Source: Candidatus Atabeyarchaeum deiterrae (GTDB lineage: Archaea > Asgardarchaeota > Atabeyarchaeia > Atabeyarchaeales > Atabeyarchaeaceae). Taken from it: a stretch of 64,000 bases of DNA. The notes under the pieces are model-generated. The model saw only the letters and a program-made list of their open reading frames with translations, ran no database searches and had not been told where the DNA came from. Positions 1 to 64,000 of the stretch are shown here, one piece after another. Every line of letters starts with the position of its first letter. Within the stretch, counting starts at the first letter, position 1. The DNA is taken from contig CP147780.1 of assembly GCA_037310415.1 (NCBI GenBank), forward strand, positions 512,001 through 576,000, given 5' to 3'. Position numbers and translations under genes: made by a program.

Positions 1-28
1 GATTGGATTCATCTCATTCTTTGTAAGT

Positions 29-1330
29 TTGTTGTTTGGTTTTACCATTTCTGCGTGGTTTCAAAATCTGATCCCGAGAAGAGTAGAGAGAGAAAAGATA
101 TTAATCTCGTACCAAGTTCCGCTTGTCTTGCAGGAGATGATATTAGCTTCCGCTGGGACAGGATCCATATTTGACTTGATAACCTTTGTCGCAAGAGGGA
201 GGCATCCCGTCACTTCAAGAGCATTTGCAAGAATCGCCAGCCACGTTAGCAATGGAGCAGAACCAGAGAGGCTTGTGAGAAACTATGCAAACCACCAACC
301 CTGCCAGTCACTGAGAAGATATCTTGTTGATGCTGTCTCGGTGGGTCTTGAGTGGGACGAACTTAAGAAGGTCATTAAGGAAAGAAGGGGAGAAGCGGAG
401 TTTGAGTATCAGAAGTATACGATGCAGGTTGAAACTAGGATGCTTCTTATAGTAGGTCTGGGAACGTTCTGGCCAATCATTTTCTCTATCGCTGTACTTG
501 TTAACGGGTCATGGAGTGGCCAACCGTCAATGATCTTGGCGGCTTTCATTTTTGTTCTTTTGATTATTATTATGGAGAATCGGCTAATGAAACCCATTAG
601 AAAAGCGGAGATTCTGGGTGCATCAGTGAGTTTCTCACGAGCAAAAGGGTTGCTCGGTCACACCGCCAAGGAAGAGCTTCAAGAGGTAATCATTGTGTTG
701 TCTCTTCTGGGAGAGGCGTTGCATCGAGAGAAGGCATCTCCCGAACTCGCAATAAAGAGAGTGAGCGAGATGTATAATGGTTGGCTCAATCCCTTGCTTG
801 CCGAAATGGTACGCCAGGTTTTCTACGACGGTGTAACGCTTAGGCACAGCCTGCTTTGGTTCAAGAACAGGTTCTCGAATGTCCAATGCCGCCAAATAAT
901 CAGGATCTTACCACAGATGTTTGAGAAAACCGCAGAGCATGCCGGGGAGAGGCTAATTGAAGTGGTTTCATACATCAAAGAAAATCAAGGCCTGATAGAG
1001 GAGAGAGAAAACATAGTCAAGGCCCAAAGGTTCAAGGCCAAGCTTCTTTCGTTCTTTTCGCCAGCCACACTGGGCTTGGTCTCTGCGCTCTCACCATTGT
1101 TCACTATCCTTAGTACCAGGCAAATCGCACTTACGGCATTCAAACCTTTGATCTGGACCTATGATAGCATTGTGACTACGATAGTCCTTCTCACTATGAC
1201 GATCATAAACACTTTTAACGTCATGAGAACCGTTGGCGCAAAGAAGCCAATAATATCCGCTTTGGTAGCCGCAGCCATCTTTCTCACAGTATTCGTTTTC
1301 TCAATTCGCTTAATGAATGGGCTCGCTTGA
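29..1330 (+). CDS. TadC/FlaJ-like (T2SS F family) pilus platform membrane protein, probably 5'-truncated by the window
   Basis: Two T2SSF-like cytoplasmic repeats, each followed by TM helices; a prepilin peptidase is present at 30368. Confidence 0.6.
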   Translation: MLFGFTISAWFQNLIPRRVEREKILISYQVPLVLQEMILASAGTGSIFDLITFVARGRHPVTSRAFARIASHVSNGAEPERLVRNYANHQPCQSLRRYLVDAVSVGLEWDELKKVIKERRGEAEFEYQKYTMQVETRMLLIVGLGTFWPIIFSIAVLVNGSWSGQPSMILAAFIFVLLIIIMENRLMKPIRKAEILGASVSFSRAKGLLGHTAKEELQEVIIVLSLLGEALHREKASPELAIKRVSEMYNGWLNPLLAEMVRQVFYDGVTLRHSLLWFKNRFSNVQCRQIIRILPQMFEKTAEHAGERLIEVVSYIKENQGLIEERENIVKAQRFKAKLLSFFSPATLGLVSALSPLFTILSTRQIALTAFKPLIWTYDSIVTTIVLLTMTIINTFNVMRTVGAKKPIISALVAAAIFLTVFVFSIRLMNGLA

Positions 1331-1369
1331 ATTGCAGGAGTTCAATCTGTTAGTAGTATTGCATTCAAT

Positions 1370-2350
1370 CTATTGATGGAACAGGAATGAAGATAGGCGT
1401 TTGATCCCATCAAGTCCTCTCACCTCATTGTCTAGCAGCGGCAACTCAGTTAGCCTGAACTGGTCAGAATATATGTGCCGAATTCGAGTGAGGTGTTGTT
1501 CTTGCATCGTCTTTCTAGCCTTGCAGAATTTGCATTCCACCTCCTCCGGGAATATCATGTTGACTATGATGTGTGAGACTGGGATTTCAAATTCGTATAG
1601 TGCAGTCAAAAGCATCTCTGTTTGCTCTACGGCCATTGCCTCTGGTATCATCACAGGGACAAAACTAGTTACGTCTTTGTTACTTAGCTCTCCTCTGGCT
1701 TTCTCCACTGTCAGCTTGAGTCTCTCCATCATCTTTATGCTCTGATCCTTTTCGTCACTGCCTCGTCCAACGATGCTCTTCAAACCTCCCCAAATGCGTC
1801 CCATCGTGTATCTCAGCTTTATTAATCTCCCAAGCCAACTTTCCAAAACGTCAGGCAAGGATAGAAGGCGGAGAGTGTGTCCAGTCGGGGCGGTATCGAA
1901 GATTATCAAATCATGCTCTGGCTTCTCGATGTATTCCAAGACCTTTGCAAAAGCAAGTGCCTCGTCTGCACCTGGGGGGGCGCCCATATCCAAGCCGCCA
2001 AGCGATCCAATTCCAAGATCTGGAAAGTCTGAAACAACATTATCCTCGGATTTCGGGTTTTCTTCCGCTTTTGAAAGATCTCCTTGGATCTGCTTCAAGG
2101 CGACCTTAGGATCTATCTCCAGTGCAGACAGATTTCTTACGCCTTCTATCGATTTTGCTTCAGGCCCTATTTTTTGGTTGAAAATAACGCCTAGGCTATG
2201 GGCTGGATCAGTACTGATGACCAACACATCAATGCCTTTACTCGCTGCCCAAACTGACGTCGCAGCAGCGCAACTAGTTTTTCCCACCCCACCTTTTCCA
2301 CCAAATAGTAGAAAACGTTTCCCAGAACTAACAAGATCTTCGAGTGTCAA
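1370..2350 (-). CDS. Get3/TRC40/ArsA-family ATPase (single domain, Get3-like)
   Basis: GGKGGVGKT, STDPAH, PGADEA, DTAPTGHTLRLL, CKFC zinc motif. Confidence 0.92.
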   Translation of the reverse strand: MTLEDLVSSGKRFLLFGGKGGVGKTSCAAATSVWAASKGIDVLVISTDPAHSLGVIFNQKIGPEAKSIEGVRNLSALEIDPKVALKQIQGDLSKAEENPKSEDNVVSDFPDLGIGSLGGLDMGAPPGADEALAFAKVLEYIEKPEHDLIIFDTAPTGHTLRLLSLPDVLESWLGRLIKLRYTMGRIWGGLKSIVGRGSDEKDQSIKMMERLKLTVEKARGELSNKDVTSFVPVMIPEAMAVEQTEMLLTALYEFEIPVSHIIVNMIFPEEVECKFCKARKTMQEQHLTRIRHIYSDQFRLTELPLLDNEVRGLDGIKRLSSFLFHQ

Positions 2351-2555
2351 TGCAATTCACCTTTCCAAATGGGAAGACTGTTAGGAACAGAGCAATGCCA
2401 ATTCTTTGCTCAACTGAGCATCCTGAAAAAGGTGTATTGCAACACGGAAAATGATAGCCTTGCATATAAACATTGGCATGGGAAATGAGACCGTTCACAA
2501 GGCACAACGTACTCGTTCAACTAGCCAACGAGCTCGGTCAGGTGGCTTACAGCGA

Positions 2556-3458
2556 CTAGCTCAGCGGTTCAACCTTGAGCATTTTGCTGTTGAAAAGTCT
2601 GAAGAATACTCTAAAGGTCATGCTGATACCCACACGTTTTATCATATCTACAATTTCACAATATAGATTTTGGAAAGAGAAAGATTGTTCTACGCTACTC
2701 AAGTCCACACCTAGTTCGTTTGAGAAGCTTTCTATCAAAGATTTGATTTCAGGCTGGAGAGTGACTACTATGTGTTTTGATGTCAACAGGAGAGGAAGGA
2801 TCTTCTCATCCGTAGCGACGGGGATCCTTGTTGCACTCGTGTCTGCGTAGCTGAGTACAAGCCAGATAGAGTCTGAATCCAAGTCAACTTGGATACTCTC
2901 AATGGCCTTCACTAATAGTTTAACCCAATCTGAAAGATTAGAAAGGTCTGATTTCTTATCCGGTAGAACGGAGACTGAGATGTCTTGATCTGTTGAGTAC
3001 TTCGTTATGAGCGAATTGTCGAGAATCCTCGGCATAGCTTCGATGATTGAACTCCCATTTCTGACAAGAAAACCTCTTATATTGTTGAAGCCCGACGTGA
3101 AGTTGTCTCCCAGCAAGATGACGTTGCCTTCTTGCTTACGCTTAAGAGCGCCACTCGTGATCCATGCTTGGGTTTTTGGCTCATCGTCACTGATTTTTAC
3201 GCCTTCAACTCTGCGAACGCAGAGATTTCTGTCAATCCAGAACACATGAACATGAGGCAATGGTTCAAGCTGCACTCTTCCTTGGTCCAATATTCGAGAC
3301 ATTTCCTCGTCAGAAACAAGTACCCTTTTTGGAAAGCTCCTCGAGACAAGTCGACGACAGAGGGAACAGAAGCCACTCGCCTCAAATATCTCATTCTGGT
3401 ATTTCTGTGAGAGGAGCCTACTGTTTTCCATCTCTTGAACCACAGTTCTCAGCCTCAC
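2556..3458 (-). CDS. Hypothetical protein with N-terminal CxxC...HxH putative Zn-binding module
   Basis: 300-aa ORF overlapping the 3' end of the GTPase; CSLC ... PHVHVFWIDRNLCVR. Confidence 0.6.
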   Translation of the reverse strand: MRLRTVVQEMENSRLLSQKYQNEIFEASGFCSLCRRLVSRSFPKRVLVSDEEMSRILDQGRVQLEPLPHVHVFWIDRNLCVRRVEGVKISDDEPKTQAWITSGALKRKQEGNVILLGDNFTSGFNNIRGFLVRNGSSIIEAMPRILDNSLITKYSTDQDISVSVLPDKKSDLSNLSDWVKLLVKAIESIQVDLDSDSIWLVLSYADTSATRIPVATDEKILPLLLTSKHIVVTLQPEIKSLIESFSNELGVDLSSVEQSFSFQNLYCEIVDMIKRVGISMTFRVFFRLFNSKMLKVEPLS

Positions 3459-3993
3459 TGCTTACAATCAATTTCAGTAACCCAAGGAATGGCGAGGAAA
3501 CATCAACGCCCTCCTTCGCGCTTACAAGATAGTACCCACTCAACCTTTTCTTAGTTACAAATCCTTCTATATCGCTCTCTCTGATCGAACCATCTGACAA
3601 CTCTCTCTTGTTTCCAACGATCACTATTGGAAATCTGTTGGCTTCTTCGCCATCCAGCATTAGCCCGAGCCATTGATCAAGGTGGAGGTACGATTCAATG
3701 CTCCCGACATCAAACGCTAGTATTGCGCCTCTCAATCCCTTCGACCACAAAGGCAACAATACTCTGAACTGTTCTTGACCCCCAACGTCCCATATTTGGA
3801 ACTTGTATTGGCGCCCATCCTCGGCATTGAGCCTCTTAGTATAGAAATCGCAACCAATAGTTATCTGCTCAGATGGATCATAGCAACCTGAGACATATCT
3901 CTTGATCAAGCTTGTTTTGCCAACTCCTCCATCTCCAGCCACTACTATCTTGAGGACGTTACCGTTGTGGCTGGAATGATTGATCTCTGACAA
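3418..3993 (-). CDS. Rab-like small GTPase
   Basis: G1 GDGGVGKT, G2 TIGCDF, G3 WDVGGQE, G4 NKRE, G5 SAK. Confidence 0.92.
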   Translation of the reverse strand: MSEINHSSHNGNVLKIVVAGDGGVGKTSLIKRYVSGCYDPSEQITIGCDFYTKRLNAEDGRQYKFQIWDVGGQEQFRVLLPLWSKGLRGAILAFDVGSIESYLHLDQWLGLMLDGEEANRFPIVIVGNKRELSDGSIRESDIEGFVTKKRLSGYYLVSAKEGVDVSSPFLGLLKLIVSSEAENCGSRDGKQ

Positions 3994-4299
3994 CGTCTTG
4001 GTCTCCGGTTTTAGCGCTCTTCCACTGTCTGCTACTATCGTCTTGCCTAGTTCGATATAAAAAGTCCAATGAGCATCGACTCGAATGACGACGATTGCTC
4101 AATCTAACGTTTAATCGCGATGGCGGGCGTTGATATGTTCCCAAACTCTCAACATCGGTGCCTCATTTAGTGGTCTTTTTATCTCCCGACCCGTCCACTA
4201 AGTGATGGCTACCCCAAAGGAAGTCTTCTGACCTCCCCATGCCTCCCAGATATGTTCTGTTTCTAATCTGTGGGGTAGCCACCTAATGCCTCGGCTCTT

Positions 4300-5025
4300 T
4301 CAAGCCGAACTGAGAACTATCAGGCATATCATATAGAGAGAATGAGAAGTGATCGGTGCTAGGACCCTTCGATGTCTCAATTGAAAAGATAGACCTAGTA
4401 GGGCACCTAGCAAGAATAATGGAAAAATCGACCAAGGATCCATATGTGTGATCGCGAAAAGCATAGATGCTAGAAGCAACCCCTTCAGTTTGCCTGAACT
4501 CTTTTCGAAACCCTGTTGAATGAATCCTCTGAAGATGACCTCTTCAACGGGTGCGACAACAAGGATTATTGAAGAAAGGAGCAAGATTGTTTCGAAGGGA
4601 GAGTTAACTGCGAAAGCTGTTCTTACGTATTCAGCCTCAGGCTGCGGTCCGAGTATTGACTGATTCAGAGCAGACGCAACTACGGAAACAGGAACCATCG
4701 CCAATCCCACAACAACTCCAACTGCGACATCCGCTAAAACGTTGGTCCGACTTCTTGCATACATGCCGAGTTGGGGACGAGTTATTGCGTATTTCTTGGA
4801 ATACAACAGAAGCGGTGTCAGAAGTAGTGCCTCTGAGAAACCTAGAATCGCCGTTCCGATAGGAGATCCAATCGTCTGAATACTCAGTTGACTCGAAAGG
4901 CCGGTGAGCAATACGTTGAGTGACAATGTAAGAACAACATTGAGCATTAAAGTGCACAGGGCTATCTCAAATGGGATTCTCCAAGTCAAGTTCTGCTCGC
5001 TTAGGCTGATTCTAGGATTACTCAT
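4300..5025 (-). CDS. CPBP (Abi/Rce1 CAAX-type) intramembrane glutamic protease
   Basis: EEVIFRG, FAITH and HSLY motifs; multiple TM helices. Confidence 0.9.
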   Translation of the reverse strand: MSNPRISLSEQNLTWRIPFEIALCTLMLNVVLTLSLNVLLTGLSSQLSIQTIGSPIGTAILGFSEALLLTPLLLYSKKYAITRPQLGMYARSRTNVLADVAVGVVVGLAMVPVSVVASALNQSILGPQPEAEYVRTAFAVNSPFETILLLSSIILVVAPVEEVIFRGFIQQGFEKSSGKLKGLLLASMLFAITHMDPWSIFPLFLLGALLGLSFQLRHRRVLAPITSHSLYMICLIVLSSA

Positions 5026-5083
5026 ACTCGTTCATCGATTGTTGTCGATTGAGTTTCGGACCGCATTTCTCATTTTCTGCCCG

Positions 5084-6829
5084 CTACTCGATTACGGTAT
5101 CAATGAACCGACCCTCATTCACATCATACAGTCCCTTGTCAGTCAACCTCATCTCAGGCACTACAGGCAGAGATAGGAAACTTGCAGATGCTATTAGAGA
5201 CCTCACTTCAGATCCAAGTTTCGCGGCCTCAGCTTCGAGAAGTTCCTTTCTTTTGGCGGTTTCCCCAGCTGATTTTCTTGTCATCAACCCGCCGATTTCC
5301 AAGCTAAGTGATGCGATTAGTGTCCCTCCGCTCGACAGTGCTACTCCTCCTTGCATGCTAGCAACTGTTTTGGCAGCAAAGGCCATATCAAGAGGGTTTG
5401 AACCTATGACGATCAAGTTGTGAGAATCGTGTGCAATGCTCTGAGCAATGGCACCCCTGAGCGCGCCCAAACCTGTGACAAAGCCTTTGCCTATGTTTCC
5501 GGTCTGATGATGTCTTTCAACAACTGCCGCATATAGGACATCTCCTGTCGCTCTTATGATTCCATTTTCAACAGCGAGCTGCTTGCTCTCCCTTGAAGTG
5601 ACAATCGTTCCCTCCCTTATTCCAATGACCCTAACCATGAGTTTGTTTACCTTCTTCATGCTTTTGAAGATGAAGTCTGAGGAGGTAAGTCTTCTCTTGA
5701 AGACGAAGCTGCTGGTCAGTTTTCTTGGGAATCTGAGCGATTTCTCGAAGAGGCGCTGATGAAGCTCAGTTCCCATAACTATGACTTTTTTGATTTCCAT
5801 TTGCTTCAAGTCTTTTAGGAGGAGAATATCAGCAAAGTGACCTGGTGAAATACTGCCGATCTCGTTCTCCATGTGCAAGTAAGTTGCTGGATTAATGGTT
5901 ACTAGTTGAATGGCGGTAATTGGATCCAATCCTTCTGACAAAGCTCTTTTTAGAATGTGATCCATGTGACCCTGATAAAGAAGATCACTTACCGTTATAT
6001 CATCGGACACAAACATGCAATGTCTAGTGTCTATTGTCCCTGCGATTAGTGGTTTGATGAGATTTCCAAGGTCTTTTGATGACGATCCTTCTCTTATCAT
6101 TAGCCACATTCCAAGCCGGAGTTTCTCCAGACCCTCATCTTTGCTTACCGATTCATGATCTGAACGGATTCCTGAAGCGATGTATGCTGAGAGTTCTTTG
6201 CCTCGCAATCCTGGAGCGTGACCATCAATTCCTACGTGCATCCTTCGGGCGAGTTCTATTTTGCGGATTACATTGGATGAACAAGAGAGAACTCCAGGAA
6301 GATCCATCATTTCCCCTAAGCCGATCACATTGGGTAGATTCAATGCCTTCTGCGTATCTGCTAAATCTAGACGTGCCCCTGACGTTTCCTTGCCGGGTGC
6401 TGAAGGAACGCACGAAGGTGCAACGAAGAAAACATGGAGAGGGAGCGTCTTAGACTCTCTGATGACGATTCTCATGGCATCAATGCCTGCTACGTTCACG
6501 ATCTCGTGTGGATCCCAGACAATAGATGTAGTGCCATGTTGAGTTGCTACTTTTGAGAATTCTGTAAGTGTTAGCATGCTACTCTCGACATGAATGTGGG
6601 CATCAATCAATCCAGGAACTGCGAACATGCCGTCTCCGCGAATTGTGAGAGTGCCGTTGCCAACTTGGTCTAAAGAATCGCCTATTGATACGATACGCTC
6701 TCTCTTAATCATGATGTCCGATCTATATACTTCGCGAGTATCTACGTTTACAATGTTAACATCTTTAATAATCAGATCGGCTTCTTCAGTGCCGAGGGCT
6801 GTTTTGATGTATTCACATAGTGTGAAAAT
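5084..6829 (-). CDS. ade: Adenine deaminase (start extended to ATT at 6829)
   Basis: PGLIDAHIHVESS, DPHEI, DGHAP, SDHE, AHDSHN; the frame continues upstream of the ORF-track start with ALGTEEADLIIKDVNIVNV. Confidence 0.92.
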   Translation of the reverse strand: MFTLCEYIKTALGTEEADLIIKDVNIVNVDTREVYRSDIMIKRERIVSIGDSLDQVGNGTLTIRGDGMFAVPGLIDAHIHVESSMLTLTEFSKVATQHGTTSIVWDPHEIVNVAGIDAMRIVIRESKTLPLHVFFVAPSCVPSAPGKETSGARLDLADTQKALNLPNVIGLGEMMDLPGVLSCSSNVIRKIELARRMHVGIDGHAPGLRGKELSAYIASGIRSDHESVSKDEGLEKLRLGMWLMIREGSSSKDLGNLIKPLIAGTIDTRHCMFVSDDITVSDLLYQGHMDHILKRALSEGLDPITAIQLVTINPATYLHMENEIGSISPGHFADILLLKDLKQMEIKKVIVMGTELHQRLFEKSLRFPRKLTSSFVFKRRLTSSDFIFKSMKKVNKLMVRVIGIREGTIVTSRESKQLAVENGIIRATGDVLYAAVVERHHQTGNIGKGFVTGLGALRGAIAQSIAHDSHNLIVIGSNPLDMAFAAKTVASMQGGVALSSGGTLIASLSLEIGGLMTRKSAGETAKRKELLEAEAAKLGSEVRSLIASASFLSLPVVPEMRLTDKGLYDVNEGRFIDTVIE

Positions 6830-6972
6830 TCCCAGCCTCCCACATGTTTCTGCATGGGATGGGATTGAAAGAGAACCCTCTAGTTACTATCCTTACTCTT
6901 TATATGTGTGTTCTTAGGATTCTTAACTACCGTGCGCCCGACAGGAGTCAGATTGGTGCTGAGGGAGCCCAA

Positions 6973-7926
6973 ATGGAACTCAAATCCCTAATCGAGATTA
7001 CGCGTCCGCATAATTGCCTAATGGGCGGGCTCACTTGTGTCGTAGGAGTGCTAGCCACGAACAGGGTTTATTCCCTTAATTTGGGCAGCCTTCCCCCAGC
7101 GACTTTCCTAACAAATCTTGGTTTGCTGTTTCCATCTAGACTTGTTGAAACCCTCGTCCTAACCTACCTCGTGTATGTTTTCATCGCCGCTGCTGGAAAC
7201 ATAATCAATGATATTTACGATGTCGAAGTGGACAAGGTCAATAAGCCGAGCCGTCCGTTGCCACGTGGGGCATTGACACTGAGGCAAGCTAAAGCACTAA
7301 CGGTGATACTTTGGTTCATTGGAGGCGCTCTAGCATTTGCCACGAGTCTGATAGCTGGTTTCATGGCGATGCTGTTTGCCGCATTTGGATACATATATGC
7401 CGCAAGAGTGAAGGCGTTGGGAGTTGTTGGTAATGTTGCGGTGGCTTCAAGCTTCAGTTTTGGGATGTTCTACGGAGCAGTCGTATCGACCGAATCCAGA
7501 AGCTACTTTGCTCTTCTCAGCGCGGATTCTTTCCTGTTTGTGCCGCTTATTATTTGGATCTACTTTTTGACATCCACGTTTGTCCTGTTCGGTAGGGAAG
7601 TCATCAAGGGGATAGAGGATCTACGAGGAGACAAATTGAGGTCTGTGAAGACAATCGCTCGTCAGCATGGGACTAAGACGGCAGCCCTAATTGCGGCAAC
7701 CTCCAACATTCTTGGAATTGTGTTCTTCAATCTGAGTTGGCTCATGGATCAGACGAAGCTTCTGACAGTCCCGTTGTTGGTTATTGGAAGTCTGGCCGTG
7801 CTTGGTTCATCGATAATTGTGTTGAGAAAGTATCAGAACCGAAAGCAACAGGGCAGGGCAAGTCTATTCGATAAGTTGGGGGGGTTCTGCGGACTGCTTG
7901 AGTTCTTACTTGTGAACATCCTTTGA
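6973..7926 (+). CDS. UbiA-family prenyltransferase, digeranylgeranylglyceryl-phosphate synthase
   Basis: RPHN, INDIYDVEVDKVNKPSRPLPRG, REVIKGIEDLRGD. Confidence 0.88.
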   Translation: MELKSLIEITRPHNCLMGGLTCVVGVLATNRVYSLNLGSLPPATFLTNLGLLFPSRLVETLVLTYLVYVFIAAAGNIINDIYDVEVDKVNKPSRPLPRGALTLRQAKALTVILWFIGGALAFATSLIAGFMAMLFAAFGYIYAARVKALGVVGNVAVASSFSFGMFYGAVVSTESRSYFALLSADSFLFVPLIIWIYFLTSTFVLFGREVIKGIEDLRGDKLRSVKTIARQHGTKTAALIAATSNILGIVFFNLSWLMDQTKLLTVPLLVIGSLAVLGSSIIVLRKYQNRKQQGRASLFDKLGGFCGLLEFLLVNIL

Positions 7927-7927
7927 G

Positions 7928-8905
7928 TTATCGTTGCGTTGAATCATGAGATGACTCGACGACTGGGACGCTACGACGTAACCGATCCGCGTGTAGGTTT
8001 GCAGCTTTTATAGTTGTGCGCAGTACTTTGAGCGCCCACTCTGCTTCGTCTGGGGTGGCATCCTCTGAGTTTCTCGCGAATTTGTTCCGTAACCTTCGCA
8101 GTCTTATGATGTCACTACCTCGGACACACATGCCGTCTGATTCTAGGTTTGCCAGTTGTTCTTCCAATGTCATGGGATCATCTAGTGCATCAGGGTGAGA
8201 CTTGAGTAGCTTGGATACAATGATCTGCTGTATTCCTCCGTCACAAGATTCTACACAGGATCGGTATCGCCCTTCTCTCAGCAACTTCACGGCCTTCTTC
8301 AGCGGGCGTTTCCTTGAGTTAGAAGAGAGGATTTTTGTCTCCTGGGATGAAGCGTTGTCTGGATCAGCATTCTTTGCAGGATCAGCGCATCCATATATGT
8401 TGCTCAGGTGTCTTGAGTCGAACAAGTTCTGCAATCTAGGACGAAGATGTTTGTGAAAGGCGACTAGCGTAACTATTAGTAGCCCAAAATAGGTTGCCGC
8501 CGACAAATCATCCATTAGCAGATATGCGAACAATGCGTACCCGAGTTCGGGATTCGCAATATAGATTGATGCCAGAAAATACTGCAATGTCGCAAGAACC
8601 AAGCATAGTGATGTCGCAGGGATCCAGAATCTCTCTGTTATTGCCGGAAACAACAGGTAGCTCACTGAAAGGCAGAAGTAGTATGTGAGGCTTGTGAACA
8701 GTACCTTCTCAATGGTTGCAGAATTGACTGAAGTTATGCCGATCAGAAATAGCGGCAGGAGAACAATCAGTACAAGATTGAATGAAAGAAAGAACAACAG
8801 TGTCCGGGAATGACTCTTTCGTGCCTTCGCCAGAATGAATGAAGCTAAAGATGAGGAGACGATTAAAGCGATGATGCAAGAAGATGACAATTCAGTATAG
8901 ACCAA
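7928..8905 (-). CDS. Membrane protein (about 5 TM) with C-terminal HEPN-like helical domain
   Basis: Hydrophobic N-terminal half; C-terminal LRRLRNKFARN...ATPDEAEWAL resembles HEPN but lacks the His. Confidence 0.5.
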   Translation of the reverse strand: MVYTELSSSCIIALIVSSSLASFILAKARKSHSRTLLFFLSFNLVLIVLLPLFLIGITSVNSATIEKVLFTSLTYYFCLSVSYLLFPAITERFWIPATSLCLVLATLQYFLASIYIANPELGYALFAYLLMDDLSAATYFGLLIVTLVAFHKHLRPRLQNLFDSRHLSNIYGCADPAKNADPDNASSQETKILSSNSRKRPLKKAVKLLREGRYRSCVESCDGGIQQIIVSKLLKSHPDALDDPMTLEEQLANLESDGMCVRGSDIIRLRRLRNKFARNSEDATPDEAEWALKVLRTTIKAANLHADRLRRSVPVVESSHDSTQR

Positions 8906-8960
8906 TCAGCACGACCCTAGGTCTAGTTTAAAATGAAACTAATTAAAGGCAACCAATGCA

Positions 8961-9626
8961 TTATTGCTTTTCTTTCTCTTTCTTGGACTTGGCCGGAGGC
9001 TCGCTTGCATCAAGTTCTCTCTTTAGTTGTTCAAGATCTTTCTCTATTTCTTCCCGTTCTGTACTCCTGCTGGCGGATGGAACTTTCGGTAACTGACCAG
9101 ACTCTTCCATCGCGACCTCGGCTTCTAGTTTCTCAAGCTCACCGTCAACGCCAGCTTCATCCTCATATGCTCCGAGACCAGAACTCAGTATCTCAGATGT
9201 CTGTTCCACACTGCGCATCAGTGACTCATTCTTAGCAATCTGCTCAATTGATTTTTCCACATCGACCAATTTCTGTGCTTGTACGAGTTCTCTCGCTGTG
9301 AGATCGAGCGCTTTAGACATCTCAACATCGTCAGAAGCGCTTTCAATGGCTTGAATCGAGTCCTCAAGACTGGCCCGCATGCGATCATATCTATTCATTA
9401 ACATCTGGTACCGCTGCCACCTGGCCAAATAGAACTTTGCAGCAGCCTTGTTCCGGTGTCTAATGCTGTCTTTGCTCTTCTCATAGTACTCCATTGCCTG
9501 TCTCTCAAAGCTGCGGCTCCTAAATGTCAATTTGTTGATACTCGATCTTACTTGTGCTATGCTCTCATCTTTGCTCTTCTTCTTCTTCCCGAAGATTCTC
9601 GCAATGAGGTCGCTCAAACCATCCAC
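8961..9626 (-). CDS. ESCRT-III, Snf7/Vps20/32/60 class
   Basis: N-terminal LIARIFGKKKK amphipathic helix, NKAAAKFYL, LEDSIQAIESA, acidic tail with LPKVP. Confidence 0.85.
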   Translation of the reverse strand: MDGLSDLIARIFGKKKKSKDESIAQVRSSINKLTFRSRSFERQAMEYYEKSKDSIRHRNKAAAKFYLARWQRYQMLMNRYDRMRASLEDSIQAIESASDDVEMSKALDLTARELVQAQKLVDVEKSIEQIAKNESLMRSVEQTSEILSSGLGAYEDEAGVDGELEKLEAEVAMEESGQLPKVPSASRSTEREEIEKDLEQLKRELDASEPPAKSKKEKEKQ

Positions 9627-9653
9627 CCGCTTCTACTCATTTTTCCATGGACA

Positions 9654-10265
9654 TCATTGTACCTTTGACTCTTTCAATTTCTTAATCTCTTTCTCAAGCT
9701 CAGACTCTTTCCCACTGGGGACAGGGAGAGAAGTCGTTGCCTCCACTTCTGCATCAATCTGTTCCATGGCTTGTTTCACATCTTCGGATGTTACCGTCGT
9801 CGAAGCGATCGCTCTATCCACGCTACTCTCCGTTACTTCCTGTGCCAGTTCAACATGCTGAAGTTCTTTGTCGATATCATTCACAGCCTCAGCGATGTCT
9901 GGAACATTCACCGCAGTCCTTAGATCCTTGAGCATACCCCTGACTTGACCTAGGATCTCCGCAACGTCCTTCGCCATCTGCGACTGGCGCATCCTGAAAA
10001 CCATACCTTCGATTCTAAGCCTGTACATGTCGACTCCCAAGTACCATTTCTGATAGCGCAAGTATTGCTCGATGTATAGTTTGGATGCAGCTTCATTTCC
10101 TTCTTTTCTATATTGCAAGGCCTTCTCCCTATTGCGCCTCGCTTCAGTCTCAAGTTGTCTACGCTGGAATTCTAGCTTCTTGCAGAATATGTCCATATTG
10201 ATTATCAGTTTCTGGAAGTCCGATCCTTTGAGCCACTGGGCAAATCGTTTCAACATCGATGGCAA
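9654..10265 (-). CDS. ESCRT-III, Vps2/24/46 class
   Basis: GNEAASKLY, RIEGMVFRMRQSQM (Did2-like), C-terminal MIM1-like ELEKEIKKLK. Confidence 0.85.
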   Translation of the reverse strand: MPSMLKRFAQWLKGSDFQKLIINMDIFCKKLEFQRRQLETEARRNREKALQYRKEGNEAASKLYIEQYLRYQKWYLGVDMYRLRIEGMVFRMRQSQMAKDVAEILGQVRGMLKDLRTAVNVPDIAEAVNDIDKELQHVELAQEVTESSVDRAIASTTVTSEDVKQAMEQIDAEVEATTSLPVPSGKESELEKEIKKLKESKVQ

Positions 10266-10490
10266 AAAGTCTCACCTACTATATCAAACAGAATCCTTTA
10301 AAATAAACCTTTTCGTATATGAATGAAAGTATATAAGGCAATCATAACGTCTCTCATAATTGCTGTCATAACTGGGCAGTCTCGAATGTCTCGAGCAAAA
10401 ATGAATCTGACAGGACTGTGCGCCGATTCCGCACCTTCCACTTCCCAGGAATTCTAATTGTATCTCAAAGATTGAAGTGAGTCAGTTCAA

Positions 10491-11108
10491 ATGGGCAGAG
10501 CAGCAGCGATACTCGCTGGAGGGGAATCGCAAAGACTAAAGACCAAGTCGTTGGTGATGTTGGCCGGAAAGCCGATGATCCTCCGCATAATAGATGAATG
10601 TAGATCTGTTACAGATGAAGTTCTGGTCATCGTCAATTCCCAAGAACAGATGAATTCGATTGCCCGCTTAGTCGGAGAGACAGACGCCAGAATCATAGTA
10701 GATAGGAGTGAATCGTTTCAAAGCCCGTTACTTGGAGCGCATACAGCATTTGAGAACTCGAGGCAGGAACTCACCCTTCTACTTCCTTGTGACACGCCGC
10801 TCATCAAGACGCAAGTCTTGGAGTTACTCTTCTCCATGGTTAGCGGGTGGGACGCAGTCGTTCCCAGGCATCCCAATGGACATATCGAGCCTCTTCATGC
10901 AGTCTACAGAACCGGCGTAGCCCTCAAATCAGCTGAGGATGCTCTTTCGTCTGGCGAGAGGTCCATGAGAGATCTTATAATCAAGCTAAGAGTGCTGTAC
11001 CTCTCAACAGAAACCATAAGGCAGCTCGATCCTGAACTAGAAAGCTTCACGAACGTGAATACTCCTGCTCAGCTGAAACAACTTGAGGCGAGAATCACAC
11101 ATCATTAA
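10491..11108 (+). CDS. mobA: Molybdenum cofactor guanylyltransferase
   Basis: ILAGGESQRL, PLLG, PCDTP, EPLHAVY, NVNTP. Confidence 0.88.
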   Translation: MGRAAAILAGGESQRLKTKSLVMLAGKPMILRIIDECRSVTDEVLVIVNSQEQMNSIARLVGETDARIIVDRSESFQSPLLGAHTAFENSRQELTLLLPCDTPLIKTQVLELLFSMVSGWDAVVPRHPNGHIEPLHAVYRTGVALKSAEDALSSGERSMRDLIIKLRVLYLSTETIRQLDPELESFTNVNTPAQLKQLEARITHH

Positions 11109-11122
11109 CGCAAGGTGTTCGT

Positions 11123-11896
11123 ATGAGACCCTCCACACCTCCCTCCAAGATCGACATAATAGGGATTGAGGGGATCCCAGAAATAAAGAAAGGCGATAAC
11201 CTGCCAAAAATAATATGTGAAGCGATTGAAAAGCAGCATACCCCTCTTGAAGAGGGGGACATAGTTGTCGTAACCAGCAAAGTCGTGTCCCTGTCCGAGG
11301 GAAAGATAATTGATTTGAGTACTATAAAACCTTCACAGTTCGCCAGAAAGGTGGCAGAGGTATTAGAAAAGGATCCAAGGCAAGTTGAAGTAATACTAGG
11401 GGAGACCAAGTCTATAGTGAGGATGACTCGGAAGCATCTCATAGTCGAGACCAAGAATGGATTTGTTTGCGCAAATGCGGGGGTGGATAAGTCAAACGTC
11501 AGAGGAGAAAACATGGTGGTAGCATTACCAGAGGACCCAGATCTATCAGCAAGAATGATTAGGGAGGGTATCAAGGAAATCAACGGAGTGAATGTCGCTG
11601 TCGTCATTGCAGATACGTTTGGAAGGTCTTTGAGAAAAGGCGTGACCAACGTCGCAATAGGAGTAGCAGGGATATCGCCAATCTTGGACTTGCGTGGAAC
11701 CGATGACATGTATGGATACAGACTTCGAGTCACACAGATCGCCGTGGCCGATGAATTGGCAGCTTCCGCAGAACTAGTTATGGGAAAGACCAACTGGATT
11801 GCAGCAGTGATAATCCGAGGCTACAAATACATCACAAATAGCGATGCTACGGCAAAGGAGCTTACCCTGCCCGAAGGGGAAGACGTGTTCAGGTAG
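11123..11896 (+). CDS. cofE: Coenzyme F420-0:L-glutamate ligase
   Basis: VVTSKVVSLSEG, CANAGVDKSN, DTFGR, ADELA. Confidence 0.93.
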   Translation: MRPSTPPSKIDIIGIEGIPEIKKGDNLPKIICEAIEKQHTPLEEGDIVVVTSKVVSLSEGKIIDLSTIKPSQFARKVAEVLEKDPRQVEVILGETKSIVRMTRKHLIVETKNGFVCANAGVDKSNVRGENMVVALPEDPDLSARMIREGIKEINGVNVAVVIADTFGRSLRKGVTNVAIGVAGISPILDLRGTDDMYGYRLRVTQIAVADELAASAELVMGKTNWIAAVIIRGYKYITNSDATAKELTLPEGEDVFR

Positions 11897-11919
11897 CCAA
11901 CGAAGCACTTAAGAAACAT

Positions 11920-12840
11920 TCATTTTTGCATGAGCATGGCACAGTAGCCAACTATAGCGTCTCTCGATCCTTGTGTGTCATAGGATGTTGCGTATTTCAC
12001 AAGTTCGGCTTTGGATACACCAAATGCTTTTGCAGCGACTATTGCGGTTGCTACTGGAGCATACCCACACATTGTCATTTGCTTCTCTCTAACAACACCG
12101 AGGAAACTTCTTTCGTTAAGAGATTGAATTGATTTGATGGCTTCACCATCGGTATTCCTTACCCAAGTCAACACTTTCTCAATCGGAGACATTCCCACTG
12201 GTGCATAGCCGTAAGTAGAACCATAATGAGTCATGTCTGTGCTTGCTATGACGACTACATCTTTTTCTGTCTCTTTTGCTGTTTCGGCTATGGCATTGCC
12301 TATTTCCGTGCATGTTTCCAGATCACTTAGAGAGGTAGCTATTGGGACTATCCTGAGTTTGTCGCCGTAAAGAGATTGAAGGAATGGCAGTTGGACTTCC
12401 AAGGAATGTTCTTCTTCGTGAACCGAAGGATCGTCGGCGATAATCTCTGCGTGACTCAGTAACGCAGTGGCGAACTCTTCGTCAATTTGCGTATCGCCAA
12501 GAGGAGTTCGCCACGCACCTTTCTTCATTATGCCTACACCAGCTCCGTACCCGTGAATGGGACCTATCATAACGAAAGTCTGAGGAATACCGTCGAGTGC
12601 TATTCGGTGATAAAGCGATGCTGCGACAGGTCCAGAGTATATGTACCCCGCATGGGGTGAAACTCCCACGACTATCTTCCTAGAACCAGTCTGGTTAACC
12701 TTGGGAATAGAACCCGGGCCTTGTTTGCTTAAGTAACAGCTGTTAATGGTCTCAAGCAAAGTCTTGCGATCACCAGGATAGAATCCAATCGCACACGGCA
12801 TTCTGAGGAATCTGTGGCTCTTGTCTGCTGAACCTAACAT
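11920..12840 (-). CDS. MEMO1 family protein (AmmeMemoRadiSam protein B)
   Basis: GFYP, PHAGYIYSG, EHSLEVQLPFLQ, STDMTHY, TMCG. Confidence 0.92.
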   Translation of the reverse strand: MLGSADKSHRFLRMPCAIGFYPGDRKTLLETINSCYLSKQGPGSIPKVNQTGSRKIVVGVSPHAGYIYSGPVAASLYHRIALDGIPQTFVMIGPIHGYGAGVGIMKKGAWRTPLGDTQIDEEFATALLSHAEIIADDPSVHEEEHSLEVQLPFLQSLYGDKLRIVPIATSLSDLETCTEIGNAIAETAKETEKDVVVIASTDMTHYGSTYGYAPVGMSPIEKVLTWVRNTDGEAIKSIQSLNERSFLGVVREKQMTMCGYAPVATAIVAAKAFGVSKAELVKYATSYDTQGSRDAIVGYCAMLMQK

Positions 12841-12955
12841 TGCCTGCGTCCTCCGTCTTTCATTGCCAGATTGAAAGTCGTTTGCGCTTTTTGGGCTGAT
12901 AATTAGATGAATGGTGCCTAATATATTCATATTGAGAACAGACTCATTCCTTGAA

Positions 12956-13504
12956 CTAGTGTCGCCTTATTTTTCTGGATGCAGCTATTTTCCTTTTCAA
13001 TTTGGTACCACAAACTGGGCAGACATCTAGCCTTGGCGAAGGATAATATTCTCTGTAGCAACCCGAGCATTTGAGATTCCAATTATATCGACGGCGAATC
13101 CCTTTTTCAACATAGGGTTGATATGAAAGACCCAGCATTTCAGCTATGTTCTGGATCCCGTAGTCGTCTGTAACCAATACTGGCATATAATTCATACGTT
13201 TTAGTTCAAGTGCCAGAGCTAGTAGAGACCTATCAGCTGATGAAAGAGATGTTTCTCCAGCTTTCTTGGCGGTCTCATCTACTAGCTTCAACGAAGTCTC
13301 ATTCGGAGCCATCACTTCTATGGAAGCTTTATTGAGGAGGGGAAGTGAAGTGGAAGAATCAACTGTCTCATTGGGCAATTCGCTCAATACCTCTGATGTC
13401 GTGAATATTGATGCATCGGCCACGTGACCAGCAAATCCGCTTAGAATCGCGCATGTATCTAGCACCAGCACCAATCTTCCTTTTCCGTCAAGCCCTGACA
13501 TCAA
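12956..13504 (-). CDS. nob1: NOB1-family PIN endonuclease (SSU rRNA maturation)
   Basis: VLDT, LSSAD, TDDYGIQN, C-terminal Zn ribbon. Confidence 0.9.
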   Translation of the reverse strand: MMSGLDGKGRLVLVLDTCAILSGFAGHVADASIFTTSEVLSELPNETVDSSTSLPLLNKASIEVMAPNETSLKLVDETAKKAGETSLSSADRSLLALALELKRMNYMPVLVTDDYGIQNIAEMLGLSYQPYVEKGIRRRYNWNLKCSGCYREYYPSPRLDVCPVCGTKLKRKIAASRKIRRH

Positions 13505-13592
13505 AAGTCAAGCCACACCAACTTACGTTCATCACTTGGTTTTTTTTTTTGAAAAGACTTGGTCCCCATTATTGGAGGGATAGGAGCTAACG

Positions 13593-14414
13593 TCACTTTA
13601 CAGAACTGATGTTCAACCTGCGCTTCAGACGCTCATAGAAGTTCCACCCTGTTCGCAGGAAAGTCACCGTTCTCTTGGATTTCGAGATCTTGATTTCATT
13701 GACTCCTGATAGACGCTTTTGATATGCCCCATCAATGAGCGTCATGAGATCACTTTCATTAAGTAGTTTGATTGTGATGGTAGCGCTAGATGGAACTATG
13801 TAGGGTTTGAAATTTGTCGAAAGAGCACATATTGGAACCACTATCATCGCTTCCAATCGCGGGTCCACAAGATTTGCGCCAGCGCTAAGAGCGTATGCAG
13901 ATGCCCCCGTATTGGTTGATACTATTATACCATCCAGTCTATCCTTAGCCATGAAGAATTGATCCACTTGGACCTCCAATTCAACTGGATGGGAAGGCAA
14001 GGGGCAACCCAATCTGATTTCGTTCAGTGCGATTTGAGTTTCAAGATTGCTCTCCAATGTGAAGCATACGTCTTTCACGTATTCGCCTCTCAGCAATTTG
14101 TCCAGTGCTTCCTTGGACTTGTCCCAGTCTGCGTCACAGAGAAAGCCAACGGTTCCCATTCTAATCGGGAAAATCGGGATCAATCCGTCGGTCATATGAA
14201 CGGCGCGGAGAACTGTCCCATCTCCGCCGATGGTTATTAGCAGTTCAACATCAAAGTCTCTTGTGATCTTCTCCATGTGTTTCAGTTTGTCGGCAATCTC
14301 TTCATCTAATCTTACCGTGATCCCTTTTTTTTCGAGATGTGAACTGATCTCTTTTGTCAGGTTAATGGCTTCAACCTTGTCTGTCCTGGAGATGATGGCA
14401 ACACTCTTGAACAA
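13593..14414 (-). CDS. nadK: NAD kinase
   Basis: GGDGT, GTVGFL, LNE, GASAYALSAG. Confidence 0.92.
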   Translation of the reverse strand: MFKSVAIISRTDKVEAINLTKEISSHLEKKGITVRLDEEIADKLKHMEKITRDFDVELLITIGGDGTVLRAVHMTDGLIPIFPIRMGTVGFLCDADWDKSKEALDKLLRGEYVKDVCFTLESNLETQIALNEIRLGCPLPSHPVELEVQVDQFFMAKDRLDGIIVSTNTGASAYALSAGANLVDPRLEAMIVVPICALSTNFKPYIVPSSATITIKLLNESDLMTLIDGAYQKRLSGVNEIKISKSKRTVTFLRTGWNFYERLKRRLNISSVK

Positions 14415-14690
14415 GAATCGTAATCACCTTGCGTGCAGTCCCATGTAAGGGATAATACAGATGGTTCAGAATGTTTGAGAAACAGTGAACTGATTAATAC
14501 TTTTCTCAAAACTAATACCTTGATTTTACGCTTATAATTCTTGCCTAGATTGTTCTGGAGAAGACCTCATTGACCTCGCTATTTGAGTGAGCGAAGCGAA
14601 ACTCTTAAGAAGGATGGCACTTTTTAACCTTCTATTAACTCGCCATATGTGTTTGATTCTGCTTCTGATGGATTTCAGGAAGTGGCTCGG

Positions 14691-15086
14691 TTGAGTAAGA
14701 AACCTGTCGACGCTGGAAGCCTAAAAGAAGGGCATTATGTAATCATTGACGGAGAACCAAGCAAAGTAGTCAGCATTGACAAGGGTAAAACCGGGAAGCA
14801 CGGGCATTCAAAAGCTCACATCGTGGCGATAGGGCTGTTTAACAATTCCAAAAGAAGTCTAGTGCTACCAGTTGACTCCAAAGTTGATGTTCCAATAATC
14901 GACAAGCGAGTCGCACAAGTCATCTCAATGTCTGGCAACGCCTTAATGCTTATGGACATGGAGAAATACGACAACTTCGAGGTTAACAAATCCGAGGTTG
15001 AGATAGCTGAAAAACTTGAAGTAGGGGATCAGGTAGAATACTGGGACGCCATGGGAAAGAAGAAGGTAATACGTTCAAAAAGCTAA
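14691..15086 (+). CDS. eif5a: Translation factor aIF5A/eIF5A
   Basis: KTGKHGHSK hypusine loop; likely TTG start at 14691. Confidence 0.95.
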   Translation: MSKKPVDAGSLKEGHYVIIDGEPSKVVSIDKGKTGKHGHSKAHIVAIGLFNNSKRSLVLPVDSKVDVPIIDKRVAQVISMSGNALMLMDMEKYDNFEVNKSEVEIAEKLEVGDQVEYWDAMGKKKVIRSKS

Positions 15087-15138
15087 GTCCTGAACTAACG
15101 TGAATGAAATGCGCCCTGCTGATCCAAGACCTCTTTCT

Positions 15139-15516
15139 TTACGGTTCGAGGGCTTCCTCGATTTTCTTTGCATATTCTCTCAAGATACGAATAACAAGTC
15201 CAAGGTTTGCTTCCTCAGAGCCTGCACCTATAAGCAGGAGCCTTGGTCCTGCACTCGTAAGGATAGTATAGCCGCCAGCTCCTCTCACTATTACTTCCCA
15301 AAGGGATCCTTGTTCCATCTTCTGAACACTCATTTCACCCATACTCAACAGAGCTGCAGATAGAGCGGAAAGCAAGTCAGGGTCAACTTCTCTTCGAGCA
15401 AAGAATGCAACTCTTCTCCCCTCCCTGCTTATTAACGCTATTGCCTCGAGATCAATATCATTGGAGATTTTCTCAAGTAGTTTGCCAATGCGCTGTTCAG
15501 TCGATTTGTCAAACAT
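15139..15516 (-). CDS. Roadblock/LC7 (MglB-like) protein
   Basis: ALISREG, LSALSAAL, NLGLV pattern. Confidence 0.85.
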   Translation of the reverse strand: MFDKSTEQRIGKLLEKISNDIDLEAIALISREGRRVAFFARREVDPDLLSALSAALLSMGEMSVQKMEQGSLWEVIVRGAGGYTILTSAGPRLLLIGAGSEEANLGLVIRILREYAKKIEEALEP

Positions 15517-15734
15517 GTAACCACCAGATGCGGCCAACAGAACCGCCCCACGTAACTATTATATGTTCTGGCTTATATTTAGAGATGTAATTTAGGACCC
15601 CAATCATTTCGCACTGCGGGTACGATGCTTACAGAATAATCTGAAGGTATATGAACTTGCCCTCAGGTTGGATTCTCACCGAAGTTGTTGTGCAACGCCA
15701 TTGACTATGATTTGAACGCAAAGAGGAATCAGAT

Positions 15735-17102
15735 TTGTCTGTATTTCAGAAGCTTGGAGAAGCACTTCATTCAGCACTGAAAAAGCTGACTGGGTCAGCA
15801 TTGGTTGATGAGAAAGCAGTAAAGGAGCTCACAAGAGACATTCAGCGCGCCCTTCTACAGTCAGATGTCAATGTCGAACTTGTACTCGAGCTTTCCAAAA
15901 GAATCGAGGACAGAGCATTATCAGAGAAACTTCCTCCAGGCATTACCAGGCGGGAGCACATAGTCAAAGTTGTTTATGAAGAATTGACGAGAATACTTGG
16001 GGACAAAAATGCTCCGTTGGAGTTGCACACTGACAAACCAAATGTTCTAGTCCTCGTTGGCATCCAAGGTTCGGGCAAAACTACATCGATCGGAAAACTG
16101 GCTAGGTACCTTACCAAGAAAGGGCATAAGACAGGAATCGTAGCAGGCGACACCTTCCGTCTCGGAGCCTACGAGCAACTCAAACAGATCTCTGAGCAAA
16201 TTGAAGTCCCAATATTCGGCGAACCGAAGGAGAAGAACTCAATCAAGGTGATAAAACAGGGAGTCGACAGCTTCAGGAAACAGGGTTATCAAGTGATCTT
16301 GGTGGATACCGCTGGGAGACACAAAGAAGAAAGCTCCCTAATGAAGGAAATGAGAGAAGTAGTCGAAGCTGTTAAGCCAGACGAGGTTATTCTCGTACTG
16401 GATGGGACTGTAGGTCAGCAGGCAGCAGTTCAAGCCAGAGCCTTCAAAGAGAACACAAAGGTCGGCTCAATACTTGTGACGAAACTCGACGGATCGGCAA
16501 AAGGAGGAGGAGCGCTCAGTGCTGTCGCAGCGACAGGTGTACCCATAAAGTTCATCGGTACAGGAGAGAAAATGGATGACCTCGAGAAGTTTAACCCTCA
16601 AGGTTTCGTCGGAAGGCTGCTGGGTGTCGCCGACATCGAAGCGCTCGTGGAGAAAGTCAAGGAAGCAGAGGTAACTCCGACCAAGGAACGGGTACAGACT
16701 TTTCTGAAAGGCAAGATCACTCTTACAGACTTCTATGACCAGATAAAGAACTTTGGGAAAATCGGAACAATGGACAAGCTTCTAGGGTATATGGGACTGG
16801 GACCGAAGCTTCCAAAAGATGCCCAAGAAGCCGCAGAACTTAGGATACAGAGATGGAAAGCTATAATGCAGTCCATGACGAAGGAAGAACTTAACAATCC
16901 GAAGATAATAGGTGGCACAAGGGTAACTCGGATTGCGCGCGGGTCAGGCACGGTGCCGAAAGATGTCAAGGATCTTCTTAAACAATTCTTCGCCTCACAG
17001 AAGATGATGAAATCACTCGGACGCAGAAGAGGAATGGGCAAGATACCTGGAGTTCCCGATGCTCTGCAAGCCAAACGATTCGCAAAGGATGAACGAAGTT
17101 GA
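15735..17102 (+). CDS. srp54: Signal recognition particle protein SRP54
   Basis: GIQGSGKTT, DTAGRH, TKLDG, RIARGSG. Confidence 0.97.
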   Translation: MSVFQKLGEALHSALKKLTGSALVDEKAVKELTRDIQRALLQSDVNVELVLELSKRIEDRALSEKLPPGITRREHIVKVVYEELTRILGDKNAPLELHTDKPNVLVLVGIQGSGKTTSIGKLARYLTKKGHKTGIVAGDTFRLGAYEQLKQISEQIEVPIFGEPKEKNSIKVIKQGVDSFRKQGYQVILVDTAGRHKEESSLMKEMREVVEAVKPDEVILVLDGTVGQQAAVQARAFKENTKVGSILVTKLDGSAKGGGALSAVAATGVPIKFIGTGEKMDDLEKFNPQGFVGRLLGVADIEALVEKVKEAEVTPTKERVQTFLKGKITLTDFYDQIKNFGKIGTMDKLLGYMGLGPKLPKDAQEAAELRIQRWKAIMQSMTKEELNNPKIIGGTRVTRIARGSGTVPKDVKDLLKQFFASQKMMKSLGRRRGMGKIPGVPDALQAKRFAKDERS

Positions 17103-17704
17103 GATACTTTATTTTAGCAATTGAGGAATTCTCTGAAACAAGTATGCAGGAGATAGACAGAGGCCATCTGAGGCATGAAGTCGTCCAAGTCATCAACTGT
17201 GTGCGTTCTTCTCTCTTCACCTCCTTTGGAGTAAGAAAAGATGTGAACGTGATCCTCTGCCCTATCAATACAACTGGGAGACAGATTAGAATCGGCGGAG
17301 AGACACTCAGATACATGGGACCAGATGAGAGGTCGATATTGACGCTGCTACTCAAATCAGGTAGGATATCAACACCTGAGAAAAGGGGTCAAGTGGAGAT
17401 CTCTTCCCCGGGGATAACTGTGGAGAGAAACGATCTGCCGTCCCTTGCCGCAGAGTTGCATGATTCTTCCATATTCGTAGAGAGTCCTGAAGGGTCCGAC
17501 CTGGGAAAGATGGGGTTTGCCGAGAGAGTAGCGTACATCTGTCCACTAGGGATGAAAACCGATCTGAGAGAGATCATTGCACAATTTCAAGGGCGTACAA
17601 CAATGCTGTGTAACACAGCAGGTATTAACCAACCTGAGAAGATGATCTTGCTCATTAACGCTGCGATTGATAGAACGTTGAGTCGACATGAAATGGCCTC
17701 CTGA
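17099..17704 (+). CDS. TrmY-like SPOUT tRNA m1Psi54 methyltransferase (divergent)
   Basis: SFGVRKDV, PDERS, SPGI; adjacent to Pus10; SAM-knot residues atypical. Confidence 0.65.
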   Translation: MRYFILAIEEFSETSMQEIDRGHLRHEVVQVINCVRSSLFTSFGVRKDVNVILCPINTTGRQIRIGGETLRYMGPDERSILTLLLKSGRISTPEKRGQVEISSPGITVERNDLPSLAAELHDSSIFVESPEGSDLGKMGFAERVAYICPLGMKTDLREIIAQFQGRTTMLCNTAGINQPEKMILLINAAIDRTLSRHEMAS

Positions 17705-17739
17705 GAAAAAGAGGGCGAAAATCAAGGTGACTCCAAGAA

Positions 17740-19080
17740 ATGGAAATTACTGAAATAGCATCAAGGCTTCTGGAGAGATATCCCCTTTGTGACCACTGTC
17801 TTGGCAGGCAATTTGCATTACTGGGAGTCGACCTTGATAACGAGATAAGAGGGAGATCCCTCAAGAATGTTCTTGCTATGCGCTACCAATCGTTCATCGA
17901 AAGCAATAATGCCAGTGAAGAGATGATCAGAGACCTAAGAATCTTGGCGACGAACGGAAACTATAAACCTGCTTTGAAAATCCTGAAGAAAATTGGAGTA
18001 ATCGAGGAAGACTCTAGTAGGAAATGCTTCATATGTTCAAACGTCTTGGACAATCTGGATGAACTAGCCAAGAAAGCAGCAGAGTCACTGACCCGGTTTG
18101 AGTTCAAGACTTTTCTTGTTGGTTCTGTAGTCCCTCCCGAAGTCAGTGAACTTGAGGATGAAGTGAGGAGTGGCACCGGTTCTAACTGGTGCGAATCCCT
18201 AAAACGTGAGATAAACAGAGAGATTGGAAAGAGACTGAGAAAACTGGCGGAAAAAGAACCCGATTTTGACTCACCAGATTTGACTTTGTCAATAGATCCG
18301 TTTAAACAGGAGATCGCTGTAAAACCAAATCCATTGTTTATCAGCGGACGCTACAAGAAACTTGTCAGAGGGATTCCACAAGCAACCTGGTTGTGCAGAA
18401 AGTGTAGAGGAACTGGATGTGCAGACTGTAATTGGACAGGAAGGACATATCAGTACTCTGTCCAAGAATTCATCTCAAAGCCATTTCTTGAAGAGACAGG
18501 GGGACTTGACTGCAAATTCCATGGGGCGGGTAGAGAGGATGTCGACGCACGAATGCTGGGTAGCGGACGCCCATTCATAATAGAGGTAAAAGAACCGAAG
18601 AAACGGTTTATCGACTTACCCATGATATGCGATAGAATAATGAAGTACTCAGATGGACGAGTAGTAGTGTCCGGTCTCAAGACATCTTCACGTGAGGATC
18701 TGAGAAGAATAAAGTCAATGGCAACGGCAACCGAGAAAACCTACGAAGCAATCATAAGCATAGAAAGAGAGGTGGGTGATGGGGATGTCAAGAAGCTGCT
18801 CGCCAAGTTATCCGGCGCGACTATAAGCCAAAGAACTCCTCTGAGAGTTCTGCACAGGAGAGCCGACAGGATTAGATTCAAGAAGGTTCACGATCTGCAG
18901 ATTAACCTGACCGCACCACGCGAGATGGTAGCAACAATCAGGTGCCAGGGAGGGTTGTATGTCAAAGAACTCGTCACTGGCGACAGTGGCAGAACGATGC
19001 CCAGCTTTTCGGAAGTCTTGCAAGCGAGGGCCGAATGTAGTGAACTTGATGTCATTGATGTAGCTGATCAATTTATATAG
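17740..19080 (+). CDS. pus10: tRNA pseudouridine(54/55) synthase Pus10
   Basis: LCDHCLGRQF, FHGAGREDVDARMLG, QRTPLRV, GLYVKEL. Confidence 0.95.
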   Translation: MEITEIASRLLERYPLCDHCLGRQFALLGVDLDNEIRGRSLKNVLAMRYQSFIESNNASEEMIRDLRILATNGNYKPALKILKKIGVIEEDSSRKCFICSNVLDNLDELAKKAAESLTRFEFKTFLVGSVVPPEVSELEDEVRSGTGSNWCESLKREINREIGKRLRKLAEKEPDFDSPDLTLSIDPFKQEIAVKPNPLFISGRYKKLVRGIPQATWLCRKCRGTGCADCNWTGRTYQYSVQEFISKPFLEETGGLDCKFHGAGREDVDARMLGSGRPFIIEVKEPKKRFIDLPMICDRIMKYSDGRVVVSGLKTSSREDLRRIKSMATATEKTYEAIISIEREVGDGDVKKLLAKLSGATISQRTPLRVLHRRADRIRFKKVHDLQINLTAPREMVATIRCQGGLYVKELVTGDSGRTMPSFSEVLQARAECSELDVIDVADQFI

Positions 19081-19198
19081 TTCAGCAACTTATTTATGCC
19101 CCGAATGGAAGTAGACTACCAAAAGCCAACATTGAGTCATTTATCCATTCGACACTTCAGTAGACTACATCGAAAACAGAACATGGGATAGTGTACTT

Positions 19199-19489
19199 AT
19201 GAGAGGCACAAAGGGTTACAAGGGCGGAACGAGGAAGCTGTTCCGAAAGAGCACCCGACAAAAGGGTATGACTCCTTTAGGAAGACTACTACGTCGGTAT
19301 GCGCCGGGAGAAGAAGTCGTGATCATGATAAATTCAGCCATTGCAAAGGGACAACCTCACAGAAGATACCAAGGAAAAGTTGGAAAAATCATTGAGAAAA
19401 GAGGACGGGCATACGTCGTCGCTGTGAACAACGGCAATGCGAGGAAACAACTTATTGTAAGGCCAGAGCATTTGGTCCCCCACAAATAG
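19199..19489 (+). CDS. rpl21e: 50S ribosomal protein L21e
   Basis: KGQPHRRYQGKVG, VRPEHL. Confidence 0.95.
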   Translation: MRGTKGYKGGTRKLFRKSTRQKGMTPLGRLLRRYAPGEEVVIMINSAIAKGQPHRRYQGKVGKIIEKRGRAYVVAVNNGNARKQLIVRPEHLVPHK

Positions 19490-19500
19490 GAGTTGGTTTC

Positions 19501-19842
19501 TTGCCGAAAGAAGTGCTTGAAGAGAAATCTGTAACTCTGGCAGAAGTCCAGGAGATCTTAAAGGAGAATGAAAAGAAAGGTGAGCTGAGCTACGTCCAGA
19601 GAGTCACTCTGGACTACTCGTCGAAGTTCTCTCAACTGCCACTTGAGATCGCCCAGAAGCTGGTGGACGAACTGCAAAAGGAGTTTAAGCTGGACCTTGA
19701 CACAGTGATTCAGATCGCAAACTGTATGCCCAAATCACCAAGTGAACTAAGAACTGTAATGGGTCCAGCAAGTGAGAGTTTGTCAAACCAAGATAGACTG
19801 AACGATATCGTAGAAATCATCAAGAAAGTTGCTATACGTTAA
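19501..19842 (+). CDS. rpoF: RNA polymerase subunit F (Rpo4)
   Basis: ELSYVQRVTLDY, IANCMP; conserved synteny. Confidence 0.9.
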   Translation: MPKEVLEEKSVTLAEVQEILKENEKKGELSYVQRVTLDYSSKFSQLPLEIAQKLVDELQKEFKLDLDTVIQIANCMPKSPSELRTVMGPASESLSNQDRLNDIVEIIKKVAIR

Positions 19843-19871
19843 TAACGAAAACTCCTGAGAGGACGAGGGGG

Positions 19872-20459
19872 ATGAAAGCACAGTTCCCTACTAGAAGGTA
19901 TGAACAAGTTGCCTACGTTCTCGACTATCTGCCTCAAGGTCGACCTGCAGACAGAAGAATGACATACCAGAGAGAACAACTTGTGCAAGCTGTCGGTGAG
20001 TCTTTTTTCACTCTGCTTGAGTTAATACCGAGGAGGAACGTGCAGTTCTCGCCAAGAGAAAGGCTGGTCATAGGAAAGGATGGGGGTCAAAAAATAGACC
20101 ATGTTAAAGGACGTATTCAATATGAAGATCTGACTGCTGTAGCCCGAAATGAATTGGTTGTTGTCATAGAGAGTGTAATAAACTCTGACGAAGATAGGTT
20201 CACAAAGTTCTTCAACAATGCGGGCCCTATTACTACTAGGCTGCATCAATTGCAGCTTCTCCCTGGCGTTGGAAAAAAGACCATGTGGGAGATACTGGAG
20301 GAGAGAAAGAAGAAACCTTTTTCGAGTCTGGCGGACCTAGTCGAACGAGTCCGGATACAGGACCCGAAGAAGATAATCATAAAGAGGATAATGACAGAGC
20401 TTCAGACCGAGGACAAGTATCAGGTTTTCACTTGGAAGTATAAGACCCTTCAGCAGTGA
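19872..20459 (+). CDS. DUF655 family putative nucleic-acid-binding protein
   Basis: VLDYLPQG, FTLLEL, RLHQLQLLPGVGKK (HhH). Confidence 0.9.
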   Translation: MKAQFPTRRYEQVAYVLDYLPQGRPADRRMTYQREQLVQAVGESFFTLLELIPRRNVQFSPRERLVIGKDGGQKIDHVKGRIQYEDLTAVARNELVVVIESVINSDEDRFTKFFNNAGPITTRLHQLQLLPGVGKKTMWEILEERKKKPFSSLADLVERVRIQDPKKIIIKRIMTELQTEDKYQVFTWKYKTLQQ

Positions 20460-20492
20460 TCTTTCACTGAAACGTTTTTTGATGGGAAGACA

Positions 20493-21356
20493 ATGCAGGC
20501 AAATGTATTTCACGTTCGTGAAATCCTGAGGTCTTATTCAATAAGACCTACAAAGAGAAAGGGACAGCATTTCATAGTGAATCCAGAGATCGCGAAGAAA
20601 CAGATCACGTACGCGGGTCTCAGTCCCAAGGATCTCGTCTTCGAAATAGGGGCGGGCTTAGGAGGCCTAACGGAGACAATCGCGAATAGAGGCAATAGTG
20701 TAATTGCTATTGAGATAGATGAGAGACTCATCAGATTGCTCAAAGCTAGATTCGAGGGACAAAGCAATATATCTGTGATAAGGGCTGATGTTCTCTCCTT
20801 TAATCCCAGACAAGTCGACAAAATAATCTCTAACATTCCATACAGCATATCTTCCCAAATCACTTTCAAGGTTCTTGAACTGCAGTTCGCCACTGCTATT
20901 CTGACTTATCAGATAGATTTCGCTAAAAGGATGGTCGCTCAGCCTGGATCCCGGGACTACAGTCGACTTAGCGTCAATGTATACTATCGAGCCGAGGCAG
21001 AGATACTTGACAGAATACCTAGGGATGCCTTTCATCCCGTCCCATCGGTCGACTCAGCGTTCATTAGACTGAAACGAAGAAAACCCCCATTCTTTGTTAT
21101 CGACGAAGAGTTTTTCTTTGAGCTACTACGCGCATTCTTCCCGTACAGAAACCAGTTCCTTAGAAAGGTTCTGAAACGGTTTCTTCGTGTCAAAGGATTA
21201 GAGAACCTCAACGTTTTGGAGATAATCAGGAACGCAGAGGTTGATGATGTAAGAATAAGGGATATCTGTCCAGAGTCTTTTGCCAAACTAGCAAATGAAA
21301 TCCGCCATACACTTAATCACCCTTATCAAGGAGCTCAGAGCCATCAGTTCCACTGA
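20493..21356 (+). CDS. ksgA: 16S rRNA dimethyladenosine transferase KsgA/Dim1
   Basis: GQHF, EIGAGLG, SNIPYSIS, YSRLSV. Confidence 0.95.
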   Translation: MQANVFHVREILRSYSIRPTKRKGQHFIVNPEIAKKQITYAGLSPKDLVFEIGAGLGGLTETIANRGNSVIAIEIDERLIRLLKARFEGQSNISVIRADVLSFNPRQVDKIISNIPYSISSQITFKVLELQFATAILTYQIDFAKRMVAQPGSRDYSRLSVNVYYRAEAEILDRIPRDAFHPVPSVDSAFIRLKRRKPPFFVIDEEFFFELLRAFFPYRNQFLRKVLKRFLRVKGLENLNVLEIIRNAEVDDVRIRDICPESFAKLANEIRHTLNHPYQGAQSHQFH

Positions 21357-21981
21357 ATCCTATTGATAATGCAAGAATCTGTTCGAAGAAAAGACGCTTC
21401 TTTGCTATTATTCTCACATCCATGCCAAATCTTTTGAGCTTCTTGATCGTGGTCTTCACTCCGTAAGATGGATGCAACAGGAAAGCCATTCCACCATGCC
21501 TTAAATGCCTTGGTAACTCATCAACAAAAAGGTCTATCACCGCTCTGCCCGTTGGTCCTCCTGCCCAAGCTTTCTCAAGCCATCCACGTTGATACTCAGA
21601 CGATTTTGTTTGCAGGTAGGGAGGGTTAAACAAGATCACGTCAAAAAGCACATCTTCGCGAAAAGGCTTGAATAGGTCACCTCCCAATTCAGCGATCTGG
21701 CCTGCTGAGCCATTCAATTCGCTGTTTCTGGATGTACATCGCAATGCAAACAAGTTGATATCTACCGCAATGACTCTGCGCGCACCAAGCAGAGCAGCTT
21801 TAATCGCAAGTATGCCTGTTCCAGTTCCAATATCCAAAACATAACTTCCTTCATTTATGCAGAGATTGTCCTCAAGAAGAAATGAATCATCACTAGGAGA
21901 GTAGACTTCGCCGTCTACTAGTATCTCTGGTTCGAGATCCGATCTTCTCTTCAATGTTAACCCCTGTAGCCTCAAATGCAC
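21313..21981 (-). CDS. HemK2/N6AMT1-type release-factor glutamine methyltransferase
   Basis: VYSPSDDSFLL, DIGTGTG, NPPY, WAGG, LFFE. Confidence 0.88.
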   Translation of the reverse strand: MHLRLQGLTLKRRSDLEPEILVDGEVYSPSDDSFLLEDNLCINEGSYVLDIGTGTGILAIKAALLGARRVIAVDINLFALRCTSRNSELNGSAGQIAELGGDLFKPFREDVLFDVILFNPPYLQTKSSEYQRGWLEKAWAGGPTGRAVIDLFVDELPRHLRHGGMAFLLHPSYGVKTTIKKLKRFGMDVRIIAKKRLFFEQILALSIGFSGTDGSELLDKGD

Positions 21982-22619
21982 ACATATGTTGATGGTCTCA
22001 CCTCAAGAGCCGCACCCCGCGCTACCAAGACCATTGCATTCTCTGTTGGCAAGACGACAATGTCTTCTGGCTGAAAAGGGCCGTATTCATCCAAATCTGC
22101 TCCGACCAGTTTAGGTATGGACTGAAGTATACGCACCAACATGAGGTTTGAAGGACTTCGCCCACTAGCTTTAGAATCCATAAGGGGGGTTCTGTATTCA
22201 GGGTTGCCAAAACTGTTCGACGCGTGAACGTATCGACCAGTGTGTGCCTTGATGTCTTTCTGTAGAGTATCGACCAACGCAACCTCGTTGTCTGAAAGTG
22301 TACGAGTGATGGCTTCTTGGTTGTCTTCCAGAGAAAGCAATACGATTTTTCTTATCCTCATCTTTAGCAAGTTTTTGAACATATACTCAGCATATTCCAC
22401 TTCTCGTTCGCTTTCAGATCTCGCAATAGATTCACTGTTCTTTTTTGGCAGTGAAGCTTTCAGACCTGACAAGTACTCTGAGGCTCTCTGAAGAAAATCG
22501 CTGGAAAGAGGCTGGATGCCCTCCGAATCCTTTTCCCGTTTCCAAGCGCCAAAGATCTCGTCGTACAAGCCACTTTCGCCTTTCTTGTTTAGGAAGATAG
22601 GTTCCTCACCTACCTTCAC
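21972..22619 (-). CDS. GINS subunit (Gins15/Gins51)
   Basis: WKREK..IQPL..DF, RIRKI, C-terminal B domain VRIL..IP...YGPF; directly downstream of PCNA. Confidence 0.82.
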   Translation of the reverse strand: MKVGEEPIFLNKKGESGLYDEIFGAWKREKDSEGIQPLSSDFLQRASEYLSGLKASLPKKNSESIARSESEREVEYAEYMFKNLLKMRIRKIVLLSLEDNQEAITRTLSDNEVALVDTLQKDIKAHTGRYVHASNSFGNPEYRTPLMDSKASGRSPSNLMLVRILQSIPKLVGADLDEYGPFQPEDIVVLPTENAMVLVARGAALEVRPSTYVCI

Positions 22620-22628
22620 CTATTGTTT

Positions 22629-23396
22629 CTATTCAGCCTCTCGCCTTGGAGCCAGGAAATATGTTATTCTTCCACCATTCGAGATGTTGAAGTCTATTCT
22701 GAGTGGCATGTTTGTTGAAAACTGAAGTATTATTGTCTCTGAGATTGAACTTGCCTTCATCATGTCGCTTAGATAATTGAGCGCATAAATCGCAGTTGAA
22801 TCCTCTTTGACTTCGAGGTCGAGTAAAGCTTCACTACCTTTTCTGAATTCTACTAATGCATCGTTTGTGTCGCCAGAGGCTTGCATCGTTAAATTGTCCG
22901 GTTTTGCTATTACCTTAACTTGGTCGCTCACTACCTCGGCATCCTTAATTGCTTCGGCGATAGCTTCTGTGGTGAGCTTTGCATTGACATTGAACTCCAC
23001 TTTTGGCGTGGGCGGTTCCTCCGTTCCGAGATCCAACAACGACAAGCTGAAGGTTCTGATTGATTTTCCTCGGAATCTAGCTATCATCTTGTTACTCTTT
23101 TCATCATGGACTAATTCAAGTGAGTCACCCGAGCCTGCCCTTCTCATTATTTTACCCATTTCCTCAAGATTTATCCCCATCCGAGTCTCCGCGCTACATT
23201 GATACTCTTCGAAGGCCTCTTTGGACAACTCAAAATCAACCATAGCTACACGAATGGGGTCCATTGCCCTCAGTCTCAGAGAAGATGGAGTGACGACGAA
23301 ATTCGCTTGATCGACTAGGGTTGAAAGTGATTCGACAACAGAACGCCACAACCTCGCGTCGGAGAGCACTGCTTTGAACAAATACCATTCCTCCAT
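22629..23396 (-). CDS. pcn: DNA polymerase sliding clamp PCNA
   Basis: AMDPIRVAMV, C-terminal YFLAPR. Confidence 0.96.
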   Translation of the reverse strand: MEEWYLFKAVLSDARLWRSVVESLSTLVDQANFVVTPSSLRLRAMDPIRVAMVDFELSKEAFEEYQCSAETRMGINLEEMGKIMRRAGSGDSLELVHDEKSNKMIARFRGKSIRTFSLSLLDLGTEEPPTPKVEFNVNAKLTTEAIAEAIKDAEVVSDQVKVIAKPDNLTMQASGDTNDALVEFRKGSEALLDLEVKEDSTAIYALNYLSDMMKASSISETIILQFSTNMPLRIDFNISNGGRITYFLAPRREAE

Positions 23397-23451
23397 TCAA
23401 AATCGCTAAGTGACCATCTATTTCCAGAGATACAGTATTCTGTGGAAACAC

Positions 23452-23787
23452 TCATATTAATTCTCCCCCACTCCTCCCTTGTATAACTAAGCGTGATTTG
23501 ATCTCTTGAAGCTCGTTGTAGAGGTCATAGTCAATTCGACTCATGTCTCGAACAATTACTGGATTGATCTCGGGAAGCTCGTCTTCCTTTCTCGATACGG
23601 AACCTATTATGCGGATCCTGTCGCCTTCATGAAATCCACAAGCAGCATTCACCTTCGCTTCGCCGCTTCCGTCGCCAATAATGAACGGGTTTGTTCTTAT
23701 AACGACGGCATCAATTCTCACGAGTTGATCCCCATCTGCGATTTCCCCGATTTTCTTCTCGACCGCCGAGCGATAGAACTTGAACAA
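23452..23787 (-). CDS. Replication protein A small subunit (RPA14/RPA3-like OB fold)
   Basis: AVEKKIGEI..D..VRI, DGSG, RIIG, IVRDMSRIDYDLY match the Thermococcales RPA14 pattern. Confidence 0.75.
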   Translation of the reverse strand: MFKFYRSAVEKKIGEIADGDQLVRIDAVVIRTNPFIIGDGSGEAKVNAACGFHEGDRIRIIGSVSRKEDELPEINPVIVRDMSRIDYDLYNELQEIKSRLVIQGRSGGELI

Positions 23788-23831
23788 CTAATGGAGGCCC
23801 CCACCTTGACTTTTCAAGCCAGTCGTTCGGG

Positions 23832-24173
23832 CTAGTACTCTCTCCATGTATGATTACATTTCAGGCATCTGAAAAAGATCGTCGCACCCTCATCCGCAGC
23901 CCGAGTCTGAACCTGCCAATAAGCAGCAAGATTGTTATGGCATTTTGGGCAGTCCACTTTTGCTGTAGGCATTGTGTTGGCTTCCCTGTTGTCACCCTCG
24001 AAAACAACAATCTTGTCTCTTGCCGTATGAGCTATTTTCTCTCGTAGAACGTATGAGCTTCCCACATCGCTGTCCTTTTCTGCGTGCCCACACTTGCGGC
24101 AAGTCAACAGACAATCCAAACCTTTCTTGGTAGGGATGAGCATTGCCCCGCATTTGGGGCAGAATTTAACCAT
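23832..24173 (-). CDS. tfs: Transcription factor S (TFS/RpoM)
   Basis: FCPKCG and QTRAADE..TIFFRC Zn ribbons. Confidence 0.95.
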   Translation of the reverse strand: MVKFCPKCGAMLIPTKKGLDCLLTCRKCGHAEKDSDVGSSYVLREKIAHTARDKIVVFEGDNREANTMPTAKVDCPKCHNNLAAYWQVQTRAADEGATIFFRCLKCNHTWREY

Positions 24174-24268
24174 GAAGCACACCTTGTCGATCTATTGACC
24201 CGACGACCCCTTCGGACACTTCTTCATAACATGCAGGTTTTCCCAAACATCGCTGCCGATTTGTAGTT

Positions 24269-24733
24269 CTATGATCTCTGTTTGTCAGGGGGACTGATCA
24301 TAGCCTGTTGATCTATGTGTTCCATAATGTTGTTTAACAGTTTTTTAAAGCCTTTGATCGCCGACAGGTCGCCTTTCTTCCGGTCTTTGAGGTCTTCTTC
24401 ATTGAACTCTGACGCCACCACACTTGCTGCGTCTTCAATATCAATCATATTTCCGAGCCATGCCGATGCTATGAGCGACTCAGCTACATCCCCTAGATCA
24501 CCAGATCGCGCCCTTTTAGGCGCCATGTATCTCAATCCAGCTTCTGTAAGTGCTTGGGAAAGAATCTTGTCCGAGGCTCTTAGACCCTCCGGTCGTCTCA
24601 TTATGAGAGAGATTGCCAGCGAATAGACAAGATTCGTTATACTGTCTCCGAGTCTTGCCAGACCTTTGTCCTTCCCCAACGACTTGTGATTAATGGTCTT
24701 TGATAGAATATCTCTGTTCCTTGGGAGACTCAT
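24269..24733 (-). CDS. Archaeal RNase III-like domain protein
   Basis: LARLGDSITNLVYS, GDVAESLI; usual position next to rpoL. Confidence 0.75.
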   Translation of the reverse strand: MSLPRNRDILSKTINHKSLGKDKGLARLGDSITNLVYSLAISLIMRRPEGLRASDKILSQALTEAGLRYMAPKRARSGDLGDVAESLIASAWLGNMIDIEDAASVVASEFNEEDLKDRKKGDLSAIKGFKKLLNNIMEHIDQQAMISPPDKQRS

Positions 24734-24754
24734 TTATGGCTCTTCCTCACCCAC

Positions 24755-25039
24755 TTATTTCTGGGTCTCAACCAGATTCGTAAACTTCTTGTTAAACTCC
24801 TCCGCAAGTGATGCCAGTTTTGCCGATGCTTCAATCAAAGTCGAAATCGCACTCTTGTCCTTTGTTCTTAAGGTCAGGCGAGGAACTGATCGCATTGGAT
24901 GCTCAATAGTATAACTGGCGAAAACGACTTTCTCATCATCAAATAACAAGTCGCGTAGCGCGTTAAGCAGGGTGTTTCCTTCCCCCTCAACCAGTATTTT
25001 CAGCTCAGAATCCGATAGACTGATCACAGACACCTTCAT
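24755..25039 (-). CDS. rpoL: RNA polymerase subunit L (Rpo11)
   Basis: GEGNTLLNAL, ASYTIEHP. Confidence 0.93.
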   Translation of the reverse strand: MKVSVISLSDSELKILVEGEGNTLLNALRDLLFDDEKVVFASYTIEHPMRSVPRLTLRTKDKSAISTLIEASAKLASLAEEFNKKFTNLVETQK

Positions 25040-25053
25040 ACTCTTGACCTCAA

Positions 25054-25626
25054 CTAATAGAAGGGCTTGCCGTAGTTAAGTGATATCCTTCTTGTTTCGA
25101 CGTTATAGCAAGTTGGGCACGAAAGCTTTGCTCCAGTCCTCACAAGAGGCGTCCCGCACTGTGAGCACAAAGTATAAAGAACGCCTAACGTACTGCCAGC
25201 AGTTGATAGCTGGTAGGGAATATGATCTGCATTAATAACCTTTGCTCTAACAATGTCTCCTGGTTTGAATTCCGAGTCTAGATTCTCAGTATATTCATCA
25301 CTAACCTGAGATATGTGTATAAGTCCGGAAATGGTCGACGAGAGGCTTTGTTTCCTGATCCTTGCTATGCTAACCTCAGCAACCTGTTTATGCACAGCCA
25401 TGATTTTGCCTATCGCAATGTCCCCGTCCCTGGGAGGTATGGGTCTAGCGAGTTTACGATATACCTTGACTTTCTTCTCGCCTTTGTCAATCATGACAAT
25501 GCCCACTTGGGCCGAAAAGATTGTACCGCTTTCCTCGTAGGTGCCCTCAGAAGGGACAAACTCTTCGATGACACCGATTCTGTCCCCAGGTATTACAAGG
25601 CCCTCGGGAGGTGATTTGTCGCTCAT
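25054..25626 (-). CDS. csl4: Exosome RNA-binding subunit Csl4
   Basis: PGDRIGVIEEF, S1 domain, C-terminal Zn ribbon. Confidence 0.93.
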   Translation of the reverse strand: MSDKSPPEGLVIPGDRIGVIEEFVPSEGTYEESGTIFSAQVGIVMIDKGEKKVKVYRKLARPIPPRDGDIAIGKIMAVHKQVAEVSIARIRKQSLSSTISGLIHISQVSDEYTENLDSEFKPGDIVRAKVINADHIPYQLSTAGSTLGVLYTLCSQCGTPLVRTGAKLSCPTCYNVETRRISLNYGKPFY

Positions 25627-25899
25627 ATGATCTCTTCCCTCGATGGGATTTAATACACGTTTGGATTAATGAAGGTTAACCAATAATGGGAAATTGCACC
25701 GAACTCTTAAAAGGCTACCTAGTGCGTTGCTTTGTGAGCATTATCAGAAACCGGTCAATGAGGCAAGTACCAGTAAACACGATCTGAGTTCATACCACTC
25801 TATCTTTGATTCACGCTCTCGTTTGTCGCAAGGCGAGGTGTGACGCGCGAGTGCATATCATTGCATCTATTGAACTAATAAATCTAATGGGGGATTTTT

Positions 25900-26511
25900 G
25901 TGAAGAGGAGGCAGTTGGAAATTCTTCTGTCATCGCTGAAGGTGAATCCAAGACCGAAACTAAGGTTCGAGGAGTATAACCTTGATCCGCAAAGTGCGTC
26001 TACAATGCTGTATATCGCCTTATCACAAGGTGATTTGCTGAGCAAAGAAGTCATCGACCTCGGTTGTGGAAATGGCATCTTGTCAATAGGTGCCGCAATT
26101 CTGGGCGCCAAACGGGTCGTTGGAGTCGACATCGACGTAGATTCGATAGGCGTGGCGAAAGAGAACGCGAAGAACTTGAATGTAAGGGTCGACTTCGCTT
26201 CCGGATCAATAGAGTGCGTGCGAGGAGCATTTGACACGACAATAATGAATCCGCCTTTCGGCAGTTGGAACAAGGGCTTGGATGTGAGGTTCCTTGAAAA
26301 GGCAATAGGAGTATCTGAAGTCGTGTATTCGATTCACAAGGCAAGCAACACAAGCCGCTCATTCCTATCGAGGAAGGTAGAAGGCTTTGGCAGAGAGACG
26401 AGGAGACTGGGACAAATCCAGATCACTCTACCACGACTTTATGAATTCCATCAGAAAGCGAAATATAAGGTTAGCGCGGATTTGTACCGAATCGTAGCGA
26501 AGAGCCCTTAA
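25900..26511 (+). CDS. METTL5-family RNA methyltransferase
   Basis: DLGCGNG, MNPPFG, VYSIH, YEFH. Confidence 0.9.
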   Translation: MKRRQLEILLSSLKVNPRPKLRFEEYNLDPQSASTMLYIALSQGDLLSKEVIDLGCGNGILSIGAAILGAKRVVGVDIDVDSIGVAKENAKNLNVRVDFASGSIECVRGAFDTTIMNPPFGSWNKGLDVRFLEKAIGVSEVVYSIHKASNTSRSFLSRKVEGFGRETRRLGQIQITLPRLYEFHQKAKYKVSADLYRIVAKSP

Positions 26512-27521
26512 CCCAAAGAAAGATATCGTTCTAGGAGTTCGTCCGAGAAAACCAACTGTACCTCTTCAGGCGTTAATACTGGCCTTTTGAAGTGCTCAGC
26601 CTCATCAATCGCTATTCTTGGGCAAGCGGTTATAACGAATGCGTCGACTTCTGCCAAAGATTCAAGGCGATCAGGGATGAGGTTATCGACACAGAGTAGG
26701 ATTGTTTCCTTGCCTTTTCTTTCTAGTTCCCTTCTGACGCCATCGGCCCTTTGAAGATCGAACTGCCCGAACTTCGTGCCCAATACAACCCCGAAAACGG
26801 TTGCAGACCTAGCAGCCATTACACTTGCATACCGTGACCTGAGAACGCGTCGAAGTAGCTCACCTGTTGTGTAAACTTCATTTGAGAACAAATCGATCAC
26901 AACAGAGTCTTTTCTGGTTGCCAAAGCCAATCCTATAGCGTGGAACTTCCCTCCCCCGATCAACACTAACCGTTCAACGCGACTTGAGATTGACTTTGCA
27001 GTTGAATAGTCGCAGCCAAGAATTTGTCCATCACAGGAGACCTTCCCAGTCGCCTTCCCTACTACCACTTTTAATCCGCGGCTCTCTAAGTACTCTCTCA
27101 CTTTAGGGAGTTCTCGAATGTGCTGAATCGTGGACAGAACGCCTATTCTTCTCGAATCACCAAGTAACTCTACAATTTTGGGCAGCATGGTTCGAACGTC
27201 CAGAGTGGCAAACGCTTCGACATATATGGTCGGCACGGAAGTCTTTGCTGGCCATGGTCCGTGACCATAGTGGATCAGAAGGTCAGCATTCAAACGTGAG
27301 GCGGCATTCACTGCAAGGTCACAAGCTCCGTAACAGGTGTCAAGGGATATGATGGTTTCAGCGCGAGTCTGTTCTTTGATTCTCTTGGCTATTCTCACAC
27401 AGTATTTGATTAACCCATCAGGAAACTGGAGAAGTACACGTTTGCTCTTCCTTGATTTGACTTCCTCAATCACTCTGTCTATCTCCAGATCATAGATTGA
27501 TGATTGTTCCAAGCTTTCCAT
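26508..27521 (-). CDS. dph2: Diphthamide synthesis radical enzyme Dph2
   Basis: LQFPDG, YGACD, GQILGC, ACPR. Confidence 0.94.
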   Translation of the reverse strand: MESLEQSSIYDLEIDRVIEEVKSRKSKRVLLQFPDGLIKYCVRIAKRIKEQTRAETIISLDTCYGACDLAVNAASRLNADLLIHYGHGPWPAKTSVPTIYVEAFATLDVRTMLPKIVELLGDSRRIGVLSTIQHIRELPKVREYLESRGLKVVVGKATGKVSCDGQILGCDYSTAKSISSRVERLVLIGGGKFHAIGLALATRKDSVVIDLFSNEVYTTGELLRRVLRSRYASVMAARSATVFGVVLGTKFGQFDLQRADGVRRELERKGKETILLCVDNLIPDRLESLAEVDAFVITACPRIAIDEAEHFKRPVLTPEEVQLVFSDELLERYLSLG

Positions 27522-27613
27522 ATTATGAGACCTTCTTACATTGATTGAATGCCAAGATAGGTATTCTTTAAAGTTTGGAAGGCTGCCTATCTAATGGGAG
27601 ATGATGCTGAACC

Positions 27614-28846
27614 ATGGAAATATCGGAGCTGTCTGCTTCGGTGATATGGGATTCGAAGGCGCGACCAACCATAAGGGTTGATCTGAAAGCTGATGGGATA
27701 AAGACTTTTGCTTGCGCGCCTTCTGGTACCAGCGTCGGGAAATTCGAAGCACAAGCTTTCCCAAAAGAAGGAGCAGAAAGGGCTGCGCTAATAGTCAACA
27801 AAGAGATCAGCAAGCAACTGACTGCCTTTGAGATAACCGATCTAGCAGAAGTTGACGACAAACTAAGGAGCATTGACGGGACGGACAACTTCAGTCGAAT
27901 TGGTGGAAACACAGCCATTGCTATCTCAACAGCCGTAGCCAAGGGCCTGTCTGAATTAGAAGGGAAGATGCTTTGTGAGTACTTATCAGAAAGGAGAGAA
28001 ATGAGGCTGCCATTTCCACTTAGTAACATCATCGGAGGAGGAAGACACACTATCGGCGATTCTCTGGACTTCCAAGAATTTCTGGTTATACCGATCGGCG
28101 CAAAAAACCTTGTGCAGGCTGCCACTTTCAACTCACAAGTTCACAAGGAAGTGGGTAACATGATAACCGAAAAACATCCAAGTTATGTATTGGGAAGAAA
28201 CGATGAAGGTGCTTGGGCAGCTCCTCTAAGAATCAGTGAGGCTCTCACTCTACTCGCATCTGCCCTAGAGAAGATTGAGAAGAATTCTGGAGTGAAGGGA
28301 AAAATCGGAATTGATGTAGCAGCGTCGGAGTTCTGGGATGGAAGAAGATACAAATATAAAAAGGAAGGGCAAGAACTCAACATCGATGGACAGGTAAACT
28401 ACATGGAGAAACTAGCTGAAGACTACCCAGTAATTTACCTTGAAGATCCTTTTGAAGAGAATGATTTTGACGCCTTCAGCAAGCTCAACCAAGAAGCGCG
28501 CGGTAAGTTCCTCGTGGTTGGTGACGACCTTATTGTGACTAATCCAAAGCGGTTGGAGGCAGCTATTATTAAGCACTCAATAAGTGGCGCTATCATCAAA
28601 CCTAATCAAATCGGCACTCTCACGGATGTCAAGACAACAGTGGAAATGGCGAGTAAGAATCACATTGTCCCAGTCGCTTCTCATCGCTCTGGGGAAACTG
28701 TAGATACCTCTCTTGCTCACATAGCAGTAGGGTTGAATTGTTCAATATTGAAAATAGGGATATCGGGAAGCGAACGCTTAGAAAAGCTCAACGAACTGAT
28801 GAAGATAGAAAGATCGCTTCGCATCGGAATGGCGAAACTCTTCTAA
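27614..28846 (+). CDS. eno: Enolase
   Basis: PSGTSVG, DFQEF, DVAASEF, LEDP, GDDL, KPNQIG, SHRSGET. Confidence 0.93.
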   Translation: MEISELSASVIWDSKARPTIRVDLKADGIKTFACAPSGTSVGKFEAQAFPKEGAERAALIVNKEISKQLTAFEITDLAEVDDKLRSIDGTDNFSRIGGNTAIAISTAVAKGLSELEGKMLCEYLSERREMRLPFPLSNIIGGGRHTIGDSLDFQEFLVIPIGAKNLVQAATFNSQVHKEVGNMITEKHPSYVLGRNDEGAWAAPLRISEALTLLASALEKIEKNSGVKGKIGIDVAASEFWDGRRYKYKKEGQELNIDGQVNYMEKLAEDYPVIYLEDPFEENDFDAFSKLNQEARGKFLVVGDDLIVTNPKRLEAAIIKHSISGAIIKPNQIGTLTDVKTTVEMASKNHIVPVASHRSGETVDTSLAHIAVGLNCSILKIGISGSERLEKLNELMKIERSLRIGMAKLF

Positions 28847-28919
28847 CCATTGGAATGAATGAGAAGGACATCACTATTGAGTCACTAGTAGAGTCGATTC
28901 CTCCTCGTTTACTCGGCTT

Positions 28920-29078
28920 CTACAGAGAGCGCCCACCTTTCTTGTTCCACACACGTATCAATGTGTCCTTCCTTACGGGGCATGCTCCTCCATGAAGCAT
29001 CTTGCAGTTCTCACAGTCTCGCCTTGTGAAACTTCCGTACGTGAACTCACATGGATAAGCCAACCACTTGTTCACCAT
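28920..29078 (-). CDS. Small Cys-rich protein, 52 aa (not in ORF track)
   Basis: Hand translation MVNKWLAYPCEFTYGSFTRRDCENCKMLHGGACPVRKDTLIRVWNKKGGRSL*; TATA-like run about 25 nt upstream. Confidence 0.5.
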   Translation of the reverse strand: MVNKWLAYPCEFTYGSFTRRDCENCKMLHGGACPVRKDTLIRVWNKKGGRSL

Positions 29079-29145
29079 TTCAATCCCTTAGGGAGAAATC
29101 GATATATATACTTTCCAAAGGTCGATAGAATACGTGCATAGTCCA

Positions 29146-29343
29146 CTAGCTCAACTCTGGTATGAATCTGCCATTCAGATCGCGTCTCATTATTTTCTCT
29201 TTTCTTTTTCTTATTGCTAGAACAAGTGGGGTCTGATAATGTATGGCAGATTCGCAGTGCTCAGTATCTGTTAGAATTACGGTTTTCCCATGCATACCCT
29301 TGTTCCTGGCCTCGACTATGCAGATATGACACCATTTCTCCAT
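29146..29343 (-). CDS. Small hypothetical protein (CxxC, RDxxGRF)
   Basis: ATG overlaps the upstream stop (TAATG coupling). Confidence 0.55.
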   Translation of the reverse strand: MEKWCHICIVEARNKGMHGKTVILTDTEHCESAIHYQTPLVLAIRKRKEKIMRRDLNGRFIPELS

Positions 29344-29606
29344 TAATCTATCTCCCCCTTTTTGCCAAGAATCAGATTCAAAAGATCCAATAACCGGCCG
29401 ATTTTGCCGAGGGAAAGAAAGCACCGCTCTCTAATACCACTTGGATTGCTTTCATTGATTGCTCCAACTTCCATTAGCTTGAGTACCTCTGAAAGGCACA
29501 TCACGAGTTCTTCAACAACTGCCGAAGATATGTTGACAGTCTCATCTGCGAGTGTTACCAGATCGGCGCCTGACGTTTTCTGCGTTGGCAGAATGGTTTG
29601 AGACAC
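29343..29606 (-). CDS. Small hypothetical helical protein
   Basis: Coupled to the downstream ORF; TATA and palindrome upstream. Confidence 0.5.
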   Translation of the reverse strand: MSQTILPTQKTSGADLVTLADETVNISSAVVEELVMCLSEVLKLMEVGAINESNPSGIRERCFLSLGKIGRLLDLLNLILGKKGEID

Positions 29607-29621
29607 TTCGTTCCACCGATT

Positions 29622-29637
29622 CTGGATTAGAATCCAG
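29622..29637. promoter_or_regulatory. Operator-like palindrome CTGGATT-AG-AATCCAG
   Basis: Perfect 7-2-7 inverted repeat between a TATA-like box (29643-29649, minus strand) and the ORF start at 29606. Confidence 0.45.
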
Positions 29638-29699
29638 CATTAGTATATAGCAACGGGGGGAGACTTTCATAGAAGTGAACATTTATCTTGATAATGTGG

Positions 29700-29957
29700 C
29701 TATCCCAGCCAATCACCAAGAGTTTGTTCCTCTTGCCTCAATAAGCGAATCCTTCTGAATACTTCTCTCATCACGCCTCTGTCGTATCCACAGAGGCGAT
29801 AAATTGCCTTCTTGCTGAGTTTCCTACCCTTCTTCTCAGAATCGATGATTCTTTGAGCGACCGCAGCAACGTCAACCATGAGGGCCGTCCACCAAACGAA
29901 AACCTGCTTTCTCTTGGACTCCAGGTCGTAGTTGACCTTATCAGAGTCCCCTTTCAC
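29700..29957 (-). CDS. Small hypothetical protein
   Basis: SD GGTGA upstream; co-oriented cluster. Confidence 0.5.
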   Translation of the reverse strand: MKGDSDKVNYDLESKRKQVFVWWTALMVDVAAVAQRIIDSEKKGRKLSKKAIYRLCGYDRGVMREVFRRIRLLRQEEQTLGDWLG

Positions 29958-29995
29958 AGAACTATCTCACCAAGTCCGCTTCTTAAGTAATTTCC

Positions 29996-30313
29996 CTAGT
30001 CAATCATAACACACTCTTTCCTGCACCTGGCGACGCAGTAATTACAGGCTTCGGTTCCCAATAGAATAGAACAGAGCTCTTTGAGCAGTTGGTCGCCGAA
30101 TGGGGGAGAACCATTATGGAGATAGTCCTTGAACTCCGCAAACCATGACGGACTGAAGTACCGATGCTGAACAGCCAAGCTACACGCCTCTTTTCTCACT
30201 ATTTCTGCAGTTATCCACCATCTTTTCTTTCCAGTTCTCCCAGAAGGTCTTCCGCTTTGAGCCTCGACCAACAATCTCTCCACCCTATGGGCATACCTCA
30301 ACCAAGTAGGCAA
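29996..30313 (-). CDS. Small hypothetical protein with C-terminal CxxCxxxCxxxC
   Basis: ORF track; Cys cluster. Confidence 0.45.
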   Translation of the reverse strand: MPTWLRYAHRVERLLVEAQSGRPSGRTGKKRWWITAEIVRKEACSLAVQHRYFSPSWFAEFKDYLHNGSPPFGDQLLKELCSILLGTEACNYCVARCRKECVMID

Positions 30314-30367
30314 CTAGTAGGAGCAAAACGAATAGTACCTACATTATGGGAATCCAACACCGTACCG

Positions 30368-31135
30368 CTATGGGGGAATACCAGTTAGGCGTAAGCTTAG
30401 AAGATCGCCTGTCACGATAGAACAGAAGAGCGACAACGCGAGTACAGCTGTCACGGGGATCCTAAGCGGGTACCAGATCATAATATCTAGGTCATCTGGA
30501 ACAGTCAGTCCATGACTTTTCAAGGCTGAAGCACGACGCTTGAAGCTATCTGTGACAGGAACGGACGATACAATAATCAGCCACTTTGGCGCGGAAATGG
30601 ATTTATTGTCGGGATCTTTTCCGAAACGGGTTCTCCTGTATGCGCAGAGAAGTACCAGATTCCGCCCTCTCTCATAATTCGAGAATGGTATGTTCTTCTT
30701 TCTGAGGAAACTGAACAGAAGATTCTCCAAGAAATTCAGAACGAAGATGAGTGACAAGAACATGACAAGATTTATTGTCGCGGAGATAGGTGTAAGCAAT
30801 ACACCTTTAGACAGACCAGATAAAGGAAGTATTGTTGGAACATAGAGTGACAGAAAAATCAATGCCTTCGCGTCAGCACCACCGAATACTCCAATCCTAA
30901 AGAGAGCCAACGAGATCAGGATAGCTACGAAACAGGAAAAGAGTGTTGTAAGAAGGATCTCGATTCCTTCATAAGTCAGCCACCTGAGAAAAAATGATGC
31001 ACAACCCCCAATCAAGGCAAGAAGCCAAAGCCTGTCTGGGACGAAACCGGTTCTCAAATCGAACCAAGATGCAAATACTAGCAGCAAGAAACACAGCAAA
31101 ACCGGCAACACATCTGAACATGGGCTTATAACCAA
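30368..31135 (-). CDS. Prepilin/prearchaellin peptidase (A24, PibD/FlaK)
   Basis: SWFDLRTGFVPD and FGGADAKAL aspartate motifs. Confidence 0.88.
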   Translation of the reverse strand: MVISPCSDVLPVLLCFLLLVFASWFDLRTGFVPDRLWLLALIGGCASFFLRWLTYEGIEILLTTLFSCFVAILISLALFRIGVFGGADAKALIFLSLYVPTILPLSGLSKGVLLTPISATINLVMFLSLIFVLNFLENLLFSFLRKKNIPFSNYERGRNLVLLCAYRRTRFGKDPDNKSISAPKWLIIVSSVPVTDSFKRRASALKSHGLTVPDDLDIMIWYPLRIPVTAVLALSLFCSIVTGDLLSLRLTGIPP

Positions 31136-31282
31136 CTAGGATATCACCGATAATGCGTAGAGGACCAATGTATTTTAGATACACTAAGAATGATTCAACG
31201 CTTTACTTTGAGAGGCTATGCACAGCAGAAGAAAGAGATAATATGTGAATGCTCATAACAAGATTAGAAGAGAAAAGGCAGA

Positions 31283-31834
31283 GTGACAGTTTTGGGAGAC
31301 AGGAGTAACAGATCATACAAATTCTATCAAATGGAGATGACACTCGACAGAATTAGGCTCATTCAAGTCAAGAAAGTTCCTAGTTTGACAATAAGAAACT
31401 ACCACGCGAGTGACGCGAAAGGGCTTGTTAGAGTATTCAACAGCGTATTCTTGGGAAGCAATGACCCAATTCCCCGGATATCCGAGCAGGATCTGGGCGA
31501 TTTGCCTTCCGATAGAATATTGCTAGCAGAATCAGAGGGAGAAACTGTGGGGTTCCTCATGTGTGGAATCAAGACTTTGGAAGGAGAGGTTGTCGGCGTA
31601 ATTGGTTATGTGGGAGTTATCAGTAAGTGGCGTAGAAAAGGAGTGGCAACTCTTCTGGCAGTTGAAGCCGGGAGATACTTCTTAAAGAATAGATTGAAGA
31701 AGGTAATCTGCGAAGTATACTATCTCAACAAGAATTCTTACAAGTTCATTGAGAGCTTTGGCTTCAGCCAGACCGCAACGATCTACGTTCCAGTCGAGGA
31801 TGTTGTGAAGTCGCTCTATAGAGTGAAACTGTAA
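31283..31834 (+). CDS. GNAT N-acetyltransferase
   Basis: VGVISKWRRKGVA, N..SYKFIESFGF. Confidence 0.85.
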   Translation: MTVLGDRSNRSYKFYQMEMTLDRIRLIQVKKVPSLTIRNYHASDAKGLVRVFNSVFLGSNDPIPRISEQDLGDLPSDRILLAESEGETVGFLMCGIKTLEGEVVGVIGYVGVISKWRRKGVATLLAVEAGRYFLKNRLKKVICEVYYLNKNSYKFIESFGFSQTATIYVPVEDVVKSLYRVKL

Positions 31835-31887
31835 ATCCGAAACGGTCATATGCGAATAGCTGCAATCAGCCTGATCTGAGACCCATC

Positions 31888-32457
31888 CTAGCTAGTTGGC
31901 TGCTGCAGGTTGTGAGTTATTAGCGTCCTAATTAGGGCCTTGAATGTCTGAAGCAGACCGATTCCTAAAACGGAAATGGTTTCGTATATTTGGAACTTTT
32001 CTAGACCAAGCGCTTCTACCAACTCCCTACGTCCCATTGCGTTTGGTAGATCCCTCTTGTTGAGCATCATAAGCAGGGGAACTTCTTTGCCCAGACGATC
32101 GCCGTAGGTCTCTTTCAGCTCCCTGAAGCTCTCCATGTTTTCGCTAAGGCGTTCACGCGAAGAATCAATAACGAATAGTACGCCGTCTGATTCCTTTGAC
32201 ACGATCTGCCGTCTCGCCTTCTGAGTTGGTGAGCCGGCAACCGTGAACACGTTGAAGATCACCTTTCCAGAAGCGGACATCGGAGCATAATCAAAAAATA
32301 TGGTTCGACCATCAGGACCCTCTATTGATGTGAACCCGCCCTTGGTCAGACCTTCTGAGTGGTTGTATATCCATCTGAGAGCCGTGGTTTTGCCAGACAT
32401 CGATGGGCCCCAGAGAACCACCTTGAAATGAATCCTCCCTTTCTCATCCCGCTTCAC
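31888..32457 (-). CDS. MglA-like small GTPase
   Basis: GPSMSGKTT, GRTIFFD, TVAGS, NKRD. Confidence 0.85.
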   Translation of the reverse strand: MKRDEKGRIHFKVVLWGPSMSGKTTALRWIYNHSEGLTKGGFTSIEGPDGRTIFFDYAPMSASGKVIFNVFTVAGSPTQKARRQIVSKESDGVLFVIDSSRERLSENMESFRELKETYGDRLGKEVPLLMMLNKRDLPNAMGRRELVEALGLEKFQIYETISVLGIGLLQTFKALIRTLITHNLQQPTS

Positions 32458-32817
32458 TTTGACCAGCCCCCTATTTCCAAACCTATGTTGACACGACTGA
32501 CTGTCTAGCGGTGACCGCTTTAGATAATTAGCACTAACAGCTACTTATACTATTAGGATTGAACTCACAAATAAATGTATCAATTCAGGCTACGAGCATT
32601 CAATGTATAGAGAGACACAACTCTCTCAGGTCGCAGTGATGCCAATTGCCAATTCAGAGCGTCACCCATAAACGAACACGCAACGGTTCACCTAGTTGAG
32701 CGGAACAAGATTTGATTGGGAAAACTCTATTAATCACCCGAGACAACATTAATAAGTCAAGTTTCGCAGACCTCTATTCCTCATCTTCTGATTCTTTCAT
32801 GACGAAGAGGGAGAAGA

Positions 32818-33096
32818 ATGCAAGAAAAGTTATTTAATAGGATCTTGACTGTTGTGATTATCCTTTCCATTGTGGCTTTCGCTGCAGGTTGCGTTTATGT
32901 CTTGCTTTCAGAGAGCGGTCTTACACTGAGGAAGTTTGCGGCTGTATGGCTGTTTGCATATGTTTTGGCAGTGACGCTGGGGTTCAAGGGAAGCATAGAA
33001 TCTCATAAGGATGGGCTGACAAGGTTTGCAGTCGAATGGTTAATCGCATGCGGCGCAGGAACAATCCTAGCTGGTCTAGTGATTATGTTTGGATAG
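32818..33096 (+). CDS. Small 3-TM membrane protein
   Basis: Hydrophobicity; SD upstream. Confidence 0.6.
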   Translation: MQEKLFNRILTVVIILSIVAFAAGCVYVLLSESGLTLRKFAAVWLFAYVLAVTLGFKGSIESHKDGLTRFAVEWLIACGAGTILAGLVIMFG

Positions 33097-33172
33097 ACAA
33101 TCTGTGCAAAACAACAGTAGCTTCCAGTAAGTAGTTTTGACGAAACTCCAAAAGCTTTGTATCTGGCGGTGA

Positions 33173-33862
33173 ATGGAAATGTCCACCAACATTATTCGTG
33201 GTGTCCACCCCACAAGAATGGAATTGATTCAGCTTCAACGAAGAAGAATACTCGCAGAGAAAGGACACGACTTGCTCAAAGAGAAGCGGGATGCTTTGAT
33301 CATGGAGTTTTTCAGCGCGTTAGAGGATATCAGAAAACTCAGAGGAGACGTCAACTCTGCACTTCAAGACGCATTCAGAGCATTGTTGGAATCAAAGATG
33401 ATACTGGGTCCTGCCAAGTTGAATGAGCTTTCTATGAATTTGCCATTTTCAGTACAGATCGATGTGGACACGAGAAACATAATGGGTGTAAGGGTTCCTA
33501 TACTTAGATCAAGAGAGGAAACAGTGGAGGAATCGGTTCCTTATAGCGTAGTCGACACGACGGCAAAAATGGATGAAGCAGTCAAGAAGTTTCGGGATAC
33601 AACCAAACTGATCATACGTCTGGCAGAAACCGAAACTGCAGTCAAGAAGCTGGCACAAGAAATCGATAAGACGAAGAGAAGAGTCAATGCGCTGAAGTAT
33701 ATCATTATCCCTAGAATAGGAAACACAATAAAATACATCCAGTTCCACCTGGAGGAAGTCGCCAGAGAAGACTTCTTCAGATTGAAGAGGATTAAGGCAA
33801 CACTTGAGAAAAGAGAATCAGTCAGCAAAACTCAGACAGCAGGCAATACCGAGGCCAGATAA
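33173..33862 (+). CDS. atpD: A/V-type ATP synthase subunit D
   Basis: PTRMEL, GHDLLKEKRDAL, KTKRRVNAL, FFRLKRIK. Confidence 0.95.
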   Translation: MEMSTNIIRGVHPTRMELIQLQRRRILAEKGHDLLKEKRDALIMEFFSALEDIRKLRGDVNSALQDAFRALLESKMILGPAKLNELSMNLPFSVQIDVDTRNIMGVRVPILRSREETVEESVPYSVVDTTAKMDEAVKKFRDTTKLIIRLAETETAVKKLAQEIDKTKRRVNALKYIIIPRIGNTIKYIQFHLEEVAREDFFRLKRIKATLEKRESVSKTQTAGNTEAR

Positions 33863-33870
33863 TCCGTTCT

Positions 33871-34236
33871 CTACTTCTTTTGCATCTTCAAGGTTAGAAT
33901 AGCTTGCGCCAGATCGCCCTTAGAGTCAACAAGAGCAGAGCGAGCTTCATCAAGGCTCACTCCAACTTGATCAGCGACTAATTGAACGTCCTCGGAAGAT
34001 GCTTCTCCCGGACCACCTTGTCCCTCGCTGGTTCCTTCGACGGGAGTCCCAACTACCTGAAACACGTCGCGATCACCCGACTTCATGCGCGACACTTGTG
34101 GGTTCGGTATAACAAGTTCGCCTCCTGAAGCCATTCGGAAGACTACCTCAGTAACGTTTTCAAGTTCCTCAAGTTTCAGTCCCATTCTGCCCATGAGTCT
34201 GCGCATTGTTCTGGGATCCATTTTCCGAGGGAACAT
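33871..34236 (-). CDS. nac: Nascent polypeptide-associated complex protein
   Basis: MDPRTMRRLMGRMG, UBA-like tail GDLAQAI. Confidence 0.92.
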   Translation of the reverse strand: MFPRKMDPRTMRRLMGRMGLKLEELENVTEVVFRMASGGELVIPNPQVSRMKSGDRDVFQVVGTPVEGTSEGQGGPGEASSEDVQLVADQVGVSLDEARSALVDSKGDLAQAILTLKMQKK

Positions 34237-34720
34237 CTTTACTATTCACACCTCTTCTGACCTTGATAGCGATGCCATGCTTAAATCTTTTGGCTTCCTC
34301 ACTTGACAGGAGTGACCGTCCGACGGCCAAAACACGTGATGCCTCAGACGTGACAATGGTTTCGCTTGAGGGATGAACCCAATTTGACGAACCTGCCACA
34401 TGCTTGGCAAATACGTTCCCTCCCCTGGATATTGGCAAAATGAATTCATCTTTGATTGTAATGCAGGGGCAGTCGTCCCTGCCCACCAGTCTTCTGGCAC
34501 CCTCCATAGAAAGGGAAAAGGTGCCACTCCTTGGATTAAGAGTCGCTATGTGACTCTTACCCTCACTAATCTCCTTTATCTTCCCTGTCTTTCTTGAGAT
34601 CGAGACATCTTCCACACGTGGAAACAAGGAAGACCCAATACTCGAAGAGAACTGGTAATCAGCAATCATTCGAATCCTTCTAAGTGCCCAATAATCGGTT
34701 TCTTTTATCAACATAGGCAC
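34169..34720 (-). CDS. PUA-domain protein (TGT C2-PUA-like)
   Basis: IADYQF, GGNVFAKHV, AVGR, AIKVR. Confidence 0.82.
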   Translation of the reverse strand: MPMLIKETDYWALRRIRMIADYQFSSSIGSSLFPRVEDVSISRKTGKIKEISEGKSHIATLNPRSGTFSLSMEGARRLVGRDDCPCITIKDEFILPISRGGNVFAKHVAGSSNWVHPSSETIVTSEASRVLAVGRSLLSSEEAKRFKHGIAIKVRRGVNSKDVPSENGSQNNAQTHGQNGTET

Positions 34721-34741
34721 CAGATTATCGATGAATCAAGA

Positions 34742-35956
34742 TCACCCGTACATTCCGTTGCATGAGTCACTTCCAGATGTGGAGTAACCTAATACCTTCG
34801 ACACAGCCTTCTCAAAATCAGCTTGCTGCACTTTGTGGCGAAACTCTCTAATTGCAAACATGCCTGATTCGGTACATATGGATTTAATGTCAGCCCCCGT
34901 CGCACCGTCAGTGATCTTCACCATATTATTAAAGTCAACATCGTCGGTCAGACTCATTCTCCTGGTGTGGATTCGGAATATCTCAAGACGCGCATTCTCA
35001 TCTGGAAACGGAAACTCAATTACGCGATCAAAACGTCCAGGGCGAAGAAGTGCTGGGTCTAGTATATCGGGACGATTAGTCGCTCCTATTACTCTTACGT
35101 CCCCACGAGCATCGAAGCCATCAAGTACGCTTAGTAACTGCATTAGGGTCCTTTGAACCTCTCGATCACCACTTGTTGCAACTTCAAGTCTCCTGCTTGC
35201 AACGGCGTCGATTTCGTCTATGAAGACAATACTAGGTGACTTTTCTCTGGCGAGTTGGAAAACTTCTCTCACCAACCGAGCACCTTCACCTATGAATTTC
35301 TGGACAAATTCCGAACCAATCACTCTTAGAAAGGTGGATTTTGTTTCTCTTGCAACAGCTCTCGCGACTAAAGTTTTTCCCGATCCTGGGGGACCGCACA
35401 ACAGTACGCCGTTAGGCGGATCTATTCCGATCTCTTCAAATGCCTCAGGGTGTGTGAGTGGAAGTTCAACGGTCTCTCTGATTTCTAGTATCTGCTCATT
35501 CAGTCCACCAATATCGTTGTAAGTAACGGGGGGAGATACTTCGACTTCCATGCTGCGAACAAAAGGATCTTTGGTCTGAGGTAGAATCTCAACTATCGAG
35601 AGAGTTCTTTGGTTCAGGGCGACCCTAGTACCTGGAAACAGCGCGTTCTTGGGGATGCTCTTCGACACATATACGACGAAGTTTGGACCAGTGGAGCTTT
35701 TTACTACTGCTCGTCCATCTTCCATTATGTCGGTTAATTGAGCAGCAATCAAGGGTGGCTGCCTTGCCTTTTCGATCTCGGTTCTAAGTGAGTGCAGTTC
35801 TCTTTCGAGTCTCGTTCTTTCAGCATCGACTAACTGTTTCTCAGTTTCAAGTGAACGAACTTTTCTTTCAAGGTGTCTTGTGTAAGAGGACAAATATGAT
35901 TCCTCAACGTTGTTGTAGACTCTTTTCTTGGAACCTGATTCTATCATGTCAGGCAA
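34742..35956 (-). CDS. pan: Proteasome-activating nucleotidase
   Basis: Coiled coil, [22 protein letters not shown], HbYX tail MYG; TTG start after GGAGG. Confidence 0.95.
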
Positions 35957-36131
35957 AACGAAGCCTCCACAGGTCACGATGAGTAAGATTGGCATCGTGC
36001 CGATTACCAGAAAGTAGATAAACCCAACCTTATTAATTCTTTTGTTACTAAACGAAAAATCACGAGCTTGTCGATGAGACATTTCATGCGTGATGGTCGA
36101 TTCAGATTATGGCATTGGGAGGCAGACTCTC

Positions 36132-36665
36132 TTGAGGTGCGAGATCTGTGGGGAGGAAGTGGCTGAGAGGGGAACTATGATAGATGTCGAGGGAGCGAAG
36201 CTTTTCGTTTGCTGGCAATGCAGGAAATTCGGCGAAGAGGTTAAGAGACGACCAAGCAAGCCCTCTGCGCAATCCGTCCAGCGATCTGCAAAGACTCCAG
36301 TCCAGAACATAAGGAGGACTGTCAAACCAAGAGTTGAACGTGTGAGAGAGACAAGGCAAGCATCTCCAGACCTTGAATTAGTTGAGGATTATCCTCAGCG
36401 GATTAGGCGCGCACGTGAGTCGCTCAACCTAACTCAGGAAGACTTGGCTAAGAGAATAGGGGAGAGACTTTCGATAGTTCAGAAATTAGAGACGGGTAAG
36501 ATGTGGCCATCTGATACACTTGTCGAAAAATTAGGAAGGATTCTTCGACTAACGCTGAGAGCACCAGTTGAAGAGGAGTCAGTTCCCCATCAATACAAAC
36601 GAACTAGCTCGGAGTTGACTATTGGAGACATAGCCGAGCCTGTTGACAAGAAGAAAGCCGACTAA
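36132..36665 (+). CDS. Multiprotein bridging factor aMBF1
   Basis: CEICG Zn ribbon plus HTH, LTIGD. Confidence 0.92.
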   Translation: MRCEICGEEVAERGTMIDVEGAKLFVCWQCRKFGEEVKRRPSKPSAQSVQRSAKTPVQNIRRTVKPRVERVRETRQASPDLELVEDYPQRIRRARESLNLTQEDLAKRIGERLSIVQKLETGKMWPSDTLVEKLGRILRLTLRAPVEEESVPHQYKRTSSELTIGDIAEPVDKKKAD

Positions 36666-37195
36666 GTGTCTTTTTTGATAACTTCCTTTCCTCTTGCGCG
36701 AGGTAGTATGCTGATCTTGGCTCCGGGATACTCCTTTTTGAATTCGTCACCTTGAAGCAGTTCGTGTAGGAAAACTGCCAAAGCTGAAACCTCACTATGA
36801 GGCTGATTCGTTATCGAAACATTCCAGTCAGCCAGCGAATAGAGTTCGCCTGGGACTTTCTGGCCTCCGACGACGATCAGCAATTCCTTATCGCAGGACC
36901 TAATCTCCTCAATTACATCGTGCAAGTCAAGCCCGTACATGGTTAAGTGGACTAGCTTCCCAGTTAGTCTCCAGTTACTTAGAAACGCCTTCCATGACTT
37001 CACATATTCAATTGTGAATTCGCCGCCCCAGTTTGAGATGACTTTGCGTACGCTGTCCTCGAATTTCGGATCCTTGTCACCCGAGAAGAACATTTCGTTG
37101 GCACCAAATGCCCGGGCAGCAAGAGCAACGTGAGTTGAGATTCTTGGATCTCGACCCTTTCTGTGACCCATTCTGAATACACAAATGTTCTTCAA
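36662..37195 (-). CDS. trm56: tRNA (cytidine56-2'-O)-methyltransferase
   Basis: GHRKGRDPRISTHV, HLTMYG, NQPHSEV. Confidence 0.95.
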   Translation of the reverse strand: MKNICVFRMGHRKGRDPRISTHVALAARAFGANEMFFSGDKDPKFEDSVRKVISNWGGEFTIEYVKSWKAFLSNWRLTGKLVHLTMYGLDLHDVIEEIRSCDKELLIVVGGQKVPGELYSLADWNVSITNQPHSEVSALAVFLHELLQGDEFKKEYPGAKISILPRARGKEVIKKDT

Positions 37196-37412
37196 GTGTT
37201 AACCACCGAGAGCCAAACGCAAGCAATGTAAGCGATTCTTGGTAATATACGTATCTTCAGTTGAACGGTGAGTTATGTGAACGTTTCGAGTTAGATATAT
37301 TTTTTAAGTAATCAAACCATATTATTATTGAAGACACGAATGCAGAGAAGGTTATTAGAGAGCTGTGCAACAAAAGAGCTAATTGATGGATTAAAAAGAG
37401 GTATAGGCGCCA

Positions 37413-37931
37413 ATGACTGGTAAACCCTCCAATACCGACGACATTGTTGTCTCTATCATAGGAGAGATAGGTGGGGAGGAAGCTGTCAAGGTAGCGTCCG
37501 CGTTATCAAATGAAGAGGAGACCACGGATGAGAAGATAGCGGGATGCACTGGCATGCGACTGAATGCAGTACGGAAGGTCTTGTACAGGTTACATGAGAA
37601 TCATCTTGCTTCCTATCGCAGAACTAGGGATAGTAATACGGGATGGTTTGTGTATTTTTGGAAGCTTAACCCTGAGAAGATAGCTGACCTGATAAGTGAC
37701 AGGAAGAGGCTCGTGCTTCGCAAGCTTAGAGAAAGGCTATCTTATGAGAAGGAGCATATATTCTTTCACTGTGGGAATGAGCAATGCCAAAGATGCACCT
37801 TTGATGAAGCAGTAGAGCTCTCGTTCCAATGCCCCACTTGCAAGAGTCCTTTGCAGTTCCATGGGAATAATGGCATTGTGGGAGTTTTGGAAGATAAAGT
37901 AAGAAAGCTCGAAGTAGACACAAACGCCTAG
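37413..37931 (+). CDS. tfe: Transcription factor E alpha
   Basis: TDEKIA, VRKVLYRL, GWFVYFW, Zn ribbon. Confidence 0.94.
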   Translation: MTGKPSNTDDIVVSIIGEIGGEEAVKVASALSNEEETTDEKIAGCTGMRLNAVRKVLYRLHENHLASYRRTRDSNTGWFVYFWKLNPEKIADLISDRKRLVLRKLRERLSYEKEHIFFHCGNEQCQRCTFDEAVELSFQCPTCKSPLQFHGNNGIVGVLEDKVRKLEVDTNA

Positions 37932-37980
37932 ACGCAACTCTAATAAGTGCTCATAAACAAAGGTCGAATGCTACAGTCTA

Positions 37981-38089
37981 GGGCGGGTGATCTAGCCTGG
38001 TTATGATGCCGCGCTTACAACGCGGTAGAAGTTACTATCAAATAAAATAGCTTCCGCGAAAATCGCCGGTTCAAATCCGGCCCCGCCCA
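37981..38089 (+). tRNA. tRNA-Val(UAC) with a 34-nt intron at 44/45 (38027-38060)
   Basis: Acceptor GGGCGGG/CCCGCCC, anticodon arm CCGCG-CTTACAA-CGCGG, T arm GCCGG-TTCAAAT-CCGGC; BHB CGCG/CGCG with bulges GTA and AAA. Confidence 0.9.
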
Positions 38090-38415
38090 CTATCGGCAGA
38101 ATTCAAGAGTTCTAGCAAAAAAGAGAGGGGATTCGGACTTCAGTCTTACGTTAGTCGTCGGCTAGTAGGGAAGAGGAGGGGAACCGCCACCCGGAGGATG
38201 GCATCTCAAGGGCATTGGTTTGAGCAGAGATCTTGACACGACGACAAACAAGGATGGGATCTTCTTTTCGCGTTCAGCCATTGTCTTTCACTCTCTCAGG
38301 TGTTTTGATCCAAAGTCCTGAGAGAACGTATTTGAACGCCACCATCAAGGTGAGACATGGTTGACCACTCACATAGGATAGCATGGGATCGAATAGATCT
38401 CGCAAAGTTTTGAGA

Positions 38416-38520
38416 TGGCGCCGGGGACGGGATTTGAACCCGCGCGACCCGTAAGAGTCACGGGCTCTCCTGTACGGACTGACTCAAGGCCCGCGCCGTA
38501 GTCCGCTTGGCTACCCCGGC
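38416..38520 (-). tRNA. tRNA-Ser(UGA) with a canonical 16-nt intron (38467-38482); CCA encoded
   Basis: Class II cloverleaf with long variable arm; BHB CUUG/CAGG. Confidence 0.93.
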
Positions 38521-38703
38521 ATACAATCTCTGCTAGCCTTTCAACAAGAAGAAACGTATTTCAATATAAGGGGGTTGCCCCTTTAAAAAACATGTCTAGC
38601 ACACAACAAAGCCAATAAGATGGCTAGTAGAGTGACCGAGGGACAAAGTCTTCAGCGAACAAGGAGCCGATCAGATTGAAGCCAAACCGACCCATCAGAC
38701 CCA

Positions 38704-39021
38704 CTACACTATCTCGATCTCTATGTACACGTCTTCTGGTATTCTGATTCGCATTATCTGTCTCATAGTTCTCTCGTCGGCATCCAGATCTATCAGCCTT
38801 TTGTGAACGCGCATCTGCCACTTATCCCAAGTATGAGTGCCTTCTCCGCAGGGTGATTTCCTCGTGGGAACCAATAGACGCTTGGTGGGAAGAGGTACTG
38901 GTCCAGCTATGCGTGTCCCTGTTTTGATCGCAATATTCTTGACTTGCTTGCAAACATCATCGAGTTTTGCTGAGCTTGTGCTCGACAGCTTTATTTTCGC
39001 TTTTTGAACCATGATACCCAC
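38704..39021 (-). CDS. rps10: 30S ribosomal protein S10
   Basis: [25 protein letters not shown]. Confidence 0.97.
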
Positions 39022-39072
39022 CAGTATCCATGCCTATACTCCCGTGAAGACCAAACATGAAAAGTTGGGGGA

Positions 39073-40377
39073 CTAGGTCTTATCAGCTTTCACGACATCT
39101 TTCACGATGCCAACAGCGACCGTGATCCCCATATCTCTTATCGCGAAACGCCCAAGCTGTGGAAAGTCAGCGAACTTCTCTATTACAAGGGGTCTCATAG
39201 GAATCAGCTTCACAACTGCATTGTCCTTTGCTTTGATGAAGTCTGGGTTGTCCTGTATCACTTGTCCTGTTCGTGGATCTATTTTGGACACTAGTTTCTC
39301 AAACTTGCAGGCTACAGTAGCAGTATGGGCGTGCAGGACTGGAGTGTAGCCAGCAGCTATGCTCGTGGGGTGTTGAATGACTACGATCTGTCCTGTAAAT
39401 TCCTTCACAACCGTCGGAGGATTGTTCGGAGAACCTGCGACGTGTCCTCTCCTTATATCTGCCCGATCGATGCCCCTAACGTTGAAGCCAATGTTGTCAC
39501 CAGGAACGGCCTGTTCCAATCGTTCGTGGTGCATCTCAATACTCTTGACTTCACCCTTGGCTCCTCCAGGCATGAAAATCAAAGTCTCTCCAGATTTGAG
39601 GATTCCTGTCTCGACGCGTCCCACTGGAACAGTGCCAGCTCCACTGATTGAGTACACGTCCTGAAGTGGGATTCTAAGTGGTTTGTCGATTGGCTTAGGC
39701 GGTACAACCAACGCGTCCAATGCCTGAACAATTGTTTGACCCTTATACCAAGCCATCTTGCTGCTAAGCTCCATCAGGTTTTCTCCCAGCCAAGCAGACA
39801 CTGGTATGAATGGAATCTTCTCAAGTTTATATCCTACAACCTTGAGTAGATCTGACATCTCCTTCTTTATTTCATCGTATCTGTCCTTGCTATAGTTGAC
39901 TGTCTGGTCATCCATTTTGTTTAAAGCGACGATTAGCTGACCCACGCCAAGTGTAAAGGCCAAGTATGCGTGTTCTCGTGTCTGCCCTCCAGGCCCGACT
40001 CCAGATTCGAATTCGCCTTTCTTTGCTGAGATCACCAGTATTGCGGCATCGGCCTGACTGGCTCCAGTTATCATATTCTTAACGAAGTCCCTGTGGCCAG
40101 GCGCATCAATGATTGTGAAATAATACTTGTCGGTCTGGAACTTCTGGAACATTATGTCTATGGTAACTCCTCTTTCTCGCTCTTCCTTGAGCCTATCCAT
40201 GACCCAGGCGATGTATTCCGATCCTTTGCCGATCTTCTCCGCTTCAGTTTTGAAAGTCTCTAGAGTACGTTTGTCGACGGCACCTTTCTTAACGAGAAGC
40301 TGACCACCAAGTGTACTCTTCCCATGGTCGATATGTCCGATCACTATCAAGTTAATGTGTGGTTTCTTTTCAGACAT
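39073..40377 (-). CDS. tuf: Elongation factor 1-alpha
   Basis: [32 protein letters not shown]. Confidence 0.98.
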
Positions 40378-40484
40378 TTCTGTATCCATTCCTCCGATGT
40401 ACTCGATAAATTCAGCTCTGTCGTTCAGTCAGATTGAAGCTATCATTACCAAGTTAAGAGTTTATAATTTTGATGATTTTTTCC

Positions 40485-40499
40485 CTTATAAAGGTTTTT
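40485..40499 (-). promoter_or_regulatory. BRE-TATA promoter upstream of EF-1alpha
   Basis: Minus strand AAAAACCTTTATAAG in the gap where EF-2 usually lies. Confidence 0.5.
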
Positions 40500-40609
40500 G
40501 GTAGAGAGACCTGCGAATAGAAAACCATTCGGCTTGTTTCGGCAATTAAGCAAGAACGGAGATCTTCCATTCATCAAGCAACCCAGGTATGATCCTCTGA
40601 CCAAGACAA

Positions 40610-41176
40610 CTATCTAGCCGAAAGAGCTATTCTCTCCTTCTCATCCTTCTTCTGTATCGCGTGGGCTTTGGGATTCTTTGTAGCGACTGCCATTATCTCA
40701 TCGGCGAGACATTCGTCTATCGTCTTCGGGTTCTTGAACGATGCAGACGATGCTCCCGCTATGATGAATCTCATTGCGAGATCGATGCGCCGTTGTGGTG
40801 CAACGTCGACGGACTGATGATAGACTATTCCACCGTAGCTGATTCTGGTCGTCTCTTCTCGTGGCGCGGCGTTCTCTATCGCTTGAACCAAAACCTTCAC
40901 TGGATTCTCACCAGTCTTCAGTTCAATTATCTCAAAGGCTGATTTCACTATGTTTGTGGCCAGGTGCTTCTTTCCAGTGTTTGCGCCAGTTTTCATTAGA
41001 CGATTCAGAAAGCGTTCCACTATTGGCATCTGTGATTTTCCGAATTTGCTGTGCTCATGCCGACCCCCAGTGTGTGGAATGTACACCGGCTTTAGCGAGA
41101 TATATTTCCTCAAACCTACGTCGTTCACTTTGATATCTTTGAAATCCCACTTGCCAAAAAGTTTTGGTTCTGACAA
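40610..41176 (-). CDS. rps7: 30S ribosomal protein S7
   Basis: [22 protein letters not shown]. Confidence 0.97.
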
Positions 41177-41265
41177 GCTAAACCACCAACTTGCATCTGT
41201 AATCTCGATTGCATATTAAGCGAGTTTGCCTTATTTGTTTTCCCTTAGGAATAGTCTCAATTCCG

Positions 41266-41703
41266 CTATGTTATTACCACATCATTTATGCCAAAGTGTC
41301 TGACAGCGAGGAGCCGAGCTCGTGCAACGTTCTTTCCATTTTTTCCTATGGCTAAACCCCTATCCTTAGGCTCCACTGTTACGACAGCGATTCTGTGCCC
41401 CTCCTTCTTCTCCGTTATCTTCACCGATTTTATGCGTGCAGGAGCGAGTGTGTTCTTAACGAAATCTTCGGGCGATTCGGAGTACTCTACAATCTCGACC
41501 TCCTTGCGCAATACCTCCTCAACGCGTCTGACATTGGAGCCCTTCTTTCCAATCGCCAGACCAATATCCCCTGCCTTTATTACGAAGATCACTCTGCTAC
41601 TCTTCTCATCTACTACCACATCTTTAGCAGTGGCACCCGTGACCCCTTCGAACAACCTAATATACTGAATCAAATCAGTTGTCAATACGACTCCACTATT
41701 CAT
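41266..41703 (-). CDS. nusA: NusA-like KH-domain factor
   Basis: Two AIGKxG KH motifs. Confidence 0.94.
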   Translation of the reverse strand: MNSGVVLTTDLIQYIRLFEGVTGATAKDVVVDEKSSRVIFVIKAGDIGLAIGKKGSNVRRVEEVLRKEVEIVEYSESPEDFVKNTLAPARIKSVKITEKKEGHRIAVVTVEPKDRGLAIGKNGKNVARARLLAVRHFGINDVVIT

Positions 41704-42067
41704 GCCTACGTCCTCCAGCCGCGATTTGCAGAATGTTAGAATCTCCTGGTTCTTTGATACCCATGGTTGATGTCATGAATGGTTTTCCACAGGTTGATCC
41801 AAGATCCCATGATGATGATCTAAACTCATATACGGGAATCTGCGACAAATTGCCATAGTATTCGATCTGCGACCGAATATCTTCTGGGCAATTCTTTGCA
41901 ATTATGACGAGTCTGACTTTTCCTTTCTTGACAGCGTTGAGAGTGCTCTCAAAGCCGAAAGTCACTGCGCCTGTTTTGACGGCAATTCGAATAGATTTTG
42001 ATATGTCTTGTTTTTCCGATGTCGTCGGCTGTTCTTGCCTGCTGCTCTTTGGAATACTTTTTGGCAT
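41696..42067 (-). CDS. rpl30e: 50S ribosomal protein L30e
   Basis: AVKTG, AKNCP, LGSTCGKPF, PGDS. Confidence 0.95.
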   Translation of the reverse strand: MPKSIPKSSRQEQPTTSEKQDISKSIRIAVKTGAVTFGFESTLNAVKKGKVRLVIIAKNCPEDIRSQIEYYGNLSQIPVYEFRSSSWDLGSTCGKPFMTSTMGIKEPGDSNILQIAAGGRRHE

Positions 42068-42132
42068 TCTGCTACACTTCCTTCAGCATACGTTCTCTTG
42101 TTCCTCCAGAATGACCTGCAAATAGGTTATTG

Positions 42133-43329
<1,197 letters not shown>

Positions 43330-45984
43330 TCACTTCTTGAACTTTTCACCCAGATTCTTCTTCAATATCGCATCTAAGTTGATGGCGTGTCCGTGATAGC
43401 TTTTTGACGGGTCAATACCGTCTTCTCCATACTGGAATTGAACTATTCGGCCCACTGAGGTTCTCACGGTACCGTCGTACTCAACTTTGATGTCCTGAAG
43501 CGCATTGATCAATCGCCGCTGCATGTAGCCACTAGTAGAAGTACGAACGGCTGTATCGACCAGTCCCTCTCTGCCACCCATAGCGTGGAAGAAGAACTCA
43601 ATGGGGGTTAGACCAGTGTAATAGGACGAAGACACAAAGCCTCTGGCTTCAGAGCTGAGGTCTTCTGGCTTGAAGTGTGGGAGGCTTCGCTGCTGGTAGC
43701 CACGCATTATGCGCTCTCCACGAACTGACTGTTGCCCTACACAGGCTGCCATTTGCGCCAGGTTCAGTCTATCGCCTCTAGCCCCGCTTCTCGCCATTAT
43801 GACTGCATAATTTCCCATTCCCAGATATTTGTCAGCTATGTCGCCTGCACCGTCTCTTGCTTCTGAGAGGTGTTGCATAAGTCTCATCTCAAGGGTTTCC
43901 TTAACGCTGTGACCCGGTACAGGCTCCATTTCCCCTCTTCGATAGGCTTCAATGTCTTGATCGACTTCCCTTGCTCCATCATCCAGAATTTCTCTAATCC
44001 TATTTGTAGCCTCTTCTCTAAGCCGAACATCATCTATGCCCATCGTAAACCCTTTTGCAGTTATGAACATGACGAGTAGTCGAGTGATCGAGTCGAGAAA
44101 GACTCTCGCTGCATCGTTGCCGTAACTCTTTATCATGTAGTGATAGATGCTTTCAGGAACCCCAGCGCCAAAAGCGTTCTTATCGAATACCCCAGAGATC
44201 AACTTCCCGTTCTTCACTATGCAGTAAGCATCGTAAGTGCACTCTTCTCTTTTGCAGTCCTCGCATTTGTGGCATATTTTCGCCTTCCAAGAATAACTCA
44301 AATCGTCAGGTAAGAGCATGCTGATTATCTGTTTCCCGCTCCACATATCGGGGTTTTTCAGCTCGGGTTCAGGGAGTCCCTTATTGATTCCTGCGGCGTC
44401 AATAAGGCCACACATCTCCTTGAGAGTCAAGTAGCTACCCTTCTTCGTCAGAAGGTACCCAGCGGAGATGTAGTCCTGAATACCACCTATAATAGGGCCA
44501 CCGTATCTGGGTGAGAGAATCTGTTCTTGAACACGCATCAAGGTCTTTGCTTCTGCCCGAGCTTCCTCACTCTGAGGAACATGCAGATTCATCTCGTCAC
44601 CATCGAAGTCTGCATTGTAAGGTGGACAGACACACAGATTCAGACGAAAAGTCTTGTAGGGCATGACGCGCACTTCATGAGCCATGATGGACATGCGATG
44701 AAGTGAGGGCTGTCTGTTGAAGAGCACTATATCTCCATCTTTAAGATGGCGTTCCACAACAGAACCAGGTTCGATCGCGTCTCCTATCGAGTCAAGGTCC
44801 TTAACGAATCTCAAATCTACTCTTCTGCCATCCATGCGAATGACATAGTTGGCCCCTGGATGACCCTCGGGACCATTTCTGACTAGTTTCTTTGTCTCCT
44901 CAATGTTCCAGTTTGTAACACGTTCAGGAATTGTCAGGATCTTTGCTACTTCAAGGGGCACGCCGACATCGTTGATGCTGATGTTTGGATCAGGCGAGAT
45001 AACTGTCCTAGCAGAAAAGTCGACACGTTTTCCTGAGAGGTTGCTTCTGAACCGCCCTTCTTTCCCTTTAAGACGCTGCGCCAGTGTTCTCAACGCCCGT
45101 CCTGATCTGTGCCTCGCCGGCGGTACGCCTGAAACTTCATTATCGAAGTAAGTTGTCACATGATATTGAAGCAATTCCCATAGATCCTCAACAATTAGTT
45201 GGGGTGCTCCAGCATCAATGTTCTCTTTGAGCCTCTGATTTATGCGAACTACATCGACAAGTTTGTGGGTTAGATCATCTTCCGACCTCACTCCAGACTC
45301 GAGTGTAATTGAGGGACGAACAGCAATCGGAGGAACTGGAAGAACTGTCAGAACAGTCCATTCGAGTCTAGCGCTTCTGGAGTTGACTCCCAAAAGTTTC
45401 TGATCTTCGTCGGTTATTCTTTCGAGTCTGTCCCTCACATCGCTGGAGGTGAGCCTCACTGGCCCAGCTTCTGTCTCTTCGGTGAATGATGTGGGTTTCT
45501 CAAATCCTATCTTGCGTTGGGTCTCACCACAGTGAGGGCATTGACTTACCCGTATTGCGTGTTTTACGATCTTGTCGGTGATGTCAGAGTTAAGTTCATT
45601 CCAAGTTTTCTCGTGCTCATCCATTTCTGTTCGAAGCTTCTCCAACTCGGCATCTGACATGAGAATCCGACTGCACTTTCTGCAAGTCGACCTTAATGCT
45701 TTGTATGTCAGTTTGTTGAATCCAACGTGTATGACTGGCCTTGCTAGTTCAATGTGACCAAAATGCCCTGGGCAATCACCGACGCGGTTACCACACGTCT
45801 TACATCTCCGACCTGGCTCAACTGTGCCGAGTCTGGAATCCATTAATCCAGAGTCTATCGGCAAGCCATCTTCGTCATATGTATCCGCCGTGATTATTCT
45901 GGTAACAGAGAGTTTTCTGATTTCATCCGGCGAAAGAAGACCAAATCTTATTTTCTCAATAATCTTCGGTACGCGTGACGCCAA
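43330..45984 (-). CDS. rpoA1: RNA polymerase subunit A' (Rpo1N)
   Basis: NADFDGDEMN, GGREGLVDTAV. Confidence 0.98.
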   Translation of the reverse strand: MASRVPKIIEKIRFGLLSPDEIRKLSVTRIITADTYDEDGLPIDSGLMDSRLGTVEPGRRCKTCGNRVGDCPGHFGHIELARPVIHVGFNKLTYKALRSTCRKCSRILMSDAELEKLRTEMDEHEKTWNELNSDITDKIVKHAIRVSQCPHCGETQRKIGFEKPTSFTEETEAGPVRLTSSDVRDRLERITDEDQKLLGVNSRSARLEWTVLTVLPVPPIAVRPSITLESGVRSEDDLTHKLVDVVRINQRLKENIDAGAPQLIVEDLWELLQYHVTTYFDNEVSGVPPARHRSGRALRTLAQRLKGKEGRFRSNLSGKRVDFSARTVISPDPNISINDVGVPLEVAKILTIPERVTNWNIEETKKLVRNGPEGHPGANYVIRMDGRRVDLRFVKDLDSIGDAIEPGSVVERHLKDGDIVLFNRQPSLHRMSIMAHEVRVMPYKTFRLNLCVCPPYNADFDGDEMNLHVPQSEEARAEAKTLMRVQEQILSPRYGGPIIGGIQDYISAGYLLTKKGSYLTLKEMCGLIDAAGINKGLPEPELKNPDMWSGKQIISMLLPDDLSYSWKAKICHKCEDCKREECTYDAYCIVKNGKLISGVFDKNAFGAGVPESIYHYMIKSYGNDAARVFLDSITRLLVMFITAKGFTMGIDDVRLREEATNRIREILDDGAREVDQDIEAYRRGEMEPVPGHSVKETLEMRLMQHLSEARDGAGDIADKYLGMGNYAVIMARSGARGDRLNLAQMAACVGQQSVRGERIMRGYQQRSLPHFKPEDLSSEARGFVSSSYYTGLTPIEFFFHAMGGREGLVDTAVRTSTSGYMQRRLINALQDIKVEYDGTVRTSVGRIVQFQYGEDGIDPSKSYHGHAINLDAILKKNLGEKFKK

Positions 45985-46006
45985 GTGCCTAATACACCTC
46001 TTTCGA

Positions 46007-49000
46007 TCAAGCTCTTTCCTTCAACATCAATCTCGGGGCGATTCCTAAACTTACCAGTTCCTGAAGCAGGAGTTTGAATGCGTATGACATCTCAACTCTT
46101 GAGATTCTTCCTTTATCACCACAAACTCTACAGTAATATCTGTCTCTGCTTCTATCATATGTGGCAAGCATACCGCAATTCTCGCAGACTAGAACTACGC
46201 ATTTGTCTGACTCTTCCAGCAACCTTTCCTTCAGAAGAAGCGTTGCACCGTGTCCAATTAGACAGTCTCTTTCCATCTCTCCGAACCGAAGACCGCCTTC
46301 CCTAGCGCGACCTTCAGTAGGTTGTCTGGTCAGTATCTGAACAGGACCTCTCGCCCGAGCATGCAGTTTATCAGCTACCATATGGTGAAGCTTCTGATAG
46401 TACACTACTCCTATGAACATGTCGACCTCAAACTTTTCGCCATTTACGCCACTATACATGACTTCTTTGCCATTGTACTTGTAACCGAGTTTCTGCAGTT
46501 GGTCATAGAGGTCTGATAGCTTCTCACCTGAGAAAGCTGTTCCGTCGACAACTTTTCCACCTAATGAACCGACCTTTCCGGCAATTGACTCTATGAGTTG
46601 CCCAATTGTCATTCTGGATGGGATCGCATGAGGGTTAATCACCAAGTCGGGAACGACTCCATCTTCTGTAAAAGGCATGTCTTCTTGAGGAACCAGTAGA
46701 CCGAGTACTCCTTTCTGTCCATGACGCGAAGCGAACTTGTCGCCTAGCTCCGGCACTCTCGGGTCCCGAACTTTGGTCTTTACCAAGCGGTTTCCTTCAA
46801 CCGTCTCACCGAGTATCACCGTGTCAATGATACCTGATTCCCCGTATCTCAGATTACTTGAGGTTTCTCTTCTAGTGGGGCTTGGCACTTCAAATTCCGT
46901 ATATTCCTCTAAGAAACGAGGGGGACTAGTCCTTCCTATCAATACGTCTCCGCCTTGTACGTCAGTCTCGGGTTCGATTATCCCATCTTCACTTAGGTGG
47001 CGGTAAACCTCTGCCGCGCGGTATCCTCTAACTGTTCGGTCAGGGATCTCGAAACGATCTTCCTGACCTCCTGGGTATTTTCTCTCCTCTGCTTCATAGA
47101 CACGGAAGAAGGTGGAACGAGCTAGCCCTCTTTCAACTGAGGACTTGTTCATTATTAGGGCATCTTCCATATTGTAGCCAGATAATGAGAGTATTGCCAC
47201 AACGAAGTTCTGTCCAGCGGGCCGCTTGTCGAACTGGATGGCGTCCATGGCCTTGGTTCGAACCATAGCCCTTTGAAGATAGTGAAGAATGTGGGATCGA
47301 GTATCGACTCGCAGCCGGTAGTTGGCGCCAAAAAGTCCCAATGCTTGTTTGGCCATGCCAGCTTCGTAGGTGTTTCTCGGAGACTGATTATGTTGGGGAT
47401 AGGGAATCATCGAGGCACATATGCCTAAGATAGCGGACGCCGCTATTTCCATGTAATTATGTTCGGATGTCAATGAGTCTGGTCCGATCGCCACGAACGC
47501 GTTCTCCTCTTCTTCAGCATCGAGATACTCCATAATCGCATTTCTGACGAGATCGCTGAATCTCCATTCGCGGTTTCTCAGTTTCTCGATGTGTTCGAGG
47601 GTAAGCTTTGGTCTTCCATTTTCTGCGATGATCACGGGGCGTCTAACTCTTCCTGCATCACAGTTGATTTGAATCTCACCAGATTCTCGGTAATAAGCAA
47701 TGTTTGTTTCATTGCTGATCTCCCCTCTTCTGCGGAGAAGGACTACCTGATTTCTGAATCGCTGCGGGTCATTGTGATAGCCGACCAGTCGGCCATTGAG
47801 GAATATTCTAGCTTCCTTTGCGGCATTGCTTTTTCTTGCTTCTTCGATTGACATTATCCCAAGATCTAGTATTTTCCCCTCAACTTGGCTGTCTTCAATT
47901 CCGACAGAGATGTAGGCCATCAATGCCAAGTTCTTGACGAGACCACAATTTGGTCCTTCTGGTGTCTCGCTCGGACATACTCTACCCCAGTGGGTTGGAT
48001 GAAGATCCCGCGCTTCGAAGTGGGGTTGGCTGCGACTTAGAGGCGAGATGATTCTTCTGAGGTGACTTAGTGCCGAAAGAAAGTTATTGCGGTCTAGAAG
48101 TTGGCTGACTCCAGCCTTACCGCCGACCCAGTTCCCCGTGGCAAGGGCGTGTCGCAACCTTTCCGTTATGACATCGGCTCTAACGGCAGTGTGGATACTC
48201 GGAACGCGACCACGTATCGCGTTTCTCTCAATTTGATACTTGATATCCCTGCACAAGTTAAGGAAAGCAACCCTGAATAGACTGACAAGAAGATCTCCAG
48301 CCAATTTCAATCTCTTATTGGCATAGTGGTCTTTGTCGTCAGATTCCCGTTTATGCAATGAAAGTTCGATTAAACGTTCGGCCATCTGGCCAAGATAATA
48401 CGCTTTCTTGAGTCTGGCATCTGAGCTAGTTCCGATATGTGGAAGAAGATACTTGTCGAGAATCTGTTCAGCACGCTTCTGGCGGTACTCCTTGGTCTGT
48501 CCAACGGCAACTCTGCGACCGACGTAGTCGAGGGCGTCATTCTGATCTGCTACCACATCAGCCTCGTGCAGGGTAGGAATAAGTTCGCGAACGACCTCTG
48601 GATCCTCGGAAACGGCTTCGCTTATCTGCTTATCAGTTACTAGCCCCAATGCACGAACTAGTATGGCTAATGGAATCTTACCAGGGACGGATGGAAATGA
48701 CAGACGAAGTGATCCGTCACGACGTCTCTCAAGTGTGACTGGTGCCCTGAATCCGCGGGAAGTTGAGAAAACCTTAGCTACGTGAGTATAAGCTCCTCCT
48801 GAACTCTCTTCGATCAGTATTCTATTTGAAGCCAAGTCTTCTTGTATCACGATCACTCTTTCGGAGCCATTGACTATGAAGTAGCCTCCAGGGTCGTTTG
48901 GATCTTCTCCAACCTTAATTAATTCCTCGGTCTGCATCTTGACCAGAAGACACTTGCTGGACTTCAGCATTATTGGTAGTCGGCCGATGTACTCCTTGGA

Positions 49001-49345
49001 AGGCTTGCTCTCTACTTCAATTCCTGTCCTCTCATCTTTGTGAACGAGAGTCATTTCAAGATAGACTGGTGCTGAATAAGTGAGGTTTCTGATCCGAGCT
49101 TCCATTGGGAAGATCTCTTTTGCAGACCCATCAGCTTCTTTAACAGTCGGTGCTCCAACCTCGATCTTGCCTAGCTTGATATAGTACCCTTCGATATCAG
49201 GCTCGATCTTTCCGACTTCATCAACGATTTGCTGAAGTCTATTCTCCACAAAATCGTTGTACGAATCCAAGTGCTGACGAGCTAATATTCCTTCGTTGAT
49301 GAAGGCTTGCATAACTACCCATGGGTCAAGAAACTCTTTACTCAA
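46007..49345 (-). CDS. rpoB: RNA polymerase subunit B (unsplit Rpo2)
   Basis: [23 protein letters not shown]. Confidence 0.98.
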
Positions 49346-49376
49346 TAAGAATCAATCCCTCTTAGATTCAAGAATC

Positions 49377-49628
49377 CTAATCTCTTGGGATGTATCTATA
49401 AAAAACTGCATACTCACCTGCTGTTTCACTTTTCCTCATTATCTTCACAATGTCACCCTTTTTCGCATTTATCGCAATCATGACGGGATCATCTATTTTG
49501 ATTAGTGGAAGCCACTCTGGCTGGATGTTATACTTCTCAAGCAGTTCCTTTTTCTCTTCCTCAGTGAGAAGAATGTGCTTTGGAACAATCTCGTGCTCAA
49601 TGAGCTTCTTTGGCTCTTGTGAAGACAC
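49377..49628 (-). CDS. rpoH: RNA polymerase subunit H (Rpo5)
   Basis: HEIVPKH, LPLI..DDP, RKSETAG. Confidence 0.96.
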   Translation of the reverse strand: MSSQEPKKLIEHEIVPKHILLTEEEKKELLEKYNIQPEWLPLIKIDDPVMIAINAKKGDIVKIMRKSETAGEYAVFYRYIPRD

Positions 49629-49692
49629 GTCGCTAGACCTCCGTCCATATCTTCAATTGATCTATCATCAATCTCGAATCGTTGTGCAGGTG

Positions 49693-49907
49693 TGGCGGGC
49701 CCGAGGGGAATTTCGGCATATCCTCTTGTAATATGCTATCGAACCCCCGGCCACCGGGTTTCATTACGCTACCCTTGGATGGTTTGTTCTCTCTGGCATT
49801 AGTCGACGTTTAAAAGCCTCACCCTCTGAGGAGCAGTTCACTCCTCTAGAGTCCGGCGCTATAGGCAGACACTGTTTCTTCCTTCTACCTGACTGAGCTA
49901 CGGGCCC
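49693..49907 (-). tRNA. tRNA-Lys(UUU) with four introns (49861-49884, 49818-49852, 49760-49810, 49710-49737); CCA encoded
   Basis: Removing the four BHB-bounded segments gives GGGCCCGTAGCTCAGTCAGGTAGAGCGCCGGGCTTTTAACCCGGTGGCCGGGGGTTCGATTCCCCTCGGGCCCGCCA, a complete cloverleaf. Confidence 0.88.
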
Positions 49908-50034
49908 AAGCAGGCCTCATACACCTGTATTGTCTATGGATAAAATGAATTCCTTATATTCTTTTCTCCTCTTTGGGCGTCTCATTCTTCGAAGCTTCAT
50001 GACCAAAAAGACGACCTCGTCTTACCTTCTCAGG

Positions 50035-50889
50035 TCAGTCTCGGATTGCTTTCCTGATAAGTGGTTCTATCTCCCACCAAGGCGCGATTCTCTTGACGAG
50101 AGGTTCACCGTTTATGCATACTCCCCTGCTCAGTCCACGTTCTAGAACAACTTGCCTATCGTCCGTATTGATGAAGTTTGCTTCAACCTTGTATTTCCCA
50201 ATGTTTCTTCTGACTTCGTCGGCTGACCAACCTGACCATAGACACTGGCTGTTGAAGTAGATGTCCACGACAGGCTTGCCACTTCCCTTGTACTTCTTAC
50301 ATTGCGGGTGAACTAGCTCCGGCTTCTCATTCGAGCCGGTATTCAGGTGGAGAAGCACTCGGCTTCCATCTCGATCAACGTCTTTGAAGCCCATCTTTCT
50401 AAACTGTGCCGCGGGCAAATATGCATAACCTCCGAGCCATTTATCGCCGTCGTAGGCTAGGATACTTACTCCTCCATAGTTTTTTCCCATTTCGACAGCT
50501 CTTTGCACGAGAGCCCTCGCCACACCGTGGCGCCAAAATGGTCTGAGAACCCACATGCAATTTATGAAAAGTGATCCGTTTCCTCTGACAGGCTCCAGAG
50601 CATGCTCGATTGGAACGTACTCTATCAGTCCCACCGGGAAGTTGCCGAGTGTTATGGTTTCCTTGAATTTTGCGTCTTTTTCGCCGAGCAACTCAATTGC
50701 CTTTGAGGAATCTTCGAGCGCAACCGAGATCCGTAATCCTTTCGCCATCATATTTCTAATCCACATTCTTCTGGTTTCCATTGGAGCTTCTAGGGCTTTT
50801 CTCCATTCGCGCGGAATATCTGGCTCATAGCATATTGCCTTAACATAGTCGAGTTCGTTGGGCGAAACCTCTTTGACTAGAATGGCTAT
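50035..50889 (-). CDS. GNAT acetyltransferase with YoaP-like C-terminal domain (start extended to ATA at 50889)
   Basis: GLIEYVPIEHA, FINCMWV, RHGVARAL, SQC; open frame and AGGAGG upstream. Confidence 0.78.
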   Translation of the reverse strand: MAILVKEVSPNELDYVKAICYEPDIPREWRKALEAPMETRRMWIRNMMAKGLRISVALEDSSKAIELLGEKDAKFKETITLGNFPVGLIEYVPIEHALEPVRGNGSLFINCMWVLRPFWRHGVARALVQRAVEMGKNYGGVSILAYDGDKWLGGYAYLPAAQFRKMGFKDVDRDGSRVLLHLNTGSNEKPELVHPQCKKYKGSGKPVVDIYFNSQCLWSGWSADEVRRNIGKYKVEANFINTDDRQVVLERGLSRGVCINGEPLVKRIAPWWEIEPLIRKAIRD

Positions 50890-51007
50890 ACTTCCTCCTG
50901 GCCTCTGATCGTGCAGTAATTCATTAACTACTGTCCGCTATAAAAGCCTAGTCGAACTTCGGCAGCCCCAACCCAATAATAACGATGTCTACAATCCTCA
51001 GACATTA

Positions 51008-51080
51008 CAAAAAAGGGCTTGTGGGTCTGTAAACGGGCATATTTGGGGTTCTAGTCTTTTCCCTAGCTCATTTTGCCCGT
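51008..51080 (+). repeat. Island hairpin repeat, copy 1
   Basis: A6-G run then GTCTGTAA...TAGTCTTTTC; arms ACGGGCA/TGCCCGT and GGGTT/AGCTC. Confidence 0.7.
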
Positions 51081-51502
51081 AATGGTACGGTTGCCAATAT
51101 GACCAACCGTCAGGCAGCGCGCGGAGTTGAGACGATATGCCTTCGTCCAAGATCCGCTATTGGAAGAATCCTCCGAAGCACAGAGCTAGGTCAAGGGACA
51201 GTTATCAGAGGCATAGACAGCATCTCACAAGGTATGCCAAGGCGCAACCTGCTTTGAAATCCACTTGAGTAACCATAACCTAGAGATGTTAGCTCGCACT
51301 AAGAGTATCCCTAAGGAAGAGGATACCGAAGAATACCATAGAAAAGCGTCTCATTCTCTTGTGCGTGCCCAAATCATCGACCGTAAAGAATATGTAAGTA
51401 GTCTTTGATATCACTTGGTGAAGTGCGCTGAAGCAAAGCTTAAGAAAGCCATCGAGACCATATACATCCTGACGGCGCACTAGGAGGGGCGGCGCGCGCG
51501 AG

Positions 51503-52366
51503 GTGACGATTGTGGTCTCCAAAAAACGGAGAATTGTGATCCCCACCCTTGCAGTTGGGTTAATAGTGGTTTTAGGTGTGGTCATAGCGCCCCTCGCACT
51601 CTATCCTAAGTGCGACATTGCTGGTCCGTATTATCACAAAATCTACTCTGCCACCTCGGTCAATGGTTTAAGTTGGACGGTCAATAATACCGTGATTTTT
51701 GATCATGCGTCTGTTCCTGGGGCCGTGTATTTCAACAGCAAGCTCTATCTCTATTTTGTTAATGCGGAGTGTGGTGAGAAATTGAGTGTGGCTATCAGCG
51801 ATAATTACGGTAATAGCTTTGCGGTGTATGACGTAGCGATTTCAGGGTCGAATAGCCCGCGTCCCGTCGATCCGAACCCAATAGTCGATGGCGGGCTAAT
51901 ACGGCTCACCTATCTCGGGAACTTAGGAGGAGACCCGGCTAATATTGTCACCGCCCACTCGTCCGATGGTATTAATTTTGTCGAAGATGCAATCCTATTC
52001 AGTGAAACCAGCATCACAGATCCGGATCTATTTCATTACAGCCCAAGTGAGTGGATTCTGTTCGTTGATCAAGGGAGCACTTTGTTAAAAGCCAATGGAA
52101 CTTCCATATCAACGCCGCTTGTGAAAGATAGCACCTTTAATTTTGCAGGCATACTGTGTTCGACACACTACATTAATAGCAAATTTCACACCTATTATCT
52201 CGGATCAAAAGGGATCTCAGTGGCGGAATATAATAGCAGCGGTTTGACAGTTCTAGCGGAAGATCTGATTACAGGATTTACCGGATTCATCGGAGATCCC
52301 ACCGTAGTAGTGTTTGGTCCTGGCAATTATCTCATGTATTTTAAGCAAACCGATATCCCACCGTAG
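51503..52366 (+). CDS. Membrane-anchored beta-propeller protein (GH32/GH43-like fold, Asp-box-like repeats)
   Basis: N-terminal TM; S.DG..F/W repeats; DPNPI, DPDLF, DPTVV blade motifs. Confidence 0.6.
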   Translation: MTIVVSKKRRIVIPTLAVGLIVVLGVVIAPLALYPKCDIAGPYYHKIYSATSVNGLSWTVNNTVIFDHASVPGAVYFNSKLYLYFVNAECGEKLSVAISDNYGNSFAVYDVAISGSNSPRPVDPNPIVDGGLIRLTYLGNLGGDPANIVTAHSSDGINFVEDAILFSETSITDPDLFHYSPSEWILFVDQGSTLLKANGTSISTPLVKDSTFNFAGILCSTHYINSKFHTYYLGSKGISVAEYNSSGLTVLAEDLITGFTGFIGDPTVVVFGPGNYLMYFKQTDIPP

Positions 52367-52662
52367 TAGTATAGTTGTTAATATACTACCATATGTATTA
52401 GCAACTCTAATAGTATCGGTAACTAAACACCACCAACCAACCGTTTGTCTTGAATTAGCCCCTGCACCACTTCTTCGAGATCCAGCTTAGATGATTGAGA
52501 GTTCTTGTCCATGCCGAGTCTTCTACCTGATTCGGAGGCGTCATCCAGAAATCTGGGTCATTTACTGATAACCTGCTTTCCGTCAAAAGAGTCTTGTCTT
52601 TACCTGAAATAAGCAAAAGCTCGAGAACTGCTTGCTGCGAAATCGTCAAGTGCGCCTATCGT

Positions 52663-52747
52663 CAAAAAAGAGGCTGCACGTCTCTAACCACACATATTTG
52701 TGGTTTTAGTTTTTTCTGTGAGCCCGAAAATGCTGATTTACAGACCT
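52663..52747 (+). repeat. Island hairpin repeat, copy 2
   Basis: GTCTCTAA (52680) pairs with TTACAGAC (52738-52745); centre 52712.5. Confidence 0.78.
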
Positions 52748-52928
52748 CCTGTTCTTCAACACTTCCGCAACTGTGAAAGCGATCTTCCTCATGAACTCCG
52801 AGTTCCCCGCACTTTCCAAGTGCTTTTGGGTTGAACTCGAAACTCCTAGCCTTGGCAAACTTGACCTAAATACACGTGAGAAATGGAAGCGAGTGCTTGC
52901 GTGACCCCGCATCGATCGTATCCTTACG

Positions 52929-53132
52929 TCACAAGCTCCGTTGGTTCTTGAGTATTTCTGAGTGCAGTTTTCCACCAGTCGCCCAATTAGTCTTGGGAGT
53001 CTCGTAGATGATAACGTGAACAGCGTCTCTGGGGACGCCCAAATCTTCAAGCACCTTCGTCATTCCCTCAGCTATCTTCCTCTTGCTGTCTTCAGCCATG
53101 CCAGCCCACATCGTAACTTGTACCAAGGGCAA
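52929..53132 (-). CDS. 4-oxalocrotonate tautomerase family protein
   Basis: Catalytic Pro after Met, VHVIIYE..K.NWATGG. Confidence 0.9.
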   Translation of the reverse strand: MPLVQVTMWAGMAEDSKRKIAEGMTKVLEDLGVPRDAVHVIIYETPKTNWATGGKLHSEILKNQRSL

Positions 53133-53249
53133 TCTAAAGACCTCAAGTTGATATCACCTTTCCAGCATATTAATGCAATCCCCTAGCATCTTGCGGCGCC
53201 TACATATGTCTGTTCATTCATAGTGTTAGCTGCAATAGAGTTGATTGTA

Positions 53250-53867
53250 GTGGCAGACAAGGAGCGCATTGTAAGGAAGGGTTATGATGAGATAGCCCAA
53301 GGTTACCACATTACTAGAAGCAAATTTGATCATGGAAAGGAATTGATGGAATTTGTCGCTCTGCTACCTAAGAATGCCAAGGTCTTGGATGCAGGTTGCG
53401 GTGATGGAGTTCCTGTTGCTGCATTCTTGGTGGAATGTGGTTTTGATGTGACAGGGATTGATTTCTCCGAGGAAATGCTCAAGCTTGCAAGAAAGAATGT
53501 GCCAAAAGCTGCATTCATCAAACAGGATATGAGTAAACTGGATTTTGCAGTCAACTCCTTTGATGGCTTGACTGCTTTCTACTCCATCATTCACGTACCA
53601 AGAGAAAAGCACTTCTCGTTGTTTGAGAGTTTCCATAGAATATTGAAGCCTAAGGGAATAATGTTTGTCTGTATGGGTGCAGATGAATGGGAAGCAACTG
53701 ATGAGTATCTGGGGACAACAATGTTCTGGAGTCAATACAACCCTGAGAAATCTTTGCACCTTGTGAAAATTGCTGGTTTTGAAATAATCTCCGACCAGAT
53801 TCTGATTAGAGGTGGAGAAAAACACTACTGGATTATGGCCAAGAACAAGAAATATCATGAAACGTGA
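53250..53867 (+). CDS. Class I SAM-dependent methyltransferase
   Basis: VLDAGCGDG, GIDFSEEML, RILKPKG. Confidence 0.88.
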   Translation: MADKERIVRKGYDEIAQGYHITRSKFDHGKELMEFVALLPKNAKVLDAGCGDGVPVAAFLVECGFDVTGIDFSEEMLKLARKNVPKAAFIKQDMSKLDFAVNSFDGLTAFYSIIHVPREKHFSLFESFHRILKPKGIMFVCMGADEWEATDEYLGTTMFWSQYNPEKSLHLVKIAGFEIISDQILIRGGEKHYWIMAKNKKYHET

Positions 53868-54016
53868 AGTAGAGAACGCAACTTGACACTGAGCAAACTA
53901 CCACGCATAGACTGCGAATATCGTTTTCCGTCGCAGACGCGCTTATAGTGTCTTGGCCGAGTTCCCGTGAGTCTACTTGAACATGCTTGTTTCATTGGTA
54001 ACTTCTGTTTGAGTCT

Positions 54017-54105
54017 GGTCGCCAAAAAAAGGGGACTGTAGGTCTCTAAGCACACATGTTTGGGATCCTAGTTTTTTCTGTGTTCGCGAACTTGCGTTCT
54101 CACGT
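54017..54105 (+). repeat. Island hairpin repeat, copy 3
   Basis: GTCTCTAA (54042)...TAGTTTTTTC; GTTTG/CGAAC stem, centre 54074.5. Confidence 0.78.
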
Positions 54106-54205
54106 ACTCCTCTCTCTCCATTACCTCATTACCGACAGGGCAAACGGTCGGGGCGGCGTACCGTCGTTTTCTCTGTGAACTCTCCTTAAGAACAAGCACA
54201 AATCA

Positions 54206-55150
54206 TCATAGCCTGGATAGTAGCTCAAATGTGTTTTCTTTGAATATTCTTTCTTTTTCAAAATCAGAGAAATAGGCGCAAGAAACTAAACTCTCGACCG
54301 ACATTTTGGTTACAATCGCAGGAGCATAGGGAAAGTCACTACCGAACAGAATATGCATAGAATCAACAAACTCTCGGAGTCCGCACAAGGCAAACGTACT
54401 GGTTGACAAAGCAGTGTCATAATAAAGCTGCCGAAAATGAGATACTGCTCCTTTCGGGGCCGTTCTTCCACTATTGGGTATAGTAAGACCGGTTAAATCA
54501 ATCCGGAACGCAAGAAAGGGAATCGTCCCCCCGGCATGTGAAAGTATGAACTTAATATTGGGAAATCTTTTCAATGTACCCGAATAAACTAAATTCGTAG
54601 CTGCCCGAGTGGTGTCGAAAGGAAATTCCAACATGGGCACGGGATAAGTGAAATTGGTCTGCGTTTGGCTTGGACTTGTCGGGTGGATAAACACTACCGC
54701 CTTTCGGCGATTCAGTTCTGCCATCAATTCATCGAATCGAGAATCTCCAAGGTACACTCCGCTATAATTTGTGAGCAACGCAACGCCATCCAACTCGAGT
54801 TCATCGAGTGCGCGATTCGTTTCAGAAAGCGATTCTGAGAGATATGGGAGAGGGATTGTCGCAAACGCTCCAAAACGATCTGGGTGATCTGCCACGATAC
54901 GCTCCATTTCGTTATTTACCATTTCTGCAAGGTGGACGGCAAAATCTCTGTCTCCAAAATCAACGCTGGGGCTCGAAAGAGAAAGAAAGGCCTTTCCGAT
55001 GTGGTTGCGGTCCATCACATTCAAGGATAACTCTGGATTCCACTGGGGAAAAACCACGCCATCTCCTCCTTTTATGGCGCGTCCGGCCAGTTCGTGGATA
55101 TAATCAGAGGGTAAAATATGGTGGTGCACGTCGTATATTTGCTGTGGAAT
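54206..55150 (-). CDS. Amidohydrolase-2 family decarboxylase (ACMSD/6-methylsalicylate decarboxylase-like; start extended to ATT at 55150)
   Basis: YDVHHH, FIHP, SHAGG..PF, YYDTA, FGSDFP. Confidence 0.88.
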   Translation of the reverse strand: MPQQIYDVHHHILPSDYIHELAGRAIKGGDGVVFPQWNPELSLNVMDRNHIGKAFLSLSSPSVDFGDRDFAVHLAEMVNNEMERIVADHPDRFGAFATIPLPYLSESLSETNRALDELELDGVALLTNYSGVYLGDSRFDELMAELNRRKAVVFIHPTSPSQTQTNFTYPVPMLEFPFDTTRAATNLVYSGTLKRFPNIKFILSHAGGTIPFLAFRIDLTGLTIPNSGRTAPKGAVSHFRQLYYDTALSTSTFALCGLREFVDSMHILFGSDFPYAPAIVTKMSVESLVSCAYFSDFEKERIFKENTFELLSRL

Positions 55151-55406
55151 ACTCCTTCACTCTCCCGAGTCGAACGATATTACTGATGCTTTAACGCTAT
55201 CGGGAATGTAGATTTGATTCCGAATACCGTTAGGTGCAGCAATTTTGACTAATTTTCATAATATCCGCGCTTCAGATTAACCTAGCGGTATAAGTATGAG
55301 TTCGTGCCCTTTCCAATCCTCCACACATTCAAGCGGAAACAAAAGCTTGGAAGAAGAAGAGTCAATTTCAATAGACTCATTCTGACGGAAATTCTTATTT
55401 GGCATT

Positions 55407-55500
55407 GGTCGCCGAAAAAGAAGGCTGTAGGTCTGTAAGAACACAGACTTCCGCTTCTAGTCTTTTCGATAAGCGAGACTAATCAAGACCACACCTATGG
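55407..55500 (+). repeat. Island hairpin repeat, copy 4
   Basis: CTGTAGGTCTG pairs with CACACCTATGG; inner CGCTT/AAGCG, centre 55463.5. Confidence 0.78.
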
Positions 55501-55620
55501 TGGGCGAATGGCGATGATAACTGAACGCTCGGCTTCCCTGAATGCCTCGATCTCATGGCCGACGAAGGCTCAGAAAAAGATAAAAACTGTTTCAACCCCA
55601 GTATGAATCACGAATTGTGT

Positions 55621-55772
55621 GCCCTGGTGGTGCAAGCCTTCTCCGAAGGTCCGAAGAAGACCACGAAGCGGCTAACATTTGGGTCTGTCACACCCAAGAC
55701 GCGGGTTCGAGAAAGATCACCGCAATGCCTGCTGACGGCATACGATGATTTTATAAAATCCCGCCCAGGGCG
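55621..55772 (+). tRNA. tRNA-Asp(GUC) with two non-canonical introns (D arm ~55634-55665; T loop ~55712-55758)
   Basis: Acceptor GCCCTGG/CCAGGGC plus discriminator G, anticodon arm TGGGT-CTGTCAC-ACCCA, T stem GCGGG/CCCGC; exact junctions uncertain. Confidence 0.8.
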
Positions 55773-55880
55773 CTCCCTCCTTCTCTGGCTGTGGCTCTAA
55801 GCAAGCATCCTACGGATGAGTGGATAGAAGAGAGTGAAAACTGCGGTTAGAGGAATTGTCTTCTTCTCTTAGAGAAGGGC

Positions 55881-56849
55881 TCATCCTTCTTGCTGCTCAT
55901 TTCTTCCTCGGGATCTTGCTCTTGCCCAGTAGACTTTTGTCCAGTATCCCCGCTCTGGAACAGTGATACCAAGTTTCTTGCATTTTCTGCCCGTGGACTT
56001 GGTGTGTGAAACGTGGTATTTGACTGCGATTTGCCTCAATGGCATTTCCTGAACTAGTTTCTCCAAATCCTCCTTTGTGATTTTTCTCCATTCACGTTGA
56101 AGCATATTTCTTTTCCGAACCTGTTCAATCGTGCAATCCTCTTTAGCCCTCGACAACAATTCTTCTTGTTCGCAGGGGGACCAACGTTTTCTAGGCATAC
56201 TATTCGCGTAGTTCTTCATCATCTTGTTAAATAGTTCCGGACCCAGACACATCATGTAGTTGGTTCCATTTAGCTTTCTGCCGTAGATTTCTTTTTGGCG
56301 TTTGTCCACGTAGATCTTGTAGGGGAGATCGAATCTTTTCTTGACTTGTCCTAAGAAACGCTCGCTGCCTGATGAGATCATCGTCGTGTTTCGTCTTCCG
56401 TCGCCATCAAAGTATCCTAGGAGGAATGCGAGTTCTAGACTAGTGCGGGGTAGCTTGGGATACTCGATGGTTTTTGATTTTCTGAATTTAAGACCGTGTC
56501 TGATCAGGTCGTTGCCCACCTCCATACAGGTGAACCTGATCATTGCTTGCCTGTGTCCTGCCTCATCGGTCGGGTATTCCTTCTTGCTTTTATTGAGCTG
56601 TAGGGCATCGCAGAACTTGTCGATGGTGTCTTCGTCTCTTATTTTGAGCTTTAGCCGGATTTCTGCCCTATTTGGGTATTCCACTAGGTAGCCGTCAGCG
56701 TAGAGGAATCCGAGCCAGTATGCTTTCTCTTTGGTGTTGATTGTCTCGAAGAAGTTGATCTTTAGATTCGAATGTACTGTATGTGCCGCCCACACTTTGT
56801 ACCAATGCGCCGTTGAGGCGTTTCTATGAGGTTGTCTGAGCGTCTTCAT
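55881..56849 (-). CDS. Free-standing double-motif LAGLIDADG endonuclease with C-terminal HTH-like tail
   Basis: AYWLGFLYADG and LAFLLGYFDGDG; no intein splice motifs. Confidence 0.8.
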   Translation of the reverse strand: MKTLRQPHRNASTAHWYKVWAAHTVHSNLKINFFETINTKEKAYWLGFLYADGYLVEYPNRAEIRLKLKIRDEDTIDKFCDALQLNKSKKEYPTDEAGHRQAMIRFTCMEVGNDLIRHGLKFRKSKTIEYPKLPRTSLELAFLLGYFDGDGRRNTTMISSGSERFLGQVKKRFDLPYKIYVDKRQKEIYGRKLNGTNYMMCLGPELFNKMMKNYANSMPRKRWSPCEQEELLSRAKEDCTIEQVRKRNMLQREWRKITKEDLEKLVQEMPLRQIAVKYHVSHTKSTGRKCKKLGITVPERGYWTKVYWARARSRGRNEQQEG

Positions 56850-57170
56850 GTTGCAGCTGCACTCCTTCGCTTCGGGGTTCTTTCTATTATCCTATCCCTA
56901 GAAGCCGTTTGCGGCGGTTACGCGTGGGTGATTTGTCTGCTACAATGGAGTCGTTGCGGTTCCTATTTCAAGTCAACATTTGGTGTCTGGCTGGATTGTT
57001 GCTGGGATCCTCGCGCGGTCTTCATTGGGGCATGTTCACGGTGAGATCCTATATGAGGCGGAGGCGGTGGTGTAAGAAGTGGGGTTTTCAGCATCCTTTT
57101 GCACTGTAGGTGGCTTAGAAGGAGGGACGTAACATGAGAGAAGTTGGTAGATGGGAATTATGTGTGGTTG

Positions 57171-57275
57171 TGGCGGGCCCGGAGGGAATTGAACCCTCGA
57201 CCACCAGCTGGCTCCCCTGACGGGAAGAAGCAAGGTTAGGGGGCTGGCGCCCTATCCTGACTAGGCCACGGGCCC
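57171..57275 (-). tRNA. tRNA-Arg(CCU) with a canonical 27-nt intron (57210-57236); C at position 33; CCA encoded
   Basis: GGGCCCG acceptor, CCAGC-CCCCTA|A-GCTGG anticodon arm, GAGGG-TTCAATT-CCCTC T arm. Confidence 0.88.
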
Positions 57276-57366
57276 TATCCCTGTAATTGTGTCTTGCTTG
57301 AAGTAGAATCTGGTGACCTATGCATTTTAATTTTGTTTCTGAGGAAGTTGATCGATATGGGACAAC

Positions 57367-59067
57367 TCATTGTGAGATAAGAGCGTAGACCGTCGAGTCT
57401 TCTTTCATGGCTCGAAGCAGTTTCTCCCCGGTCGGTGTATTCTTTCTCAGACTTATCGATCCTTCGTTGTCTGTGCTAGCAAAGAAGAGAGGCCGGTCAT
57501 CCGCATAGAACTTCAGCCTCTTGTTTGAGAAAACAGGGTCGACTGTCATGATGATCCATTTACTTGAGAATCTTACCCGTGTGGGTATCTTGTATCCTTC
57601 TGCGATCCCTGCTATCATTCCATCAGCAGAGTCTCCTCCAACCCCTCTGGCGTGTTCAATTTGCCTGGGTGCCATTCTCCTGCTTGCGCTTCCTTCGCGT
57701 TCTCTCACTTGAAGTGGAACGACTATTACTTGATCGCTGAATGTGTAGATCTCGTATTCTATACTATTGCTGAGGAAGTCTCTCACTTCGACGACTGGTC
57801 TGGCTAAGTCAGCCTCCCTCATACCTGCTGGGACTCGCACCCTGAGCTGGAGACTGTAGACCTTCTTGATTTCGCCGTCTTTTACGAATATGGCGGTATC
57901 AATAACTTGACATAATTGTCCCAAACTCACCCTGTTCATTATTCTTTGTATTGCATCAATGGCGCTTGATGAGTGGACGACGCCAACCATACCGACGCCA
58001 GCCAATCTTAGATCCACGTAGATCTTGAAGTCTTCGTCGCCTCTGAGTTCATCATAGATACAGTAATCAGGTCTAACTAGAAGTAGCATGTTTGCAGTTT
58101 TCTCTACTCTACCATCTAGAGCTGTGTATTGCGTCACTTCTGGAGGAACCTGAAGGTCACGAGGCTTTTCGATTGTCTTCACTATCTTTCCTTTGCTCCA
58201 GTAGAATTCCGCTAATGCGCTTGCAAATGTTGTCTTACCTGCTCCCGGTGGCCCGGCTACTAGCACACCTTCTGCTCGTTTCTCCAATCGATTCTTGAGC
58301 TGCTCAGGTAAAGCGTAATCACTGAAGCTGACTTTTAGCAGCGGTCGAACACCTGTGATCTCCAAGCCGTCTGAAAACGGTGGTCTCGCTATCGCAATCC
58401 GGTATTGACCTAACTGCACTACGGTGGCACCAGGTTCGTCTATCTCAAGGAAGCAGTCGGGCGCTGAACGAGCTCTGTCGACCGATGATAGAGCAATTTC
58501 TTCTAGCTGCTGTCTTGTCATTGGTTCTTTCGATATCTCAGTGAGTTTCCAGTTGCCTGGTCTACCTCTCTTTGCTAGAGGCAGAGCGTTCTCTTTCAGG
58601 TGAACTGACATTGTGTCGGTTGTGAAATAGTCTTCGATCAGAAACTTGGTAGGGCATCTTGGCGCGATGTATCGAGTAGGTACTCCTTCAACTTCCGCAA
58701 TTGATGCTTGGATTGAGTCACTTGTTAGCAACGTCGCGTTATTTACTCGCGCCTGATTGCGGATCATCTCATCAAGTTCGCCGCCTCCGCTCAGTCTGAT
58801 CTGGTCGAGTGTGGGCCTCTCACCTACAAAGAGTAGGTTGATTTTTCCCTTGCTTGAGAGTATCCTCAGTTTCTTGAGCTCCTCTAGGCCAACTTGACCA
58901 GAGGTTTTCCCCACGTTGGATTGGTATTCGATCTCCGCGAGTACGGTTTTTGGTATGGCGATATCTATGGGTGAAGTGAGGTTCTCACCTAGCTCTCCAT
59001 TTTCTATCAGATCTGAAAGCATTCCGTTAATGACAATTGAAGTGTCAACTACGAATTTCGCACTCAT
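57367..59067 (-). CDS. PINA (PIN domain plus P-loop ATPase; Holliday-junction branch migration family)
   Basis: VVDTS, GPPGAGKTT, LLVRPDY..YDE, DLRLAGVGMVGVVH. Confidence 0.9.
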   Translation of the reverse strand: MSAKFVVDTSIVINGMLSDLIENGELGENLTSPIDIAIPKTVLAEIEYQSNVGKTSGQVGLEELKKLRILSSKGKINLLFVGERPTLDQIRLSGGGELDEMIRNQARVNNATLLTSDSIQASIAEVEGVPTRYIAPRCPTKFLIEDYFTTDTMSVHLKENALPLAKRGRPGNWKLTEISKEPMTRQQLEEIALSSVDRARSAPDCFLEIDEPGATVVQLGQYRIAIARPPFSDGLEITGVRPLLKVSFSDYALPEQLKNRLEKRAEGVLVAGPPGAGKTTFASALAEFYWSKGKIVKTIEKPRDLQVPPEVTQYTALDGRVEKTANMLLLVRPDYCIYDELRGDEDFKIYVDLRLAGVGMVGVVHSSSAIDAIQRIMNRVSLGQLCQVIDTAIFVKDGEIKKVYSLQLRVRVPAGMREADLARPVVEVRDFLSNSIEYEIYTFSDQVIVVPLQVREREGSASRRMAPRQIEHARGVGGDSADGMIAGIAEGYKIPTRVRFSSKWIIMTVDPVFSNKRLKFYADDRPLFFASTDNEGSISLRKNTPTGEKLLRAMKEDSTVYALISQ

Positions 59068-59288
59068 TATTGACCTCCCCGTAAATTAAGGACTTTGGCG
59101 TTATCATAATGTAGTTAGTGGTTTCAAGTAAAGGAGTTGTCTGGTATGATGGCTTAGAAGAGAGAAAACGCTTATTTCAATTGTGCTGAGAATTGATCAT
59201 TAGACAAGTGGAAGAGCTTCCGGTCTCCTGTCACCTCACTCTTATGGTGGGTAGAAACACTGGTGTTTACAGCTGGGTGATGGTTTTC

Positions 59289-60668
59289 ATGAAAAACAAT
59301 AGTTACCGTGAAGAAAAGAAGAATGTTACATTAAAGACGCCGATAGGCACGAGGGACTTCCTGCCTGAGGACATGATCGCTAGGGAGTATGTGACAGGTA
59401 TCATTAAGGGTGTTTTCGAGGGATATGGCTACGACCCAATGGAAACTCCTGCCCTTGAGTTTAGCGAGGTGTTGAAGGGGAAGTACGGTGAGGAGGAGAA
59501 GCTGATCTATGAGTTCAAGGACAAGGGCGGACGAGATCTTGCCCTGAGATATGATCTAACAGTGCCCATGTCGAGGGTCATTGCGGCGAACCCTCAATTG
59601 CCCAAACCGTTTAAGAGGTATCAGATCTCGAGGGTTTGGCGATACGACAATCCTCAGAGGGGTAGGTATAGGGAGTTTTGGCAATGTGACGTCGATATCG
59701 TTGGTTCAAAAAGTATGTTAGCTGATGCCGAACTCGTGATACTTGCCGTTGACGTGTTTAGAGCTTTGGGATTCAGAGATTTCCGAATCAAGATTAACAA
59801 TAGGAAGATCTTGAATGCCATGTGCAGCTACGCTGGTATCGAAGAAGGCAGGAAAGTTGAAGCTTTGAGAGGCTTGGATAAAATCGACAAGATTGGTGTC
59901 AAAGGTTTTGCGGAGAATTTGAAGGAGAAGGGGTTCTCGCCTGATTGCGTTGGGAAGGTGCTTGAATTCATTCAGATGAGTGGAAAGGCAAATGATATAT
60001 TGAGCGTCGCATCGGAGAGATTGTCGGGTTACGAACAAGGAGTGGAGGGAGTAGAAGAGCTCAGGGAGATCATTCGCATTTTAAGAGAACTGGGAATAGA
60101 TGAAGAGTCGTATGTGATAGATCTTAGTCTGGCAAGAGGGTTAGATTATTACACGGGACCAATTTACGAGATAGCAATTACCAATCCGAAGATCGGTAGT
60201 CTGTCAGGAGGAGGTAGATACGACAAGTTGATTGGTAGTTTCGCCGGCATGGACGTTCCGGCGACAGGCATATCACTTGGCCTCGAGAGAATTATCGATG
60301 TGATGAAAGAGCTTGGGATGACCTCTCTTCCGAAGACCAAGACTTTGGTTCTTGTGTCTTCAATCGATGAGAAAACAGGCTTGGATGCTTTGAGAATAGC
60401 TCAAAGACTCCGGCTTGCAGGAATTGCGGTTCGCACTGATGTTATGGGAGAAAGGAAGATAACGAGGCAGCTGAAGTATGCGGACTCTCTTGGCATTCCA
60501 TACGCAATCATCATAGGACCTCGTGAAATGGAGAAGGGTACATTGAAGCTGAAGATGATGAACAAGAGAGAAGAGAAAGAAATGAAGATCGACCAAATAA
60601 TAGAGTTCTTGAGAGACCAGACACGAACCTGCTCCAAGAATAGCAGAGATGGAAAAGTGTTGCGTTAA
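59289..60668 (+). CDS. hisS: Histidyl-tRNA synthetase
   Basis: GTRDF, LRYDLT, GRYREF.QCD, RGLDYY, GGGRYD. Confidence 0.97.
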   Translation: MKNNSYREEKKNVTLKTPIGTRDFLPEDMIAREYVTGIIKGVFEGYGYDPMETPALEFSEVLKGKYGEEEKLIYEFKDKGGRDLALRYDLTVPMSRVIAANPQLPKPFKRYQISRVWRYDNPQRGRYREFWQCDVDIVGSKSMLADAELVILAVDVFRALGFRDFRIKINNRKILNAMCSYAGIEEGRKVEALRGLDKIDKIGVKGFAENLKEKGFSPDCVGKVLEFIQMSGKANDILSVASERLSGYEQGVEGVEELREIIRILRELGIDEESYVIDLSLARGLDYYTGPIYEIAITNPKIGSLSGGGRYDKLIGSFAGMDVPATGISLGLERIIDVMKELGMTSLPKTKTLVLVSSIDEKTGLDALRIAQRLRLAGIAVRTDVMGERKITRQLKYADSLGIPYAIIIGPREMEKGTLKLKMMNKREEKEMKIDQIIEFLRDQTRTCSKNSRDGKVLR

Positions 60669-60759
60669 TGCTAACACTTATATAGCTATGCCGAGTTTAT
60701 TGCGAAACGTGAAATTCGGGTATAACGTCTTCTGATCGACCCCAAGGAGTGTAGTTCCC

Positions 60760-61179
60760 ATGGTTAAAGTTGGCGATTATAATATCCCAGATGAATTGAT
60801 GTACACCGAGGAGCATGAATATACACGGATTGAAGATGAGGAACTTGTGAAGATAGGAATAACTGATTATGCTCAGAAGTCTCTGAGGGACATTGTCTAT
60901 GTTGAGCTTCCCAAGAAAGGGACTGAAGTGACACAAGGATCTGAGTTTGGTTCGATAGAATCAGTCAAGGCCGTGTCCGAGATTTATGCGCCGATATCAG
61001 GTGTCATAGAAGAAGTGAACAGTGAACTTGAAAATTCTCCTGAACTTATCAACGAGGATCCTTATGGAGAGGGGTGGCTCGTAGTAATCAGAGCTTCGAA
61101 TCTAGAAGGGGACAAACCAAAATTGCTTGGCTCCAAGCAATATGCAAAGGTTGTCAAAGACGCAAGTGAAAAGAAATAG
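60760..61179 (+). CDS. gcvH: Glycine cleavage system H protein
   Basis: GITDYAQ, ESVKA lipoyl motif, INEDPYGEGW. Confidence 0.95.
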   Translation: MVKVGDYNIPDELMYTEEHEYTRIEDEELVKIGITDYAQKSLRDIVYVELPKKGTEVTQGSEFGSIESVKAVSEIYAPISGVIEEVNSELENSPELINEDPYGEGWLVVIRASNLEGDKPKLLGSKQYAKVVKDASEKK

Positions 61180-61252
61180 AGTCTTTGAAGATTCCGCTTA
61201 ACCCCTGTTTGTTTCGACTTAATCGAGTGCCTAACGAGGGTCTGACAACCTT

Positions 61253-61462
61253 TCATTTTTGTTTTTCTGGTGGCTCCGTCTTTTTGCTTCCGATTGATTC
61301 CGCTGTCTCCATTTTGTACTTTCTTCGGTATTCTCCGTACTTGTCTAATGGTGAGAATCTAGGCGGATAAGGCATAATCAGCTTCCCTTTGCAGTATGGG
61401 CAGGCATCTGTCTTGAGAGTATATTTACCGCATGCAACACATTTTCTCAGTAGCTTTGGCAA
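61253..61462 (-). CDS. nop10: H/ACA RNP protein Nop10
   Basis: YTLK..CP, PPRFSPLDKYGEYR. Confidence 0.95.
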   Translation of the reverse strand: MPKLLRKCVACGKYTLKTDACPYCKGKLIMPYPPRFSPLDKYGEYRRKYKMETAESIGSKKTEPPEKQK

Positions 61463-61482
61463 CTAACTCCCCCATGACCTTC

Positions 61483-62274
61483 CTAGCTTTTTAGCAGCAA
61501 CCCTTCTCCGCCATTGGCTTTTATTTCGTCTAATGCCACTGAGACAGCTTTGTCAATCCTTTTCTCTGCTGTTTTATAGTCCTTGGCAGTCACAGTGATC
61601 CTGTAACGTGGCGTGCCCATTAAGGCAATGTTTGTCTTTGTGTCACTTGACTTTGCTTCTTCCAACACTTTCAGAAGGGATTTCTTTATCGCTTCTATTC
61701 CATCGGATTTGAGGCATCTGAGTTCGATCAGTCGATCCACTTGTACTTTCCGTATTTGTATGTACGACTCTGCAACGGATTTTATGACCTTTGCCCAATC
61801 TTCTGGTACGCCAGCTTTTGTCAGAACTTCTTCACCTTGTTCAACGCTGTTCTCGAATCCTTGATAGATCTCGCCGAACGCATCTTCCATTTTCCAACCA
61901 GCTTCATTGTATGCTTGGTCTACAGTCTTTCCGAGTTTCTCAGCTGCCATAGAAAGCAAGTTCTCGGCTTTCTGAGCTCTCTTCCACTCATAGATCTTCT
62001 GCTTTCTTGCCTGATCAGTTGTCCTCTTGAGCGATAGATCGACGTGACCTTTTGATTGGTCGACCCTCTGAACTTTTGTGACAACTTTCTGTTTTTCTCT
62101 TACGAAGTCTCTGATGTTCTTAACCCATGTGGTCGCGAGCTCGCCTATGTGTATGTATCCTTCTTTGTCTCCATAGCCATCCAGCGTGACATATACACCG
62201 TGAGGAGCTATTTCCTTGACAGTTGCAAGTACGTATTCGCCTATTTCTGGCCATTCTTCTCTTTTTCTAACCAT
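61483..62274 (-). CDS. eif2a: Translation initiation factor aIF2 alpha
   Basis: S1 domain, WVKNIRD, GHVDLSLKR, PRYRI. Confidence 0.95.
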   Translation of the reverse strand: MVRKREEWPEIGEYVLATVKEIAPHGVYVTLDGYGDKEGYIHIGELATTWVKNIRDFVREKQKVVTKVQRVDQSKGHVDLSLKRTTDQARKQKIYEWKRAQKAENLLSMAAEKLGKTVDQAYNEAGWKMEDAFGEIYQGFENSVEQGEEVLTKAGVPEDWAKVIKSVAESYIQIRKVQVDRLIELRCLKSDGIEAIKKSLLKVLEEAKSSDTKTNIALMGTPRYRITVTAKDYKTAEKRIDKAVSVALDEIKANGGEGLLLKS

Positions 62275-62506
62275 GGTCCATCATCTGCATGTATCTTTGA
62301 GATCCTGGTTGTAGTCCTTTAACCGGCGGAACAGTAGTCTAAATTAGATGAACTCTCTTTAAACACTTTGGGAGATGTTTTTCACAGAGAGAACTGTGGT
62401 TGTCCGTATCTAAGCAACATTGCTAGTGCACGTCCTGTTGACTGCGAACGGACTTTTTATATGTGTATCACGTTCTATCTTTCTGTCAGACTGGGGGTAA
62501 GATGTC

Positions 62507-63082
62507 TTGAGCGAGCAGCCTGATCTCGAGAACCTAGCTACTTTGAAGAGTTACTTGGAGAGGCGCCTGAATAACGCTGAGACCAAGGCGACCATGTACA
62601 GAGGTTTCATACAGGCAATCGACAGCATACTAACCCAGATGAGCTTCAAGGTGGCGGCTGATCTTCTGAAGGAAGGAAAAGAGGCGACAGTTGAAAAGAC
62701 AGCCAAAGGAGTTGGAGGCATTCACAAGGCTGCATTGACTTCGCGAGTTGGGGGAACCATGCTAGGCGAGGTAACTGTCTCAGGAAACTCGATGACGATA
62801 GTTCCTGCTCAGAATGTGAACTGCCTAACTGATTCTGGCACATTCAACACATTTTTTGTGATGAAGATCCTGGATAACATGATCGAGAAAGACAAGGAGC
62901 TTGTCAAGGCTGGAAAGATTGGTGAAAGGGAGAAAATGAGCTACCAGCTCATGAAGAATGATGATGGGACACTGAAGCAGATCGTGATTTTGAACTATAG
63001 GGATGAGACTAGACTAAGTGAAATCACTAACACGATAAGATGGACACTTGAGAAAACGCTTGAGAAAATGTCGCGTGAGTAG
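62507..63082 (+). CDS. Hypothetical protein with N-terminal coiled coil
   Basis: 191-aa ORF with TATA (about 62455) and SD; ends IRWTLEK. Confidence 0.65.
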   Translation: MSEQPDLENLATLKSYLERRLNNAETKATMYRGFIQAIDSILTQMSFKVAADLLKEGKEATVEKTAKGVGGIHKAALTSRVGGTMLGEVTVSGNSMTIVPAQNVNCLTDSGTFNTFFVMKILDNMIEKDKELVKAGKIGEREKMSYQLMKNDDGTLKQIVILNYRDETRLSEITNTIRWTLEKTLEKMSRE

Positions 63083-63145
63083 GAAAAGATTGTGCACTCT
63101 CTTGTACTCTATTGAGTTTCTCGTGCTCGAGTCTCTGGCTTTGTT

Positions 63146-63424
63146 CTAGGTGACTATTTCCAGTTTCTTCAATCTTATGCCATAACGCATGAGGGTGTAC
63201 CCACATTTCTTGCACTTCAACACCAAGGTTTGTTTCTTGGTGGTCTTGGCGAATTTCTTTTGTTCTGGCTTAGGTTGAGAACCGTACCCAGCCAGCTTTC
63301 GGTTATATCTTCTTCTGCCTTGTGAGAGAACTCTCTCTCGACCCTTCTTGTAAAGACTTACTGAATGCTCAGTGTGTGTCTTGCATCTTGGGCAATGAAC
63401 TCGCATTACGCTTGGTACTCGCAT
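63146..63424 (-). CDS. rpl44e: 50S ribosomal protein L44e
   Basis: [22 protein letters not shown]. Confidence 0.95.
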
Positions 63425-63486
63425 GCTAATCTTCCTCCGCCAGGTTGTGCGGTGATTCAATCTATCTCATGATGAATTCAGTTTCT

Positions 63487-63723
63487 TCAGGAGAGTACCT
63501 CTATTATCTTTGCCAGTATCTTGGATTTTCCACCTGTTAGCTGGACTAATGGTCTGCTACACACCTCGCACTTGGCTGGCGTCGAGCACGAGCCGAAAAC
63601 GATCTGTTCGTTTCCGCAGTCCAAGCATTTCACTCTCAGAAAGCGAGAGCGTGGATTCGGTATGAGTTCTTTCTCAGGCAACTGGATCTCTTCCTCCATT
63701 GCGGAAATGAGGGAGGCGTCCAT
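63487..63723 (-). CDS. rps27e: 30S ribosomal protein S27e
   Basis: [22 protein letters not shown]. Confidence 0.95.
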
Positions 63724-64000
63724 TTACTTTTAAGTCTTTTGCAGCGTTAGCCCATTCTTCGTAATCTACAAGACGTTTAGGTCGGCGTAAATGCGGTGAG
63801 AGTTCTCGAAATACTTTCGCTATGATTTGGCATGTATTGGTTATCGTGCTTTAAATATTGACTTTGGGAACAAATACGCAGAAGCATGAGACGGTTGTCG
63901 CTGTGAGCTGGAGGTAAGGAAAGATTTGGAACTCACTTTGGAGAAGATCATGCTGACATTGGTGGGTCTGTCTTTTGCTTCAATGATCTGCATACCCCTT

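Follow-up and report, generated by a model that had tools for sequence, protein, structure and literature searches.

Atabeyarchaeia-2 comes from wetland soil and belongs to the Asgard archaea, not to Thermoproteales. An interrupted stretch of 215 nucleotides on its chromosome raises the question of whether it is one working tRNA gene that is cut into five pieces by four introns. The genome is a single contig of 2,756,679 bp, and the stretch lies within a segment of 64,000 nucleotides that we call the window; all coordinates without a prefix are those of the window unless a published coordinate is cited. A first-pass annotation, made from the letters of the window, had read the locus as a tRNA-Lys(UUU) gene with four introns. 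That reading is borne out by ARAGORN, by a parser of our own, by the geometry of the splice motifs and by conservation. Overall, we consider it very nearly certain that Atabeyarchaeia-2 has here its only tRNA-Lys(UUU) gene, a functional one with four bulge-helix-bulge (BHB) introns that EndA and RtcB would splice.

Five exons and four introns in 215 nucleotides

The tRNA-Lys(UUU) gene occupies 49693..49907 on the minus strand. Read from 49907 to 49693, it begins with an acceptor strand and ends with the complement of that strand, a G and an encoded CCA (49695-49693). The introns account for 138 of the 215 nt (64%), and their removal leaves a canonical 77-nt tRNA built from exons of 23, 8, 7, 22 and 17 nt. 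Intron positions follow Sprinzl numbering, with a D-loop of 9 nt that includes 17a, and all parts lie on the minus strand. Exon 1 (49885..49907, 23 nt) comprises the acceptor 5' strand, the D-stem 5' strand, the D-loop and G22. It is followed at 22/23 by intron 1 (49861..49884, 24 nt), whose central helix is AGGU/GCCU with an inner helix of 3 bp and an outer helix of 1 bp, an HBh' type. Exon 2 (49853..49860, 8 nt) runs from A23 to G30. At 30/31 stands intron 2 (49818..49852, 35 nt; central helix CGCC/GGUG), with an inner helix of 4 bp and an outer helix of 2 bp that grows to 4 bp after removal of the adjacent introns. The UUU anticodon is held by exon 3 (49811..49817), a piece of 7 nt from G31 to A37 with the sequence GCUUUUA. 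Intron 3 (49760..49810, 51 nt) interrupts the canonical position 37/38; its central helix, CUUU/AAUG, contains a U-U mismatch, its inner helix has 4 bp, and the anticodon stem serves as the outer helix (2 bp in the precursor). Exon 4 (49738..49759, 22 nt) spans A38 to U59. Intron 4 (49710..49737, 28 nt) lies at 59/60 in the T-loop, with a central helix UUCG/CGAA, an inner helix of 7 bp and the 5-bp T-stem as outer helix, which makes it a full hBHBh' motif. Finally, exon 5 (49693..49709, 17 nt) supplies U60, the T-stem 3' strand, the acceptor 3' strand, G73 and CCA.

The spliced tRNA has the UUU anticodon, U33, a purine at 37, the T-loop UUCGAUU and 21 of 21 stem pairs. Its cloverleaf has an energy of -36.3 kcal/mol, against a minimum free energy of -38.7 kcal/mol, so the predicted fold is near the cloverleaf. 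Every figure that the first-pass annotation had given for intron positions, lengths, helices and 3-nt bulges was correct, and so were its 138 intronic nucleotides and its 7-nt exon (GCTTTTA in DNA letters); the product of 77 nt that it predicted is what we obtained in silico, and ARAGORN calls it tRNA-Lys(ttt). A split or circularly permuted gene was also considered and is ruled out by the five exons, which are collinear within the 215 nt. The gene is overlapped in its 3' part, on the other strand, by an open reading frame of 93 aa (49450-49731, plus strand), a probably spurious frame that gene finders might call in error.

All four junctions showed BHB geometry, with two 3-nt bulges on opposite strands, in this gene and in both of its orthologs described below. 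If each of the eight sites is cut symmetrically behind the second base of its bulge, exactly the 77-nt tRNA results. The central helix is complete (4/4 pairs) for introns 1, 2 and 4, and reaches 3/4 for intron 3, which is 4/4 in one ortholog (genome G001); a flanking helix of at least 2 bp is present at each of the four motifs. To estimate the chance level, each intron was compared with segments of its own length placed at 200,000 random positions in the genome. Motifs at least as good occurred at frequencies of 3.6e-4, 7.5e-5, 4.1e-4 and 0 for introns 1 to 4, respectively.

We also utilized a parser that reads a cloverleaf from left to right, may skip any BHB-bounded segment and is blind to the boundaries proposed beforehand. 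Its top parse reproduced the four boundaries of the first-pass annotation and was the sole parse with all 21 stem pairs. The parser misses the annotated Phe, Trp, iMet and Lys(CUU) genes and is therefore no census tool; a strict genome-wide run of it gave no match. With each intron either kept or taken out, the gene has 16 possible forms, and ARAGORN was run on all of them. The form free of all four introns was the only one called as an intron-free tRNA-Lys(ttt); with the option -i, the form keeping intron 3 alone was called as tRNA-Lys with a 51-nt intron, and the remaining forms gave nonsense calls or none. When four deletions of the same lengths were placed at random, some ARAGORN call appeared in 4.65% of 2,000 trials. 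An ARAGORN call by itself is therefore weak, and the weight of the argument lies on conservation, motif geometry and completeness of the stems.

On the unspliced sequence the common tools were silent. ARAGORN called no tRNA in the 64-kb window and none in the 215 nt, and the Rfam tRNA model had no match at the locus at its gathering threshold or at relaxed thresholds (E up to 10), with only two other tRNAs found in the window. These misses are limits of the tools and no evidence against the gene. The first-pass annotation had expected that standard annotation would likely overlook the gene. The published record says otherwise. Valentin-Alvarado et al. (2024; Nat Commun 15:6384, PMC11291895) described two complete Atabeyarchaeia genomes of 2,808,651 and 2,756,679 bp, and their Supplementary Data 4 lists, under SRVP_Atabeyarchaeota_2_curated.FINAL, tRNA #34 Lys(TTT) at 561907-561693, with tRNAscan-SE introns at 561884-561861, 561852-561818, 561810-561760 and 561737-561710. 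Less 512,000, these coordinates are exactly the window boundaries of the gene and its four introns, so tRNA #34 is the same gene. tRNAscan-SE 2.0 thus called all four introns (Infernal score 89.4 bits; PMC11291895), and the check with this program that the first-pass annotation had proposed is answered by an identical set of boundaries. In the paper the gene is a table entry, without motif, comparative or enzyme analysis. The four-intron tRNA-Lys(UUU) is already part of the published annotation of this genome, and our analysis confirms it rather than discovers it.

Conservation of the exons and alternative readings

The comparison covered three genomes of the family: the source genome (G000) and two genomes of a sister genus (G001 and G002). 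Both sister genomes contain full-length counterparts with 81-83% identity. Aligned across the three genomes, the locus showed variation in 64 of 140 intron columns (46%) and 16 of 26 flanking columns, but in 0 of 77 exon columns; the difference between exons and introns was highly significant (Fisher p = 1e-15, three genomes). Each of the five exons is invariant in all three genomes, including those around intron 1, in which 10 of 25 alignment columns vary. Two genera whose proteins share about 70% amino-acid identity thus have perfectly conserved exons. The alignment shows purifying selection on the five exons.

Four substitutions fell in the intron strands of central helices, and pairing was kept or improved in all of them: both sister genomes have U-A in place of a U-G pair in intron 1, G001 has U-G in place of the U-U mismatch in intron 3, and two further A-to-G changes gave U-G. 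Upstream of the gene, a block of 22 consecutive invariant bases (49946..49967, minus strand) stands out in the three-genome alignment between flanks that vary. Counted from the mature 5' end, it stands some 39-60 nt upstream, and it contains AATATAA at 49960-49954. Judging from its position and conservation, this block is probably the promoter.

Does the genome need this gene? The published table lists one Lys(UUU) and one Lys(CUU) gene for Atabeyarchaeia-2. The first-pass annotation had advised a check for another Lys(UUU) gene; none is listed in that table, and BLAST searches of the genome with the precursor and with the spliced tRNA found no second copy: apart from the exons of the gene itself, they matched the Lys(CUU) paralog (genome 320687-320799, 85-92% identity) and, generically, other tRNAs. 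The joined sequence running from exon 2 across exon 3 into exon 4 is nowhere continuous in the genome. In long open frames, about 44% of the lysine codons are AAA, which by the established rules of decoding a CUU anticodon does not read. Since the gene is the sole Lys(UUU) gene and the CUU anticodon cannot take its place, it should be essential.

The Lys(CUU) paralog (G000:C1:320687-320799, plus strand) has a peculiarity of its own. At 22/23, where Lys(UUU) has its intron 1, the paralog contains an insert of 36 nt, which tRNAscan-SE counts as 0 introns and R2DT as 1; the motif at this insert has a central helix of 4/4 pairs and flanking helices of 1 bp each.

Two other readings of the locus need to be weighed against a functional gene with four introns. 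One is that only three of the inserts are introns and that the fourth survives splicing and enlarges a loop of the mature tRNA. It draws on the published table itself, where R2DT 'observed' 3 introns in tRNA #34 against the 4 of tRNAscan-SE, and where the Atabeyarchaeia-1 ortholog (519373-519589), which is our BLAST match in G001, likewise has four introns by tRNAscan-SE and 3 by R2DT (Supplementary Data 4, PMC11291895). Nevertheless, retention of any single insert leaves no sensible tRNA, apart from intron 3, which ARAGORN itself calls an intron. All four inserts diverge at intron-like rates beside invariant exon flanks, and all four have BHB geometry. The conflict between the two counts is thus settled in a way that favours four, by the divergence, by the motifs and by the fact that full removal alone gives a canonical tRNA; we hold the three-intron reading to be very unlikely.

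The other reading is that of a decaying pseudogene filled with insertions, with AAA decoded through another gene. One could be led to it by the 64% of the gene that is not tRNA sequence and by the invisibility of the unspliced gene to ARAGORN and the Rfam model. However, the genome holds no other Lys(UUU) gene for its abundant AAA codons, and a dead locus is hard to reconcile with exons that are perfectly conserved across two genera at about 70% amino-acid identity, with a conserved upstream block and with substitutions that keep the splice helices paired. We give this reading almost no credence, and return to the functional gene with four BHB introns.

Splicing enzymes and a possible order of intron removal

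On this account, transcription, probably from the conserved TATA-like promoter, would yield a precursor with a leader ahead of its roughly 215 nt. Every intron would fold with its flanking exon bases into a bulge-helix-bulge motif; in each 3-nt bulge an (alpha-beta)2 EndA would cleave behind the second base, and RtcB would ligate the five exons into a 77-nt tRNA decoding AAA. Contigs from four metatranscriptome runs do not cover the locus (49600-50000), a result that counts neither for nor against its transcription.

The genes for such a pathway are present. The genome encodes two EndA paralogs (loci L021:1474-2190, minus strand, and L022:1192-1788, plus strand), each with the N-terminal and the catalytic Pfam domains, and an RtcB ligase (E = 5e-175). 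Two paralogs fit the rule stated for most Asgard genomes in a 2026 preprint (doi 10.64898/2026.10.13.758758). EndA alpha, of 238 aa, matches the alpha subunit of the (alpha-beta)2 enzyme of Aeropyrum pernix (E = 2e-46) in an alignment that spans the catalytic His and Lys regions and the Crenarchaea-specific loop, where a K-P-K aligns with K44-P-R46 of A. pernix. The paralog of 198 aa has Thr at the position of the catalytic His of M. jannaschii EndA, as would be expected of a structural beta subunit. Experiments have shown that the Crenarchaea-specific loop and its lysine confer broad substrate specificity (PMC3241643). The relaxed-specificity EndA postulated by the first-pass annotation thus has a plausible candidate, in that an (alpha-beta)2-type enzyme with a similar loop is encoded and its breadth is predicted from the protein sequence. 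Two features of these proteins deserve a remark: the first 60 or so residues of EndA alpha form an N-terminal extension that the crystallised crenarchaeal alpha subunits lack, with the alignment starting at residue 61, and about 25 residues at the N terminus of EndA beta make up an acidic tail.

The two smallest exons, of 8 and 7 nt, have a consequence for splicing, since with such micro-exons the neighbouring splice motifs overlap. A23 and G24 are used twice: for intron 1 they contribute to the 3' bulge and the outer pair, and for intron 2 they are part of the outer helix. G31 lies in a bulge of the intron 2 motif but in a helix of the intron 3 motif, and C32 and U33 are common to the outer helix of intron 2 and the central helix of intron 3. 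With nucleotides shared in this way, the four motifs cannot all be complete simultaneously, and two enzyme molecules could hardly sit on adjacent sites together. The first-pass annotation had gone further and held that ordered splicing is required. We computed folding ensembles, with base-pair probabilities, for all 15 partly spliced forms in each of the three orthologs. Despite the overlap of the motifs, these ensembles gave no consistent splicing order, and the three orthologs disagreed, so the requirement finds no support there. The central helix of intron 3 had a probability of about zero in the nearest-neighbour model and was never predicted, and the helices of introns 2 and 4 had low or variable probabilities in some orthologs. 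With such low probabilities, formation of the motifs would have to be enzyme-assisted or context-dependent. A fixed, interdependent order of removal, suggested by the sharing of nucleotides, is in our judgement a tentative idea that is more probably wrong than right. If it were true, the gene would offer a natural model of tRNA splicing in several ordered steps, in that group of archaea which is closest to eukaryotes.

Other tRNA genes and related intron systems

The four-intron gene is part of a pattern in some Asgard archaea, in which nearly all tRNA genes are interrupted. In the two Atabeyarchaeia genomes, 92-95% of tRNA genes have introns and over half have multiple introns (PMC11291895). 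The window holds four tRNA genes: besides Lys(UUU), these are Val(TAC) (37981-38089, plus strand), Ser(TGA) (38416-38520, minus strand) and Arg(CCT) (57171-57275, minus strand). Across the 2.76-Mb chromosome, 38 of the 43 annotated tRNA genes lie within one stretch of 0.6 Mb (about 208-793 kb).

The published table for Atabeyarchaeia-2 is without Asp, Cys, Ile(GAU), Thr(CGU) and Ser(CGA) tRNAs. Using a scan for T-arms together with the parser, and ARAGORN to confirm the spliced products, we located Ile(GAU) and Cys(GCA), both with counterparts in the sister genomes, which shows that the table is incomplete. The unannotated tRNA-Ile(GAU) gene (G000:C1:459473-459662, or L023:34-223; plus strand, about 190 nt) has three introns, in the D-loop, the anticodon loop and the variable region. 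Its spliced form has 75 nt plus CCA and 21 of 21 stem pairs and is called tRNA-Ile(gat) by ARAGORN. Ala(CGC) lies directly downstream, and the counterpart at G001:C1:447829-448003 has conserved exon blocks. The unannotated tRNA-Cys(GCA) gene (G000:C1:1514976-1515102, or L024:27-153; minus strand) has two introns, of 36 and 16 nt, and the expected U73 discriminator. In G002 the Cys copy is without the 16-nt second intron and is continuous across the predicted junction. The copy in G001 (1599781-1599895) is 98% identical over 115 nt, introns included, before its 3' end diverges; this identity is oddly high for genomes at about 70% amino-acid identity.

tRNA-Asp(GUC) is annotated in neither Atabeyarchaeia genome. 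In the source genome it was not found by the T-arm scan, by acceptor pairs with a GUC loop core combined with BHB parsing, or with the Freyarchaeia Asp exons as query; each search returned coding-like chance matches only. It may be that the Asp gene is interrupted more heavily than the others, is split or permuted, or has no encoded CCA.

By spliced alignment of the mature tRNA to the Lys genes of other Asgard genomes, which places introns to within 1-2 nt, we compared the intron positions across families. In family f15 the Lys gene is interrupted at 22/23 (26 nt), at 37/38 (51 or 21 nt) and at about 59/60 (29 nt). That of family f5 has introns at 24/25, at 30/31 with the same CGCC/GGUG helix, and at 37/38, and that of family f10 has the 37/38 intron only. 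In Freyarchaeia (G037), Lys(UUU) has an insert in the D-loop, an intron at 30/31 with the same GGUG 3' motif and one at 53/54, and is without the canonical intron. The 30/31 intron and its GGUG 3' motif are thus common to two other Asgard families. Taken together, these alignments show the Atabeyarchaeia Lys(UUU) gene as a mosaic, the union of intron positions that are found separately in other Asgard families. No sequence similarity was evident by eye between Atabeyarchaeia and f15 introns at the shared positions. Without such similarity across families, common descent and repeated gain are inseparable here; repeated intron gains have been argued in the 2026 preprint (doi 10.64898/2026.10.13.758758).

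The Freyarchaeia Lys(UUU) gene itself (L031:383-551; G037:C1:1427332-1427500) is marked 'possible pseudo' in the published table. Spliced at its three listed introns it gives a product of 99 nt, which ARAGORN rejects. By eye, the gene has a D-loop insert of roughly 30 nt, the 30/31 intron and the 53/54 intron, so it is the listed boundaries that look wrong, rather than the gene that looks dead.

How exceptional is a gene with four introns? Reviews up to 2021 gave three introns per tRNA gene as the archaeal maximum, and against that figure a four-intron gene with a 7-nt anticodon exon is striking. The first-pass annotation had likewise given up to three, for Thermoproteales, in agreement with those reviews, but the figure has been outdated by the 2024 table and by the 2026 preprint, and its suggestion that four is at or beyond the known extreme does not hold. 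Not only this gene has been published. Freyarchaeia Arg(TCT) and Ile2(CAT) have four tRNAscan-SE introns each, and the R2DT count is four for Atabeyarchaeia-2 Trp(CCA) and Freyarchaeia Leu(GAG) (PMC11291895). The preprint reports up to five intervening sequences in one tRNA gene, and an average of 2.2 per gene in Atabeyarchaeaceae, Freyrarchaeaceae and Jordiarchaeaceae (doi 10.64898/2026.10.13.758758). What is added here is the selection on the exons, the mosaic of intron positions, an EndA with the loop lysine, the gaps in the tRNA table and the resolution of the four-versus-three conflict.

The closest parallels differ from this gene in several respects. The 2026 preprint concerns the same lineage and the same phenomenon, with BHB enrichment at the boundaries. 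On the other hand, it works at the level of a census, its text does not mention Lys, and it uses no transcript data (doi 10.64898/2026.10.13.758758). The Freyarchaeia Arg(TCT) and Ile2(CAT) genes share the number of introns, but are other isoacceptors in another class. The multi-intron tRNAs of Thermoproteales, a group in which Pyrobaculum calidifontis has 71 introns in 46 tRNA genes (Sugahara 2008), likewise have BHB introns at non-canonical positions and an (alpha-beta)2 EndA with the specificity loop. By contrast, Thermoproteales belong to a different phylum, and their reported maximum is three introns per gene, compared with the four of the Atabeyarchaeia-2 tRNA-Lys(UUU).

Follow-up and report, generated by a model that had tools for sequence, protein, structure and literature searches.

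A cassette array between two tRNA genes of Candidatus Atabeyarchaeum deiterrae that probably arose through site-specific recombination at sites with a TCTTTTC core

What are the repeats that separate accessory genes beside a tRNA-Asp gene of the archaeon Candidatus Atabeyarchaeum deiterrae, and how did these genes come to stand there? We analysed a 64,000-nucleotide stretch (the window) of its genome (CP147780.1, 2,756,679 bases or 2.76 Mb, labelled G000), a close relative of Atabeyarchaeia-1 (CP147779, labelled G001). A sequence-only reading had described four hairpins at 51025, 52680, 54042 and 55431, all on the plus strand, and proposed that they are folded single-stranded DNA recombination sites of an integron-like or HUH/REP-like gene-capture system, or a structured RNA or terminator family. 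The four positions were borne out by a search with a 37-nt pattern (GTCTSTAA-N5-CA-N3-TT-N4-T-N2-TAGTYTTTTC), which had no other match in the whole genome, all four lying within one 4.5-kb stretch, and none in 100 shuffles. The copies are indeed spaced 1655, 1362 and 1389 bp apart, follow an A run and align without gaps, and TTACAGACCT, downstream of copy 2, is exactly complementary to AGGTCTGTAA of copy 4; it is part of a 60–190-nt conserved right flank common to copies 2 and 3 and two G001 copies. The tRNA-Asp gene beside the array is real (ARAGORN, with 1474 splice variants called as tRNA-Asp(gtc)), and the gene content is as had been noted: GNAT, a secreted propeller-like protein, tautomerase plus methyltransferase, and Amidohydro_2 (Pfam).

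The repeats are not conserved hairpins; it is their primary sequence that stays conserved. A site of about 60 nt (~60–110 bases overall) reads (GGTCGCC)-A5-7-GAAGG-NTGTAG and then GTCTNTAA-N16-TTCTAGTC; its conserved boxes are the A-run, TGTAG, an imperfect 13-6-13 palindrome (GTCTNTAA...TTCTAGTC) and the 7-nt core TCTTTTC, which forms the joint between one cassette and the next. A second conserved arm, TCCTSTTTRGGCRTCTCATTC, stands at the start of many cassettes. Across 19 copies the boxes are 80–100% conserved, although G000 and G001 share only ~74% identity in their flanking genes. All sites of the array share one orientation, with genes pointing in both. T runs occur on both strands of the element, being given by A5-7 on one and by TYTTTTC on the other. 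A conserved reading frame within the repeat was ruled out by indels in the A-run.

Pairing was said to be kept while sequence changes, and this was not seen in the pairing of 17 copies, in RNAalifold or in DNA folds. The proposed stem over the T run had 52.9% of cells paired, against 50.3% in shuffled copies and 51–53% when slid by one column. RNAalifold found 0 consensus pairs among the repeat copies, and single-strand DNA folds of 10 copies gave z from +1.1 to –2.3 with a shape that varies by copy. The short central palindrome was 78% paired compared with 74% shuffled and 35–52% slid, a weak excess confined to the centre, and about half of the copies lack the hairpin. With no conserved fold and no significant covariation, the idea of a folded single-stranded site is unsupported.

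The same data bear on the possibility that the repeats are a small structured RNA family or cis-regulatory leaders. The shared orientation and conserved sequence speak for it, as does the reverse strand; read on that strand, the repeat runs from a short conserved stretch through the palindrome to T6. We nevertheless regard an RNA as very improbable: a search of Rfam 15 gave no match at the gathering score or even at E<=5, RNAalifold shows no consensus structure, and wholesale replacement of cargo between copies would be left unexplained. Terminator scoring reported one of the four copies (R2), a G+C-rich hairpin plus T run not being found in every copy; neither half of the proposed RNA/terminator family is therefore supported.

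The array, made up of one- or two-gene modules that are each closed by a repeat, occupies the region of divergent promoters that separates tRNA-Lys from tRNA-Asp (Table 1).

Table 1. Features of the array in window coordinates
Feature	Position	Strand	Basis
tRNA-Lys(UUU), four introns, left anchor	49693..49907	-	exons of 23/8/7/22/17 nt, once spliced, accepted by ARAGORN as tRNA-Lys(ttt)
Primary (attB/attI-like) half-site GAATTCCTTATAT-TCTTTTC	49947..49966	+	conserved chromosomal DNA stops, first cassette starts
Cassette 1: type-I flank, GNAT acetyltransferase (50035-50889, -), site R1	49967..51061	.	Pfam Acetyltransf_1
Repeat R1: A-run, TGTGG, GTCTGTAA...TTCTAG, TCTTTTC	51001..51061	+	pattern, alignment, nhmmer
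Segment X	51062..51345	.	comparison with L079
Propeller cassette: secreted beta-propeller-like protein (51503-52366, +), closed by R2	51346..52716	.	comparison with L079
Repeat R2, core variant TTTTAGTTTTTTC	52656..52716	+	pattern, alignment, nhmmer
Cassette: type-II flank, 4-oxalocrotonate tautomerase-like (52929-53132, -), SAM methyltransferase (53223-53867, +), R3	52717..54078	.	Pfam
Repeat R3	54018..54078	+	pattern, alignment, nhmmer
Cassette: type-II flank, Amidohydro_2 (54206-55129, -), R4	54079..55467	.	Pfam
Repeat R4 plus GATAAG	55407..55473	+	homology with L037
tRNA-Asp(GUC), two introns, right anchor	55621..55772	+	ARAGORN, introns removed

The tRNA-Lys gene turns its 5′-end and promoter towards the array and also adjoins rpoH in G001, L036, L075 and L079. 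The half-site next to it had escaped the sequence-only reading. In five genomes (G000, G001, L036, L075 and L079) it is identical through TCTTTTC, and sequences diverge after it; nhmmer aligns positions 66–116 of the repeat model to window positions 49960-50009, at this half-site. On the other side, the 5′ part of tRNA-Asp is kept in G001, L075, L076, L077 and L078. Homology of R4 with L037 is limited to 55385-55473. R4 is followed by GATAAG, whose ATAAG and the CTTAT of the primary site are inverted complements; this GATAAG may represent the right arm that the chromosomal site originally had.

We then compared the slot among relatives. Running from rpoB/rpoH/tRNA-Lys to tRNA-Asp/LAGLIDADG/PIN-ATPase/HisRS, it holds 1–6 repeat copies in five other records, with unrelated cargo in each. 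In G001 the slot, bounded by rpoH and HisRS/PIN-ATPase, contains 6 copies, and its cargo (luciferase-like, MNT/HepT toxin-antitoxin, Rce1-like and unknowns) is unrelated to that of G000. L075 has 3 copies there, with SDH_protease, DUF4185 and MFS genes, and L036 and L079 carry still other cargo. Among 400 Asgard genomes searched, clustered copies were confined to this family; in the other genomes, the pattern matched about as often as its reversed control.

The sharpest comparison is with L079, whose flank is 98.7–99% identical to window positions 46111-49966. Identity ends exactly after TCTTTTC, beside the tRNA-Lys promoter, and L079 has Fer4 and DUF6114 modules in place of the GNAT cassette. 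This close relative thus differs by whole modules at an exact junction, and in all relatives examined the repeats enclose variable genes. Modules with att-like sites and without an integrase of their own are present in some strains and absent from others. Of the integron-like gene capture proposed earlier, the cassette architecture is supported, with cargo swapped in a conserved slot, and the folded single-stranded site is not. The missing covariation, named in advance as grounds for rejection, bears on the structural part only; the cassette part passes the reading's own tests.

Some strain differences are not clean cassette swaps. The propeller module (51346-52540) is shared with L079 at 93.7% only, compared with ~99% for the flank. 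In L079 a repeat directly abuts this module, while in the window 285 nt intervene and the type-I flank of the module is cut down to GCGTCTCATTC at 51346; segment X probably stems from a cassette whose own closing site has been lost. The beta-propeller-like protein has no Pfam match; its homologues at 80–87% occur in unrelated contexts, and distant ones have BNR_2 or GH43 domains. Homology between the window and L079 is lost at 52540, ~110 nt before R2, where L079 has no canonical site, and no tautomerase/methyltransferase module was seen in L079 to separate the propeller gene from the amidohydrolase-like one. In the arrays of G001, L075 and L078, genes on the tRNA-Asp side have no closing repeat. 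A contig of run X7, from a relative, covers 54096-55445 at ~94%; past this point, the right half of its R4 site is another one. R2-like cores stand in at least three contexts in this run. No excised circle could be demonstrated from its assembled contigs, whose ‘goes back’ joint lies outside the repeat. Two partial copies, missed by the sequence-only reading, were found at a second G000 locus (C1:1840661-1842648), where they accompany TPR and 447-aa genes that are both absent from the syntenic G001 gap.

These irregularities matter for the strongest rival explanation, in which the repeats are functional intergenic elements (two-way transcription stops, insulators or regulator binding sites) and cargo turns over by homologous recombination after DNA uptake, with crossovers between the 60–110-nt repeats and conserved flanks and without a dedicated recombinase. 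The hybrid R4 of X7 and the ragged break at 52540 fit variable crossover points, no array has a recombinase gene, and there are T runs on both strands, with R2 scoring as terminator-like. We consider this explanation rather unlikely, because the junction after TCTTTTC falls at the same base in five genomes, including the pair with 99%-identical flanks. Archaeal termination needs a T run only, and the invariant TGTAG/GTCT/TTCTAG boxes found across genera are therefore not explained by termination. Nor are there copies at the other convergent gene pairs of the genome, and R1 and R4 separate divergent genes, which need no stop between them. Given T runs on both strands and this modest need of archaeal terminators, termination may be a by-function.

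If the repeats are recombination sites, an enzyme has to act on them. No recombinase gene was found in or beside any of six arrays examined, and none of ~20 modules has an integrase. A search for PF00589 placed the match nearest to the G000 array at C1:497401-497943, more than 60 kb away, and gave none near the G001 array and none in L036, L040, L075 or L079. The only tyrosine recombinase common to all three genomes (G000-G002) is a XerA homologue. Y1 transposase and TnpB genes are present in the Atabeyarchaeia genomes examined, the Y1 genes at least 30 kb from arrays and in no fixed shared place; PF04986 and PF14214 (Y2_Tnp and Helitron-like Rep) had no matches in G000-G002, with control genomes equally silent. 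The proposed HUH/REP mechanism thus found no support. A related idea takes the units for transposon-like elements of the single-strand or rolling-circle kind (IS91/Helitron-like or IS200/IS605-like), inserted in tandem, each starting with TC(TTTTC) and ending in a subterminal hairpin and CTAG; this appears improbable to us. Helitrons have 5′-TC and 3′-CTRR ends with a hairpin 10–12 nt from the end, and the cassette units are reminiscent of this, since they end in hairpin-N6-CTAG and the next begins with TC; the Y1 and TnpB genes would also fit. Against it, the hairpin is confined to about half of the copies and shows no covariation, no Y2_Tnp or Helitron-like Rep was found, though the controls were silent too, Y1 genes are distant, and the elements are held to one slot instead of being scattered.

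Could the array be a canonical integron array without integrase (CALIN), a kind reported to be enriched in Asgard archaea? Clusters of attC sites, mostly without IntI, occur in ~8% of Asgard genomes (Ghaly et al. 2022, PMC9668308). Like integrons and CALINs, the array has one recombination-type site closing each one- or two-gene cassette, cassettes stacked by a fixed primary site, small accessory enzymes and a toxin-antitoxin pair (the latter in G001), and content that varies among close relatives; like CALINs, it has no integrase in cis. It is, however, not a canonical integron: no IntI-type recombinase lies at the array, R boxes are missing and the fold is not conserved. CALINs also lack IntI, and its absence alone does not exclude them, but the R′′/R′ boxes (RYYYAAC / GTTRRRY) are missing from most copies: AAC...GTT occurs only in an AACCACA...TGTGGTT subfamily, with AAG...CTT, AAG...GATC or AAA...GGTT in the others. 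Conservation of sequence and not of fold is the opposite of attC, the core is TCTTTTC and not G|TTRRRY, with the junction after TAGTCTTTTC and not at G|TT, genes in both orientations must have their own promoters, and the anchor is a tRNA-tRNA promoter region instead of intI-attI. A CALIN is thus, in our judgement, the least probable of the explanations considered.

Other related systems include integrative elements accreted in tandem at the ends of tRNAs or genes, their integrase-less derivatives (CIMEs), tycheposon-built islands and additive flexible genomic islands. As in accretion arrays and CIMEs, insertion would be serial and site-specific at one hotspot beside a tRNA gene, and direct att-like repeats lie between integrase-less modules that would be mobilised in trans. 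There the repeat is a copy of the 3′-end of the target gene. Here repeat and chromosomal site have only ~13 nt in common (TT.TA.TCTTTTC), the repeat is related to neither tRNA, insertion falls upstream of two tRNA promoters and not in a 3′-end, and none of the modules retains an integrase. Comparison with the tRNA-Lys and tRNA-Asp regions gave no significant similarity beyond this stretch (left-part local alignment, p=0.03–0.22 versus shuffles), in contrast to a CIME-type repeat. Xer-dependent modules are known as IMEX elements and as pdif modules of Acinetobacter plasmids, whose sites alternate and have an 11-6-11 palindrome. The small modules of the array, without recombinase and bounded by palindromic sites, could similarly be moved by host Xer. 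In contrast to pdif, the palindrome is 13-6-13, with no demonstrated likeness to archaeal dif, and all sites are co-oriented; unlike in Xer modules, the mapped boundary falls outside the palindrome.

Taken together, we favour, as probable, the reading that the cassettes were assembled in the chromosome by a trans-acting enzyme, through site-specific recombination at a site with the core TCTTTTC. We infer a circular cassette with one complete site (arm-core-arm, like attP or attC), which would recombine with the chromosomal GAATTCCTTATAT-TCTTTTC by the tRNA-Lys promoter, or with any resident junction. The exact point of exchange is ambiguous: flanks point to TCTTTTC, and the X7 hybrid site and copy A of the second locus break in the palindrome spacer, ~20 nt to the left. 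The recombinase would be encoded outside the array and is most likely a tyrosine recombinase; the host XerA homologue and the integrase of a coexisting mobile element are our guesses. Since recombination could occur at the primary site or at any junction, cassettes would be stacked, exchanged and lost. The array thus appears to work like an integron, but its site is another one and no recombinase gene lies nearby.

A 37-nt pattern of the repeat matched the window at four positions, all on the same strand, in agreement with the four co-oriented copies reported in the sequence-only reading. It found 0 matches in 100 shuffles, and the whole single-contig genome (G000; 2,756,679 bases, ≤3 mismatches) contains no others. 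In the coordinates of G000 the window corresponds to C1:512001-576000. A set of 17, later 19, full copies was assembled from G000, the two further Atabeyarchaeia genomes (G001, CP147779, and G002; the class is represented by three species in the genome collection) and metagenome contigs of relatives (L034, L036, L037, L040, L075 and L079). The consensus of the 19 copies reads aAAAAA.aaG..TGtag GTCT.TAA.cAcaCAT.tTTG.g.TTCTAGTCTTTTC, often with GGTCGCC on its 5′ side. Among 400 Asgard genomes, clustered copies are confined to this Atabeyarchaeia family, and lone matches in the remaining genomes occur at the rate of a reversed control pattern. Matches in Acinetobacter and several metagenome contigs, which are without the left box, and in viral contigs, where 0 of 22 fit the repeat profile, were set aside as chance. 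A composition check revealed no clear deviation in the G+C of the array.

The conserved property of the repeats is their primary sequence. The copies had been described as conserved hairpins, a description that did not survive analysis: RNAalifold predicted no consensus pairs, and the stem proposed over the T run has 52.9% of cells paired, compared to 50.3% after shuffling and 51–53% when slid by one column. Real symmetry is limited to one imperfect 13-6-13 palindrome, GTCTCTAACCACA-CATATT-TGTGGTTCTAGTC, whose inner seven pairs are 78% paired (74% shuffled, 35–52% slid). Covariation in this palindrome is weak and could stem from one or two events, falling short of the claim that pairing is kept while sequence changes. 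Ten copies folded as single-strand DNA gave z-scores from +1.1 to −2.3 and differing shapes. Thus, with no consensus pairs, a stem at control level and differing folds, the repeats are not conserved hairpins; there is no support for a folded site of the attC kind, and the hairpin reading of the repeats should be dropped. An Rfam search of the repeats gave no match, either at the gathering score or at E ≤ 5.

The boundaries of the mobile units were revealed by contig L079, found through a 96% homologue of the propeller protein. Its flank is 98.7–99% identical to the window, except for an intein in rpoB, and the identity ends exactly after the TCTTTTC of GAATTCCTTATAT-TCTTTTC. Past this breakpoint the order in L079 is Fer4 module, repeat, DUF6114 module, repeat and propeller module; in the window it is GNAT gene, R1 (the first of the four repeats that close cassettes), 285 nt that are probably a remnant, and propeller module. 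The earlier reading asked whether strains differ by whole inter-repeat units; this close pair does, and its differing units are bounded by the repeat. The propeller module is only 93.7% identical between the two, so module and flank have different histories. In G001, L036 and L075, too, the conserved flank terminates in this half-site. As to the intein itself, L079 rpoB has an Intein_splicing match, unlike the intein-free rpoB of G000.

Every junction has the structure [conserved arm ... TTCTAG][TCTTTTC][right flank], and four types of right flank can be told apart. The commonest is type I, TCCTSTTTRGGCRTCTCATTC, which is also found 3′ of the primary site (the chromosomal half-site near tRNA-Lys) in four of five genomes. 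In the type II flank, the inverted left box noticed in the sequence-only reading, TTACAGACCT, stands ~21 nt away from the core. A reverse-strand ORF across a type II flank, HTH-like by eye, has no Pfam match and no homologue, and the segment was treated as non-coding. The right flank of R4 is GATAAG, and those of the L037 and L040b copies are TATAAG...AAGGAATT and TCCAAGGAATTC; all three are inverted copies of the primary-site CTTAT and GAATTCCTT. By this comparison, the empty site may be a palindrome around TCTTTTC, a lead rather than a result, since the 9-mer concerned occurs fairly often in the genome. Its predicted sequence is approximately GAATTCCTTATAT-TCTTTTC-KATAAG. If circles, each with one arm-core-arm site, were inserted serially into a chromosomal site, they would yield the layout B-O-P′ ... 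P-O-P′ ... P-O-B′, as in the array.

The array is flanked by rpoA/rpoB/rpoH and HisRS, genes that mark the chromosome as archaeal; together with the repeats shared with G001, they place the window in Atabeyarchaeia. G001 has its six copies, one of them degenerate, in the same slot (the tRNA-Lys to tRNA-Asp interval), between rpoH and, at the opposite end, HisRS plus a PIN-ATPase. The cargo of G001 is unrelated to that of G000: 3-hydroxyacyl-CoA dehydrogenase, an Rce1-like protease, MNT/HepT, a luciferase-like oxidoreductase and unknowns. The toxin-antitoxin pair MNT/HepT (nucleotidyltransferase/HEPN) makes up one cassette, and large chromosomal integron arrays often carry pairs of this kind. 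Further examples of the slot were traced via orthologues of the neighboring LAGLIDADG gene. The 99.8-kb contig L075 spans the entire slot with three copies and SDH_protease, DUF4185 and MFS cargo; L036 carries a methyltransferase and a ferredoxin-like gene; L040 has two copies and DUF4382 among its genes; and in G002 a single copy is surrounded by genes for ICMT, a hydrolase and a GNAT. At a distance of 1.6 kb from this copy G002 has a TnpB-like gene with a Cas12f1-like_TNB domain, which is without a counterpart in the other arrays. Over part of the cassette methyltransferase gene of the window, contig depth in two wetland runs reached ~4000 at single positions (at least 85% likeness), implying near-identical segments in far more abundant organisms; this abundance could be due to recent transfer or to a conserved motif.

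Read-derived evidence consisted of assembled Logan contigs. In run X7, which contains a relative at ~92–95% identity, one contig spans the amidohydrolase module, with coverage that starts just right of R3 and reaches mid-R4, and then continues with TATTTGTGGTTCT instead of GACTTCCGCTTCT; this switch inside R4 makes it a hybrid site. The same run has R2-like cores with at least three different flanks. A joint of 49989 to 54025, whose short side is only 30 letters, probably reflects repeat similarity. At a second locus of G000, two partial copies occur together with two genes, one for a TPR protein and one for a secreted, membrane-anchored protein of 447 aa that gave no Pfam match; in G001, the syntenic CBS-AHSA1 gap has neither gene. 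Judged by this comparison, the second locus resembles a secondary site into which cassettes were inserted.

Coordinates of the array, its surroundings and related features
Feature	Location	Strand	Remarks
Repeats (pattern matches)	window 51025, 52680, 54042, 55431	+	
Half-site GAATTCCTTATAT-TCTTTTC	window 49947-49966		~50 nt upstream of tRNA-Lys
Flank compared with L079	window 46111-49966		
rpoB of G000	window 46007-49345		1112 aa
Intein in rpoB of L079	L079 1840-3447 (vs window 47946-47950)		product 1638 aa
Interrupted tRNA genes around the array	window 49693-49907, 55621-55772, 57171-57275		all three interrupted
Free-standing LAGLIDADG protein with basic HTH tail	window 55881-56849	−	
Segment of very high contig depth (part of cassette methyltransferase gene)	window 53458-53919		
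Type II flank, conserved, non-coding, 60–190 nt	window 52717-52900, 54079-54215; L014 (G001 array sequence) 7325-7517, 10650-10843		3′ of four repeats
ORF across type II flank	window 52706-53050	reverse	rejected
G001 array	G001 C1:510508-517067		
MNT/HepT cassette of G001	L014 11682-12400		
TnpB-like gene of G002	L015 (contig C128) 740-1984		
Two partial repeat copies, second locus	G000 C1:1840661-1840713, 1842600-1842648 (L041 8662-8714, 10601-10649)	−	

ARAGORN returned 0 tRNAs on the raw window because the tRNA genes here are intron-rich, and splicing resolved the calls. The tRNA-Lys gene has four introns and tRNA-Asp two, at non-canonical places, and both were missed by ARAGORN and Rfam until spliced manually. 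Similarity between the left half of the repeat and the region upstream of tRNA-Lys was not significant. The LAGLIDADG protein, encoded next to tRNA-Asp, is kept in place in relatives at 65–82% identity, and its family has 2444 homologues across Asgard lineages; L040 has two LAGLIDADG genes near its repeats. We rejected this protein as the enzyme of the array, since its family is so large among Asgard and since G001, which has the largest array, carries a truncated version at the syntenic place.

No recombinase gene was found within the examined arrays. Y1 transposases, serine recombinases and several integrases are present in the genomes at places unrelated to the arrays, and the sole tyrosine recombinase common to G000, G001 and G002 is a 304-aa XerA homologue (G000 C1:2038726-2039640; best solved relatives 4A8E and 5HXY). 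Flank comparison points to TCTTTTC as the exchange point, and the X7 hybrid together with copy A of the second locus points to the palindrome spacer. We tentatively propose, at a confidence that leaves the full scheme rather doubtful, that cassettes are captured via a ~110-nt double-strand site defined by its sequence (purine run, 13-6-13 palindrome, TCTTTTC core and second arm) and not via a folded attC. Their target would be a palindromic site in the chromosome, between the promoters of two tRNA genes, with the reaction run in trans by a housekeeping enzyme (XerA, for example) or an unrecognised recombinase, and the system would be previously undescribed.

The array is a real feature; the type of site and the tRNA-promoter anchor are new here. 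Integrons and CALINs, which are reported to be enriched in Asgard archaea (PMC9668308), resemble it in the way they work, but the Atabeyarchaeia array is without R boxes, conserved fold and IntI. Arrays formed by the accretion of integrase-less elements at tRNA genes also work alike, but the Atabeyarchaeia repeat does not duplicate the end of a gene. A mobile-element survey of these very genomes counts 18 elements, with coordinates in supplementary tables, and does not describe the array in its main text (PMC11529989). The array is a hotspot, without a recombinase of its own, where single accessory genes are swapped at one precise base beside the RNA polymerase operon and tRNAs, which are core genes. 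Its defined site and reconstructable empty site offer a testable substrate for finding the enzyme of recombinase-free Asgard cassette arrays, and the site might be developed into a tool for inserting DNA site-specifically in archaea. If true, an undescribed capture system would, taken with the other integrase-free arrays of Asgard genomes, point to a general, phylum-wide mode of gene acquisition that differs from integrons.

Follow-up and report, generated by a model that had tools for sequence, protein, structure and literature searches.

The question raised by this locus is whether a tRNA gene, broken up by introns, lies under an 81-residue open reading frame near the end of the window (the whole 64,000-nucleotide stretch of DNA that was analysed), and if so, whether it is a working gene, whether the genome encodes this tRNA elsewhere, and how its introns would be removed. 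The genome is a single contig of 2,756,679 bp with a GC content of 46.6%. An earlier note, made from the letters alone, had described here a hidden tRNA-Asp(GUC) with one intron in the D-arm and a second at 59/60 in the T-loop, both with imperfect bulge-helix-bulge (BHB) motifs, and had offered a very relaxed endonuclease, stepwise nested splicing or a decaying gene as explanations. We find all elements of that description in the sequence, and conclude that window positions 55621–55772 are very probably the functional, and apparently the only, tRNA-Asp(GUC) gene of the wetland-soil Asgard archaeon Atabeyarchaeia-2, maturing by the pathway proposed below. The features of the locus, in window coordinates, are as follows.

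55555..55800, + strand: spurious ORF of 81 aa with an ATG start, overlapping the tRNA-Asp gene
55574..55586, + strand: putative promoter, an A-rich BRE/TATA-like box AAAAAGATAAAAA with its centre ~41 nt upstream of the mature 5' end
55621-55772, + strand: tRNA-Asp(GUC) gene, three exons of 14, 44 and 14 nt with two introns
55621..55634, + strand: exon 1, tRNA positions 1–14 (acceptor 5' strand, U8, G9, D-stem GUGC, A14)
55635..55667, + strand: intron 1, 33 nt, D-loop 14/15, relaxed HBh'-type motif
55634-55665, + strand: intron 1 in an alternative register, 32 nt, 13/14
55668..55711, + strand: exon 2, tRNA positions 15–59 (rest of the D-arm, anticodon arm, variable loop AGAC, T-stem 5' strand, UUCGAG)
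55687-55689, + strand: anticodon GUC, within exon 2
55712..55758, + strand: intron 2, 47 nt, T-loop 59/60, BHB with a weak central helix
55759..55772, + strand: exon 3, tRNA positions 60–73 (U60, T-stem 3' strand, acceptor 3' strand, discriminator G73), CCA not encoded

The interrupted gene and its predicted spliced product

Standard searches do not recognize the gene in its unspliced form. ARAGORN reports no tRNA within the window, and Rfam gives only noise and no tRNA match on 55300–56100, even at E-values up to 10; at the gathering threshold Rfam places two other tRNAs in the window and none at this locus. Once both inserts have been taken out, default ARAGORN identifies the sequence as tRNA-Asp(gtc), and does so for both of the D-arm junctions considered below (13/14 and 14/15), whereas the same splicing offsets applied to ~20,000 random windows of the genome gave not one tRNA call.

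Both strands of the 2.76-Mb genome were also searched with an intron-tolerant alignment scan, in which the whole query is aligned, inserts of 8–260 nt are allowed and the anticodon GUC is forced, using three compact tRNA-Asp genes from other Asgard genomes as queries. The top genome-wide match of all three ends exactly at genome position 567772, which is the 3' end of the gene at window 55772, with scores of 73.5–77 against a maximum of 53–59 in the reversed-genome control. The tRNA-Asp signal is well above chance. The runner-up of these scans, at genome position 669142, is a tRNA-Gly(CCC) with A73 and not a tRNA-Asp.

Removal of the inserts leaves a complete cloverleaf. Its acceptor stem has 7 bp (GCCCUGG/CCAGGGC, with G73 next to it at 55772), its D-arm has a C13-A22 mismatch in the stem, its anticodon arm reads UGGGU-CUGUCAC-ACCCA and the stem of its T-arm is GCGGG/CCCGC; with a cut at 14/15 the body is 72 nt before CCA. 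The Asp-type identity features of tRNA are G73, G34-U35-C36, C38 and G10-U25, and the spliced product carries each of these and aligns full-length with the compact Asgard tRNA-Asp genes. The precursor, too, folds at minimum free energy into a cloverleaf from which both introns project as side hairpins (z = -2.6).

The ORF at 55555–55800 covers the region, and the cloverleaf could in principle have arisen by chance inside a genuine protein-coding gene. We give this next to no credence: the ORF matched no Pfam family, the locus ranks first genome-wide for tRNA-Asp queries taken from other genomes, and the random windows described above yielded no tRNA. The orthologous regions moreover differ by a 20-nt indel and have divergent introns, so a conserved reading frame is incompatible with them and the ORF is spurious, as had been suspected. 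On the evidence of its sequence, 55621–55772 is confirmed as a real tRNA-Asp(GUC) gene with two predicted introns.

Copy number, orthologues and constraint

Published tables of tRNA genes (PMC11291895) list 43 tRNAs for Atabeyarchaeia-2, identified with tRNAscan-SE 2.0.12 and R2DT, and 40 for Atabeyarchaeia-1, and tRNA-Asp is absent from both. The 43-tRNA table describes the same genome as ours: the ARAGORN and Rfam tRNA coordinates are identical to those given for 'SRVP_Atabeyarchaeota_2_curated.FINAL' (Supplementary Data 4, PMC11291895), examples being 35441–35652, 243848–243938, 549981–550089 and 569275–569171. Our own searches agree on tRNA-Asp, with neither Rfam nor ARAGORN finding another one in the whole genome. 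With the locus masked and its own spliced sequence as query, the best score was 70.5 compared to 71 in the control, which is background, and blastn-short with this tRNA-Asp and three other tRNA-Asp sequences recovered only the three exons together with T-arm matches to other tRNAs. Intact GUC anticodon arms occur 51 times genome-wide, approximately the chance expectation, and just one of them, at the tRNA-Asp locus, has a T-arm at the right distance. These second-copy scans would miss a very divergent or trans-split tRNA-Asp gene; within their reach the locus appears to be the sole tRNA-Asp gene of a genome in which Asp codons make up 5.1% of the codons in long open frames.

The published Atabeyarchaeia-2 table also lacks Cys GCA, Ile GAU, Thr CGU and Ser CGA, and further tRNA genes of this genome are probably hidden likewise. 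Over the whole genome Rfam reports 17 tRNAs, and ARAGORN with introns allowed reports 21, many of them of the wrong isotype. The window itself contains four tRNA genes of the published table, two of which are reported by Rfam at the gathering threshold and none by default ARAGORN:

37981-38089, + strand: tRNA-Val UAC
38416-38520, - strand: tRNA-Ser UGA
49693-49907, - strand: tRNA-Lys UUU, with four introns
57171-57275, - strand: tRNA-Arg CCU

Between the convergent tRNA-Asp and tRNA-Arg(CCU) genes lies an ORF of 322 aa (window 55881–56849, - strand) that contains a LAGLIDADG_3 domain (E 2e-7). Its counterpart in the genome that we refer to as G002 is syntenic and 73% identical; in Atabeyarchaeia-1 (G001) only the C-terminal ~146 residues are present, as a 174-aa ORF.

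G001 and G002 are the other two genomes of the family, and both carry an orthologue of the tRNA-Asp gene:

L003:~1405-1574 (about 508.40–508.57 kb), - strand on L003: tRNA-Asp of G001
L002:~1505-1675, - strand: tRNA-Asp of G002

The tRNA-Arg CCU of G001 is at 507700–507804, matching the published Atabeyarchaeia-1 coordinates, which identifies G001 as that genome. In both relatives the two inserts occupy the same positions in the D-arm and the T-loop as in Atabeyarchaeia-2. The spliced 72-nt bodies of the relatives are identical to each other and differ from the Atabeyarchaeia-2 gene at five of 72 positions, none of which is in exon 1 or exon 3. Four of the five differences make up two compensatory pairs (28:42, G-C to A-U, and 26:44, U-A to C-G), and the fifth is D-loop position 20. 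Exon identity is 93–100% across two genera, compared to only 47–61% for the introns between genera. Pairing within the introns is nevertheless retained, with pairs 1 and 2 of the T-loop intron helix switching between A-U and G-C among the orthologues and the two relatives differing, U-A against C-G, at pair 2 of the D-loop intron helix, these covariation counts being small and drawn from three orthologues, two of which are close kin. In the upstream regions of the three orthologues the box at 55574–55586 is the sole conserved block, and its position and composition suggest that it is a putative promoter corresponding to the archaeal TATA element.

The earlier note had counted a decaying gene among its explanations, meaning a tRNA pseudogene with inserts that can no longer be spliced. 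Two observations lean that way: the central helix of the T-loop motif is weaker here (two of four pairs) than in the relatives (three of four), and tRNAscan-SE did not report the gene. A pseudogene would be expected to have relaxed exon constraint and a functional copy elsewhere, and we find neither; the exons remain alike and their changes are mostly compensatory, against a background of diverging introns, the promoter-like box is conserved, and no other tRNA-Asp gene was found to serve the Asp codons. We therefore consider decay very unlikely, and the pattern of conserved exons and diverged introns indicates purifying selection on the tRNA body.

A scan of metagenome contigs for further orthologues, using a 16-mer that runs from exon 1 into the beginning of intron 1, gave at least 119 hits; the remainder of the gene is missing from all of them, and they are therefore chance matches.

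The relatives also contain a third insert, of 20 nt, directly after C38 (38/39), which is absent from the Atabeyarchaeia-2 gene. Its central helix has four of four pairs (UGUC/GACA). The 38/39 intron of G002 starts with ACCUA, a repeat of the exon stem strand that follows the intron, and that of G001 starts with ACCCA, which is the sequence of the Atabeyarchaeia-2 exon at that place. These repeats could be the footprint of the origin of the intron, or of its loss in Atabeyarchaeia-2. An intron that is present in the relatives and absent here in either case marks a recent gain or loss.

Splice-site registers and motif strength

Splice sites were read with the standard geometry, in which the central helix has 4 bp, each bulge has 3 nt and cleavage follows the second nucleotide of the bulge; PMC4090602 describes a matching arrangement. 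The earlier note had placed a first insert of 32–34 nt at 12/13–13/14. There is a D-arm insert, but it is better placed at 14/15, where it is 33 nt long and extends from 55635 to 55667. In this register the central helix has three of four pairs (G10-C, U11-A, G12-C; GUG/CAC), and after a 5' bulge of CA|A the intron helix is in register, with six of seven pairs formed, including the one that covaries in the relatives; an outer exon helix is absent. The product keeps A14-G15-C16 and G15:C48, as does every compact Asgard tRNA-Asp retrieved, and apart from position 20, all of the D-loop variation among the orthologues falls inside the intron. Together these features point to 14/15 as the likely D-loop junction.

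GUGGU at gene positions 7–11 can indeed pair with ACCAC inside the first insert, as previously described, and in this register the same gene would lose a 32-nt D-arm intron (55634–55665) by a cut at 13/14, leaving a 73-nt body with the D-loop AAGCGGCUA and A15. The central helix UGGU/ACCA then has all four pairs in each of the three orthologous genes, with a U-G among them in G001, and ARAGORN accepts this product too. However, the intron helix is out of register with the 5' bulge, and A15 is opposite C48 in two of the three orthologues, whereas the compact Asgard tRNA-Asp genes all combine A14-G15-C16 with C48; moreover, it is with the 14/15 cut that the D-loop differences are confined to the intron in the manner described. 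We regard a cut at 13/14 as rather unlikely, and moderately favour 14/15. A further register at 12/13, with a 34-nt intron and GUGG/CCAC paired at four of four positions, was rejected; its product has no nucleotide between G12 and the D-loop, and A14 is displaced.

With the intron at 14/15, its location is also less unusual than the 'rare site' that had been suggested. Published introns of the same genome are found at 14/15 in tRNA-Leu GAG, and at 59/60, the position of intron 2, in tRNA-Leu UAA and tRNA-Gly UCC.

Nested splicing had been proposed on account of an internal CUUC/GAAG motif resembling a BHB, such that an inner intron would be removed first from the D-arm insert to create a proper BHB for the outer cut. 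The CUUC/GAAG pairings are present and these repeats permit several alternative hairpins, but they are part of an ordinary intron helix, and the relatives swap them for CUCAC/GUGAG while keeping the same simple intron hairpin. No inner site with four of four central pairs and a flanking helix occurs in intron 1, either here or in G002, and the single 9-nt inner candidate of G001 is in a non-homologous place; there is no inner BHB that creates an outer motif, and the orthologues share no such element. Given that a single-step HBh' reading fits other D-arm introns of the genome, we consider nested splicing highly improbable, and retain removal of intron 1 in a single step.

The second insert, of 47 nt at 59/60, is as the earlier note had it, with a good intron helix and two of four central pairs. 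A cut at 59/60 is the only one that restores the 7-nt loop UUCGAGU, and it does so consistently across the orthologues. The T stem, of 5 bp, serves as the outer helix. The bulges read AG|A and AA|U, all seven positions of the intron helix AAGAUCA/UGAUUUU are paired, and the two central pairs are U54-A and U55-A. Alternative T-loop cuts with four of four central pairs were rejected, as they leave T-loops of 11 to ~15 nt, which is the wrong length.

Neither intron has the strict hBHBh' motif, in line with the imperfect BHBs first noted. Intron 1 has three of four central pairs (four of four in the 13/14 register) and no outer exon helix, and intron 2 falls short in its central helix. Both instead belong to the relaxed HBh'/hBH class, with splice sites in bulges beside an in-register flanking helix, an assignment for which the argument rests on conservation among the orthologues and not on the motif.

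To place these motifs in context, the 59 published introns of Atabeyarchaeia-2 were scored by the same geometry rule. The central helix has four pairs in 43 of these, three in 12, two in one and one in three; a central helix with two or fewer pairs is thus found in four of 59, and intron 2 lies in this weakest tail. The published 59/60 introns (Leu UAA, Gly UCC) have four of four central pairs. Published D-arm introns resemble intron 1 in having no outer helix and a strong intron helix, with HBh' examples in Leu GAG (14/15), His GUG, and Ser GCU and Trp (both 15/16). Plausibly, the weak T-loop motif together with the 80 nt of insertions explains why tRNAscan-SE missed the gene.

Processing machinery and comparison with known systems

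The genome encodes two EndA paralogues, with PF01974 matches at two loci: genome 215530–216246 on the minus strand for the alpha subunit, and genome 625319–625915 on the plus strand for the beta subunit. The alpha subunit, of 238 aa, has its best PDB matches to 3p1z_B and 3ajv_B (~1e-46), which we take to be the catalytic subunit of the Aeropyrum pernix heterotetramer, and it keeps the Tyr/His/Lys triad, with the motifs YxxGPGIDHAPF and RKKF conserved; the lysine of its 'KP' loop aligns with chain residue 44. In the beta subunit, of 198 aa, the catalytic His is replaced by Thr/Ser, and there is a 7-residue gap at the loop. From these sequence features the endonuclease is predicted to be of the two-subunit (alpha2beta2) crenarchaeal type. 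RtcB (E 5e-175) and an archaeal CCA-adding enzyme are also encoded. Enzymes of the alpha2beta2 type are associated with lenient motif use (reviewed in PMC4090602), and two EndA paralogues are present in most Asgard genomes (Goswami et al., bioRxiv 10.64898/2026.10.13.758758). Of the three explanations offered at the outset, a very relaxed endonuclease is the sole one to find support, in a catalytic EndA encoded together with a His-less paralogue of a type linked to relaxed motifs.

We propose that transcription from the A-rich TATA-like box would give a precursor of ~152 nt plus a leader. The two-subunit tRNA-splicing endonuclease, with its catalytic alpha and His-less beta subunits, would remove the two protein-spliced introns, of 33 nt at 14/15 and 47 nt at 59/60, and RtcB would ligate the exons, which are 14, 44 and 14 nt long. 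The leader would be trimmed by RNase P, and the CCA-adding enzyme would add CCA to the 72-nt body. We infer that splicing takes place, and the gene would then be a natural substrate for probing the limits to which the bulge-helix-bulge rule can be relaxed. The sole tRNA-Asp would mature only if the endonuclease cuts a T-loop substrate that has two A-U central pairs and is positioned essentially by its flanking helices and bulge spacing, and if it also cuts a D-loop intron with no outer helix. It is conceivable, though doubtful at present, that the substrate range of the Atabeyarchaeia EndA is accordingly wider than that of any characterised archaeal endonuclease, or that ordered splicing or a helper is needed.

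The immediate consequence is for annotation. The published tRNA sets of both Atabeyarchaeia genomes are without an essential isoacceptor, tRNA-Asp, which the genes described here provide for Atabeyarchaeia-2 and Atabeyarchaeia-1, both of them complete Asgard reference genomes. Because whole disrupted genes go unseen, tRNA counts and statements of completeness for intron-rich archaea are underestimates.

Other heavily interrupted tRNA genes have been described from this lineage before. In Atabeyarchaeia and Freyarchaeia, 92–95% of tRNA genes contain introns; these are often at non-canonical positions, and a single gene often has several (Valentin-Alvarado et al. 2024, Nat Commun 15:6384, PMC11291895). 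The tRNA-Asp gene is an instance of the same phenomenon in the same genome, but differs from the published multi-intron genes in being absent from their table and in having a T-loop motif weaker than those of the published 59/60 introns. tRNAscan-SE has been reported to miss D-arm insertions in the Atabeyarchaeaceae systematically, with only ~1/3 of the missed insertions located at canonical BHB boundaries (Goswami et al., bioRxiv 10.64898/2026.10.13.758758). That census is limited to genes detected by tRNAscan-SE and does not see whole genes 'disrupted beyond recognition'; the tRNA-Asp gene appears to be one of these. What is new here is a tRNA-Asp gene absent from the published table, and with the general phenomenon already published the advance is an incremental one, an annotation correction for two reference Asgard genomes.

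The closest counterpart is the tRNA-Asp(GTC) of Freyarchaeia (1426998–1427132; G037, L006), which shares the isoacceptor, G73, the CUGUCAC loop and the presence of two introns, as well as a GUG...CAU D-stem with a mismatch at 13:22 (U13-U22 there, C13-A22 here). Its D-arm, however, is uninterrupted and both of its introns are 3' of the anticodon, such that neither shares a position with the D-loop intron described here, and tRNAscan-SE detects it with 72.7 bits, whereas the Atabeyarchaeia-2 gene is missed. Inserts occur at other D-arm places in further Asgard tRNA-Asp genes: in one family (f15; L148–L151) there is a ~30-nt insert near 20/21 and a second after the anticodon loop, and in another (f12; L133–L140), the genes of which failed a simple acceptor-stem filter, the insert is directly after G12. 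Such varied positions fit a history in which this tRNA gained inserts repeatedly and independently.

Outside the Asgard archaea the nearest parallel is with the multi-intron tRNAs of the Thermoproteales (Marck & Grosjean 2003; Sugahara et al. 2008; reviewed in PMC4090602). Their introns, like those predicted here, are protein-spliced, lie at non-canonical positions that include 59/60, have relaxed hBH/HBh' motifs and occur in hosts with alpha2beta2 endonucleases. The Thermoproteales belong to a different phylum, and tRNAscan-SE finds essentially all of their introns (bioRxiv 10.64898/2026.10.13.758758), whereas in Atabeyarchaeia-2 it is the whole gene that is missed.
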